Source: Octopus sinensis
Taxonomy: Eukaryota
Direction: 5' to 3'
DNA length: 64,000 bases
Assembly (NCBI RefSeq): GCF_006345805.1
Contig: NC_043006.1
Span: forward strand, 54,622,001-54,686,000
The notes below the pieces were generated by a model that was given only the letters and a program-made list of their open reading frames with translations, had not been told where the DNA came from and made no database searches. Position 1 is the first letter of the stretch. Every line of letters starts with the position of its first letter. The position numbers were made by a program, and so were the translations under genes. Below, one piece after another: positions 1 to 64,000 of this stretch.

Positions 1-450
1 CAGCACTTCTTTATACAGTTCTCAATTCATTCATATCATGCGTTCATAACAGCAAAGTCTTCTTTCTTGCACACATCTGATTCTTGTTATGCTCAGTTTT
101 TCACTCAGTACCTTTGTACTAACTCTTTTACTCACACTCACACTGCACATCCAACGAAGCATACTCACTTCATTTCTTTCCAGTCTTCTCAAGTCCTCTG
201 CATTCAAGACCTACGTCTCACTGCCATGTAGCATTGCAGTTCTAATGCAAGCATCATACTATTAGGGAAAGGATCTTCATTATCAGCAGTGGTAATAGTT
301 TGCTGAACTTCCTCCAACCAGTTCTCACTCTAGCTACTAGACTTTCAGAGCAACCACCTTCTTTGCTAATTACATATTCTAGATAACAAAAGCTATCAAC
401 TACTTTCAGTGAGCTCAAGTTTCGGTGTGCTTGTATGAAGTGTTCCAATG
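1..450 (-). mobile_element. RTE-clade LINE, post-RT C-terminal fragment
   Basis: LKVVDSFCYLEYVISKEGGCSESLVARVRTGWRKFSKLLPLL...AMLHGSETYVLNAEDLRRLERNEVSMLRWMC. Confidence 0.85.
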
Positions 451-529
451 CATCTAGATAAATATTAGGAATATATACGATAAAAAATTCAGGAGTATAT
501 TTTGCTAAGTAACAGGATATAGAACATAC

Positions 530-613
530 CTGAGTACCTTGGTGGGACCAAGGAGTTTCCTCCAGGTATTAATTGCATCCTCACGAGCAAGAACATGAAC
601 ACCAATTGGGCCA
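530..613 (-). CDS. NME6: NME6 coding exon (84 nt)
   Basis: Acceptor ctttcttttcgttcag, donor GTATGT; encodes GPIGVHVLAREDAINTWRKLLGPTKVL. Confidence 0.95.
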
Positions 614-3600
614 CTGAACGAAAAGAAAGAAGAAAATGTTTATCCTTTAAAATGGAATACTATAATCAAAATCTACAGGTACACATGAATTAATAATTGT
701 AAGAAAATTTTTTAGATTCATGACTGAAAAAAGAGCATAAGCACTGCTGCTGATGGTGATGATGATGATACCAATGATGATAACAATGATGATGATGACG
801 ATGACAATGTATGATATTTTATCAGTAACTTTGCAGATTCTGCTATCAACTACCTTTGGAAGTAATAATTGTTTTCAACAGAGGCATAATACAAGAAATT
901 TGAGGGGAGGGGGTTAGTTGATTAAAGTGACCCGGTACTTGAATGATACTTTATTATATTGACATCAAAGGGATGAAAGGCAAAATTGACCTTATCAGGA
1001 TTTGAAACGTGGTATTTAGATTTTGCTAAATACTCTTTCCCACAGATATTTATAAGTTATATATTTCCTGCTGTATCTTTTAGCTTTTACTTGTTTCGGT
1101 CATTTGACTGTGGCCATGCTGGGGCACTGCCTTAAGGAATTTTAGTCAAATAAATCAATCCCAGTTCATGTTCTTTTTTTTTTTTTAAGCTTGGTACTTA
1201 GAAGTGGCTGTGCGGTAAGAAGCTTGCTTACCAACCACATGCTTCTGGGTTCAGTCCCACTGGACTCAGGACCATGTGGTTGTGAAGCAAACTTCTTACC
1301 ACATAGCTATCCCTGTGCCTATATGCTTATATTTATTTTTTATTTATTTCATGTCAAACTTCATGAATAGCAGTGTCAATTGTTTCAGGTCTTCAATGGG
1401 TCAATCACTGGTCCACTGCATTTACAATAGTGAGAGTGACATGGATTTTCCTGTGTATTTTTGGGTAGAACAATTAGGGAAGGATGTCATCCTCATCATC
1501 ACCGCCATCGTCATCATTTAATGTCTATTTTCCATACTGGCATGGGTTAGATGGCTTGATTGGCAATGGTAAGCCAGAGAGCTGCACTAGGCTCCAGTCA
1601 ATTTTGGCTTGGTTTCTATGACTGGATGCGCTTCCTAAATGCCAACCACTCCACAGTGCACTGGGTGCATTTTATGTGTATTAGGAATATATACGATGGT
1701 TGCTTTATACATGTTACCAGCATGGTGACAATACAACAGTGTACTTCAGTTTGAAAGCACAAGTATACTGGTTTTCTCACTAAAGTTGACAGCTTTCACC
1801 AATATATATTAGTGAAAAATACGCACATACATAAAGATGATGCTCCAGCATGACTAACTGTAATACTAAAACACATTAATGAATATATACAACAGGTCTC
1901 TACACAGTTTCTGTTTGCTCCAGCATGGTTAAAACCATGATGGCTTAAGCAAACTAAAGAACTATAAGGTATTGTTCAACCTAAAGCTATGGCAGAAGAT
2001 ATTTTTACCAAGGTACTGTTCAGTGGGATTGAACCTAGAACCATGTGGTTGCAACGCAAATTTCTTAACCATATAGCAATATTTACTTTACAATCATTTT
2101 TCCTAAAGTAATAGGAAGGAAAGTTTTTGCAAACTTCAAACATTTGTACACTATAGGAGTAAGTATGTGAAATTGCTAGCAATAGGAAGATTGCCTTTCA
2201 TACAACTAACCTTTCTACTATAGGGTTAAATAGGAAAGGACAAAATAAAATTGCTGTAACAAAGGTCATCAGTAGATCTGGTTTTATAAAAACCTTATTG
2301 TTAGATACTAACGTGGATGAGAGATTGAAAGTGATAGAGAAGCTTGTTGCTAATGGCTGTCTCTATAACTTTTGAGATGTTGAAAGAGCCAGAAGAAGTG
2401 TGCTTTGGGAGATTAGTGTTTCTAAAAATCAGGATATAATCAAGAAAGTGATATGCTTATTATCCCAGGATAATAGCATACAGTTTGTGAGTGTTTATGA
2501 CCTTCTTGGTTGGAAGTGACCAGGAGTACTTTGCAGTTTAGCATGTATGTGTGCCTTGTATGGTTGAAAGGGATAGTCTTGGTGGATAGTTAGTGTGTGT
2601 GTGTGTAGTGTGGCAAAATATCTAAATGGGCATAGAATGTAAAGACTATCTCTGTGAAGTACTGCTTATAGAATCATGGTTGAGAAGTGAAATAAAAGAA
2701 GAATGTGGAAAATTCACAGCAATCTTTTTGGCAAGGGAGAGAAAAGATCAGCTGCAATTTAAGAGATGAGAGAGCTTGCAGATTGTGCAATGTATGGAGG
2801 CAACCTTTGTGGTATGGATGATGATGCAAGAGTTACAATGCTGGCAAAAGTCCAGTTTGAGTTTTAGTTGTGTGCAAGATATATAGGGACATGCCTAAGT
2901 GGTTCGTTTCACTCATCCACTGAGCTGTTTCTGACAGGTCAGGAATGAAGAACATGTGCTGCAAGGGATAATTAACATAGAACTGTTGGGGCCTTAACCA
3001 GTTAGTTGACTTGAAATAACATAGGGTCCAGAAAGTTGTTGCATAGAATGTGGATATGACATAGGGAGCTGTAATAAGGCACTGGTTGGATGACCTGACA
3101 GGTATAGAGATGGTGATGGCTTAGTAGTAGTGTGGTTTGGTGGTGAGAAAGGAATTAAGGTTTTTTAGTGCCTTTGTATCAGACAGGGATAATTGAATTA
3201 TAGAAATATGGGATTTAAAAAAAAAACCCAAAAAGCAACCATTTGGTGATAAACAACTATAGAGTTGACTGAAACACAATATTGTAGTATAATAAAAGTT
3301 GGTGTTACTCACCTGCACATGAAGGTTACCAATCGGTTATAGAAGAATTTTTCTGAAATGAAAAACCTAAAGTAAATAGGCTGGAAAGGGAAAGCTTTTC
3401 AAATAAATAAATGATATACCATATTTGATGGCATAAAAGATATACAGGCATATTAGATGCACTCCAATTTCAGAAGTGCGTATTCAAGGGAAAAAAACTT
3501 TCTGTGCATTAAAACATGTAATACATTCCCAACTTCACATATAGGAATTTTAAAGACATTTTTTTGAGAAAAAGTACATCTTATATGCTATCAAATAAGG

Positions 3601-3908
3601 TAAATATACTTTTATATACCTAAAATATATAGATTTAGCTGATGTAAGCAGGAAAATGGAACTCAAAACAGGAGTATAAGTATATTCGTTTATTAATACT
3701 CAGCAGAAATTATTGAGTACTCAAAGGCTGAGAGTTTCATGCATTGGCACTGATCAAAAGTATCATATATATACACACACTTTTGAGAACATTCTCTTCC
3801 AGATTTATATAAAAAGGCATAAATTTTCTGTAAAAAATCATATCTCAGAAACAAATGGGATGAAAGCACTAATACATGATTATCCAAAATTCTGATAACC
3901 TCCTTCTT

Positions 3909-3946
<38 letters not shown>

Positions 3947-6900
3947 CTTTCTTGGAGAAGAAGAAACGAAACGAATATATATATATACATACATACATAC
4001 ACACACATCAAAACAGCATCTAACTTGATGCCTCCCACAAGTTTCAGAAAAGAATATTTTAACACACACACACATTCCATACACCCACGCACACACAATT
4101 CTTTTAATACAAACTTAAAACTTGAGAAGTAAATTTTCATTATAGAATTAAAGTAAATTAATGATATACTTTACTACTGACCTTGATGCACACTATAAAA
4201 TTCTTCAGCTTGTTCTCTGCTTAATTTCACCATTTTAGTACGGACAAGCCAAAATTCATTCTCAAGCATAATTCTTCGAATTTCCTGCAAATTTCAACAT
4301 TCATTTTTAGAAAAAAATAATCTGTCAACCAGTATGCATTTACAAAAAAGGTTTAGATGTTTTGGAAGGAAGGCCTTCCTCTCCCAGGTCTTGTTGGCTT
4401 TGAATTATCATCGATGCTTCTATAACTTTCTCTTTTTCTAGGTAGTGGTATTGTTCCCATACAAACCCATTTTTACCTTTGGGAAGAGATGGTTCATATT
4501 AGTGTGATCTCTATCCATTGACCTATCTGGCCTGAGAGGCCCTATCAGGAGCTTACACTCTGCTGGTATACCTCTCAGGGTCACAGAAGCACACAAGCTA
4601 CCACACTGCAACAAGGACTGAACTTTGTGGTGATTCTAAATATTCCACTCTCTATTTAAAGTGAGATAGAATATGATTTGTATAAAACTGGCTTTATATT
4701 ATTTATGCATTACTTTTATTATATATCTTTATACATCACTATAGTATACACGTACAGACAGTTGCAATTTTGATTGTGGTTTTTTTGGACTGAGGGTGGA
4801 CAACAACTATAACCATTAATACTCATTACTAAAGCCATCATATTGAATAGTCATAGATATAACTATATCCTGCTAGCATGGTAGGTAGACATTAAATGAT
4901 GATGATGGTCAAAGCTGAAAATTTCTTTGATCATAGGTCTGCTGTATCAGAGTAATTTTAATCTAATGTTGTTTCAAGGGTGTATATTAAATTAACTCAA
5001 GTCTAGTCAATATCCACACAAATTAGCAAATGTCTTGTTTGCTGAATTCTAAGCTGGAGTGAAAGCTCCAACTTAGCTCAAAAGACCAGGGGTGTTTGTT
5101 ACTGAAAAGGCCAAACCAAGCCGAAACACTTATGTTTGACAATCTTCTGACATCATTCTGAGAGAGCTTAGTGTTTTTAACAAAAGTCTCTTAAAAGAAG
5201 TTTTCTGAGACAATATTACAGTTAGCCCTGTTCTATATTTGTATACATATCAGGTTACACACATCATTATTATAATCTAATGCTGTTTTAATTCCATGTA
5301 TTGATTTAACACAATCCTGGTTGGCTTCCTCACTAATCAGTAAATGTTTCATTTGCTGATTTCTGTATTGGAATGAAAGCTTCAACTTATCTCAGAATGA
5401 CCAAGAATACTTGTCACTGAGGAGACTAAATCAAATGGAAACACAAGTGTTTGAGAGCCTGCTGATGTCATTCTCAATGAGTTCCATACTTTTAACAAGG
5501 AATCTTTTAAGAGAAATTTCTCTCAGGTAAAGTATTATAGCTAGCACTGTCCTACATTTATATATGTTGGGTCATCCCAAAAATAATGCAGGTTTTTTAT
5601 ACCTTTTTACTTTTCAAAATTAAGACAGACTTGCAAGGCTCCTCTTTCAAAATTCACTTGTCCGTGATAAAAAATGCTACTCCAGTACTGTTCTGACCTC
5701 GTCTACAGAATTGATATTTTTTCTGACCAAATGATTTTGAAGACTGCAGAATAAATGATAATCAAATTGGGCAATATCCAGCGAATATGGTGGGTGGGGC
5801 ATTGTTTCCCATTCAAACTGCTCCAGCCTTTGGAATGTCATCCTCGCTGGATGTGGTTGAGCATTATCCTAATGGAAGGACACCTTTCGTCTTAAAACCA
5901 AAGATGGTTGTTTTTCTTCTAGCACTGGTTTGAGCTGCTCAAGCTGCTCGCAGTAGATCTTCTTTGTTATCCTTTGGTTTGGTTTTAAAAGTTCAAAGTG
6001 GAATAAACCTTTCATACCCCACCAAACAGGTAACATCTTATGTGAGTGAAGACCTTTTTTTAGCATGGAGTGCCAGTGTTTCTCTTTTTCCTACCTACTG
6101 TCTTTGGCACTTGACATTTTTACAGAGAACCCATTTCTCATTACCAGTCACTATTTGGTTAAAAAAAGGTTCATTTGTGAGATATGACAGTAAAGAAGAG
6201 CACACATTCACTCTCTGCACATGATTAAACTCAAAAAGTTTGAGAGGAACCCATTGACACAATTTGCTGACTTTTCTGATGGCACACAGGTGTCAATGAA
6301 TGTTTGAATTACCAAATCCAAGCTTCTCTGCTACTTTTTCAACAGTTACAATGGGATATTGTTCACTAGGGTTTGCAGGACTTCCTTATCAAGATCTACA
6401 GATCTCCCAAGACAAGGCTTGTCCTCTAGGCTGTAGTTTCTGGCTCGGAATTTCAGGAACCATCGTTGACGCTGGCTTATGCTTATTGTCTGATATCCAT
6501 ACACTGCATTAATATTTCTTGCACTTTCTATTGCATTGTTGCCTTTATTGAACTCATAAAGCGAAACATGCTGAATATGCTCCTTTGTCACTTCTATTAT
6601 AAAAAAATAACTGTTAAAATCAAACTGCACTCTTCAAGACTTGCACTAAGAATAAAGACAAGGTAAAATTACTACCTACTTTTATAGCAAGTTGATGCAA
6701 GTAGTTATCCCATCCCCCTCCGACTTTTAGCTCATGCAATTGAAAAAGCTGCATTACTTATGGGAGGATTACTAATGCTATTTCCAGTGTGTATATTGAT
6801 CTAACTATGCGGGGTGGGGTGGGGTGGGGTGGGGTGGAAAGAAATAACGTATTAGTCAATCAATCTACAACTTTTCACAACAATCTGTTCCAAATAAAAA

Positions 6901-9900
6901 AACTCAAAAATTTCATCGTTATATAAAAAAAGATAAAAAATTCTTTCCTGAAAATAAATGATAATCAGATTAAACTTAATCTAAATTATAATGTTCTATC
7001 TTGAAGTAATTCAAGCAAAAATGCTAATAAGAATACCACAAGATACTCTTAAAAACAAGATGGTAATAGACTGCATGCCTTTTTATGTCAGATATACATA
7101 TTACATATGTATTACATTTGTAGCATTTGTAGTAGGACATATGTGTTTATAAGTTAAGATTAGATAAATATCATTAATATTTATTTTTTTTTTAGAAGTA
7201 GTAATAACATTCTAGAATGAAATCCAGTTTGGTAAACAAACCTTTATAAATTGTCAGAACAGCAGGTTAGCATGCTCTCTCCTCCCACTCCCTATCATGC
7301 CCAATACAGCCAGCCACCATTACTTCATCAATTACTGCAACGCACCATTCTACTGTTAAGTTCTTCCCCTCCTCTTCCACTTTTAGTAATTCATGCCCTC
7401 CAACAACCTGCCCTCAACCCGTTACTTCAATTACCACAATTTCCACCAGTCAACTGCAAGAGGCTCCTATTCTTCTTATCTCTTCCAGGATGCAACCTGC
7501 TAGTATAATGTCAGCTCTCCCCCACTGCCTTTCATTTTTAAGAACTCATAAACTTTAAACAAAACTACAAGCTTACCATAACCTCCTGCCTCCTTCCTTA
7601 CCACCAGTCTGTTAGCATCCCTAGCAACATTATGGAAAGACAGGAGTCATAATGAAGACAACCAACTTTGACCAGAAGAGCAGAAATTCTGAAAAATTTG
7701 CACAGGGGAGTCAAGAACTCCATAAGATACAGGGGAGTCAACTTGTCTGGGAGAGCAAATCTCTTCTTCCATGTCTAATGTCTTCTGTCAGCTAGTCCCC
7801 TTTTCACTTCTAGAATTCTTACACACCCAATAAACCATCAGCTTACAACAAGCTGTCCCTTCCCTTACTTAATACCACTACACCCATGGCAACATTATGG
7901 AGAGAAATAAGCCTTAATGAAGGTAACTTGACTCAGGGGAAGTAGAAAGCCTGAAAATTCTGCATGGGGGTGATGTGGACACTACAAGACTCAGCACAGG
8001 CAAACTATCTTTGAGAATAGCAACTCTGAATAACAAACATAGTGTGAAAGGAGTACTTTACTCCTGCTAGACAATCTTTCTAATGTAGTTGACATGATAT
8101 ATTGAATCCATGCTGTTAAGTGATTTGTGATACAGAAAATGCATCTTAATGGGAAAAACCCTGTAAATATGACTGTCAATTCAATGAAAAAACCCTAATT
8201 GGATATGCAGAACATGCAGGACAAACACTATCATGTTAATAGTGTGTAGTAATCAAGTGGAAACATCTAACCATGGGTAAAAACCTTTCAAGACATCAAA
8301 CAGTTGCACAAACTCTTTTCCTTTCAGGTATAGGAAACAGACATCAAGCAAATGACCCACCCATAGCTGGAAACAATCTTCCTTCCTCCTTACAGGTACA
8401 AAACTTCATGCTTGTCACCATTAATGCTGGTACAATGAAAGGTAGGTCTAGTGAAATTGTAGAAATGCAAGAACAGAATAAATGTGGAGTGGATGTGTGC
8501 TGTGTACAAGGTGAGATAGAGGTGTGTGTGTGTGGGGAGGGGGGGTCAACCAGATTCTTCATGGGTAATACAATACACCACTACAAATACTTTTTTTGGT
8601 GGTGGGGTAGATATATTGTTGGCAGAGAAATGGATAGATAAGGTGTTATCTATTATAATAAGTTATTGAAACACAAATAAAATTTTAAGAAGTACATGTT
8701 CTTGTAGTGGTTTGTATACACAAACTGAGATGCACAGCAGTATATAAACAGAAACTAAGTACATTTTGTCCTTTGGCAGTTTCTTTTTACAGTTTGACAT
8801 TTTAGCTGCAAAACATTTTGATGTGTTGGTAAAGAGTAAACAAGCTTGAGTGATATAATCTCAGATGTGGGCATGCTTATGAAATGTAATGAATGTTTAA
8901 TGTATAATCACTATCATAGAAAAATATAACATCTCTATAGCAATTAAAGCTCTACATTACATGTCAGTTAGATTGAACAAAAAAATAATTTATGCCATCC
9001 ACATATGACCATGCATTTGGAAACAAAACAAAATTGAAAACATAGTTCTCATGTTTAATGTATAATTTTTAGATTTAAAAATCCAGATACGAAGTGTGCA
9101 TTATATACAAACACACACATATGCATGTACACATACTCAACAGACTGGCTTCTGTACATTCCTGTACCAAATTTCACTTGCAAAACTTTGACTGACACAA
9201 GGTTATAGTAGAGGACACTTGCTCAAGGTGTCATACCATGAAACTGAACAGAGGCTAATAACTGCAAATCAGGCTTGTTAGCCATATTTGTGTATCATAT
9301 TACTGTAGGCAGTTAAATAAGTTCTTATTTTTTCTTACAACAGATTCACACTAATACATATATATATTATCATTCAACCACGGTAGTGGTTGAATATATT
9401 CTTAAGTCCACCATTTCATCAATTGCAACGGCTTCCAAGCTTCATCACTAATTCAGTTCTCAACTAAATTGCAAACTGTTAATAGTTTTAAAGAGGACAC
9501 CTCCTCAGCTACACTTTGGCATAAACTGAGATTTGGTTCAGTAGAAAAAAAAGTTGCATAAAAATGTCAGACCTCAATTAACATAAATTTTTTAATTTTA
9601 AAATAAAAGTATACTTTTCTTAGGCTTAAATGATAGAAAAATGCCTGAGGAATTCAGAATCATTAGTCACATTGAACAAAAATTAGTGGAAAAAGAGTTA
9701 TGGGGGAAAATGTCATGAAATTTAATCTCAGTAAGTGAGGAAGTAAGAAGTAATGCCCCAAGCAATAAGAATAAAGAATATATTTCTGTGAGCTGGCAGA
9801 AACGTTAGCATGCTGGGCAAAATGTTCGCAGTTCAAATTTCGCCAAGGTTGACTTTGCCTTTTATCCATTTTGGATCTATTCAATTTGACGTACAGATTA

Positions 9901-11139
9901 TATAATTAATTTTTTTTAACTAAACACTTTGAAACTTCTGACACTGGTAGAATGTGTCACATAGAACAGGGTTTACTCTTAACGTTTTGGACAAAATTTT
10001 GTATTTTAGAAGTTATTTCGTCAGAAGTTACAGAGTAACAATGGACAAATTCATGTTTGATAAGACCCAATACACGAAACACTCAGCTTTTGACTTACTC
10101 TCTAACTTTTGCTGATGATATATATACATATAACATATATGTGTAAAAAAATCTCATAATGCAATTGAACCATATGCAATCAGATATATAATATTAAATT
10201 TAAAAATCTGAAATTGCCTGCATTCACTTTAAAATTACACAAAGATTTTGAAGAAATCTTGATACATTAAACTAGCAATTCTCAACTGGAGTCCATGTAA
10301 GATTATGTTGTTAAAATTTATTCGTTACATTTTTACAATATATAAAATATTTTAACAATTTTTTAAATACAATTCCTAATAATATTTAATTACAAAAATA
10401 GGATTTTTTTAAAACACTGAATGGCTAAGAGGGTCCAGTAGAGTAAAATAGTACTAAACAAAATGGTCATGTCAAATTCTGTAACTCTTTGTGAAAGGAA
10501 GAACTTTAGATTGCATTTAACTACAAAACCAAAAATACAGTTTCCAATAAGGAAATTTTAGTGGAGTTCTTGAGCATGCTGAGGCATCACCTTGAAGAGT
10601 TTTAGCTGAACAAATCGATCCAAGTATTTATTTTAAGTCTGGTACATATTCTATTAGACCCTTTTGTTGAATCACTAAGTTATGGGAACATGAACTAAAA
10701 CTAGTTGTCAAGGAGTAGTGGGGACCAAACACTAACACACACACACATATATATGTACACACACACACACACAAATAGTGAAAAGGTTCAAGAAAAAGTT
10801 CCATATGATGAATCATAGCAAAAATATATATAAAAAGAAGAAAAATGCACAAAAAATTTTACGCTGGTAAAAGTATATTTACGAAACAAAATATTTACAT
10901 AGTTGACTGGTTTTAGTTATATTATTCATGACAGAAGAGTTAGTGGCAATGTTATAATTTCATGTTATCATAACTTGTTCTGTTCTACCAACATGGAATG
11001 ACAACTTGTGATGACCTGAAATTATACGATTACCACAAACCATTTTGAACTGAATAGCATTAGTGAAACCAGCTGACTATGTAAACATTTTATTTCGTAA
11101 ATATATTTTTTCACCTTAAAATTTGAGTGCATTTTACTT

Positions 11140-11180
<41 letters not shown>

Positions 11181-14100
11181 CAATATCTCACAGAAGTACG
11201 TACACCCCCACCCCAAAGATTTTCAGTAAAATTGCCAAAGGAAATCAAACAAAATTTATACTGAATAAAATATATTATACATGCAAACATTATATAAATT
11301 TGGAACAAAAAACAATAAACATTTTCAAAGATATGAATGAAATATTAATTTTCAAACGATACAAAGGTATGTACACCCCAAAGAATTATTTGCTATATTC
11401 AATATTTGGTGTAACCGTCCTTGCTTTCAATGACTGCATTAAGTCTTCTTGACATAGAGTCAACTAAATTTCTGCATATAACCAATGAAATTGACTGCCA
11501 TTTATCCTGCATGATGTCTTTCAACTGTGTTACATTGCGGGGTTTTTTCTCCTTAACCTTCCTTTTTAAAACACCCCAAAGACATTCTATTGGGTTTAAA
11601 TCAGGTGACATGGTAGGCCAAGGCAATACCTTTACCTTTATATCTGATAAAAACTTAGTTGCTATCTTTAAAGTGTGTTTAGGGTCATTATCATGTTGGA
11701 ACATGGAATGTCTTCTTAGTTCCTTGATGCTTTCCAACGTTGTTTTCTGCAATATGCCACAATAAAGCCTTGAATCCATTGTTCTCTCAATAAATGTGAG
11801 TCCTCCCACATCAGCTGCACTCATGCATCCCCAAAGCATAACACTTCTGCCATTGTGTTTCATGGTAGGCATGGTGCATTTGTTGCTATTATCTTCACCT
11901 GGTTGTTGTTTAATACCATCTGACCCAAACAAGTTAATTTTAGTCTCGTTAGAAAAAAGAATTTTATTCCAAAACTCCTTCCCTTTACTCACATAGGTTT
12001 TGGCAAAAGAAAGACGACTTGATTTATGCATGGTAGTGAAGAGAGGCTTCCTACAAGGAATGTGTCCATGAAGACCACACCAGTTCAAACTTCGGAGAAC
12101 TGTTTGGGTGGATACACTCTTTCCACTAACAGAAGACACTTCTTAGGCCAAAGATGAAATGGTACAACGCCTGCTGTTCATTATGCAATGTTGGATGTGG
12201 CGAACATCCTTTTCTACTCTAGGCACAAGGCCCGACATTTTGGGGGAGGGGACCAGTCGATTAGATCGACCCCAGTATGCAACTGGTACTTGATTTATCG
12301 ACCTCGAAAGGATGAAAGGCAAAGTCGACCTCAGCAGAATTTTAACTCAGAATGTAATGGCAAACGAAATACCGCTAAGCATTTCACCCGACATGCTAAC
12401 GTTTCTGCCAACTCGCCGCCTTATGTGGCGGATATCACAGGCAGTTAAAATAGAAGGATGACCTGGATGATGTTTACTGCTTAGCTGTCCAGTAGCTTTG
12501 TACTTTTGAATTACTTTGGCAACTGTGTTTATGATAATATGTATTTGTTTGGTAATTAACTTGTATCCTAAATAATTCTTGTGCAAATTAAAAATAATTT
12601 TCTTCAAATCTTCAGATAATTCTTTTCCTTTTGGTGCCATTTTAATCACAATGAAGATTTTCCCCATGGTACACAAATCAGAATTCCTGCAGATGCATTA
12701 ACAATGACCGACGCAAAAATGCCAGGAGAAATAATTTATTAGAATTGAAATTATCAGCAATATCTGAATTTAGTAAAAGAAGTAGATAAAATATTGAATA
12801 TAGCAAATTTCCTTTAGGGTGTACATATTTTTATAACGTTTGAAAATTAATATTTCGTTCATATCTTTGAAAATGTTTATTTTGTGTTCCAAATTTGTAT
12901 AATGTTTGCATGTATAATATATTTTATTCAGTATAAATTTCATTTGATTTCCTTTGATGTTATCAGAGTAATGCCAATTTTACTGAAATATTTTAGGGGT
13001 CTACATGCTTCTGTGAGATACTGTATACACACACGCACACACACATTACATGCTTTCACATAGTTTCTATCTGCAAAATTCACTCACAAGGTATTGGTCA
13101 GCCGAGGGCTATAGTAGAAAACACTTGCCCAAGGTGCCACAGAGAGAGGCTAAACCTGGAAATACATGGTGCAAAGCAAGTCTCTTAGTTCATTATGGTT
13201 GCTAGTTAAATAGTAGAACTGAGTATTCATTTTCACACCTAAAACGAAAACAAAAAAAATTATCCAAAATTCTGTTGATCAGTGCCAAGTAAACAACTTG
13301 CTGGTGAGATTTAGCAGTTCAGAATTTGGCTGTGAAGAATCTTATTTTCTGTTATTTAATCTCTCACCATGGAAAAATTAAATGATTTACTTTATAAAAA
13401 CTAAGTGAATAAAATATCATATTTTACTTCATAAATTTGGAAATTATTCAAATAAATATTTATGAAGTAAAATACAAGGATAGTTTATTATCTTTTTTTC
13501 ATGAGGTAAATTATTCAATTATTTTCTTGGTTAGATGTGCTTAGAGATTAGCTAACAGAAACAAATTTACTTGCAGCCAAATTCTGAATTGCTGAATCTC
13601 ACGAGTGAGTTGCTTGCTTGGCACTGATCAGTGAAATTTTGGCTTTTTTTTTTTGAAGGTGGAGAAATTAATACTCAATTCCACTGTTTAACTATCAACC
13701 ACGAAGAGCCAGAAAGTTTTCTCACTAGATGTCATTTCATAATCACTTACAATCCAACAAGGTTAAACTCAAAATTTCTGTTAAAATAAAAGAAATTATT
13801 CCAAATCTTCAAATGGCCAAAGGTTAAAACAGAAAATAATTATGGTGCAGGTGTGGTTGTGTGGTAAGAAGTTTGCTTACCAACCACATGGTTCCAAGTT
13901 TAGTCCCATTGTGTGGCACCTTATGAGTAGATTTGGTGGACAAAAATTGAAAGAAGCCCACTGTTTTCTTCATTCTTCATCACTTAACATCCATACTGGC
14001 ATGGGTTGGACAGTTTGACTGGAGCTGGCAAAGCCGGAATCCACATCAGGTTCCATTGACTGTTTTGGCATACTTTCTATGTTTGGATGCCCTTCCTAAT

Positions 14101-15255
14101 GCCAACCACTTTACAGAGTGTACTGAGCAGCTTTTATGTGGCACCAGAACTAGTGCTTTTTACATGGCACCATCACTGTGCATATGTGTGTGTGTGTATG
14201 TTTGTCACCTTGTCTTGACCTTGTGTGATAGTTGTAAAATGGTTGTCACTGTAATACAAGCAGTGTCATTCAGTTCCACATTTCTGTGAGAGCATGTCTG
14301 GCTTTGAGAAAATATTACCTTGCTTGGCAACAGGAAGGTAGTATGATGATGAGTATCACCATTAAAACACCAGAAATATTGGCTATTACCCTTACAATGT
14401 GGAAGAAGTTGTCAACAAACAGCTATATACATATATATATGTATAGTTATTTGTGAGGGATTATCAATCCAGGCAAAATACTTCTTAAGCTCTCTGTTAG
14501 TACACCAAACTAAAAATATTGTTTAGATTAGTAAAGAAATCTAAGTATTCTTGTTGCATGGTCCGAGGTTATAGTTCATCACCATTCTATATTGCAAATC
14601 CATGATTGTGCTCCGGTTATACTGGATTTTAAACAGAGATATACAAGACAAGCTATAAATAATGGTCACAACATATTTTTTCTTCATTGGAGTAAATTTA
14701 GCTTACAGCTGTTTCCAGTAGTTATTACAGGTTCATTACTGATGAGCATAACCAGAAATGGCTCTGACAAAAGTAGCATTAATTTTTTAGGTTGTTCAGC
14801 TTTTCTCAACTGATCACTAGACTAGTTGAGTAAACCTATCAGTTGACCACTGAGACCCCCTTTGGTCATGACCATGGGACTGCACCTAGAAAGTTACCCT
14901 CCCAGGCACAAATCTGGGCAAGGTTGTTTATGGAAAACCAGCAGTTGCCCATGCATACCGGCCTCTCCTCTCCATGCCACCAGTGTTATCCAAGGGAAAG
15001 GCAAAGGTCAGTACAGCTTGGCACCAGTGACGTGAAATGAAGTGTCTTGCTCAAGAGCACAACACGCAGCCTGGTCCGGGATTCGAACTCACAACCTCAC
15101 GATCATAAGCTCAATGCTCTAACCACTAAGCCATGTGCCTTCACTTCAGTAGTGAACCTATAACTACTGAAAACAGCTGTAAACCAAATTTACTCCAATA
15201 AAGGAAAAATATATGACCATTATTTATACCTTTTCTCATATATATATATATTATA

Positions 15256-15291
<36 letters not shown>

Positions 15292-18200
15292 AACGATGAT
15301 AATGATATATATATACAATGGACTTTCAGTTTTTGTCACCCAAATCCACTTACAAGACTATGATCTGCATGGGGGCTATAATAGAAGACATTTGCCCAAA
15401 GTGCTATGCAGTGGGACTGAACCTGGAACCATGTGATTGCAAAGCAAAAGTCCTTACTACACAAGTCATAGATGTGCCACTATTTCATAAAACTGTTCCG
15501 AAATAGTTTTTATGTCTATGTATAACTTTGACTTAAATTCACTAAGTTTTCTATTAACTGTACCAATGTGGTGTAAAGACAATAAACAATATCAAAACAT
15601 GAGCAGATAACAGTGGGTATAAAAAATCAAAATGGAATATTTAACTTTAATAAGTTTAACCCTTCACTTTTTGCTTTACATTGAAGATAAATACACTTGG
15701 TAAGAAAACAAAAAAAAATCCTTCATGTAAATACAATTCAAAATATTAAGCTTTAGCTGGATTTGAACTTTCATAATATGCTTTACATTAAACCATAAAT
15801 AATTAGGATCTTCAGATGTTGGGCCTCACTGAGAAAATGACAAGGGACCAGATATTGTTGCGATTTGCTGTGCTCGAGATGTGGCAAGCTAAGTAAAATT
15901 GTGGTCTGTCATACATATAGGTTTGTTCTTTATAGGTGCCATTTAAATGTACTCATGCTGGTGCTGCATAAATGCATCCATGCTGGTGGCATGTAAAAAG
16001 CATCCGGCACACTCTGTAAGGTGGCTGCTCTTAGGAAGGACATCCAGACATAGAAACCATGCCACAACAGACAATTGGAGTCTGGACAACCCCTGGCTGG
16101 CCAGCTCAGTGTCAATCCATCCAACCCATGCCAGTATGGAAAGCAGACATTAAAAGGTGATGATGATAATGATAGAAAAGAAGAGAAAATAATTCTGGTA
16201 TTTCTGGAAAGAGTAGGAAGAGAATGTTGATGTGTCATGTGTGATCCAACACATGATATTAATGACAGGAAAAAGCTAACCCTCATTTTGGCTCAAGATT
16301 TAGAATGTCAACTCTGGTACATGTGTACTGAAATCAGCTTTAACCCTTTTGATGCCAGCCTGCCAGAGACTGGTTCTATGATACAATCTTCTGTTTTAAA
16401 GTGGTCTAAATTAATTTCTTTTTATCAAAACTTCATGTTAATTTGTTCTCTTTATTTACTAAATTCATTATTTTCAAAATTAACTGAAATGAAAGTAGAG
16501 TATTTCAATAAAAATCATCATTTAATGTCTGCTTTCCATGCTAGCATGGGTTGGACGATTTGACTGAGGACTTGCGAACCAGATGGCTGCACCAGGCTCC
16601 AATCTTTATCTGGCAGAATTTCTACAGCTGGATGCCCTTCCTAATGCCAACCACTCCGAGAGTGTAGTGGGTGCTTTTACGCTCAAATGGTGTTTTTTAC
16701 ATGCCACCTGCACAGGACTGAGTCCAGCTGCACTGGCAACAACCTCGCTCGAACGTTTTCTTCACGTGCCAGTAAGGCGATGCTGGTAACAATCAAGCTC
16801 AAATGGTGCTTTTTCCATGCCATCGGCACGGAAGCCAGACAGCTGCTCTGGCAGTGATCCCGCTCGGATGGAGCTGTTAGCGCTCCACTGGCATGGGTGC
16901 CAGTCATCAAATTTGGTTCAATATAGTAACAAATGGGTTAATGGCACTTCTTGTTTTGATAAATGGCCTGAATCACAGCCCTGGGAAGATTACCAATGGA
17001 GAGGAGATAGGCATAAAATGCAGAGCATATGCTGATCATAACTGCCTCAACTACTTCTTTTTAATGTTCCAGTCGGAGCTCAGAAAATGTAAAGAAATGT
17101 TTGTTCTAACTATATATTCTATCTTTTACTTGTTTCAGCCATTGGACTGTGTACTGCCTTGATGGGTTTCAGTTACAAATTGACCCCAGTACTTATTTTT
17201 TTAATGTCTGGTACTTAGTTTACTGGTTGCTTGCCAAACCTCTATGTTACATGGATGAAAACAAACCAACACCAGTTGTCAAGCAGTGGGAGTGGGGATC
17301 AGATGCAAACACATACACACGTGCATCATAATTGTGGCTGATGCTGGTGCTTTGTAACTGTCACCCATGCCAGAGGCATGTAAAAAGCACCTTGTACACT
17401 TTTGGAGTGCTTGGCGTTAGGAAGGGCATCCAGCTGTAGAAACCAAGAAACCATGCCAAATCAGATTGGAACCTCATACAGCTCCCCAGTTTACTGGTTT
17501 TCAGTCAAACCTATTTCTTTACTACCCACAAGGGGCTAAACACAGAGGGGACAAACAAGGACAGACAAACGGATTAAGTCGATTACATCAACCCCAGTGC
17601 GTAACTGGTACTTATTTAATCGACCCCGATAGGATGAAAGGCAAAGTCGACCTCGGCGGAATTTGAACTCAGAATGTAACGGCAGATGAAATACAGCTGA
17701 GCATTTCGCCCGGCGTGCTAACGATTCTGCCAGATCATCAAACCGTCCAACCCATGCCTGCATGGAAAACGGACGTTAAATGATGAGGATGATGATGACT
17801 GACTTCTCTCAATTTCCATATACCAAATCTTCTCACAAGGCTTTGGTCTGTCTCGAGCTATAGTAGAACTGCCCAAGGTGTTATATGTAGTGGAACTGAA
17901 CCTGTAAACATGTGGTTGGGAAGCAAACTTCTTACCACACAGCTATGCCTAGAAAAAGATTTTACTGGAGATCTTTTCTGCAGATATAAACCTGATTCAT
18001 GTTGGCAGATGCATAGCTTGAATTAAACCTAAATATGAAAAACAAAACAAAACAAACAAACCCCTCCACCAGTATCATTTGAACATATAACTCATAAGTA
18101 CACTGCACCGGCACAGCTGCTAACCCTCATCATATCCTCCGATTGTACAGAGTTGTCGTTTGATCATGTGACACTCTGTACTTAGTTTCAAATAACAAGT

Positions 18201-19616
18201 CAACATCATTGATTTCTTTAACTTCTGCCTCAAGTATTCAACCCTACTATATCACGATAATACTCATAATTTAGTAATTTAGCGACACCACCGCGTAGAA
18301 AGAGGGTACAGAATCGTGAAGAGAATTTGGAAAGCCACAGAGATTTAATTTAATGACAATCACGATTTAGTTTCCGTGGTTGGAGTAACGTTATATTTAC
18401 ATTATTCTATTATTAAGTAAACGTATCCAGTCCTCTATCTATCTATCTATCAAGTTCTTGTTATTGTATCGTCGAGTCAAACCGAAAGAATGCCCAATCA
18501 ATCTATGTACCAGATCGATGAGATTATTGTTCGGCTAATTGTTGTTGCAGGTAATTCGCATGCTTGCATGTGGTCGGAACTGTTTAAAGTGATGACCAAT
18601 TCGAAGTCAATTTCAGGTGTTGTTTAGATTGACGTTGAATAATTACAATACCTGGTTACAATATCTGTCTCAAGTTTTTAGCTTTAACGGTGTGGACTAG
18701 CGTATTTTTAATAAACACGAACAATTTAGCGGATATTTTCATTAACGATTTCTTTCAAAACCGAAAATTCTAATACCATAGGTCATTTAAAAAAAGATTT
18801 TTGTTAAATGTCACCGATTACGTGATTTTAAAAAAAAATAGAATAGTCCCAATATGGAATAAACTTCCAGAACATCTGTTACTGACAATTTAACTAAATT
18901 TTCTGAAAGGTAGGTCTCTCTACCAAGCTGTTGGATATGCTTTTCCTTTTGATGTTTTAATGTATATACACATATTGCAATCATAATGGTCACATTAAAA
19001 ACAATGTAAATTTTTAGTTTCAGTTTTTTGTATCATTTATATGTGAAATGGTTTTGTTATTTGTTTGGAATTTTCTTTCTTGTAATTTTTTTTATCAATT
19101 ATGTAACATAGTTTTAAACGTAAATATTAAAATAAAATTCATTCAAAATAAATAAACTATAAAAAAATAAGTGTGTGTACATGTGTGTATGTACTTTCCA
19201 TATGATGAACTTTCCCTAAACAGAGAGAAAGTGAGACGGGGAGGGAGAGAGAGAGAGAGAATGTGTGTGTGTGTGAAGGAGAGAAAGAGGAGGAAGAAAA
19301 ATCAGTCGGACAGAAATAAAGTAAAGCAAGAGGATGGTGAGTAAAAGAGAGGGGGAGAAAAATCATCGCCTCATACCAATACGGTCATGTTTACAATATA
19401 ACGAAGAAAAAAAAAACTACAATAATAAAAGGAAAGTAAATAAATAGATAGAGGTGAGTCGGAGTAATGTCAACATTGGTTTTTTCATAGATTTTAAAGC
19501 AAAAAAGTTAATGAAATAAGATAAATTATTCTTACTGATATGATGTGTGGACAAGCCATACAATCAGGCTTTAAAATTGCCAATGTCAGTTGAAGTTTGT
19601 TGGCAACCACGTGCAT
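530..19616 (-). CDS. NME6: Nucleoside diphosphate kinase 6, partial (3' end is outside the window). Coding exons 19536-19616, 4182-4284, 3313-3352, 530-613
   Basis: The four GT-AG exons join in frame (phases 0, 1, 2): MHVVANKLQLTLAILKPDCMACPHIIS|EIRRIMLENEFWLVRTKMVKLSREQAEEFYSVHQ|EKFFYNRLVTFMCS|GPIGVHVLAREDAINTWRKLLGPTKVL. This matches the NME6 family (LQLTLALIKPD; FFYQRLVEFMASGP; WRTLMGPT). The 103-nt and 40-nt exons equal the human exon sizes as I recall them. Confidence 0.96.
2270..3130 (-). mobile_element. Highly decayed CR1/L2-type LINE RT C-terminal relic
   Basis: Broken frames resemble CR1/L2 post-RT motifs (KAQVRPKLEYCSHIW-like); many stops. Confidence 0.4.
3313..3352 (-). CDS. NME6: NME6 coding exon (40 nt)
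   Basis: Acceptor tttcatttcag, donor GTGAGT; encodes KFFYNRLVTFMC. Confidence 0.95.
4182..4284 (-). CDS. NME6: NME6 coding exon (103 nt)
   Basis: Acceptor tttgcag, donor GTCAGT; encodes EIRRIMLENEFWLVRTKMVKLSREQAEEFYSVHQ. Confidence 0.95.
4960..5564 (+). repeat. Tandem dimer (~315-bp period), each unit with a degenerate type I hammerhead motif; Penelope pLTR or retrozyme-like
   Basis: The units align along their length at roughly 70% identity by eye. CTGA..GA-stem II-GAAAC-stem III motifs sit at 5096-5142 and 5411-5457. Confidence 0.6.
5565..6650 (-). mobile_element. Degenerate mariner transposon (DD34D)
   Basis: TIR-like end tgttgggtcatccc. Fragments include VSLYEFNKGNNAIESARNI, WWGMKGLFHFELLKPNQRIT and DNAQPH...HPPYSLDIAQFDYHLF (34-residue D-D spacing), with frameshifts and stops. 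Confidence 0.9.
7000..7970 (+). mobile_element. Possible Penelope-like relic with a tandem ~265-bp direct repeat
   Basis: Direct repeats at about 7545-7715 and 7810-7970 share GCAACATTATGGA..TAATGAAG..CTGAAAA..TGCA. A weak GIY-YIG C-terminal-like remnant lies near 7210-7270. Confidence 0.35.
8270..8660 (+). mobile_element. RTE LINE AP-endonuclease N-terminal fragment
   Basis: LVTINAGTMKGRSSEIVEM...VDVCCVQ...YKYFFW. Confidence 0.8.
11181..13023 (-). mobile_element. Tc1 transposon (DD34E) with ~230-bp IR/DR-type TIRs and TA TSD, interrupted by a SINE
   Basis: TIRs ca(g/a)tatctcacagaag...gtacacccc at both ends. The transposase runs from MAPKGKELSEDLKK (starts ~12640) to FQHDNDPKH...SPDLNPIE (34 spacing). 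The first catalytic D is mutated (FSNETK). Confidence 0.96.
12209..12422 (-). mobile_element. tRNA-derived SINE (OK-type, Nin/Deu-like core) inserted in the Tc1 transposase
   Basis: Head GGCGGCGAGTTGGCAGAAACG, core CTTTGCCTTTCATCCTTTCGAGGTCGATAAA. Flanked by a 14-bp TSD with 2 mismatches (ATGTGGCGAACATC at 12195-12208, ATGTGGCGGATATC at 12423-12436). Confidence 0.9.
13264..13642. mobile_element. Foldback/MITE-like element with ~90-bp TIRs and an inner 17-bp inverted repeat
   Basis: Arms start ccaaaatt..tgatcagtgccaag..gtgagatt..agca.ttcagaatttggctg. The inner repeat TATTTTACTTCATAAAT is at 13420-13436 and 13458-13474. Confidence 0.75.
14654..15228. mobile_element. MITE with ~85-bp TIRs carrying an internal SINE
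   Basis: Arms tataaataatggtca..ttggagtaaattt..tacagctgttt.cagtagtta at 14654-14742 and 15146-15228. Confidence 0.75.
14830..15144 (-). mobile_element. tRNA-derived SINE (second family)
   Basis: A box GGCTTAGTGGTTAGAGC, B box GAGTTCGAATCCC, then GTGCTCTTGAGCAAGACACTT. Other copies at about 27180-27300 and 55195-55450. Confidence 0.8.
16519..16910 (-). mobile_element. Non-autonomous element with RTE-type 3' tail ending in (ATG)n
   Basis: catcatttaatgtctgctttccatgctagcatgggttggacg...ctggatgcccttcctaatgccaaccac. Many copies in the window (e.g. 1520-1700, 24525-24700, 25850-26230, 45990-46385, 49150-49440, 51121-51722). Confidence 0.8.
17340..17790 (+). mobile_element. RTE-tail element interrupted by an OK-type SINE (about 17512-17735, minus strand)
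   Basis: The host sequence resumes after the SINE, with TCAAACC duplicated on both sides. Confidence 0.8.
19536..19616 (-). CDS. NME6: NME6 first coding exon (81 nt)
   Basis: ATG at 19616-19614, LQLTLAILKPD motif, donor GTAAGA at 19535. An upstream acceptor (ttgtcacttcag) near 19687 suggests a further 5' exon. Confidence 0.93.
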
Positions 19617-22600
19617 TTTGGTAGCACGTTGGAGCCACCATACAAACGATGAAATAACCCGAAGACTTGGAGAGTTCCTCTTTTTCTGAAGTGACAATAA
19701 TATTTATAATTAGCTCCCTTGGAAGTCAAACCCGAAACATTTGGAGTCAAATTATAAATAAAACGAAGTTACGAATTGGTAAATACTGTTTGTTCCTTTT
19801 ACAGCTAGCTGTAAAAGACGACGTCTGCTTATCTCCAGGTCTGTTTTAACTATGCCACGAGTTTGGGTGTTGATTGTAGTGAGATACTGCCACAGAGGAA
19901 TAAATACAAGATCTTCACAGCAGACGATTACTGAACTGAACGTGAGAAGACCTTGGAATATCACGCACAAGAAAGAGATAAATAATAAAAATTCTTTCAA
20001 CACCTAAAAAAAAAACAATAATAAACCAACACTTATTTTCTGTTTGTTGGCCTCAAATGCATTCACCTATCAAGACAAAGATAGATGCATATTTTCTTTT
20101 GTTTTCACTCAAAAACATCACTTCTCTTCACCTCACTATCGTCTTACTTTTCTCCTTGTTCTCTCCTTTCCCAACTTTTACATTAACTAGTAGCATGCTT
20201 TTGTTTAAACAAAGCTAAGACGTGATCTCCCATATTATGAATAGTTAATGGCAGCTGGTAAAGAGTAAACAAATTTCTTATCCTTGACATCTCTAATCAT
20301 CGTCGCTGTGTAGATAAAATACTTTAATTGAATAGCTCATGGATGGATACTGAGTTCGATTCCTGTCTCACACGATATGCCGTTACTTCAAATAATTATT
20401 GTCCCTTTATTTGCCTAAGTCAACAAGACTAGTTGTATTAGGAGGCTGTCATCAAATGTAATTGAGGGATAGATGAGGCATTACATTTCTGAGTTTGAAC
20501 GCCAGTACAAAGAACTTGACGTACAAGAGGTTAATGTATCTATAGTTATTGTTCAGGTAAATGGTCTCAATAGAGGTATATGCATATAGTTTAATTATTC
20601 TATCTAAGAACGATTGATAATAACAGAGTCGATAACCAATATTTTTCTTTTACTTAGTATGTAAGTTTTAGACGTAAGTATGACTGTTATTAAGTTTGTT
20701 TCCCAACCACATGGTTCAGGGTGCTGTCCCACAACTTTGCGAGTTGGACAAGTTTCTTCGACTACTGTTCGGGTCAACCGAAGCCTTATGAGTGATTTGA
20801 AAGACGGAAACTGAAAGAAGCCTGTCGTTTCTGCGTATGTTTATCTCTTTATGCGAATTTGTAAGCGAGCGTCGCAATCATACAAGCGTAGTTGTTCAAA
20901 CATGACCAGCCCTGAGGAAGAATGCCTTTACTGGAAACAGTTGTGGGTTAGCAACAGGAAGGTCATCTGGCCAAAGAAAATCTGCCTCATCAAAATTCAT
21001 CTGATGCAAGAATGTAAAAGGGGACATTAAAACGATGATGACAACATATTTGTTAGTGTCTATTTTACTATGGAATATATTATGCATCGGCTTCAAATTT
21101 CATTTATGCCATTTCTAAACCCACAGTTTTTCCATCACACCATTCCTACCTCAAACATTGCACAGAATGAAGTTGTTTCCTTGTTCCTGAGGATTCACTT
21201 CTACTATGATTATACTCATTCCTTTGGTAAAATGGCTTGAAGCTCAATTTCCCAAGTCCATGCTACTTATTTTGTACCTATTACATATAATATTCCTGTA
21301 TATCAAACTGCTCACCACTCCATTTATTTCTTTTGTCTTCCACTTCTTACTAGTTTATATTTCAATGAAAGGGGTTTTTCAGTAGCTCTTGTTTATCTCC
21401 ACAGCATCAATGCCTTTACCTTATTTCCGATATACTCTTCAAAGGCAGATGCATAAATCAGGTCAAGTTGATTACTTCTTCCATAGAGTGCAGCAGTATC
21501 AAATGATCTCAAAAGACCAAACTGTTTCAAATGCTGACTATAATGCTGCAACCACATAAATCAATAAATATCACACCATCTTACAAAAAATCCATAAAGG
21601 AAACACTACACCTTAAACTTTCCTAGCAGTTTTCCCTAATGAATGATGACATTCAGTTACTGATCTGCCCAGGTTCATTATTGGTTATTTTCTTACCAAG
21701 GAGGATAAAAATATAACACCAGCTATTTAGAAGCTAATTTATGCCTTTCTTCCACGAATGTCTTGGCTTTCAATTTTATTCTTGACCATGCAAATAAATG
21801 GCCATTTGAAGAGTTTGCATACTGTGCTTCTAGCTTCACCGTCACAGTAATATCTGAGCTTCTTGTTCTTTTGCCATAAATATTTCTACCAAACTAAACC
21901 AAAGTTCTCTTAGCAACTTCCTTGATTCCATAGCTTAATTTCTTGTTATAATTTCTTTCTTTTGGTGTTGTGAGAAGGGGAAATGTTACCATACTTGGAA
22001 ACAGGTGAGAGTTGCAACAAGGACATCGGGCTATAGAAAATCTGCTTCAACAAATTCTATCTGATTCATGCAAGCATGGAAAAGTGGATATTAAAATTTT
22101 GATGATGAGATGGTGAAATCTTCACTCTCTTTAGTAATTTTCATAAAAATTTAACATAGAAGATATTAGCCTCGACAAATATCTGGAAAGAGATACAAAC
22201 TGAACAGATTGAAATATGGAAGTATGGATAATAGACTACTGTGCAAAATTAAATCATATTTATTTTGGCCTTTAGACTGTGTCAGTGCTGGGGCACTGTT
22301 TTGAAGGATTTAGTGAACAAGTTGATCCCATTACTTATTTTAAAACCTGGTACTTATGTTGTTGATCACTTTGGCCAAACTGCTAAGTTATAAAGACATA
22401 GACCCCATCAAGCACTGATGGGGTCCAACACACACACATACCAGATGGGCTTCTTTCCAGTTTCTGTCTACAAATTCCACTCACAACCCTTTGGTCATCC
22501 CAGGATTACAGTAGAAGGCTATAGTAGTATGGACTGAACTCAAGACCACATGGTTGGGAAGCTTACTTTCCAACCACAAAACCAATTTTTTAAAAAACTT

Positions 22601-22685
22601 TTGTAAAACATGGAGATGACAGGGCATTTATACATCATTCTATGAAAGGAGCAACTGAGCTACAAAAGATCAAAATCCACTGCTA

Positions 22686-23880
22686 TCTGAGGGTGGGCTG
22701 AATATTTAATAGGCTGACTATGAAGGCATAATGCTAGACCTGTGAAATCTTGCATGCCTTAATTTCACCTCTTATTAATAATTGCATTGTTTTTTTCTAG
22801 GTAAACTAACATCTGACTGTTTAAAGACGATTTCAAAAGTAATTAGTAGCAACTTCTCTTGAAAATAGCACAACATTGTTGTGTTACCAAGTACCTGCAG
22901 ATAAAGTGATTAGCCCTCAAAAACATTCATGCTGATATGGTTACAGCATTAGGTGATGATACTCCATATTTATCAACAAGTACAAAAGTTGACAGCTGAA
23001 TTTAGGAAGAGAAGGGAGAGTCTTGAAGATAACCCAAGGTTTGGCCATCCTACAACTGTCATTATCAAGGAAAACATTGTTCATGTTCATCACATGGTGA
23101 TGGATGACATGCGATTGACTATAAATCAAATAACTAATGCTATTAGTTTATCCTGTGAGTGTTGAAAATATTCTGCACAATGATCTTGTCATGACAAAGG
23201 TTTCTGCTTAGTAGGTATCACATCTCTCGTCTGATTAAAAGTACACCAGACTAATAACATCACAGGAAAATCCGACATTATTTGAGGCAGATCCTGTTTA
23301 TTTCCTAACTCAGGATGAATGTTGGTTTCATCACTTGGTGCCAGAGGCAAAAAGACAATCCCTGAAGTGGAAACACCGCTTCTCATCTGCTCCAAAGAAG
23401 GCTAAGGTTTCATCTGCAGGGAAGGTGATAGCCTGTTTTTTGGGGATGCAAAATGCATTTTATTTATTGACTGTCTTGAAAAAGGCCACACTATCAATGG
23501 AGAGTGCTACACCAACTTGCTGAGGCAGTTATGAAAGGCTATCAAGATTAAACACCCAGGAAAACTCATGAAAGGGGTTTTGTTTCATCAGGACAATGCT
23601 CCAGCATGCAAGTCCTTGGTTTCAATGGCTGCTGTTTATGATTGTGCCTTTGAACTGGTTGATCACCCTTCCTATTCTTATTTGGCTCCATCTGACTATC
23701 ATCTGTTCCCCAACATGAAAAACATTTGGTTGGGAACCAATATCACAGTGAAGATGATGTCATATCTACTGTTGATGACTTTTTTGACCAACAGGATTAA
23801 AGTTTCTTCACCAATGGGATCCAAGCCCTGAAACACTGATGGAAGATGTGTGGACTGCAAAGGGGACTATTTTGAAAAAT
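22686..23880 (+). mobile_element. Degenerate mariner transposon (DD34D-type), 3' end truncated by SINEs
   Basis: TIR-like gagggtgggctgaa. Fragments IHADMVTALGDD, ESLEDNPRFGHP, QDECWFHH, FHQDNAPACKS...HPSYSYLAPSDYHLFPNMK. Confidence 0.9.
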
Positions 23881-26314
23881 ATATCTCCAAAAAGATGAAA
23901 ATCAAAGTTGACTTCAGCATGATGTGAACTCAGAATGTATAAAACTAAAAGAAATGACACAGAACATTTTGCCCAGCATGTTGGCAGTTCTGCCAGCTCA
24001 CCTCCTTTATTAATTCTTTATACTATAGAGATAAAGCCTGAAATTTATGGGGGGAGGCTAGTCAATTACATTAATCCTAGTGCTCAACTAGTACATTTTT
24101 TATCAACCCTGAAAAGAAGAAAGGCAAAGTCACCCTCAATAGAATTTGAATGCAGAATGTAAAGATGGACGAAATACTGTTTAGCATTTTATCCAGCATG
24201 GTAACAATTCTGCCAGCTTGCTGCCTTATTCACAGTACTTAAAAACAAATGGCATTACAATAGTTGTTTGTACTCATTTCACTCCATCCAGCCATCAACA
24301 AATTGGTTGTTCTTTCATTATTATGTTTTTATCCAGCCTGCTTGTTTGAGTGTTTGCTCTAATATACCAGAATTTAGTTACAGCCAGGAATAACATCAGG
24401 TAACTGAAAAATGCTTTTGAGGAATTTGCTTTCTCAGCATGTTATTTTGCTGTGTGAGCTATGGTTTATATGAAAAAATGTTTATGCAAATGTACAGTTA
24501 TATTTTCTTTATATGTCATCATCATCATTTAACATCTGCTTTCCATGCCGGCATGGGTTAGATGGTTTGACTGGAACTGGTAAGCCAGAGAGCTGCACCA
24601 GGTTCCAGTTTGATTTGGCATAGTTTCTATGGCTTGATGCTCCTCTTAATGCCAACCACTCCAAGAGTGTAATGGGTGCTTTTTATGCACCACCAGCACA
24701 GGTGCCATTTACATATCAGCAACAGCCATGACTATGATTGGGTGCCATTATTACAACAGAGTAATTGATGATAGACTCCCAAACAGGTCAATCATTAGTA
24801 CATTGCATTCTTTATCTCTGAAACTCAGTGCAGAACAAATGTTGCATAGTACTTTGACGAGAATCAGGTTTTCAATGTTCTCATTGATACATCATGGACT
24901 TCTGCAATTCCCATCTATCAAAGTTCATTCACAAAGAATTGGTCAACCTGAGGCTATGATAAGAAGACATTTGTCCATAGTGTGTAACATTGGGATTGAA
25001 TCCAGAACCACATTTTGCAAAGTGGACTCCTTAACCACACAGCTATGTCTGCATGGATTTGCAACAGAATTTCTTTTAGATATTTGTACAAAATATCCAG
25101 CAAAGCATAGTTTTTTTTGCTTTTATCTGCTGGCATTTTGATGAATATTTCTTGATTATGTAAAAGAATGAACAGCCAAAGTAGTTTGTGCTTTCCTAAT
25201 GGCCACATAAATGACTCAATATCTCTGAAAAATCTGTCATTCTCTATTCAGTCTTCGATCACCACTAACTTTATATAGTGGAGATTGACTATCATTTCGT
25301 TTATCTGTACTCCAATTGTTACTTTTCTATTCTGCATGAGTAATATAGACTTACAAACTCCAAAATTTGTCAAAGTATATTTTTAATAGGTAAAATATTT
25401 ATCTTAAATCATCCTCATCTATAGATTTGCAGTGAGCTCCATATAGTAAGCGGTCATCTCAGTGATCTAATTCCAATTCCCAGTTTGAGCCATTTCATTT
25501 CACTTGACATGAAAATACTTCTCCATAAATTTAAGGCTTTTTTCTAAAAGAAAACTCAGCAAGTTGACTGTCATCAATATCTATCAATACCCAAAATTTA
25601 TTTCAAAGTCAAACAACTACTAAGTTATGAGGATATAAACAAACCAACACCAGTTGTTAAGCAGTGGGTGTGAGGGAACATACACATATATTTCGTCATC
25701 CTAATTAAATGCCTGTTTTCCATGCAGGCAAGCTGCACCAGGTTCTAGTCTGATTTGGTTTGGTTTCTACAGCGAGATGCTCTTCCTAATGCCAACCATT
25801 TTAGAGTGTGCTGGATACTGTTGATGTGGTACCGGCACATATGTATCATTATCATTTAACGTCCGCTTTCCATGCTAGCATGGGTTGGACGATTTGACTG
25901 AGGTCTGGCGAACCAGATGGCTGCACCAGACTCCAATCTGATCTGGCAGAGTTTCTACAACTGGATACCCTTCCTAATGTCAACCATTCCGAGAGTATAG
26001 TAGGTGCTTTTACGTGCCACAGGCACAAGGGCCAGTCAGGCGGTACTGGCAATGACCTTGCTTGAATGGTTTTTCATGCGCCACCAGCACAAGTGCCAGT
26101 AAGGTAACGCAGGTAACGATCACGCTCGAATGGTGCTTTTTACGTGTCACAGCACAGAGGCCAGCTTGTTGCTCTGGCAATGATCACGCTCGCATGGTAC
26201 TCTTAGTGCTTCACTAGCACGGATGCCAGTCATCGAATTTGATTTCATATATATATATACATACACATCAACAAAAGAGTGTTCCAGCCTGTACAAGTTA
26301 CTTGGTTAGATTAA

Positions 26315-26530
26315 CCCTTTAGCCTTTAAACCAGCCATATCTAACTCAAATGTTCTACTTGTTTTATGTTCAAACTGGCCAGATTTGGCTTATCACATCT
26401 ATCCTACAATGTCATTCTAAAAAATAAACAATCACATCAAAATCTTGAAGGTACAAGATAATGCATGATTAATTCAAAACTGTGAATAAATAAGCATTAC
26501 ATTTGACAAAGTAATCCGAATGCTAATGGG
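26315..26530. mobile_element. piggyBac-like MITE
   Basis: TTAA-CCCTTTAGC ... GCTAATGGG-TTAA termini, 216 bp. Related ends (TTAACCCTTT / AAAGGGTTAA) at about 16340 and 59790. Confidence 0.75.
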
Positions 26531-29269
26531 TTAAAGTTCTTCAAAATATCTTAGAGAGAAATCATCCAATTTTGTTGTTTCAATCTGTTTCTGGAAATGA
26601 TTTGTCTTTACTGCCAGTATGACTGACTAAATATATATCACTATCAGATACAGCTGTATTGAACTGTTTTTTTTTTAACATTCACATTTCCATTTTTGTA
26701 TGGATCAGATGAAATTCAGTGAGGGAGATTTTCTATGGCTCGATACCCTTCCCTTTGCCAATCTTTACACGTCTCTAAGTAAAGTAACATTTACTCAGAT
26801 ATGTTTCAGCAGACTGGAAACAATGCCTGTAAAATAATGATGCATGTCTTACAACAATGTCAAGATAAGACACATGCACAGATTTCTTTTAATTATTGTC
26901 TACCAAATCCACTCACAAGGATTTGGTTGGTATGAGGCTATGGCAAAAGACACATGCTGTTGAGCAAGTTTCTGAGTCTGAAACCATACTTCTCATCTAC
27001 ACAGCCAAGTCTGTTCTTTAATACAATTTAGTAGAAATATACATAGAATTCAACCGGAAGAAATAACAGAAACTTGAAATAATTGTCAAATATTTGCAAT
27101 AACATTAATGCCGTAACTAGATATGCTCTTTTCTTGTATTTATAACAAGATAACTGTAATCATTTTTGTTTACTTTGAAGATGAGTGACCTAGTGGTTAG
27201 GGTGTTGCACTCGCAAAATCATGGGTTTGATTCCCAGACTATGCAGTGCATTGTGTTCTTGAGCAAAACATTTCAGTTCAACTGTAAATGAGTAACCTTG
27301 TTATCAGCTGCTGGCAAATTTGTAGTCAAGCCTGTGGAGACATCTGGTGTTCTTTGCCCCCAGACTAAATCCATATCAGGGAAGTGATGGCTATAAGTGC
27401 TAGCCCTGTGAGTCAGAGTGACTGTTCTAGTACATCTCCCTCACCATCTTCTGGGGCAACACCTTTTCCATTTTGTCCACTAGGATCATGAGGCAGACTG
27501 ACAAGTCTTATGCCCCTTAAAAATAATATCCATTAACACATGCCACTCCCTACCAAATATATTGCTGTAATTGTGGATTGTCTCTTGCTTCGATCAATAT
27601 ACTTGCAACAGATTGGCATCTTGTTAAGGAAATAAGTTGTAATCTCAGTCACTTATATTAGTGAGCCATGTCTTACTTGTACATTTCAGTTTAAGATTGG
27701 TTTCCACAAGTGGATGCTCTTCCTGTCACCAACCACTTTCCAGTGTAGAATGCATTTTGTTGGAGCAACAGCACAACAGAAGTTCATAAAGACAAGATTA
27801 GTGTCCTCTCAATGCAATTGTTTGTTTGCCAACTTTACAAAGCATACTGGATGCATATTTTGGCATCAGTACTAGTGAGATTGCTTTGTATCTCAAAACC
27901 AGAGTACTCACTGTGGACATATTTCCAATAAACCAGATTTTAACTATTGTATCTACCATTATTTATGGCTGCAGTAGTATTCCCCCTCTCACACCCACAA
28001 CAGGCAAACAAGCTTGAAGCATAGTATGTTTGTATTGTTTCTTTTCCACCACCCTCTCTTCAAAATGCTTCTACACCAAGAAATCAATGTTTTATTTTTA
28101 ACTAAAATATTTGGAATAAGGCCAAAAGACAGCAACTCAAAGATTTACTGTTGTTACTGAGCTGGAATTAAGATGTCTTGATAAGTTTTAAGCTAATAAT
28201 AATTACTAGAATAGCCTTTTTTATTATCTAGATATGAAATTTTATGGAGCTATATTTGTATAAGCCTCATTGCAAAATGTAAACAAATATCTATGTATTT
28301 GTTGTAATAATGGCACTGTAATAGTTTATTCACTAATCTTTTAGTGAATAAAAATGGCAGTCAGTAATAGGCAAGTATTATAATTATTTCATTTGTAGCA
28401 CTCGTCCTCTCAGCCTCAAACAGCAAGTAAACATATCTGAAGAATTGTAGTAGTGACCCCCATCTCTTATGATGCTTGATCAACTACGCTGCTTTTCCCC
28501 CTCCTCATAACTATTCATACCTCCATTAGATTACTTCAGACTACCCCAATATTAAGTTTGTATGTTTCTACATACTTTTTGCTAATATAATCATTAGTAC
28601 TTATGTATGTATTTCATTTGTATAATAATAAGGTATGTAAATTTTTTGTCATAAATCCTATCTAGTATGCTGTAAGCAGTATCGACTTCAGTCTAGGAAA
28701 CTACTCTCATAATCCCTCTGCAATACAGAAATAGTCTACCATAAGCTTCACACTTTACCAGAATTATGGAAAAACACGAACCATAATGCAGCTGACGTGA
28801 ATATGAATGCAAAAACTCAATGAAAAACAGACAATAGAGAAGACGGATTCCCTTGTGCCCATAGAATAAAATGTACCAAAGTAGTTGGTGATAAAAGCAT
28901 AAAGCCAATAAAACATCATAAGTTACAAATATAACCCCACCCCTTAAATGCACATACAGGAGTGACACAACTCTGTTAGTGCTGTAGTCAAGTGGAAATG
29001 TCTGGCCATACAGGAAACCCCATTGTTAACAAATGAATGCACTAACTCCTTTAGGGCTGCCATCACAAAAAGTAGTACTTGGAAAATTGTCGAGGTGCCA
29101 GAACAAGAGGCTAGTCAATGAATGTCATGTACAAGGGGTAAGCATCATCACAAGGTAACTAATTTTCCTGGCTGGAATAAGTAAATTGTCATAAAAATGG
29201 ATAGTGAGGTAGTTAAAGCTATCATCTCTTTAGGTGAAATGGCAAGACTCACAAAAGCTACCTACTGAA

Positions 29270-29510
29270 GTCCAGACCAAGAAGAAATGGGAGTTTGTTG
29301 AGACACACCCAATGAAAACTGGCTTTTAATATTACAAGGCAAGCCCTCTGATGGACACCCAAGAGAAGCATAGCAAATCAAGAACATGGAGAAGGGCCAT
29401 GGAAACTGAAGCATCGGCAGACAGCTGCTCTTGGGAACAACTGCAATCCATTGCTAAAGACAGAGAGAAATCTCATTAGCAACCAATGCTCCACATGGAG
29501 GCAAATTAAT
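29270..29510 (+). mobile_element. Decayed RTE-type LINE C-terminus
   Basis: Broken frames resemble GHT...NITRQAL...TWRRAMETE...SWEQLQSIAKDREK. Confidence 0.55.
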
Positions 29511-30736
29511 ACATCAGCATGTGCTCAACATTCAGGACTGGAAGATGAGCAAAACGTCAGTTTTTATGAAACTATTTCAGTGACAGTTATGTCTTCTATA
29601 GCTGCAGGTTAATCAAAAAGCCTTGTGTTGATTTGAAAGGTGGGAACTGCATGTGTTTTTGTCTCCTTGCCATGACATTATGCAACAGTCATCACCATAC
29701 AATCCTGTAGAAATGTCTAGCCATGAGGAAAATATCTTCTTCGCAAACGAGTGTTGGCAATGGGCAGGGTGTCTAGCCATAGAAAAATCTATCTCAGTGA
29801 GTTATTGCTGATCTATGCAAGCATGAAAAAGTAGATGTCAAAACTATGATGATGCAGTCTGATGGCTGCTATGAAAGCTATGTGTATATCAGAAAAAATT
29901 ATTGAAGAAAACTCAATAATAAAGAGGTCTCAAAGTACACCAAGACAAAAATGTTTTAGTTAGCAAAGAAAGCAGATTTCTATTGCCATTATCAATATAC
30001 AAAAATAGACAAGAATTCCATATGGTGTACCTGCTGTAAACTATAAACGTGCAAGGTATACTGGAATTACAGAAAGGCTGAGAGAAAAGAAAAACCTTGT
30101 ATGTGGTAGATGTAGAGGAATAGTTAGTAGTGAAAGCACAAATAAAATAAATTCTGTTAAATGCTAAAAAGGATTATCTCAGAGTTTAAGTAAATCTTAT
30201 TACATGCAATCTGATGTTGCATTACACCAAAATATGAACTTGCCATGACGCAGAGAATGCATGAAGGCTCGAAACAAATGAAGTAGATACATTTTACTAG
30301 ATATGTACTGTTATTGTGCATGAATGATTAGAGTACAAATGGGTATAGTGAAAGACTAGGTATAAGAAAAAAATATAATAAAGGTAACTATTGGTGCAAA
30401 CTTGCAATGTATATGGAAAGTGATAGTTGGGTAAAGAAGTACCAGTGATTTGAGTGGAAGGTAAAGACATAGGCTGTAACTGTGAAAGCCAAACTGATTT
30501 TCAGAAAGGAGATAAGTGACTGCGACAGGTGGTGACAGGCTGTGCTGAAGATCCACACATTCTATACAAGCACAGATCCTGTTACAAGAGGCAACAATGG
30601 AAGTGTTGTGTGAAATTGAAGAGATAGTCAGGATTCAATTCAATATTTACAAGTATATTAATAGCAAAGACAGGACAAGTGAAAATAAATAGAAACTCAA
30701 AAGACAAAAGAACAAACACCAAATTTAGTTTATAAT

Positions 30737-30742
30737 TTTATT
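30737..30742 (-). promoter_or_regulatory. RPS21: RPS21 polyadenylation signal AATAAA
   Basis: AATAAA lies about 20 nt after the TGA stop. Confidence 0.7.
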
Positions 30743-30762
30743 TTCTATTTGGCAGGCCATAT

Positions 30763-33700
30763 TCAATAATTTCTGAAAGAAAAAGAAAAAATATGTATTG
30801 AAATTAAGTTTTGAAAGACATGTAATATAATAGAAAATTAAATTCTATAAAGTTGAAATATTTCTATGTATTTGAATCAAGTTTCCACTGCATTTACCAT
30901 CAATTAATGCAATAGTGTAAGCATGACTGCATGGGTAAGAAATTTGCAAACACATAGTTCCAGCTTTAATCCCACTGATTAAGGTAAAATCTTTTAGCAA
31001 TGCCCTGGGTTGACCAATGCCACTGCACCCTACTGAAATTTAGTAGATAGAAATTGCAGAAGCCTGTTGCAAATAAATTAATATAATATACAAAGGCTAC
31101 TTATTTCCACCACAAAAAGTGCTAATTATTTATCAGTGATTGCCCTGTTGGAAACCAATACAACCAATAATATTATTGTGCATGAAACAATTCTTCTGAT
31201 AATAAATCTTTTTAGAGTTAAGCGTGTTTATATATATATATATATATTTCATATTTTACTTCTTTCAGTCATTGGGCTGCAGCCATACTGGGGCACCATC
31301 TTGAAGGGATTTTAGTTGAATGAATTGACCACAATACTGAATCTTTTTTTCTTACATGCCTGGGATTTATTCCATCACTCTCCTGTTGAACTGCTAAGTT
31401 ACAGGGACATAAAGCAAACGAACACCAGTTGTCAAGTGGAGGTGAGGGGACAAACACATGATAGGCGTCTTTTAGTCTCTGTCTACCAAATCCACTCAGA
31501 AGGATTTGATTTACCTGGGGCTATAGTAGAAGACACCACATGAACCTGGAACCATGTAGAAAGGAAGCAAACTGACCACACAACCACCAAAAATACCAAG
31601 CCCAAACAAACTTTCACAACTTACTTTGCAATAATTCCATCCCTTTTTGCTAAGCGGCAAATACTGTCATCAGATTCACCCTATAAAGAGAGAAGAGAGA
31701 GAGAAAAAAAAAATTTAAAAGGCATCGAAAAGAAATGTTACTGTGAATCTAAGGCTGCATCTCCCTAAATATGAGAAACTTACTGAAGATGAAGTTAATT
31801 CAAAATGTATTAGAACCAAATCTGGCAAACCTTTCATTTTGTAGAATTCTATAATTCAGTACCATCACTTAATAGTGATGCACACCATTATCTATGTAAT
31901 GAAAAGAATGTCAGAGGTGCTTGTCCAGACAATCTTATATGGAAAATTATCTGAAAGTTTTCCTCTTTTTATCTTCCAAAGTTTTGGCCCCAGTCACAAA
32001 AATGAAGCATGAACAGGAATTTGACAACTTTGGCGTTACATGCAAATAAAGATAGAATCACAACAGACTTCCTACATAATCTAGCAATTTTCCAATATTA
32101 ACATTATAATAATGAGCCAAGTTGAAATATATCGAGGGTATTACCATCTGTCGAATCTTCCCACAAATAGCATATGTTTTGTTTGAACCTGTCATTCTGC
32201 CTGTAGTAACATCAACCTGAGAAAGGGAGAAAGATTAGAAATAAAATCATACAAAAACCACATTTCATTCTGATGTGTGTGTGTGCAAGCCATTTTAACT
32301 TGCAACACAAACTGCCAAAAGATAAAAAAACAAAACAAAATGGAAACTAATGTCAGAGGTGCTTGTCCAGATAATTTTATAAGTGAAAAATTAACTGAAA
32401 GTTTTCCTCAATTTATATCCCAAAGACTAGGCTCTGTACACAGGGATACTATGTGAACAGGAATTTGACAACTTTGGTGATACATTTTACATACAAGTTA
32501 CACAACTCTTTTACAAAGGAAACCTAGAGGACCTGTAAACATGGTGAACTGAAGATCACAAGAATGGCAGCAGTGAAGTAGATTGAAAGGTTTAAGTGTG
32601 TATGTATGTTCGAGAGTACGGGCATGTGTACATGTTGGTAAAATTTCTAGCAAGTCTACCATCACTGCCAGGAAGGGCTGTGGCATTGTTCTCCCCTCTT
32701 GAACACACACATTAAAGAAAACCATTGTCCAAATAGTAGTGACGTCTGATCTATTTAAGCCCGACTATGCTAAAACTTTTGAATGCCACCAACTCTTACA
32801 AGTAGTATAGAGAAAGAAAGAAATTTTCTAAATGGATAATGTGAAGAAAGTCAACAAAATAAGCATATGTTACAAAAATACTTGGATCATGGAACAGCAA
32901 CAATTAGATTATACAAGATTTTTCATTTATATAGATCTCACAATCACCATGTATATACAGTCGAACAGAAAGATATCAATGACAAAAGGAAACAGATTTT
33001 GAACTTGTATTACATGGTGACTGATAAGGTCCAGAGGCCCATGATTCAAAAACTTTCAAGCCGTGATTATCCTGTGTTATGCAGTGCATGTAGAACTTAC
33101 GTAACACATGATTTTTTTAAAAGATGGTATGCTGAGATTAGAGATTTGACTGCTATTTCTTATAGCTGTATGTTATACTAAACTTAAGAAATCCTATGTT
33201 CAATTCAATTCCCTCTCACTTTAACACTCATTATAATTATTATCTCTGCCTAAGTGAAGGCAGAGGTATTGTTTTCAGTCATGTTTGTCTGTGGACAAGA
33301 TATCCTAAGAACCGTTGGATGGATTCAGATGAAACTTTCATGAACTGATTAGATTTTGGGATTGATCCAGTACTAGACAAGAGTTCTGGATTATCTACTA
33401 TATTTACTTTACATGCTACCCTCCAACCCATGCTAGCATAGAAAGCGGACGTTAAACGATGATGATGATGATGATGAAATATTATGATCTTATATTCACT
33501 TTCAAGTATTTCTCTGATTATCTCCCTTGAAAGCACATTCATGATTTCCACATAAATTTCAGCAGCGTTGCCGTTTCAAAAGTTTTATATTCGTTTCTCT
33601 ATTATTAATTTCATTCGCATCTCTATCTTAGTAGAAACTGATAGAAATCAAGCTACATAAACAAACGGCAGCAAAGTTGTTCAGAAACTAAATAACACTA

Positions 33701-36700
33701 ACATATTCAGTAACAATAATAAATTTATCCCCGACAATTTTTAGTTTTACCACTTTTGAATATATCGCTCCTCTTTAAAACCTCTCACCTACTTGATAAT
33801 TGCATTTCTCGCTCTGCCCCGAAGGAAGCTTTACTTAATGGACTCACGCTTTTGTGCGCAACAATGTTGTTAAACCCCTGTTAACAGCACAATATGCAGG
33901 TCCTTTCTGTTTTCTTTCATGCGTGGATAAATTTTTTACTCCAGACCTCAAGGGCTGTAAAAACTATATCAGTAGATAGACTAAAAAAGGCCTTCATAGA
34001 GAAAACTGTCCCTGTCCACACTGCCGACAACACACACACACAGCCTGCACACCCATCTTCACATTCCAGGACTTCCACTGGGATCGATCAGGTATCAGAC
34101 AAGGATTCTGCATTATTATTTTTCTATCTTTTTTTTTTTTGATCTTTTGAGAGTGGTTATGTTCACCTTCAGTATTCTCGTTTATTTCAGATATTCTCAT
34201 TTTAAAAATAATCTCTTCCTAATTGTTGGTGTTGCCCTCCCTGGTGGAGGTTTGCATTCACGGAAGTTTTTATCCTCTGACCTCTACTGGATGTCTTTTT
34301 CCTGAACACTTCCTACGACTAACTAACTATATGGAATGCTTACCCCAACCTCTCTTCTCCCTCCATCCCTACCTCCTGTTGAATATAGTGATTTTGTAGC
34401 AAATAAAATGATGGTGTAGTGTATGCAGGTTAAAGGCTATTTGTATGTTTATGAGACCTGCCAAATGCAAGCATTCTTTTCAGATGCATAATGCTGTTGT
34501 CTTCCATCACAGACCTTCCATACCCTCAGAGTTGGCATATTGAAAGGTAGGTCTGGTGAGATTGTTGAGATGCTTGAACAGAGACATGTAGATTTGTGCA
34601 GCACCCAAGAAGGTGAAGAGGAAGTCCTACTAGGTTCCTCACAGGCAAAGAACATAGGTATAAGATCTTTTGGGGTAGGGGGCATGAGTATACTCCTTGT
34701 GGAGAAATGGGTTGATAAGGTAATAGAGGTAGTCAGAGTCTGTGATAGAATACTTAAGCTTAGACTAGTGCTGCAATACAGATTACCAACCATTATCTTG
34801 GCCTATGTACTTCAGCCAGGACTACCCAATGAACAGAAAGACCAATTTTATAAGAAGACCCAGCAAGCCAAGTGAGATCGTAGCTGTGCCCGATGCCAGC
34901 GTCACATAACCAGCCTATTTAAAAGTACCCTTCAATCATCAGGCAATATGCTGTGCTTGAGAAAACCTGTTGAGTCAAGTGAAATTGTCATCATGGCTGG
35001 TGCCAGTGCTGCCTGACTGGTATGTAAAACACATCCAACCCATGCTATGGAAAGCGGATGTTAAACGATGATGATGATATTCTCTAAGAGCTTTCTCAAA
35101 ATGAGCAGTACTTCCTCTTGCAGGGTGTGTGTGTGAAATAATGTTGTTATAAGTACTGGGAACAGTAAAGCATGACAGATGTTTCTAATTGCCTTCACTT
35201 TCAACTTTTATCCTATGAGCAAATCATTTGCAGTTCGTTGTCCATGCTGGCACAGGTTGGATGGTTTGACTAGGGCTGGTAATCCACACCAGCCTCCAAT
35301 CTGATTTGGCATGGCTTTCTACAGCTGGATGCCCTTCCTAATGGCAACAACCCTGAGAATAATGCTTTTAGATGCCGCCAGCATGGGTATCATTTGCATG
35401 ACACCAGTATCTGCACAACTGCCATTTAATATAATTCCAAGGGCCTCAGTCATTGCCTCCATGAGGCCCAACATTCGAAAGGAACATGGTTGTGCTTTTA
35501 ATTTTACTGTATTGTAGCAAGAGTTCAGTGTTAAGAAAAAAGGAATGATAGTTTTAAAAAAAAGAAGTTGAGAAGCATTGGTCTAAAATTCACAGGTGAA
35601 GACAAACATTCTGAAACCAAATTTTAACTAAGAATATTGGTTAAATTTGTAATACTTACTTCAGCAATGTTTATTTGTACAGAAGCATGATCTTTGGCAG
35701 CAATAATGCTATTACTGGCTGAACTAGACACAAAAAGAAAAAAAAAAGAAGAAACCAATGATTATGATCATGAAGAAAATTATTTTAGATTTTAAAGAAA
35801 AATTGGTAGAACTTAAGAGTTGTCTCGGTGCGCGCTAGCTAGTTGTGACTAGTCGACCTTTACTTTGCTTTAAAAAAATATTTATTTTGTTTTATTTACT
35901 TTGCTAGGTAGTCGTTGTAGGATCGACTAGTCATGACTAGCTAGCACGGATGCACGAGTACACGTACCAGACCACTCTTCTTAAGTACTACCAAGTAGTA
36001 CCGAAAAATTACCATCGCAAGTTATTATACTTAAAAAATTACTCGTAGATACTGTTTTATAAACACCATTTGGTGTTTGGGAACAGTTCAGATGTGCAAA
36101 CCAGTTGAATATTCAGATTAGAAATCTGAGATATATTTTCAACAGTTCGACATTTTATATACCAAAGTTTTGACTCCACTCACAGGTTTTTACCATGAGT
36201 CGCAACACCCTTTGGAAAATGATCACCATAACTCCAATATCAAAATATGCTAACATTAAAAGGGGTAGGTAAAAAATATGCACACCACTCGTTTTCGGCA
36301 TAATCCTCACCTTAAACATTGGGTGTGCATATTCTTATTGGTCGTTGCACCAGAAAATAAGGGGCTAATCTTTTGGAATACGTCTCAGACTTATTATCTT
36401 CGTCGTTTTCCGTGAGCACGTGTTGTCTTTTTATCTGTAAACACTCCTGTTTGACGCGTCGAAGAGGACGCTAATGGGTGTGTACCAGTTTTGTTTTTAT
36501 GTAACCATTTCTTTAAGTGTTATTCTTTTACTTGTTTCAGTCATTTAATTGCGGCCATGCTGGAGCACTGCCTTTAGTCGAAAACAATGACCTCAGGATT
36601 TATTCTTTGTAAACCTAGTACTTATTCTATCGTTCAATTTTGTCGAACTGCTAAGTTACGGGGACGTAAGCACACCAACATCGATTGTCAAGCGATGGTG

Positions 36701-39061
36701 AGGGACAAACAGATTTCCCCCAACCAAATCCACACAGAAGGCTTAATTTACATTTCTTCCTTTTCTCCATGCATGTTGCAATATTTCGGCTCTTCGGTCG
36801 TTAAAGATACCCACATGGCTTTTTCGACGTGGATCTCGTTATATTCTTGGAAATTTACGGATTGTACACACAGAAATGAAGCAGGTAAGAACAAATATGG
36901 GCAATCTTTCGGAATACATCTCAGAGCTATCATTAACTTCGTCATTTTCGGTGAGCACGTCGTCTTGTCAATTGTAAACATTCGTGTGCGTGCTCGTTCT
37001 GTTTGACGTGTTGAAGTGGAAGAGGAAGCTAATGGGTAAAAGTACTATTTAAGATGAGCGGTCCCGGTGCGCGCACTCGCGCTAGCTAGTTGATCCCTAC
37101 TTTGTGTTTTATTTACTGACTAGTCACTACTAGCCAGCGCGGATGTGCGCACCGGGACCACTCTTCTTAAATAGTACGTGTATGTGCGAGCGTGTTCTGC
37201 TTTTATGTATTTATGTGTGTGGAGAAAGCTAATGAGCGTACATGTATGTGGAATGTAGATATAATAAAAACAGTTTCGCATTTTAAACTTGAAAAAGTCG
37301 GGGAAATCACATTCCGGTTCATTCCTCAGAATCGAACAATTACGATAATGATACAAGGGACGTAACTCTTAAAACACTAAGGAAGATAATATCGCCAAGA
37401 AAAATGACACATCAAAATGTTAGAATTCAAGAGAATTTGTATTAAAATTTTGAAAACGTGTTTGTAGCATGTCAGGTTTTCTATTTAGATACTTTTTGCG
37501 TCTGTTATTTTATAATTCTACACATGCGTGAAACATTAGTAGAGTAAACACTTTTAATTTCACTTCTTGCCATGTGTGAACCAGTCGAATAATCAGAACG
37601 TTGGAATTCTGAGATTTTTCTTTTCAACAGTTCAGCATTTTCTGTACCAAAGTTTTGACTCCACTCACAGGTTTTTACCATGAGTCGCAACACCCTTTGG
37701 AAAACAATCACGAGGAAACAAAAGCGGCAGTACACCGCTTGTGCTATATATCTAATCAACCTAATTTTTTATTTTAACGTCCACTTTTCATGCCATATTG
37801 TTTTACGGCTAGATGCCCTCGCCAATCCTCACCCGTTCCCAATTTAGGTATTTTCGGTCTACCATATTTTCTCATTCAAGTTTGGAAACAGAGGGTACCA
37901 CTCCCATGACGTTGACTCCCACCCCAACATTTTAAGGTCGACCTGAAACTACAGTGAAAGACACTCGCAGCAGGTGTCACGCAGTAGGACTGAAACAAAA
38001 ACTACACAGCCATAGTTAAAACTAATTTTCTATCTTCTCATAGCAGTGAATGTTTTGCTTTGAAGAATAACGATACTTCATGACACAAAACTCATCTAAA
38101 AATATGCAAACTTGTCTCCCGCGTGTTTTGAATTCAGGCCTGTCCCATTCGTATGTGATCGAAGACCTTATTTTCCAACATAAAAGATATCTAGTACTAC
38201 TTTATACAAGTTTTATTTGTATTTAAAACGGTAGTGTGATTTGGATACTATTTTTAGTAGATCTAGAAATCACACTTACAGGTCTCGGGGTGTAACATCA
38301 TATTTTGATATCTATTCAGTCGCCTTACACATGAAATAAACGTTTCGACTGTAGGCACAAGACCTGAAATTTGGGGGGGGGGGGCATTCGATTACATCGA
38401 CTCCAGTGCGAAACTGGTACTTGATTTATCAACTCCAGTGGCATTTGAACTCAGAACGTAAAGACAGACGAAATACCTATTTCTTTACTACCCACAAGGG
38501 ACAAACAAACGGATTAAGTCCGATTATATCGACCCCGAAAGGATGAAAGGCAAAATCGATCTCGGCGGAATTTGAACTGAGAACGTAGCGGCAGGCGAAA
38601 TACCGCTAAGCATTTCGCCCGGCGTGCTAACGTTTCTGCGAGCTCGCCGAAGAATGAAATAAGTGTAACATAAAAACATAAACACGAATAAAAAATGCAA
38701 ATCTTCGTTTCTACATGAATGACAAAATTTCCAGCGGAAAATAAATAGGATGTGGTAACTTTTATGCTAGTTACAAATAGGAAGTTAACGAGCTTATGAA
38801 AAGCCTTAGCGATTTCGTTTAGGGGACCTTAAATTTAGCATTGTAAATGAAAGGAAACTAAGCCGAAAACGTAGTACAAATTTCTCCCGTGTATAATAGA
38901 GGACTATTACAAGATAAACACCACAGAGGTACGTAATAAAGTAGACAAAAATAATTTCAAAATACAATTTAGAAAAAGAAAACGTGTAAACCACGTGTGT
39001 AAGTAACATACCATTTCCTTGGGATATACATATCCACGAATTCACCTGCTTCGTTCTGCAT
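30763..39061 (-). CDS. RPS21: 40S ribosomal protein S21 (eS21), complete, 83 aa. Coding exons 39012-39061, 35660-35723, 32145-32216, 31625-31680, 30763-30772
   Basis: Exons of 50+64+72+56+10 = 252 nt, all GT-AG, give [83 protein letters not shown]. Confidence 0.99.
31906..32035 (-). ncRNA. Box H/ACA snoRNA, family A copy 1 (RPS21 intron 4); predicted guide for 18S Psi1238 and Psi36 (human numbering)
   Basis: Hairpin 1 (CCAAAGTT/AACTTTGG), H box AGATAA (31969-31974), hairpin 2 (AGAGG/CCTCT), ACA 3 nt from the end. Both pockets are complementary to conserved 18S sequence, with 14-nt spacing to the boxes. Confidence 0.9.
32348..32479 (-). ncRNA. Box H/ACA snoRNA, family A copy 2 (RPS21 intron 3)
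   Basis: Paralog of 31906-32035. Guide elements GTCAAATT/GCC and CTTT/GACAAGCA are identical, the H box is ATATAA (32413-32418), the ACA box is present and the upper stems diverge but still pair. Confidence 0.9.
33940..34010 (+). mobile_element. Possible Gypsy integrase C-terminal relic
   Basis: VKTISVDRLKKAFIE resembles the (D)TVSIDRLKPA motif; only one short motif. Confidence 0.35.
34490..34860 (+). mobile_element. RTE LINE endonuclease fragment in RPS21 intron 3 (antisense to the gene)
   Basis: LRVG.LKGRSGEIVEMLEQRHVDLCSTQE...GGMSILLVEKWVDKVIEVVRVCDRILKLRL...AYVLQPGL. Confidence 0.85.
35803..35994. repeat. Foldback hairpin P1 (long imperfect inverted repeat) in RPS21 intron 2
   Basis: ttggtagaacttaagagttgtct..gctagctagttgtgactagtcga pairs with tcgactagtcatgactagctagc..agaccactcttcttaagtactaccaa around an AT-rich loop. 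Confidence 0.85.
36090..36217 (-). ncRNA. SNORA13: Box H/ACA snoRNA, SNORA13/snR35-like, copy 1 (RPS21 intron 2); guide for 18S Psi1248
   Basis: Stem CCAAAG/CTTTGG; pocket GTGTT and GTCAAA complementary to 18S UUUGAC-U-C-AACAC; 14 nt to H box ATATAA (36155-36160); second hairpin then ACA+3. Confidence 0.88.
36520..36740 (-). mobile_element. 3' half of the OR-type SINE in RPS21 intron 2
   Basis: cttttacttgtttcagtcattt..cggccatgctggagcac..ctttagtcga. Confidence 0.75.
37042..37177. repeat. Foldback hairpin P2, paralogous to P1
   Basis: gtactatttaagatgagcggtcccggtgcgcgcactcgcgctagctagt pairs with actagccagcgcggatgtgcgcaccgggaccactcttcttaaatagtac (~48-bp arms). Confidence 0.85.
37570..37702 (-). 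ncRNA. SNORA13: Box H/ACA snoRNA, SNORA13-like, copy 2 (RPS21 intron 2)
   Basis: Hairpin 1 is identical to copy 1. H box ACAGAA (37640-37645). Hairpin 2 shows compensatory changes (CGAAC/GTTTG vs TGAAC/GTTCA). ACA+3 present. Confidence 0.88.
38350..38648 (-). mobile_element. Two nested or tandem OK-type SINE copies
   Basis: Two SINE cores joined at gaaatacc|tatttctttactacccacaag; head cggcgagctcgcagaaacg at about 38648. Confidence 0.75.
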
Positions 39062-39190
39062 AATCCTTTCTTTGTTCTAAGAAAATCTTCTGCAACAGTA
39101 AAGAAACAAAATGCGAGACTTAGCAAATCATTGTACATTTAAAACCTCAGAAATTCCATTTTTAATTTTAAGAAGAATCACACAACTTAC

Positions 39191-39222
39191 AGTTAAAATG
39201 GACGACCGTGAAAAGGAAGAGG
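39191..39222 (-). promoter_or_regulatory. RPS21: RPS21 non-coding exon 1 with TCT initiator / 5'TOP tract
   Basis: The minus strand reads ttcCTCTTCCTTTTCACGGTCGTCCATTTTAACT|gtaagt. A ~100-nt intron leads to an acceptor (gttgcag) at 39090. A pyrimidine-tract start is typical of ribosomal protein mRNAs. Confidence 0.85.
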
Positions 39223-39622
39223 AACACGAGATTTCGGGTAAATTATAACGAGAATCACGTTGATCTCTCGTTCAGTATTTTTTTTACGGAGGGAAATAAA
39301 AATAATTTTAAAAGGCTTTCTTTCATAAATGTAATTTTAATTGTTAAAATAACTATTATTTCTAAATATGAATTAACTTAACAATTAAATACATATATTT
39401 ATTTTATGAAATTGAAAAAAATTCACACATCTGTAAGAGTGCAGACGCACACCTCTTCCTGTAATACCGCAGAAGACGGAGATCCTATCATCTCGTTCCT
39501 TTCTAATCCTTCTAAATCTAAATCTGTTCAATACCATGTTTTCGCACTAATTATCAACCACTATTCTCGGTTGAGGATTTGTAATACAAACGAATAATCT
39601 CAGTCGTTAGTCACAGAACAAG

Positions 39623-40227
39623 ATGATTGCTTTTGGAAAAAGAATTTTAGCTGTTAAAAATGACGATGTTGATGCTATGGTTAAACATATTAATATGCGA
39701 TTGCTTAACAAAATAGAACATAGATTAAGAACATACAATTCTATAGATCAAATAGTTGATACAAACGAAGCAGCAGATTTTCCGGTTGAGTTCTTAAATT
39801 CATTAGAAATATTGGAATTTCCACCACATGAATTGTATTTGAAGAAAGGCGCTCCAATTATTCTTTTGAGAAATTTACAAACCCCAAAGTTATGCAGTGG
39901 AATAAGATTAATAGTGGAATCCCGTACAAATAATGTACCTGAAGCAAAAATACTAAATGAAAAGTACAAAAATGAATTAGCATTATTACCAAGGGTTAAA
40001 TTAATTGCAGAGGATCCAGTGATTACAATTTTCTGTTAAATTATCCTTTGCTATGACAATAAATAAATCACAATGCCAAACATTAAAAAAAAGTTGGTAT
40101 CAATCTTAAAAATGAAGTATTTTTCATGGAAAACTATATGTATCACTTTCGAGCTTAGGAGATCCCAATGATCTGTTATTACACAAAAGACGAAAAAGTT
40201 GAAAATGTTTATAATACAGTTCTTTAG
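39623..40227 (+). mobile_element. Helitron PIF1-helicase C-terminal fragment, frameshifted, ~400 bp upstream of the RPS21 TSS
   Basis: FPVEFLNSLEILEFPPHELYLKKGAPIILLRNLQTPKLCSGIRLIV, then after a frameshift KLSFAMTINKSQCQTLKKVGI...GKLYVSLS. Confidence 0.9.
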
Positions 40228-41117
40228 ATTATAAAAATAAATCAATAAAACCAAAAATGAAAAAAAATTAAATAGCTGGACAACAAGGCGCAGTTCGATT
40301 TTTAAATAAGAAAAATTATATTAATGATGACATTTTATAAATATTATGAGTTGTATGAGAGGTTATTATTGTTAAATTAATTTATTATATTTTTTTCATT
40401 TAAATTGTTATTTATATTATGTACTTCTGTTAATAAAATATAATTTAGATCAATAAATGATAGGTCATTCTAGTTTTTAATAAAATGAAATGTTTCAGCT
40501 GCTAATTTTTGTTTCCACAAATTATGCTGGTATCTCTGGAAAATTTCATTTTATTAAAAAGATATTCATTTGACAAGTTCCAGGTGGAATACTCCTCAAA
40601 AGTATGTATTATTTAACACTACATTGCAAAAATGCATGAGGAAACAAAGTCGAGATGCATGAAATTATCTGCCCTTCTCCATTTTTTTCACCTTAAATTT
40701 CAGTGTAACCTTATTGTACACCATCTGAAAGGTGTTTGTAGAAAATGAAAAACCAATTTTTCTGAAAGTTATGAGGTGCAGTCAAGGCTGTGGTAAGTTT
40801 GCTTCCCAACTACATGCTTCCAGGTTTAGTTCCTCTGTGTGATATGTTGGACATGTTTTCTATAGCCTCCAACCAACCAAATTTGTGTCAGTGGATTTGG
40901 TTGATGGAAACTGAAAGGAGGCTGTCGTGTTTGTGCCCCACCACTGCTTGACAACTGTTGGTGTGTTTATACCCTTGTAACAATGGTTTGGCAAAAGAGA
41001 CCGGCAGAATAAGTAAAAAGATAAGTACTGGAACCAATTTGTTCAACTAATTCTTCAATGTGGTGCCCCAGCATGGCTTTAGCCTTTTGACTGAAGCAAG
41101 TACAAAGATAAAGAAAA

Positions 41118-42290
41118 GAGTGGCTGTGTGGTAAGTAGTTTACTTATCAACCACATGGTTCTGGATTCAGTCCCACTGCGTGACACCTTGGGCAAGTGTC
41201 TTCTACTATAGCCTCGGGCCGAATAAAACCTTGTGAGTGGATTTGGTTGATGGAAACTGAAAGGTGGTGAGCTGGCAGAAATGTTAGCACTCCAAGCGAA
41301 ATGTTTAGTGGTATTTCGTCTGCCGTTACGTTTTGAGTTCAAATTCCACCGAGGTCAACTTTGCCTTTCATCCTTTCAGGGTCGATAAATTAAGTACCAG
41401 TTACGCACTGGGGTCGATGTAATCGACTTAATCCCTTTGTCTGTCCTTGTTTGTTCCCTTTATGTTTAGCCCCTTGTGGGCAATAAAAAAATAGGAAACT
41501 GAAAGAAGCCCGTCTATATATATATATACAGGGTCAGGCAAAATGATCTGACACATTTGTAGGTTAAATAAAAGGCATTGTTTTTCATTTCTTTTTCAGT
41601 TGCTGCCATGAATTGGACTGGTGAGCATCGCGCTTTCATTGTGGAAACATTTATCAAAACAAACGATTCTGTAACTGCAACACAAAGAGCGTTCCATTTG
41701 CACTTCAATCTTGGTAGACATGATCCTGTACCAGCTCGAAACACGATCTTGTTATGGGTTACCAACTTCAGAGTTACTGGATCTGCATTGAAACGAAAAT
41801 CAACCGGCCGACCTCGCACCGCCAGAAATTCGTCAAGAAATTACTGCTATTCCACATGAAATGACCCGCCAAGTTATTGACAACTTTTGTGAACGCCTTT
41901 GACAGTGTGTGTGGACAATAATGGATCCCATTTGACTGATTTAATTTTTAAAATATAATGAAACAAAATGGCATTATATGTACTTTTCAAAAATAAAAAC
42001 ACTTTTTTGTTTCTTTACTTCATTTGCCTTTTATTTAACCTACAAATGTGTCAGATCATTTTGCCTGACCCTGTATATGTACATGTGTGTATATGTTTGT
42101 GTGTCTATGTTTGTCCCCCCCTCCAACATTGCTTGACAACCGATGCTGGTGTGTTTATGTCCCTGTAACTTAGCGATAGAATAAGTACTAGGCTTACAAA
42201 GAATAAGTCTTGGGGTTGATTTGCTCGACTAAAGGTGGTGCTCCAGCATGGCCACAGTCAAATACCTGAAACAAGTAAAAGAGTAAAGAG
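41118..42290 (+). mobile_element. OR-type SINE hosting an OK-type SINE (41262-41493) and a Tc1/mariner deletion derivative (41529-42073)
   Basis: Head gagtggctgtgtggtaag; tail cagtcaaatacctgaaacaagtaaaagag. The inner SINE is flanked by the 12-bp TSD GGAAACTGAAAG (41252-41263 and 41494-41505). Confidence 0.85.
41529..42073 (+). mobile_element. Non-autonomous Tc1/mariner (DUF4817-type N-terminus), internal deletion
   Basis: ~50-bp TIRs cagggtcaggcaaaatgatctgacacatttgtaggttaaataaaa, TA on both sides. ORF MNWTGEHRAFIVETFIKTNDSVTATQRAF...KSTGRPRTAR is fused to the C-terminal remnant. Confidence 0.92.
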
Positions 42291-44639
42291 CATGTGAATT
42301 ATCCAAAACTTATCTCAACACCTGATGAAATTCCTATAAAGTCATAATCTATACAATGTGAAACTTGTATAAAATTTCATTAAAATAACATCCCTTTTTC
42401 AGAAAGTTATGAGGAAACAAATTCAGGCAGGAGATACATTTGCATAGTTATACCTGCATGAAAATTAGGGGAAGGGGTTACATAGGCACCAGTGCTGAAC
42501 TGGAACTCATTTTATTGACCCCAAAGGAATGAAGGAAAAAGTTGACCTTGGTAGGATTTGGTCTCAGAAAGTAAAAAGTTGGAATAAATACCATAAAGTA
42601 TTTTGTTTGACAGTAATGTTTCAGTCAAGCCACAACTTTTACTAATGATAACACTAATAATGGTTTCTTGATTAGGCACAAAACCTACAATTTTAAAAGA
42701 TAGGGCTCTTTGTATAATTGATCCCAGTGCTTGACTGGTACTTTTTATTTCAGTGATGCCAGAGGGGTTGTCCTTGGTGGAATTTTAATTCAAACTGTAA
42801 GGAGCTGGAACAAATATTGCAAAGTATTTTTTTCCTAATGTTTTCACAATTCTGCCCACTGCCATAAAATAATTTCTAATTTAGGTATAAGGCCAACAAT
42901 TTTGAGGGGAGATCTTGAAAGGAATGGAAGGCAAAGTTGATCTCAGCAAGATTTTAATTCAGAATGATACCTTCATAATAATAATGCACCAGTGACATGT
43001 AAAAGGCACATGTACTCATGACACGTAAATGGGCACCAGTGTTGGTGATGTAAAAGACACCTAGTACACAGTAAAGTGCTTGATGTTAGGAGGAGCACCC
43101 AGCTGTAGAAACCAAATCAAAGCAAATGACAAGCCTGGTACAGCTCTGGTCAAACCGTCTACCCAGTGCCAGCATGGAAAATGGGTATTAAATGATAATA
43201 ATTTAAGGCTATGAATCAACATATAAGTAAGAGCTTGGTTGCAGTATAACTTGATTCACCAACTACTCATTATTGTTCTCAAGAATTATGAAATGTACCT
43301 TATTAATTTCTTGGTGAGTTCATTCCTGAAAAGGTCCGCACCTTGACCAAAAATCTATCTTCCATGTTCCCCCAGTTTTAATGCTCTAATTTTTGGTCCA
43401 TCCATTGAAAGGTTAGTTATTTTCTGACTTACATTATAAACAGAGCAGTCCATGGTTGCTGACAACCATGAATGTGCATAAATCTCAGAGGTTAGGCATT
43501 TCCTCTAGTCTCCTGAAATCTTTCTGAGATAATATTTTTATTTCTTTTTTTCTTTTTGTTTTATTTCTTGCAACCATCAGCCATTCTTCGTTGTCCCCCA
43601 TTTGGTCCCCATTATTGCAAGTGAATAGAATGGAACTTGTGGAATTATGGCTGGGATTAGAAGCTGGTTTGGTATTGTCCACTTCTAAGCCTGAAGATGG
43701 ATAAATCTCCTGTTATTTCTTGAGCTTCAACTCATAATTGCCAAAAAACAAAATTGTAACACAATAAAAAGATGAAAATTTTATACATCATTTGAATGCT
43801 AAAGGAACTTCTGCATCATCCTCTCCATGCACACACACATACACACATACAAATTAAAGTACAGCTGGTTTGATACTATTGTGTGGGATCACAAAGAAAA
43901 AGCTATGTTCTGAGGAAATCAGCTACCCCCTGGACACCAATGTGGTCAGAAAAATACAGCAGGAAGAAAACATCTATGGACTGTTGATAAGAATTTGCAA
44001 TGCCAGTATCCAAGGATGTGCACAATTTTGCCAGGAACAAAATATGGCTGGTCTTTGGTTCTTAAGGAGAGAATGTAACTCATTAATTCATATGCTATGA
44101 ATGGTCATGATATCTGGAACAATAAAAATCTGTAAGACCATAACATTTAAAGGATGATGTACAAAAGAAGATGCTTTTCTTCATAACCTTGCTACCAAGC
44201 AGGTGGCTTGTGAAAATTAACTTCAAGTTAAAAAGAGAAACAGAACAAACATACATGCATGTGCTCATGCATGCCTGCATGAACACATACATACATACAT
44301 AAACACACACACACATAGGTACAGTTGAAGATATTTTAACAATTCAAATGTGAAAAAAAATTATGTCATGAGTTGAAAAACTGATTAACTGAAATTATCT
44401 TAAAATTAGAAAACAAATAATTTCTTTCAGAGGTGTTTAAAGACGCCTCTAAAAACAACAAACAAGTTAATACGATAATAGTGGTTATCAACCCCCCACC
44501 AGTAGAGGTAACAACCTTAACAACTCTAACATGTTTGAATAACTGTAGGTTAAAAGCAAACTATTATGACGCCTGTTACCAAACGTTCATGGGAACCTTC
44601 TTTTCAGGTACTGAATAACATCCCTCCTTCTGTGTTATC

Positions 44640-45026
44640 TCCCATATCTCTTTCCCAGTTTTCAGAGTTGGCACTCTAAATGTGGGCACATTGAAAAGTA
44701 GGTCTAGCGAGATTGCAGAGATGCTTGAATGGAGATGTGTTGATGTATGTTGTGTACAAGAGGTATGATGGAGAGGAGCTTCAGCCAGAGTCCTCACAGG
44801 CAAAGCACATAGGTATAAATTCTTCTGGGAAGGTAATAGTGATGGAATAGGGGGTGTGGGCATACTTCTTGCTGAGAAATGGGTGGATAAGGTCATAGAG
44901 GTAGTGAGGGTGTGTGATAGGGTACTTAAACTCAGGCTAATCTTGCAGAATAAAAAGATGAAAATTTTATACAACACTTGAATGTTAAAGGAACTTCTGC
45001 ATCATCCTCTCCATGCACACACACAT

Positions 45027-45071
<45 letters not shown>

Positions 45072-45915
45072 TTAAAGTACAACTGGTCTGATACTAGCCA
45101 AAACCAAAGTCTTAGTAAGTAGGAAGGCTGTCAAATCACAACCCACTTCAGGTAGAAAAGGCGTGGGTAGAAACTGCATACAATGTACCCGGTGTAAGCA
45201 ATAGACACATAAAAGGTGCAGCAATATCAAAGGAAGGTTAATCAGGAAAATAGTTTTTGTCCATGGCAGATGCACTGGGGCAATAAACATTGAAGATATA
45301 GAGAAAACAGATTTCATCACATGCCAGGGGGAGAAACTAGAAATAGTTAATAACTTCTGCTACCTAAGCGACCAAGGCTGTAGTGGGGGCAGTTGCTCTG
45401 AGAGTGTAGAGACTAAAGTAAGAATAGCCTGGGCAAAGTTCAGGGAGCTGGCAACCCTAACCCTACCTCTGTTCTCAACTATGGGCCTCTCACTCAGAGT
45501 GAAAGGTAGACTGTATGATGCATGTGTATGAACTTCCATGCTAAACAGCAGTGAAACATGGGCCATGAATGCTGAGGACATGTGTAGGCTTGAAAGAAAT
45601 GAAGTTTGTATGATCCGCTGGATGTGCAATGTCAGTGTGCATACACAACAGAGTGTAAGCACCTTGAGAGAAAAGTTTGGCATAAATAGCATCAAATGTG
45701 GTGTGCAAGAGAGGCGACAGCACTGGTATGGTCATGTGTTACATATGAACGAAGACAGCTGTGTGAGAAAGTACCACTCCCTAACTGTAGAAGAGGTAGA
45801 CCAGGAAGACATGGGATGAGGTGGTGAAGCATGACCTTCGAACTATGGGCCTCACAGAGGCAATGACAGGAGACTGGGACCTTTGGAGATATGCTGTGAT
45901 TGAGAAGACCCCGCA
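44640..45915 (+). mobile_element. RTE LINE with the central RT region replaced by a short patch (EN 44640-44948; C-terminus and 3' end 45097-45915)
   Basis: FRVGTLNVGTLKSRSSEIAEML...WVDKVIEVVRVCDRVLKLRL, then KTKVL...CIQCTRCK.THKRC...NFCYLSDQ...KGRLYDAC...WYGHV. Confidence 0.9.
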
Positions 45916-46847
45916 ACTAAGGGGAGATTACAGCCATGCATGTCCATCCCTGATAGGAATACATCTGATGTGTTGGGCGATATGATATGCTTGAGAAGAC
46001 CTGTTGAGTCAAGTAAAAACCAATACCGTAGCTGGGTCCAGTGCCCCCTGACTGGCTCCCATGCTGGTGGCATGTAAAAAGCACCAACCGATCATGACTG
46101 ATGCCGGCACCCCTAGACAGGCTCCTATGCTGGAGGCACGTAAAAAGCACCATCCAAACGTGATCGTTCCCAGGCCTGCCTGACTGGCTCCTGTGCCAGT
46201 GACACATAAAAAGCACCCACTACACTCCCGGACTGGTTGGCGTTAGGCAGGGCATCCTGCTGTAGAAACTTTGCCAGATCAGATTGGAACCTGCGTCAGC
46301 CACTGTCTCTCCAGACCTCAGTCAAACCGTCCAACCCATGTCATCATAGAAAACAAACGTTAATCAATGATGATGATGATAATGAAAGATATTTTTAACA
46401 GTGAATTTCAGTCCTTCAACTTAATATATTATATGTATGAGACTCTACCTCATGTGTATTGAGCATGTAGATCACTCAACTGTGACATTTTCTCTCAGAC
46501 TTTCAGACTTCATCATCATCATCATCATCCTTTAAATGTCTGTTTTCCATGCTGGCATGTGTTGTATGGTTTGACCAGAGCTGGCAACCTGGAGAGCTGC
46601 ACCAGGTTCTAGTCCTATTTGGCTTGGTTTCTATGGCTGGATGCCCTTCTTATGCCAACTACTTTACAGTGTGTGCTGGGTGCTTTTAACATGGCACCAC
46701 ATGAGTGCTTTTATATGATACCAACACGAGTGCTTTTTATGTGGCAGTGGCACATGACACTTACAGATCAATCCTCTTCACCAAGAGGAGTAGCCTTAAC
46801 ACTTCTGCTGTGGAGGACAGGTCTTCTTGAGTAAAAAAAATATAACT

Positions 46848-47408
46848 AAGACTGTACCGACAACACTCTGCAAAGACATAGTGATCTTCTCAAATTCCAT
46901 TAAACAGGTGATCATGTGGAAACTGACAGTACTCTTAAAGGAACATATGGAGAAAGTGCACGAGTGGATGCTTGTTGGGCCAATAACGTCTGTCAAAACT
47001 TCCATGCATCCTGAAATTCACAATCGGTACACCCAATTTCCCCCCACCCCCATTTTTTCCATCGATGACATATTCACTGTTCACTTCCTATATATATTCT
47101 ATGTACTGTTCAAGCACTTTTGGTCACTTTTTCCGATCAGTTATAGTGCACCTGAGCACTGTATACAATAAGTTCATTATATCATATTTCAGTACCAGGC
47201 GCTTGTCGAGCAGTGCAAAAATCAGGGTTGGCAGACATGTTGTGAGACAATAGAAGTGAGCTGTCGAGGGTTTGTGGGGCATTCGCTTTGCAAAGCTCTG
47301 ACTGCGTTTGGAATTACTGGTGCAGCGAAGAGGAAGGCTATAAATTCCATCACTGAAGCTGCAGAGAACGTTACTAGGTGGCTTTGGATAAGGAGGGCAG
47401 ACTCGTAG
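46848..47408 (+). mobile_element. HERO-like (restriction-like endonuclease) non-LTR retrotransposon 3' fragment, split by a ~220-bp insertion
   Basis: TTLCKDIVIFSNSIKQVIMWKLTVLLKEHMEKVHE (46848-46967, decayed PD..ELTVPWE) and QYQALVEQCKNQGWQTCCETIEVSCRGFVGHSL...EAAENVTRWLWIRR* (47190-47408). Confidence 0.8.
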
Positions 47409-47859
47409 TTTGCTGCTATTGGGATGGAAGCTGGAGCTTGATCAACCCCGACTAAGTCAACTGGATGAGGGGTCTGATGCTAAAAGACTTGAAACCCACC
47501 GAAAGTCCAGAAACATCACTGATACAGCATTCGCAAAAGGCATTTTTAAAACTAACAAAGCAAGGACGATAACCCTATATTGAGTAATCTCCCTTTACTT
47601 TTAAAATTTCGTTTGTCGTCTGCTTTAACAAAAATTTGCAACGTATATAGGGTTAATAATGTCCAAGAGCTTTCGGTAAAGGTTGTTTTTTTTTTTTATC
47701 TCTCCCTCTTTTCCATTAAAGGGATGTGCAAATAAACAGACAGGAATTTCTTTTCCATTCTTTGCTGAAACGATAGCATATTTAATAAAAAAAAATCAGT
47801 CCTTTTTTTCTGATTATCAAGTTTGGTCTGAAGATTAATATTTCTTGAAGGATTTCTGC

Positions 47860-48180
47860 AGTGTGTGGGAGGAAGGATATATTGGTGGGAGGAGCGTGTA
47901 GAAGAGTGTTGGGGGTAAGGTGTGTCCGTGTAAAAGTGTGTGATGGAGGAGTGTATAGGGAGGAGTATGTATGTAAGGGAGGAGCATGAGTAGAGGAAGA
48001 GTTCATGGGAGGTGTGTGTATGTGTGTCTAGAAAGATTGCACAGGGGAGGAGTATATATGTACGTGGAGAGTGTATGACGAACACATAGAGGGAGGAGTG
48101 TGTATATGAGAGTATGCACGTGTAAGAGTGTGTTAGAGGAGTATGTATGCTGGAGGTGTGAGTGTATGGGGGAAGTTCTA
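47860..48180. repeat. Imperfect purine-rich minisatellite (GGGAGGAG-TGTR core)
   Basis: About 12 recurrences of gggaggag/gaggag with spacers of variable length. Confidence 0.7.
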
Positions 48181-49665
48181 GTCAAAGAGTCCTGTTGTTC
48201 TATGTGTGTGTATAAGAGAGAAGAATCAGTGTGTGAGTGTGTTGGTTTCCTGTAAGTATGTGTGCTTGTTATTCATGTATGCGTATACATGTATGGCTAT
48301 ATCTATATGTACAGGTGCATTTGCTGTGGGTGTGTATGTGGGACGAAGTGATAAAGACAGATCTTAAGGATATTGGGCCTTATGACAATGGACTGAAAAT
48401 GTCTGGCGATATGAGGTTCTTGAGAAGACCCGCCCATGTCAGCAAAACTGAATTCTAGAAGCACTGTGTGTTTCACCCACACATATAAGAAAACTTTCCT
48501 CACATCCTGCCCAAACAAACCAAACTACATCTCTACATCTATTCCACACATTTCTTCTTTCGTGCACTATGCTCACCTCTCACTCCCCAATCCTGTCCTC
48601 ACTGCCCTGTTTCTCTGTATCATTGCCATCTGGTAGACCCCCACCTGCCCTCAGATTTTCCCAACTCACTGCATTCCCCTTTCCCACTCTCCACTCATGC
48701 TTCTTTGGGAATGTCCTGTCACTTATATTATGACCTTTGAACCTCAAGGGTATGCCCTGGCACTTCTCACCATCTCTCTCTCTCTTCTTTTAGTTGACCA
48801 TTCCATTTATATTCTGATCGCTGTCCCTTCTGAGTATGTCTGACACTTTGCCATCATCTCTCTCCTGCTGTCTCCCACTCTCTCTCTCCTTTTCCTGCTC
48901 TTCCCTCATGTTGGGTAGCCATGTATCTCCTTTACAGCAGTATGCCTGTCTCTGTCCTCATTCCTGATCTCTCTATTTCTCTCTCTCTCTCTCTCTGGTT
49001 AGATTATCTTGTACCTCCTCTACAGTAAGATATCTGTTCTGTCTCTCTGTCTCACTAAAACCTTTCATCATCTGATATAAGATCACCTCTTCCAATGTCC
49101 CCTTCCCTCTCAAAAGATTTTTGTCTTGCAAGTTACTCAGTGACCCTGTCAGTGCAGGTGCCACTTATAAAGCATTCTGTCAGCACTGTAAAGTGGCCGG
49201 CATTTGGAAGGGCATCCAGCTGTAAAAACCTTGCCAAAACTGACCTCGCCTGTGCTTGTGCCATGTAAGAAGCCCTCAGTCCACTCTGCTAGGTGGTTGG
49301 TGTTAGGAAGGGCATCCAACCATAAAAACCTTGCCAAAACAGATACAAAAGTCTGGTGCAGGCTTCTACCTGGCTGACTCCTGTCAAACCATCTGCCCCC
49401 ATACCAGCATGGAAGGCAGACGTTAAGCAATGATGATGATGTATGATGTATTGTGTAAGTTTGTCGGCATGTATGCATATGAAAAAAACAATATGTTTCT
49501 GTTGGAGTACTTGTGTGTGTGTGAGAGAGAAATATGTATAAATATCTGTGCGTGTGTGTGTGTGTGATGAATATAAATGTATGTGCATGGATGTGTTTGA
49601 GATGTATACAAGTGCATTACATGGGTGTGTGTGTATGACTGTGTGAAAGAGTACATTTATGAGTA

Positions 49666-49668
<3 letters not shown>

Positions 49669-49742
<74 letters not shown>
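49669..49742. repeat. (GA)n microsatellite, about 37 units
   Basis: Seen directly. Other long microsatellites: (TA)n 11143-11174 and 63921-64000, (CA)n 45028-45068, (GAT)n 54490-54550. Confidence 0.95.
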
Positions 49743-49744
<2 letters not shown>

Positions 49745-51365
49745 GAATATGGTGCTATGAACATGTGTGTGAGTATATGTAGCTGTTTACAAGTTTTATC
49801 TCTTATTTCTCCATTTATTGTATTCTCTCTTCTCTCTATCCACTTAAAAACTAATTAAGTTTGCTCTGCCAGATCTGAAATATTTGCAATATGCATAGCA
49901 TATATGAGTGGAGGATGTTTCATATCTCACATTTACTGCAAAGCACTTGAGCCAATGCAGGAGTCTAAATATGGTCACTCAACATACGAAAAACTGAGGC
50001 CAATCTTCTTCAAACCAGACCCTACTGACTGGAATACAAAACAAAAATACCTCACTCCCTAAAAAAACAAACAAAAGAACCTAAGATGCATTGCATAAAG
50101 TAGCCTGGGGCTACACTCTTCTTGATAAAAAACTACAAAACAAAAGAAGTGAAAGGTTTATCTTCTTCAAAACTCAGTGCATATGAATGGTTATGCTTGC
50201 TTTGCCTTGGGATTCAATAATAATTTGTGAGTGGAATTTGGTATGCGTAAAGCATACATATTTATGTATGTGTGTGTGTGTGCGTGTGTGTGAGAGTGTG
50301 TGTGTGTGTGTGTGAGAAAGAGAGAGAGAGAGAGAGAGAGAGTGTGTGTGTGTGTGTGTGCATGCATGCATTTGTATGCACATATTAAGGTTGTTTGTCA
50401 GTTTTCAATCTATGGAGAAATAGCTTAATTTGTTTTGTTTACATATCTACTATATAGTTTATACACACACACACACACACACATGTGTGTGTGTGTACAT
50501 TTGTGTTATCATCATCATCATCATCATGTAATGTCCATATCCCATGCTAGCATAAATTGGACAGTTTGACAGGATCCAATAGATCCAAGGACTGCATTAA
50601 GCTCCACTGTCTACTTTGGTATGGTTTCTTCAGCTGGATGTTCTTCCTAATGCCAACCATTTTACAGCATGTACTGAATGCTATTTCTGCTCTACCATCA
50701 CTAGAGAGGTTGTCATGCATCTTGCAAGACCATGAATCCTGAGAGAAGAAAGATTAAATTATAAGAGAAGGGACCAGAGCAGAATAGTTTTCTTGATGTA
50801 GAGGAGCCACATGATAAATCACGTTTTATAAGAGAGAGTTGGGGTGATCAGGATGGAGCTGGGAAGAGATAAAAAGCAGTAGTGAAGAGATGTCAGGGTG
50901 ACTCTGAAGGAACAAGGTGAGTAAAGTGAGGTGGGCCACATCAACATGTAAAATGTCACCAATTGATTAGAAGAATCACAGAGAAGACAGTGAAATATGA
51001 AATAATTAGCCTGAAGAATTTGGAAATCTACATAATTTCTAACAAAACAACTGTCACAAATTTAAACTCTATTTTTCGTTTCTTTATTATATATATATAT
51101 ACTGTATATGTATATATATCATCATCATCATCGTTTAATGTCCGCTTTCCATGCTAGCATGGGTTGGACGATTTGACTGAGGACTGGGGAACCAGACAGC
51201 TGCACCAGGCTCCAGTCTTATCTGGCAGAGTTTCTACAGCTGGATGCCCTTCCCAATGCCAACCACTCCAAGAGTGTAGTGGGTGCTTTTATGTGCCACA
51301 GGCATGAGGGCCAGTCAGGCGATACTGGCAACGGCCACGCTCAAATGGTATTTTTTGCATGCCAC

Positions 51366-51401
<36 letters not shown>

Positions 51402-52624
51402 GTGTGTGTGTGTATGTATATATATATATATATATATATATACATGTGTGTGTGTGCTGGTGCCATGTGAAAAACATCCAGTCTACACTGTATTTGGAAG
51501 GGCATCCACCTATTAAAAACTACTCTAAAATTGACCTCACTTGTGCTGATACCACGTAAAAAGCACCCAGTCCATTCTGCAGGGTGGTTCGTGTTAGGAA
51601 GGGCTTCCAACAGAAAAAACCATGCCAAATATTGAAGCCTGGTGCAATTTTCTACCTAACCAGCTCCTGTCAAACTGTCCAGCCCATGCCAGCATAGAAA
51701 GTAGATGTTAAATGATGATGATGAGGAGGAGGAGGATAATGGTGGGACATCATTAATTTTCAAAAGTAGCCTGGCAAATCATTTGAGTTAATTTAAAGAC
51801 AAAAATAAAAGGTTCCAAACGAATCTGAGCAAATTAATCTGGTCTTTTAAGGACAGTAACAAAGACTATACTATTAAATGGGAATTATACAGACCTGGGA
51901 CCAATAGATGTGACATATGTTTAGAAGAATTTTACTGGATTTTCACATCCAAAGGTATTGTAGTAAATTCTAGACAGGAACAAGAGGGGAACAAGCACTA
52001 AGATGCTTGCACATGAGGAAATTCACATTTGCCAAGTAGAAATGAATAATTATCATTTAAACTATACACGGTTTTGAAATGATGGAGTAAAAATGATTAT
52101 CCAATAAGAAATTGAAATGGAGATTGTTTGCGTCTTAACTTAATGGACAGCTCAATATTATACAATGCAGAGTAGCTAAAAGAAAATCTTTAAACAGCCA
52201 AGTCAAAGGATAGCAAGTAAAGACTCTGAAGAAACTGCACCAGTTTTATAGTAGGGTTGCAATTGCAATGGTTACTAATCGGTGCAATTGAAACATGTGT
52301 TGGTCTATGTAAGGTGGTATATAAATTAAAGAATTAAAAGTAATGCTATGCAACTTCATAGTAATTATTATTACTCTTTTACTTGTTTCAGTCATTTGAC
52401 TGTGGCCATGCTGGAGCACCACCCTTAGTCGAGCAAATCGATCTCAGGATTTATTCTTTCTAAGTCTAGTACTTATTCTATCGGTCTCTTTTGCCGAACC
52501 GCTAAGTTACGGGGACATAAACACACCAGCATCAGTTATCAAGTGATGTTGGGGGGACAAACACAGACACACAAACACACACAATTACACACATACATAC
52601 ACAGACACACAAACACACACAATT

Positions 52625-52659
<35 letters not shown>

Positions 52660-53071
52660 CGACGGACTTCTTTTGGCAAATATCCATCAAATGTAAATAA
52701 TGTAAAGAATCCCTTATTTGGCAGAAAAAAAAAGGTAAGGACTGACAACTGGAAAGTTATCCAGCTGTAAAAATCATGCTTCAAGTAACTCCTTATCCAA
52801 CTGATGCTAGCAATGAAAAATGAACATTAAATCAACAAAATAAAACTGAAAAGCGCATCAGTCTGTGACATGACCCTCTCTCCTCTTAATACAGACATGA
52901 TAATCTGATGTAAGTTTTATCCATGGAAGGATCATCATCATTGTCATTCTTTTTAATATCTACTTTGCCATGCTTTTATGGGTCATACAGAATTTCTTGC
53001 AGAATATTGGAAGTGAATAACACTGCTAATGTGACTTTGATGCTCATTTAACAATGTCAAGACAAGGACAC

Positions 53072-53107
<36 letters not shown>

Positions 53108-54268
53108 GCACGCATGCACGCACACGCACACACACACACTCACTCACACACATGCACGCATGCACACACACACACACAGAAGATGGGCCAAAAGTCACGC
53201 ACCAAAATATTTGATAATTTTGTTTATATTACTCTAGTATTATTATGGTAGCAAGCTGGTAGAATTGGTAACATGTTGGGCAAAATGCTTGGCAGCCTTT
53301 TGTCCATCCTTATGTTCAAATTCAGCCACAATTGACTTTGCCTTTCATCCTTTCCAGATCAATAAAATAGGTACCCTGACACGGGCTCAGCTGGCTCTGG
53401 CTGACAGTACTTGGTATGAGCCCCTATCCAGGGTTACGGAAAGAAGACAACCTTCAAAGAAATCCAGAGTGGAGCCCTGTAGGCAGTTTAGTGTTCGACA
53501 CTCTTTTGGCAGCTCCTGCAACCAAGCTGGTGCCAAACGTAATGCTCTGGACTCCTATGGACTACATCAGCAAGGTTGAGAGAGGAATCCTGATGATTGG
53601 GCTACCCAGGATTTTCTTACACCTATCCCAGGCTTGTGTAAAACTGGAGGGGACATGAAATGTAAAAACCAGACTGGATTAGTTTATGTGCAACTCTATC
53701 GTCTCCCGAGACAAAAGGATGCCAAGAAACAAATATGCACTGAACTTGATGTAGTTGATTAGCCCCTCACCCAAAATTTCAGGCCTTGTGCCTATAGTAG
53801 AAAGGATTATTGTTATTCATTTTATTCATCATGTGCAAGTATGTAGTATTCATCATTAGTTTACTTATTTTATTCAATTTTAGGAAATTTGAAGCATGTC
53901 TTTGACAATTCCAGAGTATATTGAACTTATTTTATGTGTGACTTTTGGCCCCACCCTGCATACACATGCATGCATACAGACAGACAGGCAGACAAACAAA
54001 CCAACAATAGGCTTCTTTCAGTTTCTGCCCTCCAAATGCACTCATAAGTCTATGGCCAGCCCAAGACTGTAATAAAAAACACTTGCTGAAGGTACCATGC
54101 AGTGGGACTGACCTTTAAACTGGTTGGGAAGATAACTACTTAATCACACTTGATCAGCAATTTGAAATAAATACTATACAACTGGTTTTATTTAAACTAA
54201 TGAAATATACTTTCTCATGGTCACTTGTAGGAGTTGGATGGGTTGGTATGTTTAGGGTTAAAATCTTA

Positions 54269-54363
54269 GCCAAGGTTGAAGTGTATTGCCAAGATCACAG
54301 TGCATTGGCAAGATAACATTATGCTTCCCAGGTCAAAGTGTACTGCCAAGGTTGCAGTATACT
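54269..54363. repeat. 19-bp minisatellite, about 5 degenerate units
   Basis: gccaaggttgaagtgtatt / gccaagatcacagtgcatt / ggcaagataacattatgctt / cccaggtcaaagtgtact / gccaaggttgcagtatact. Confidence 0.7.
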
Positions 54364-54483
54364 GCTGTATGGATGCCAGACCAACCTAGTGATTGAATCA
54401 GTTGGTGGCGATAGCTTTTTTTTTTTCTTTAAGTAAAGATTTTAAAACACCAGCTGCTGCAGCTACTGATGATGATATGATGA

Positions 54484-54515
<32 letters not shown>

Positions 54516-55859
54516 ACGACGACAATGACGATGATGATGTTGCTGATGATCTGATTGCTAAATCTTACAGCTAACTGCTGAAATCATACATCAGTAGGTG
54601 TAATTGAACACTGATATTATCTGTGAATTCTACCATAACCATTGACTCATTATCAGCAGCATTCCTGTGATATATATCTATTTATCTTCAGGCTTGTGAT
54701 TCTGCAGTGCAACAGGAGATCCACTTACATTGCTATTACCCTCAAAGTAGACAAGAATATTTTAACCTCCCATTTCTACCTTCTGCAAGAAAAAAAAAAG
54801 TTGTTGGTTTTTTTTTAGCTCCTGATACAACAACTCTATATCATCAAAAACATTGCAGCTGTAACCTTCCCAATCATTTTAGGGATATCTAGGACTATTA
54901 TCCAATATAACCTTATCTTTTGAAAGACAAAAGGGTGTGATTTGAGGGATATTTTGGTCGTTATTTCTAGCAGGTTGAGTGATTGCACAGAGACTTCTTT
55001 GTCCTGTACAAATAACTGAGAGCTGTATTATATGTTAATAATAGCAAGAACAGTATTTTACCATAAAAATTTCAAATCCTGTTATTGATTTCACTTGTTG
55101 GGACTTATTTTCATGGTTGTAAAACAAATTCATGAAGGTGTGAGATATCATAGATTGAACTCCAAAATATTACTGGTACTTACTTACTGCATGTGGAGGT
55201 GCATGGCTTAGTGGTTAGGGTGTTGGACTCATGATTGCAAGATTGTGGTTCTGATTCCTGGACTGGGCAATGCATTGTATTCTTGAGCAAAACACTTCAT
55301 TTCATGTTGCTCCAGTCCACTCAGCTGGTAAAAATGAAGAATCCTGTGATGGCCCAGTGTCCCATCCATGTGGGGAATTTATATGCCAAAGAAACTGGGA
55401 AACCGGTCCTATACTCTTTATGGAGTAATGTGGATTAATCTAAACTTACTGCCTTACCCAGGAGAGTGGCAAAACAAAGTAGGTTCCAATGGAGATATAA
55501 TCTCAGAAACAAACAACTTCAAACTAAGTATCAGAAGAGCTTTACAATAGCTCTTGTCCTGAGTGTATCAAAAGACCATCTCTATTGTTCTAAAATAACT
55601 GATTTGTTATGTTGGCACATGATTACTAATTTGAAGGTATGGTCAATTAAATTGATGCCAGTGTTTCAGCCTCAGACAAAACAATGATACTTTAATGGAG
55701 TACAAAGTTTCATGAATAATTTTACATTTTGTTCATAAAATTTTGAAATAAATTGGTTTACTTAGAAGAAGCAAAATTTATTTGTTGCAGAAAGAATAAT
55801 TATACAGACATGGGCAAAGGTAGGTATACAGCTATTTAATATGAGTGGAATGTTCCTTT

Positions 55860-56150
55860 TCATTTCTCTATTTCTTTTTTTAGGTAAGTGGTTCATAAGT
55901 CGACTAAGAGATCTGCAGATGTCTAGTTCATTGGAAGTCCTCTTTTTTGATTTCTGGAGTCTTTGAGTGAATGCTTGAGCCACAAATATTTAATTTTCTT
56001 CAGTACTAATACTGTTTTTCTGTGCATTGCAAATGGACCCAGTCTGCTTAAATTTGTCATATGTTCTGTAAACTGTTAATCTTGATGGAGCTTTGAAGTT
56101 CTTCAGTCCATTTTTAACTAACCATTTCTGTATAATTTTCCAGTGGTGCT
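55860..56150 (-). mobile_element. Tc1/mariner (DUF4817-type) N-terminal HTH relic
   Basis: APSRLTVYRTYDKFKQTGSICNAQKNSISTEEN*IFVAQAFTQ...SKKRTSNELDI. Confidence 0.6.
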
Positions 56151-56218
56151 TTTGTTCATTGCAATAAATATCTGAAATTAGGAATAATTAACGTGTATAT
56201 ATATATGTGTATATATAC

Positions 56219-56249
<31 letters not shown>

Positions 56250-56291
56250 ATATAATATATATATATATATAAGCGATATATATATATATAT

Positions 56292-56690
56292 AGGCGCAGG
56301 AGTGGCTGTGTGGTAAGTAGCTTGCTAACCAACCACATGGTTCCGGGTTCAGTCCCACTGCGTGGCATCTTGGGCAAGTGTCTTCTGCTATAGCCCCGGG
56401 CCGACCAATGCCTTGTGAGTGGATTTGGTAGATGGAAACTGAAAGAAGCCTGTCGTATATATGTATATATATGTATGTATGTGTATGTATTTGTGTGTCT
56501 GTGTTTGTACCCCTAGCATTGCTTGACAACCGATGCTGGTGTCTTTACATCCCCGTAACTTAGCGGTTCGGCAAAAGAGACCGATACAATAAGTACTGGG
56601 CTTACAAAGAATAAGTCCCGGGGTCGATTTGCTCGACTAAAGGCGGTGCTCCAGCATGGCCGCAGTCAAGGGACTGAAACATGTAAAAGA

Positions 56691-56700
<10 letters not shown>
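56292..56700 (+). mobile_element. Full-length young OR-type tRNA-derived SINE with an internal microsatellite
   Basis: A box GTGGCTGTGTGGTAAG, B-like GGGTTCAGTCCC, central (TA/TG)n, tail GTAAAAGAG. Flanked by (TA)n and (GA)n. Confidence 0.9.
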
Positions 56701-56726
<26 letters not shown>

Positions 56727-57115
56727 ATATATATATATATAAAATACAAAATGGGACAAGAACGCAAAATATCCGGATAGTTATGTGATACAAAAATGGG
56801 ACAACAAAACATCCAGATAGACGATACAAAGAAAACAAGGACGGGTCATTCGAAGTTTTCTTTCCTCAGTCAAGTACCAGATTATCTTTACAATTTTGGC
56901 TGATTATACTTCAGATTGCTCCAATCTGGCCAGCCCCAAGGAAAAACTAAGCTAAGAGCATTAGATTCCTTGGAAGAAAGCAGCAAATGTATACAAAAAC
57001 AAAGACGGAAAAAATGGACAATGTTACACAAATACAATAAAAATAATAACAGGACACAACAACAGGTGTTGTTCGACTAAAGACGAATTAAATTAAGCTG
57101 GCATGTGTGGAAATG

Positions 57116-57146
<31 letters not shown>

Positions 57147-58439
57147 GATTCATACATACATACATACATATAGTCAGAGGACACTTGCCCAAGGTGCAGT
57201 GCAGTGGGACTGAAACCATGTGGTTACAAAGCAAACTTCTTAACCACACGGCCATGTTTGCACTTATGCTATGTTTAATGGCTTTCACCCAGAGTCAACA
57301 AGAGAGTTAATAATGCAATTATTCAATATGCTAGAAATAGCAGTCAAATCTTTCTCAGATCATATCCTACTACCTTAAAAAAAAAGACAGAGAAAGGGTA
57401 GGTTATGTAGTGTAGTCTAAGGTGCAGTATGTCAGACAATATAAAGCAAACAAAACAAAACAATATTCATGTTTGAAATGCCTTTGGCCATAACTGACTA
57501 GGAGGCTAAACCGCTGCTGCTACTACTACTACTACAATAGAATAATTTGGTATTTATTTTGAAAACAAGTCTTAAGCAAGAAAAGAATTGCTTTCACTTT
57601 TCCTCCCCACCTCTGTCTTTCATCTGTCTGTTTATCTATCTGTTTCAGTTCTTCCAATCCTTTCCAGTACTCTAGTATATTACTGGTGTTTTGTTAGTCA
57701 GCCCTTGACAAGTGGTGGTCTTCGAAATTTAAATTGAAGATGTCAATTGTTTATTGTATAACATCACATAGAATAGTGTTATGTCTGCCACTCACCTCTA
57801 TCACTACCAATACATACTAAATGATCTAGTCCTTTGTAGAATAGAGTGCTATCTAAGAATGTCATTATTTGTCAACTGTGAGTCACAGAATCAATATTGA
57901 TATTTATGACTCAGATAGTAGTTCTAATGCGACAGAATTTTCAATATGGAATCATATTCTGAACGGAATGCAAACTGTTAAACCAAACTTGCTTGAGACA
58001 CAATCTTCATGAAGAAATTCTCTCTGGAAGTTTCAAATCTCAAGAGTATTTGAGTTGAAGCCATTCTGTCACTTTAACCGGAATTGTAACATTGAACCTT
58101 TTATTGAGGATAATTGCCACAATATAAATAACATGGTAAATACTATAGAGAAAATATTTTGCTAACAATCATCCATGACCTTGTTTTGTAGACATTTCAC
58201 TTCTCTAGTATTATTTCTCAGGGCTGTGAGAAAAATTTGATCAACGTCTAATAATCTTGTTTCTTGTATTTCCAAGTAAATCTGATACTTTGAGCCATTA
58301 TAAGAAATCAATATTGGTGACTCATGTAGACAATAATATTGATTGCTTGGAGTTGGTGGAATTAGAAGAAATGGTAGAGCACCAGACTACTTGTTTCTTT
58401 TATTATTCAACTTCACTGTTCTAATTCTGAGTTCAAATT

Positions 58440-59207
58440 CTGCCATTATTGGTTTCAAGTTTTGGTACAAGGCTAGTGATTTCAGGGGAGGGGTTAAGTT
58501 GATTAAATTGATCCCAGTATTCAACTGGTACTAATTTTATCAACCTTGAAAGGATGAAAGGCTAAGTTGACTTTGGTGGCATTTGAACTCAGAACATATA
58601 GAGGGATGAAATGCTGCTAAGCATTTTTGCCAGTATGCTAACGATTCTGCTGGCTTACTACCTTAAATCATGCCATTAGTGACTTTGGTAAGGTGGTGAG
58701 CTGGCAGAATTGTTAGCATGCTGGGTAAAATGCTTAGCAGCATTTTTTCTGTCTTTATGTTCTGAGTTCAAATTCCACCAAGGTCAACTTTGCCTTTCAT
58801 CCTTTTGAGGTCAATAAAATAAGAACCAATTGAATACAGGGGTCAATGTAATTGACTAGTTTCCTCCCACCAAATTTCATGTCTCATACCGCTAATAGGA
58901 AGGATTATTTTGGTTTCTATCTATTTAGAGTCAATGAGATAAATCTCAGTGATATAATAAGTGATATAATAATAGGGCAGCGAGATGGCAGAATTGTTAG
59001 CACACTGGGTGACATGCTTAGTGCTATTTCGTCTGCTGTTAGGTTCTGAGTTCAAATTCCGCTGAGGTTGACTTTGCCTTTCATCTTTTCAGGGTCGGTT
59101 AAGTAAGTACCAGTTACGCACTGGGGTTGATGTGATCGACTTAATCACTTTGTCTGTCCTTGTTTGTCCCCTCTATGTTTAGCCCCCTCTGGGCAATAAA
59201 GAAATAG
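58440..59207. mobile_element. Cluster of three OK-type SINEs (about 58440-58658 minus, 58692-58880 plus, 58975-59207 plus)
   Basis: The core CTTTGCCTTTCATCC is present in each copy; the first two are head-to-head. Confidence 0.8.
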
Positions 59208-59536
59208 ATATAATAAATAAATTCAATAGATTGTTCCCTCCTTTGTAACAGTTGGCCTTATATTCTAGTCACCTGAACTGAGACATGTTTTAAAGGAGAC
59301 AAGGGAAAATCTGAAGTGATAAGATTGGGTCAAGACTAGACGACTAGACAGAACATTTAATTGCAAAGGGCAGTTAGTCACATATTTAAGTAATAAAAGA
59401 GTGCTTTTGAATATTTCAAATGTTTTCAATGTTAAAGATAGCCTAATTATATCATTGAAACCTACAGTGGTTATTTGTGGTGAACTGCTATTTATAATTA
59501 AATTATCAATTAATATAACTTCTAGTTCTACTTAAT

Positions 59537-59653
59537 GTTTTTAATGAACATTCTATGAAAGCATTAGTTCTTGTCTAGTTACCACAGTTAAGCAACATTG
59601 AGCCTAGCTAGAACTTAGATGGGTGAGTACTTGGGAAATGTAGGTACTGTAAG
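59537..59653 (+). pseudogene. 5S rRNA pseudogene (or 5S-derived SINE3 head)
   Basis: ttcttgtctagttaccacagttaagcaacattgagcctagctagaacttagatgggtgagtacttgggaaatgtaggtactgtaag aligns to the invertebrate 5S motif TTCTCGTCCGATCACCGAAGTTAAGCAACGTCGAGCCCGGTTAGTACTTGGATGGGTGACC...GGTGCTGTAG. There are many substitutions and an A-rich 3' flank. Confidence 0.75.
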
Positions 59654-60993
59654 AAAAATTGTTAGTTAACCAATTTATGTTCCAAACACTAGCTTAATGA
59701 TAATCAAGTTATTTTACAAAATTCTTTGTTATGTTTAAAATGATTGAAAGAAACACAGAGCATCTCAACAGAAATACGGTAATGAAAGGGTTAATGGTGG
59801 TGCTCTCTGGATGAAATTAATAACAGATGATAAAATAGGATAATAGATTTGTAATTTAGTTGCTATAGAGCCAGTAAGCAAATGCTAAGACTTTATTCTT
59901 ACTTATCTTCATCATTTAACATCTACTTTCTATGTTGGCAATGAACTGAATGGTTTGTCAGGAGCTAGTAAGCCAGAGAACAGCACCAAGCTATACTGTC
60001 TGTTTTAGAGATGGAGCTTAATAAAGCGTAAACATCTAGAGTTTTCCATCATGCTTACTTGACCAATAATGTTAGCTAATGTATAATATTTTTCTTTATT
60101 ACCTTATTTAATCATACTACAGTTATTATTTCTAATTAATTAATTATTGAAAATTATCAGTCATATGTTTTACTGGTAGGAACATTATCTGGGAAGAAAA
60201 ATACGTTAAGGAGCAGGAAAAATGATAAATTGTAATACTGACTGGATTTGACGGTGCTTAAACATTACCTTGACTGAAACGTGTTTTAAAGGGTCAGGAG
60301 AAATTACTCTTTAGAGGGTTAAGGAAATGCTGTAATATTGATTCCTAATACTGATACAAGGTCATGTATGTTGAAGGAGGGCTATAATCAATAAAATCTA
60401 TCTTAGTACTTGACTGGTATTTTATTTTATCAGCCCTGAAAGGATAAAAGAGAAAGTCACCCTTGGCAGGATTTGAACTCAGAATATAAAGTGTCATAAC
60501 TAAATACTGTAATTAATATTTTCTCCAATATACTAAAGATTCTACCAATCCACTATCCTTCAAAAGTTAAAATAATACTGCCGGATTGGAGAGAAGAAAA
60601 TTAACTGAAAATAACATGTTTTAATAGATAGAAGAATGTTAAGTAACATTATCCATGGTGCTTTAGTAACAACATGCATGAAATCAAATGGTTTCAAGTG
60701 AAAAATTAAAATAGGTCAAAGATTTGAATTACAAATGATATTCATTTTTCTTAACAATGTTTGTCATGTATAAAAAAAAAAAATAATTGGTGACTTGTTG
60801 CTACGTATCTTTGTTAATTTCACAAAGAGAAAACACATAAATAGATGAATAAAAAGATCACAATAAAAGTTATATATTCATTTATGTGTATGTGTGTGTC
60901 TGCAATGCCAGCAAATATACATACATACATATATATGTATATATCCACCCATGCTAGCCTGGAAGGCAGACATTAAACGATGATGATGATGAT

Positions 60994-61024
<31 letters not shown>

Positions 61025-61165
61025 TATATGCATATATATATATGTGTGTGTGTGTAAATTGCACAGGTAGATAAAGTGATGTGAGAGAATAGATGTTTAT
61101 TCCATTAGTTAACAGCTGTTTCGTGTTAGTTACACTATGAGCTCTGTTTCATTCTTTGAATCCTC

Positions 61166-61202
<37 letters not shown>

Positions 61203-61210
61203 CACTCATA

Positions 61211-62050
61211 CAGAATGCAGTGAATAAACTGTCATCTAAATTACACAAAAAGGAAAATAACACTGACATCTCATTTTAACAGATATATTTACCAAAATTA
61301 CATAAAAATATCTTGAAATACTAAAGAGTAAACTTATTGAATAAAATTGCCACTAGCTTCAACCACAGCTTCCAGACAACTTGGAATCTCACGCAATTCT
61401 TCTGGATGGTTTCTTTGTTTAAGTTGATGAATGCTGCGATAATTCTTGCCTTCAGTTCATCTTTGATGTTACAAGGAGTTTTGTTGGTCTCTCGCTTAAC
61501 TGCACCCTACACATAATGATCAAGGGGTTTCAGTCTGGGGAGTTAGGTGGCCAAATGTTAGGTGGGATGTGGTCGCAGAAATTGTCTGACAGCCATGACT
61601 GGGTTCTCCTGCTTGTGTGGCATAGTGCAGAGTCCTGTTGTCAGATATAGGGTGTTCCAACAGCCACCCTCTTGACTCCATGTTGAGTCTGAGGCTGTGT
61701 GGGAAGATGAATGGAGACATAACATTGCCATCACTAGTGATCACTCCAAACACCATGATGTTGACTGGATATTTGATTTTTATCACTCTTGGTACATGTT
61801 TTCAGATTGCACTTTCCTCAGATTGACACCCAAACACTCTAAAATGGTCATATTGGAGCTTCTGGCACAAATGCCAAGCAGTAGAACATGTTGTTTCCAA
61901 ATTTCTGGTAGAGCAAATTGTGTCATGGTGTTGTTTTTCTCACAGACAGTACCCAACTGACCCTACTATACTATACAAAATCAAAAACAAACAATGCGCA
62001 TGCGCGACATTAAAAATATAAAATGGTGACACTTTACCCATCACACCCTG
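61211..62050 (-). mobile_element. maT-type mariner (DD37D) deletion derivative
   Basis: TIR cagggtgtgatgggtaaagtgtcac at the right end and degenerate at the left. QQDSALCH...WPPNSPD*NPLDH gives a 37-residue D-D spacing. Confidence 0.85.
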
Positions 62051-62084
62051 TATATATATATATATACTAACTTCATTTCTTTCA

Positions 62085-63465
62085 AGCCTACGTATGTCCT
62101 CAACAGTCATGGCCCATGCTTCACTGCCATGTAGCATGGCTATTTGCACACATGCATCATACAGTCTACCTTTCACTCTGAGCGAGAGGCCCTTTGTTAC
62201 CAGTAGAGGTAGGAGCTTTCTGAACTTTGCCCAGGCTATTCTTATTCTAGTGGTAATGCTCTCAGAGCATCTACCCCCACTACAGACTTGGTCACCTAGG
62301 TAGCTGAAGCTATCAACTACTTCTAGTTTCTCCTCCTGGCATGTGATGGAATCTGTTTTCTGAACATCTTCGATGTTTATTGCCCCTGTGCATCAGCCGT
62401 ACATAAAAACTATCATCCCAGTTAAACTTCCTTTGATATTGCTGCACCTCTTATGTGTCCATAGCTTGCAGTGGGTACATCTTATGAAGTTTTTACCTAT
62501 ACCTTTTCTACAGATCAAGCAGGGCCATCTACCAGAAGGGGTTTGTGATTTGTCTGCCTTACTAGGACTTTGGTTTTCACTACATTGACTCTAAAGTCCT
62601 TCAATTCTAGACCTTGCTTCCTCATCTGAAATTTCTTCTCTAGTTCCGGAGTGATTCAGCTATTTGAGTAAGGTCATCAGCATAGAGGAACTCCCAGGGA
62701 TAGCATAGAGGAACTCCTCTGGAGGACTATGATGAATAGGAGGGGGCTGAGGACTGATCCTTGGTGAACCCCTATTTCTACCTGAAATTTTTCACTATAT
62801 TTGGTGCCAACCCTCGCCTTACTGACAGCATCCCTGTACGGCTCTTACTAACCACTCATCTATCCCTAGTTTCTGCATTGCCCACCAGATAAAGGATTGG
62901 GGAACCCTGTCAAAAGCTTTCTCCAAGTCAACAAAAGCAAAGTACAGAGGTTTATTTTTGGCTATGTATTTCTCCTGCAGCTACCTTACCAGAATTATGG
63001 CATCAGTGGCACTTCTACCTGGCACAAAACCAAACTGTGTCTCATTTAGGCTGACTCTCTCCCTAATTAGTCAGACTATGACCCTCTCTATGACCTTCAT
63101 CACCTGATCCAGCAATTTGATACTCCTGTAGTTATTTCTATCTAAAGCATCATCTTTACCTTTGTAGCAGTTGACTATGGTGCTGCTATACCAGTCATTG
63201 GGTATGACTCCTTCATGAACTACCTGATTTACAATACAGGTGACTAGACTATAACCCATACCACCAGATATTTTAAGCATCTCAGTAGTGATTCCTGATG
63301 GACCGGGGCCTTTTCCTGACTTCATATCCTTAATTGCTTTATTTACCAGGGTGCTATCAATTCAAGTAGCTGGTTCCTCAACTGGGTCGACATTTGGCAG
63401 GCTCTCCTCCGCCCATTCATTCTCCACATTCATCAGTCTTTCATAATGGCATCTCCAGACCTTTT
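62085..63465 (-). mobile_element. RTE LINE RT domain and C-terminus, with stops and frameshifts
   Basis: MKSGKGPGPSGITTEMLK...NNYRSIKLL...LAFVDLEKAFDRVP...GVHQGSVLSPLLF...VDSFSYLGDQ...KGRLYDAC. Confidence 0.93.
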
Positions 63466-63483
63466 TCTTTCTGAATTTTATTT

Positions 63484-63514
<31 letters not shown>

Positions 63515-63515
63515 T

Positions 63516-63919
63516 TAATTAGAGGTTAAAATATCCTCAATAAGGGATAAAAATATCCAATGAATTACTGGTTCATTTGCCTAGTATTTTTTTGATAATA
63601 GTGATATTCATAAAACAACAAGTCTAAATATAAATTTTGGTTTATAAATATTCAAAATAAAATTCAGAAAATGGAGATGTAGCAATAATATAATTTATTA
63701 ACTGCAAAAATCCAACATAATTTGTATTTTTGCAGTTAATAAATTATATTAAAGCTACATCTCCATTTCCTGAATTTTATTTTGAATATTTATAAATCAA
63801 GATTTATATTTAGACCTGTTATTTTATGAATATCACTATTCTCAAAAAAATACTAGGCAAATGAACCAGTAATTCATTGGATATTTTTATCCCTTATTGA
63901 GGATATTTTAACCTCTAAT

Positions 63920-63921
<2 letters not shown>
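63516..63921. mobile_element. Near-perfect 406-bp palindromic foldback element inside a (TA)n array
   Basis: ~196-bp arms with about 8 differences by eye and a 14-nt spacer at 63712-63725. Confidence 0.9.

Positions 63922-64000
<79 letters not shown>

What the first reader, a model, noticed from the sequence alone, without database searches (positions are those of the whole stretch)
36090..37702. Two SNORA13-like guides for hypermodified 18S Psi1248 inside one intron
Seen: two copies 1.35 kb apart, both in RPS21 intron 2. About 59 bp covering hairpin 1 are identical (36161-36219 vs 37646-37704), while hairpin 2 has diverged with compensatory pairs. The pocket GUGUU + GUCAAA fits 18S UUUGAC-U1248-C-AACAC with 14-nt spacing. 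Known: this is the m1acp3Psi site guided by human SNORA13 and yeast snR35, and vertebrates usually carry one snoRNA per intron because release is by exonucleolytic trimming of the lariat. Inference: two snoRNAs in one intron need an endonucleolytic cut or a hidden splice between them. The identical hairpin 1 suggests gene conversion or strong selection.
Basis: partly seen in the sequence, partly recalled or inferred. Interest (0 to 1): 0.7.

Follow-up and report, generated by a model that had tools for sequence, protein, structure and literature searches.

The report
Twin H/ACA snoRNAs in octopus RPS21 intron
Intron 2 of the Octopus sinensis ribosomal protein S21 gene carries two conserved copies of a small guide RNA that should direct pseudouridine formation at a universally modified 18S rRNA site; the RNAs look real but the arrangement is a known kind.

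Summary
The window is Octopus sinensis, and RPS21 lies on the minus strand. Its 3.3-kb intron 2 (39011..35724) contains two sense-oriented box H/ACA snoRNA genes: A at 36226..36090 and B at 37711..37570, separated by 1343 nt.

Each copy has the full architecture: hairpin, H box, hairpin, then ACA 3 nt from the end. The hairpin-1 pocket (GUGUU / GUCAAA, 14 nt to the H box) fits the 18S loop-35 sequence UUUGAC-U-C-AACAC. That is the site guided by yeast snR35 and human SNORA13.

Both copies are kept in O. vulgaris and O. bimaculoides. The 54-nt hairpin 1 is invariant in all six sequences, while the surrounding intron varies at 13% of columns. Hairpin 2 differs between the copies but stays paired. 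Purifying selection explains the identity, so gene conversion is not needed.

The "one snoRNA per intron" rule applies to vertebrates, not to a cephalopod. Intronic snoRNA clusters are known in rice and Drosophila.

The Rfam SNORA13 and snR35 models do not match, so these are functional analogues, not shown family members. The same gene also hosts a second H/ACA pair in introns 3 and 4.

The parts
36090..36226 (-). H/ACA snoRNA copy A, the 3'-proximal copy in the intron. Hairpin 1 is 36215..36162. The pocket strands are GUGUU at 36208..36204 and GUCAAA at 36174..36169. The H box AUAUAA is at 36160..36155. Hairpin 2 is about 36149..36097. ACA is at 36095..36093 and the 3' end is near 36090.
   Evidence: (R1, 165.7 bits). 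Orthologues are present in O. vulgaris and O. bimaculoides.
37570..37711 (-). H/ACA snoRNA copy B, the 5'-proximal copy in the intron. Hairpin 1 is 37700..37647. The pocket strands are GUGUU at 37693..37689 and GUCAAA at 37659..37654. The H box ACAGAA is at 37645..37640. Hairpin 2 is about 37634..37577. ACA is at 37575..37573 and the 3' end is near 37570.
   Evidence: (R1, 161 bits). Orthologues are present in both other Octopus genomes.
36227..37569 (-). Spacer of 1343 nt between the two snoRNAs. It evolves at or above the intron background rate. It contains a MITE-like long hairpin (37037-37182) that is not aligned in O. bimaculoides, and a local two-copy repeat (36362-36480 and 36899-37037). 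No GTRAGW donor or pyrimidine-rich acceptor motif is present on the sense strand.
   Evidence: (162 of 1025 columns variable, against 13% background).
35724..39011 (-). RPS21 intron 2, the host intron (3288 nt). It has a GTATGT donor and a pyrimidine tract followed by TAG as acceptor.
39012..39090 (-). RPS21 exon 2, with the ATG at 39061. It encodes MQNEAGEFVDMYIPRK plus the first two bases of a Cys codon.
   Evidence: The protein is 100% identical to Octopus eS21.
35660..35723 (-). RPS21 exon 3. It encodes (C)SASNSIIAAKDHASVQINIAE and continues directly from exon 2.

Best explanation
The two elements are functional, duplicated box H/ACA snoRNA genes in intron 2 of Octopus sinensis RPS21. They are transcribed as part of the RPS21 pre-mRNA.

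Each would assemble co-transcriptionally into an H/ACA snoRNP (dyskerin, Nop10, Nhp2, Gar1). Each would use the pocket of its 5' hairpin (5' strand GUGUU, 3' strand GUCAAA, 14 nt from the H box) to pair with 18S rRNA UUUGAC-U-C-AACAC. This converts the loop-35 uridine to pseudouridine. That is the first step toward m1acp3-pseudouridine, the job done by snR35 in yeast and SNORA13/ACA13 in human.

Hairpin 2 is mainly a structural second hairpin carrying the ACA box.

The pair is an intronic snoRNA cluster of the kind known in Drosophila and rice. After splicing and debranching, exonucleases trim inward to the two snoRNPs. Release of two separate snoRNAs then needs a cut somewhere in the unconstrained 1.3-kb spacer.

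Shown here: anatomy, pocket complementarity, spacing, host intron, and conservation of both copies under selection.

Inferred: expression, snoRNP assembly, the actual modification, and the processing route.
For: - Architecture and boxes are canonical in both copies. Fold z-scores are -3.9 and -2.2.
- The pocket motif GUGUUGC...GGAGUCAAA is the part that aligns to the Rfam H/ACA families TtnuHACA21 and snoR03.
- The pocket is complementary to GACUCAACACG, the loop-35 sequence printed in PMC3045603. That paper states that snR35 in yeast and ACA13 in human pseudouridylate this U.
- Both copies lie on the RPS21 sense strand inside intron 2.
- Both are retained in O. vulgaris and O. bimaculoides. 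The 54-nt hairpin-1 core is identical in 6 of 6 sequences, while 13% of intron columns vary. The chance of 0 variable columns in 120 nt is about 5e-8.
- The H and ACA boxes are intact in all six sequences. Hairpin 2 keeps its pairing through double changes.
- Intronic clusters are a known organisation (PMC2780460, PMC11028025).
Against: - There are no expression data. Small-RNA reads were not available.
- The octopus 18S sequence was not in hand, so target complementarity rests on the known conservation of loop 35.
- The Rfam SNORA13 and snR35 models do not hit. The best Rfam scores are far below gathering thresholds: 26 bits against 100 and 80.
- Three guide nucleotides on each side lie between the guide duplexes and the upper stem. 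Only a C-G pair could bridge them, which is slightly unusual geometry.
- No conserved processing signal was found in the spacer.
- No orthologue was found in the RPS21 loci of an abalone, a scallop and a chiton. The host relationship is therefore not ancient.
Confidence: 0.8

Rival explanations
1. The intron yields mainly a snoRNA-ended long non-coding RNA (sno-lncRNA) of about 1.6 kb. Copy B would cap the 5' end and copy A the 3' end, because exonucleases stop at the two snoRNPs and nothing cuts the spacer. Human SLERT is the H/ACA-ended precedent. Individual snoRNAs might then be a minor product or a by-product.
For: - The geometry is exactly what is required: two intact same-sense snoRNAs in one intron with no exon between them.
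- The arrangement has been kept in three species.
- Reviews state that two snoRNAs in one intron give sno-lncRNAs after ordinary trimming (PMC4233238; PMC11028025, which describes SLERT with SNORA5C and SNORA5A ends).
Against: - The spacer is not conserved above background. It is 15.8% variable, its length varies from about 1.16 to 1.44 kb, and it has a lineage-specific MITE-like insertion. However, known sno-lncRNAs are also poorly conserved.
- In Drosophila and rice clusters, individual snoRNAs are described as the products.
- No RNA data are available.
Confidence: 0.25
2. An unannotated alternative (cassette or recursive) exon lies between the copies. In some transcripts each snoRNA would then sit in its own intron and be released by the ordinary one-per-intron route.
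For: Alternative splicing of snoRNA host genes is common in human (PMC4233238). Nothing here rules out weak splice sites.
Against: - The RPS21 coding sequence continues without a gap from exon 2 to exon 3.
- There is no GTRAGW donor-like or pyrimidine-rich acceptor-like motif on the sense strand in the 1343-nt spacer.
- The spacer has no conserved block beyond the background level apart from a local repeat.
- A cassette exon would probably disrupt a very short, highly expressed ORF.
Confidence: 0.07
3. Only one copy is functional and the other is a decaying duplicate, that is, a snoRNA pseudogene.
For: Duplicated snoRNAs often include non-expressed copies (PMC11028025). Hairpin 2 evolves only slightly slower than background (11 of 135 columns variable).
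Against: Both copies keep an invariant hairpin 1, an ANANNA H box, an ACA box at -3 and a paired hairpin 2 in three species. Neutral sequence over the same period has accumulated about 13% variable columns plus many indels.
Confidence: 0.08

Closest known systems
Yeast snR35 / human SNORA13 (ACA13): H/ACA guides for the 18S loop-35 uridine (yeast U1191, human U1248), the first step of m1acp3-pseudouridine
   Same: It is a two-hairpin H/ACA RNA. The guide pocket is in the 5' hairpin and is complementary to UUUGAC-U-C-AACAC, with canonical 14-nt spacing to the H box (PMC3045603). It is intron-encoded, like SNORA13.
   Different: There is no detectable sequence or structure match to the Rfam SNORA13 or snR35 models at E<=10. 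The host gene differs: RPS21 here, the lncRNA EPB41L4A-AS1 in human (PMC12975130). There are two tandem paralogues in one intron rather than one gene.
Rfam TtnuHACA21 (Tetrahymena) and snoR03 H/ACA families
   Same: These are the best Rfam alignments. The shared pocket strings are GUGUUGC and GGAGUCAAA, with the same hairpin-1 layout.
   Different: Scores are 24-26 bits against gathering thresholds of 100 and 80 (E 0.5-7). Hairpin 2 does not align. The resemblance is confined to the target-constrained pocket.
Intronic snoRNA gene clusters of rice and Drosophila melanogaster (Liang et al. 2002; Huang et al. 2004, 2005, as cited in PMC2780460 and PMC2246290)
   Same: Several snoRNA genes, often paralogous H/ACA isoforms, lie in one intron of a host gene. 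Ribosomal protein genes are frequent hosts.
   Different: This one is in a cephalopod mollusc, for which I found no snoRNA study. It has only two members, with a long spacer of 1.3 kb.
sno-lncRNAs, especially SLERT (H/ACA-ended, SNORA5C/SNORA5A, human TBRG4)
   Same: Two H/ACA snoRNAs bound one intronic segment. Exonuclease trimming alone would give a snoRNA-capped lncRNA (PMC11028025, PMC4233238).
   Different: In SLERT the two snoRNAs come to share an intron only through exon skipping. Here they share an intron constitutively. No evidence exists that such an RNA accumulates in octopus.

Membership tests
Box H/ACA snoRNA (class) | Hairpin-hinge-hairpin-tail secondary structure | tested here: met
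   Single-sequence folds and the RNAalifold consensus of six sequences both give this structure. 98.9% of cells are paired, against 22-45% for slid controls.
Box H/ACA snoRNA (class) | H box ANANNA in the hinge, and an ACA box 3 nt from the 3' end | tested here: met
   AUAUAA and ACAGAA follow hairpin 1. ACA is followed by 3 nt, at which point paralogue homology ends. The true 3' end was not mapped.
Box H/ACA snoRNA (class) | Bipartite pocket complementary to a target, with the target U 14-16 nt from the H or ACA box | tested here: met
   GUCAAA and GUGUU flank U-C of UUUGAC-U-C-AACAC, with 14 nt to the H box. The target sequence is taken from PMC3045603 and general knowledge, not from octopus 18S.
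Box H/ACA snoRNA (class) | Accumulates as a stable ~130-140-nt RNA bound by dyskerin and the other core proteins | not testable with these tools
   No expression or RNP data were available.
SNORA13 (Rfam RF00396) / snR35 family | Match to the family covariance model at or above the gathering score | tested here: not met
   There was no Rfam hit at gathering thresholds in the whole window. Neither SNORA13 nor snR35 is listed even at E<=10 over 33000-41000.
SNORA13 (Rfam RF00396) / snR35 family | Guides pseudouridylation of the 18S loop-35 U (human 1248, yeast 1191) | tested here: inconclusive
   Pocket complementarity and spacing fit. The modification itself and the octopus 18S sequence were not examined.
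Intronic snoRNA gene cluster | Two or more snoRNA genes in the sense orientation within a single intron, with no exon between them | tested here: met
   Both copies lie between exon 2 (39090..39012) and exon 3 (35723..35660), and the coding sequence is contiguous. No splice-like motifs occur in the spacer. A non-coding cassette exon cannot be formally excluded without RNA data.
sno-lncRNA | A stable non-polyadenylated RNA whose 5' and 3' ends are the two snoRNAs | not testable with these tools
   Only the genomic precondition is met.

The most novel reading that the evidence does not exclude
Octopus RPS21 intron 2 constitutively produces an H/ACA-capped sno-lncRNA of about 1.6 kb (ends near 37711 and 36090) in addition to, or instead of, two free snoRNAs. 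Its architecture has been kept since the O. bimaculoides and O. sinensis lineages split. That would be the first sno-lncRNA outside mammals, and the first made without exon skipping from a ribosomal protein gene. The neighbouring snR85-like pair flanking exon 4 would offer a second, SLERT-style opportunity if exon 4 were skipped.
Probability: 0.2. Interest if true: 0.6.

Novelty: new member of a known kind. Interest (0 to 1): 0.3.

Why it matters
It adds unannotated but well-supported snoRNA genes to a cephalopod genome. Rfam finds nothing here at its curated thresholds.

It identifies the likely octopus guide for one of the most conserved rRNA modifications, the base of m1acp3-pseudouridine next to the P site.

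It shows that Octopus RPS21 is a compound host for at least four H/ACA genes. By my inference these are aimed at two uridines 10 nt apart in 18S.

It also extends the intronic-cluster organisation, so far described mainly in plants and flies, to molluscs. The locus offers a clean natural test of how two snoRNPs in one intron are resolved: by an endonucleolytic cut or as a sno-lncRNA.

None of this overturns current understanding.

Tried and rejected
- Rfam at gathering thresholds over the whole window gave no hit. At E<=10 only weak pocket-driven hits appeared.
- I looked for the same snoRNA in the RPS21 loci of Haliotis asinina, Pecten maximus and Liolophura sinensis. I used my covariance model R1 with default filters and with filters off, plus a pocket pattern. 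Nothing scored better than E=0.64 and no hit had the pocket. RPS21 hosting is therefore not shared with these molluscs. No other cephalopod genome was reachable with the tools.
- Gene conversion as the cause of hairpin-1 identity is not needed. The identity extends across orthologues, and paralogue-specific differences elsewhere in the RNA are stably inherited.
- The local repeat 36362-36480 / 36899-37037 was tested as a possible further snoRNA. It has no fold signal on either strand (z -1.05 to +0.72). Its C/D-like motifs are not conserved, and the CUGA is deleted in O. bimaculoides. Rejected; what it is remains unexplained.
- The MITE-like 54-bp-arm hairpin at 37037-37182 was considered as a conserved RNase III entry site. 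It is not aligned in O. bimaculoides, so it cannot be the ancestral processing signal.
- The 139-aa ORF at 36587-37006 (+) has no Pfam match.
- The C/D-like snoR60 hit at 34571-34648 has poor boxes and is not convincing.
- A retroposed origin of one copy was considered. There is no poly(A) tail and no target-site duplication at either copy, so it is not supported.

Full report
**What and where.** A tblastn search with human and fly eS21 places RPS21 on the minus strand of the window. Translating the hits gives exon 2 (39090..39012, ATG at 39061), exon 3 (35723..35660), exon 4 (32216..32145) and exon 5 (31680..about 31625). Upstream of exon 2 there is a pyrimidine-rich TOP-like tract followed by a GTAAGT donor at about 39225..39190, and exon 2 starts after a ttgcag acceptor.

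The spliced protein is 100% identical to the eS21 of Octopus. The window is 100% identical to Octopus sinensis GCA_006345805.1 chromosome CM016868.1. This is a cephalopod, not a vertebrate.

**Checking the observation.** The two copies share an exact 60-nt run, 36160-36219 = 37645-37704. Detectable similarity covers only 36092-36226 versus 37572-37711 (86%), and the flanks do not align. The RNAs read on the minus strand, which is the RPS21 sense strand.

Copy A is 36226..36090 and copy B is 37711..37570. The spacer between them is 1343 nt. Each copy has these features:
- a 54-nt hairpin 1 (CCAAAG...CUUUGG);
- an H box (AUAUAA in A, ACAGAA in B);
- a second hairpin;
- an ACA box followed by exactly 3 nt, after which the paralogues cease to align.

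Single-sequence folds (z -3.9 and -2.2) and an independent RNAalifold consensus both give the hairpin-hinge-hairpin-tail shape. In my hand-drawn structure 98.9% of cells pair, against 22-45% when the 3' partners are slid. Two pairs carry double changes, and RNAalifold finds a third.

**The guide.** In hairpin 1 the 3' pocket strand contains GUCAAA and the 5' strand contains GUGUU. There are 14 nt from the G of GUCAAA to the H box. These pair with UUUGAC and AACAC on either side of U-C in the 18S loop-35 sequence.

PMC3045603 prints GACUCAACACG for this loop. It states that the loop is strongly conserved between yeast and human. It also states that the first step of the U1191/U1248 hypermodification is pseudouridylation by snR35 in yeast or ACA13 in human.

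The only Rfam alignments to the two copies are to H/ACA families from Tetrahymena (TtnuHACA21) and to snoR03. What aligns is precisely GUGUUGC...GGAGUCAAA. These scores (24-26 bits) are far below the gathering thresholds. SNORA13 and snR35 themselves do not appear even at E<=10, and nothing in the window reaches any gathering score. I therefore call the RNAs functional analogues of snR35/SNORA13 by pocket, not demonstrated family members.

One mild oddity is that three nucleotides on each side separate the guide strings from the continuous upper stem. A C-G pair can bridge them.

**Selection or conversion.** Both copies exist at orthologous positions in O. vulgaris (98%) and O. bimaculoides (about 94.5%). 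The 54-nt hairpin-1 core is letter-for-letter identical in all six sequences. In the aligned remainder of intron 2, 13% of columns vary among the three species. The chance of no variable column in 2 x 60 nt at that rate is about 5e-8.

The differences between A and B in the H box, in the hairpin-2 loop and in several stem pairs are shared by the orthologues. The duplication therefore predates the split of these species, and the rest of the RNA has not been homogenised since. Purifying selection on the guide hairpin is a sufficient explanation.

Hairpin 2 evolves only somewhat slower than background (11 of 135 columns variable) but keeps its pairing. Its internal loop is small and differs between the copies. 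It probably serves as the structural ACA hairpin rather than as a second guide.

**How two in one intron are handled.** [quoted passage not shown] PMC2246290 cites the Drosophila work on multiple intronic clusters of H/ACA snoRNAs. PMC11028025 treats intronic clusters as a standard category across model organisms. The arrangement is thus a known kind.

The logic that exonucleases alone cannot separate two snoRNPs is sound. When two snoRNAs lie in one intron, trimming yields a snoRNA-ended lncRNA (PMC4233238, PMC11028025). SLERT is the H/ACA-ended example.

From sequence I can add three points:
- The coding sequence is contiguous across the intron.
- The sense strand of the spacer has no GTRAGW donor or pyrimidine-rich acceptor motif.
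- The spacer evolves at or above background (15.8% variable columns). Its length ranges from about 1.16 to 1.44 kb among species.

A long MITE-like hairpin at 37037-37182 would make double-stranded RNA in the spacer, but it is not aligned in O. bimaculoides. It cannot be a conserved processing signal.

I therefore favour separate snoRNAs released after a non-specific or unrecognised endonucleolytic cut. A sno-lncRNA remains a live alternative and a hidden exon is unlikely.

**Wider context found on the way.** My covariance model R1, built from the six sequences, found only these two copies in the 64-kb window. It also gave a weak hit in intron 4. That hit, and a paralogue in intron 3, are a second H/ACA family:
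- The copies lie at about 32480..32348 (intron 3) and about 32036..31906 (intron 4).
- They flank exon 4, one per intron.
- Both are conserved in all three species.
- They give a weak Rfam snR85 hit (20.9 bits, gathering score 37).
- Their 5' pocket strand, UUGUCAAAUUCC, is complementary to AAUUUGAC. By my inference this places their target U ten nucleotides upstream of the loop-35 site.
- In this pair hairpin 2 is nearly identical and the hairpin-1 upper stem has diverged, the reverse of the intron-2 pair.
- The 3' half of hairpin 1 plus the hinge resembles the intron-2 family, which hints at a common origin.

Octopus RPS21 is thus a host for at least four H/ACA genes.

The RPS21 loci of an abalone, a scallop and a chiton contain no recognisable copy of the intron-2 snoRNA. 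I found no paper on cephalopod snoRNAs.

**Verdict.** The feature is real and the description accurate. The functional assignment is well supported by anatomy and conservation. The 'puzzle' is largely dissolved by taxonomy and by known precedents. What remains open, and easily testable with existing octopus RNA-seq, is whether both copies are expressed and whether a snoRNA-ended lncRNA accumulates.

Noticed in passing
window 32348-32480 (-) and 31906-32036 (-): A second pair of paralogous H/ACA snoRNA genes lies in RPS21 introns 3 and 4, flanking exon 4, and is conserved in three Octopus species. It gives a weak Rfam snR85 hit (20.9 bits, GA 37). The 5' pocket strand UUGUCAAAUUCC is complementary to 18S AAUUUGAC, which would target the U ten nt upstream of the loop-35 site (my inference). 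Hairpin 2 is nearly identical between the copies while the hairpin-1 upper stem diverged. In O. bimaculoides the intron-4 copy has two pocket changes.
   Followed up: partly
window 36155-36180 and 37640-37665 vs 31975-32000 (-): The 3' half of hairpin 1 plus the hinge is similar between the intron-2 family and the intron-3/4 family (CUGUGA.UGG.G.CAAAACUUUGG.A.AUAAAA). This suggests that all four H/ACA genes may descend from one ancestor whose pocket was retargeted to a neighbouring site.
   Followed up: no
window 36362-36480 and 36899-37037: A local two-copy repeat (78% identity) lies within the spacer and is found nowhere else in the window. The second copy and the roughly 30 nt adjoining it at lower coordinates (36870-36923) are more conserved among the three species than the surrounding intron. 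It has no fold signal and no conserved snoRNA boxes. Its nature is unexplained.
   Followed up: partly
window 37037-37182, and a related element at 35815-35991: MITE-like long inverted repeats are present (54-nt arms, 85% complementary; spurious Rfam MIR810 and mir-726 hits). The one in the spacer is present in O. sinensis and O. vulgaris but is not aligned in O. bimaculoides.
   Followed up: partly
window 33436-33469, 35047-35078 (+) and 37773-37793 (-): A short repeated motif (GCATAGAAAGCGGACGTTAAA, followed on the plus strand by ATGATGATGAT) occurs three times in RPS21 introns 2 and 3. It is probably the end of a dispersed repeat.
   Followed up: no
window 36860-36890 (+): The plus strand (antisense to RPS21) has an ATG-initiated short ORF that runs into a consensus CAG|GTAAGA donor. 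The longer 139-aa ORF over this stretch (36587-37006) has no Pfam match. It is probably chance.
   Followed up: partly
L002 24767-28299 and L003 21061-28286 (downstream of RPS21; in window coordinates below about 24300): The neighbouring called gene encodes a nucleoside diphosphate kinase (NDK) domain protein. In O. vulgaris a Pif1-like helicase fragment is called just upstream of RPS21.
   Followed up: no
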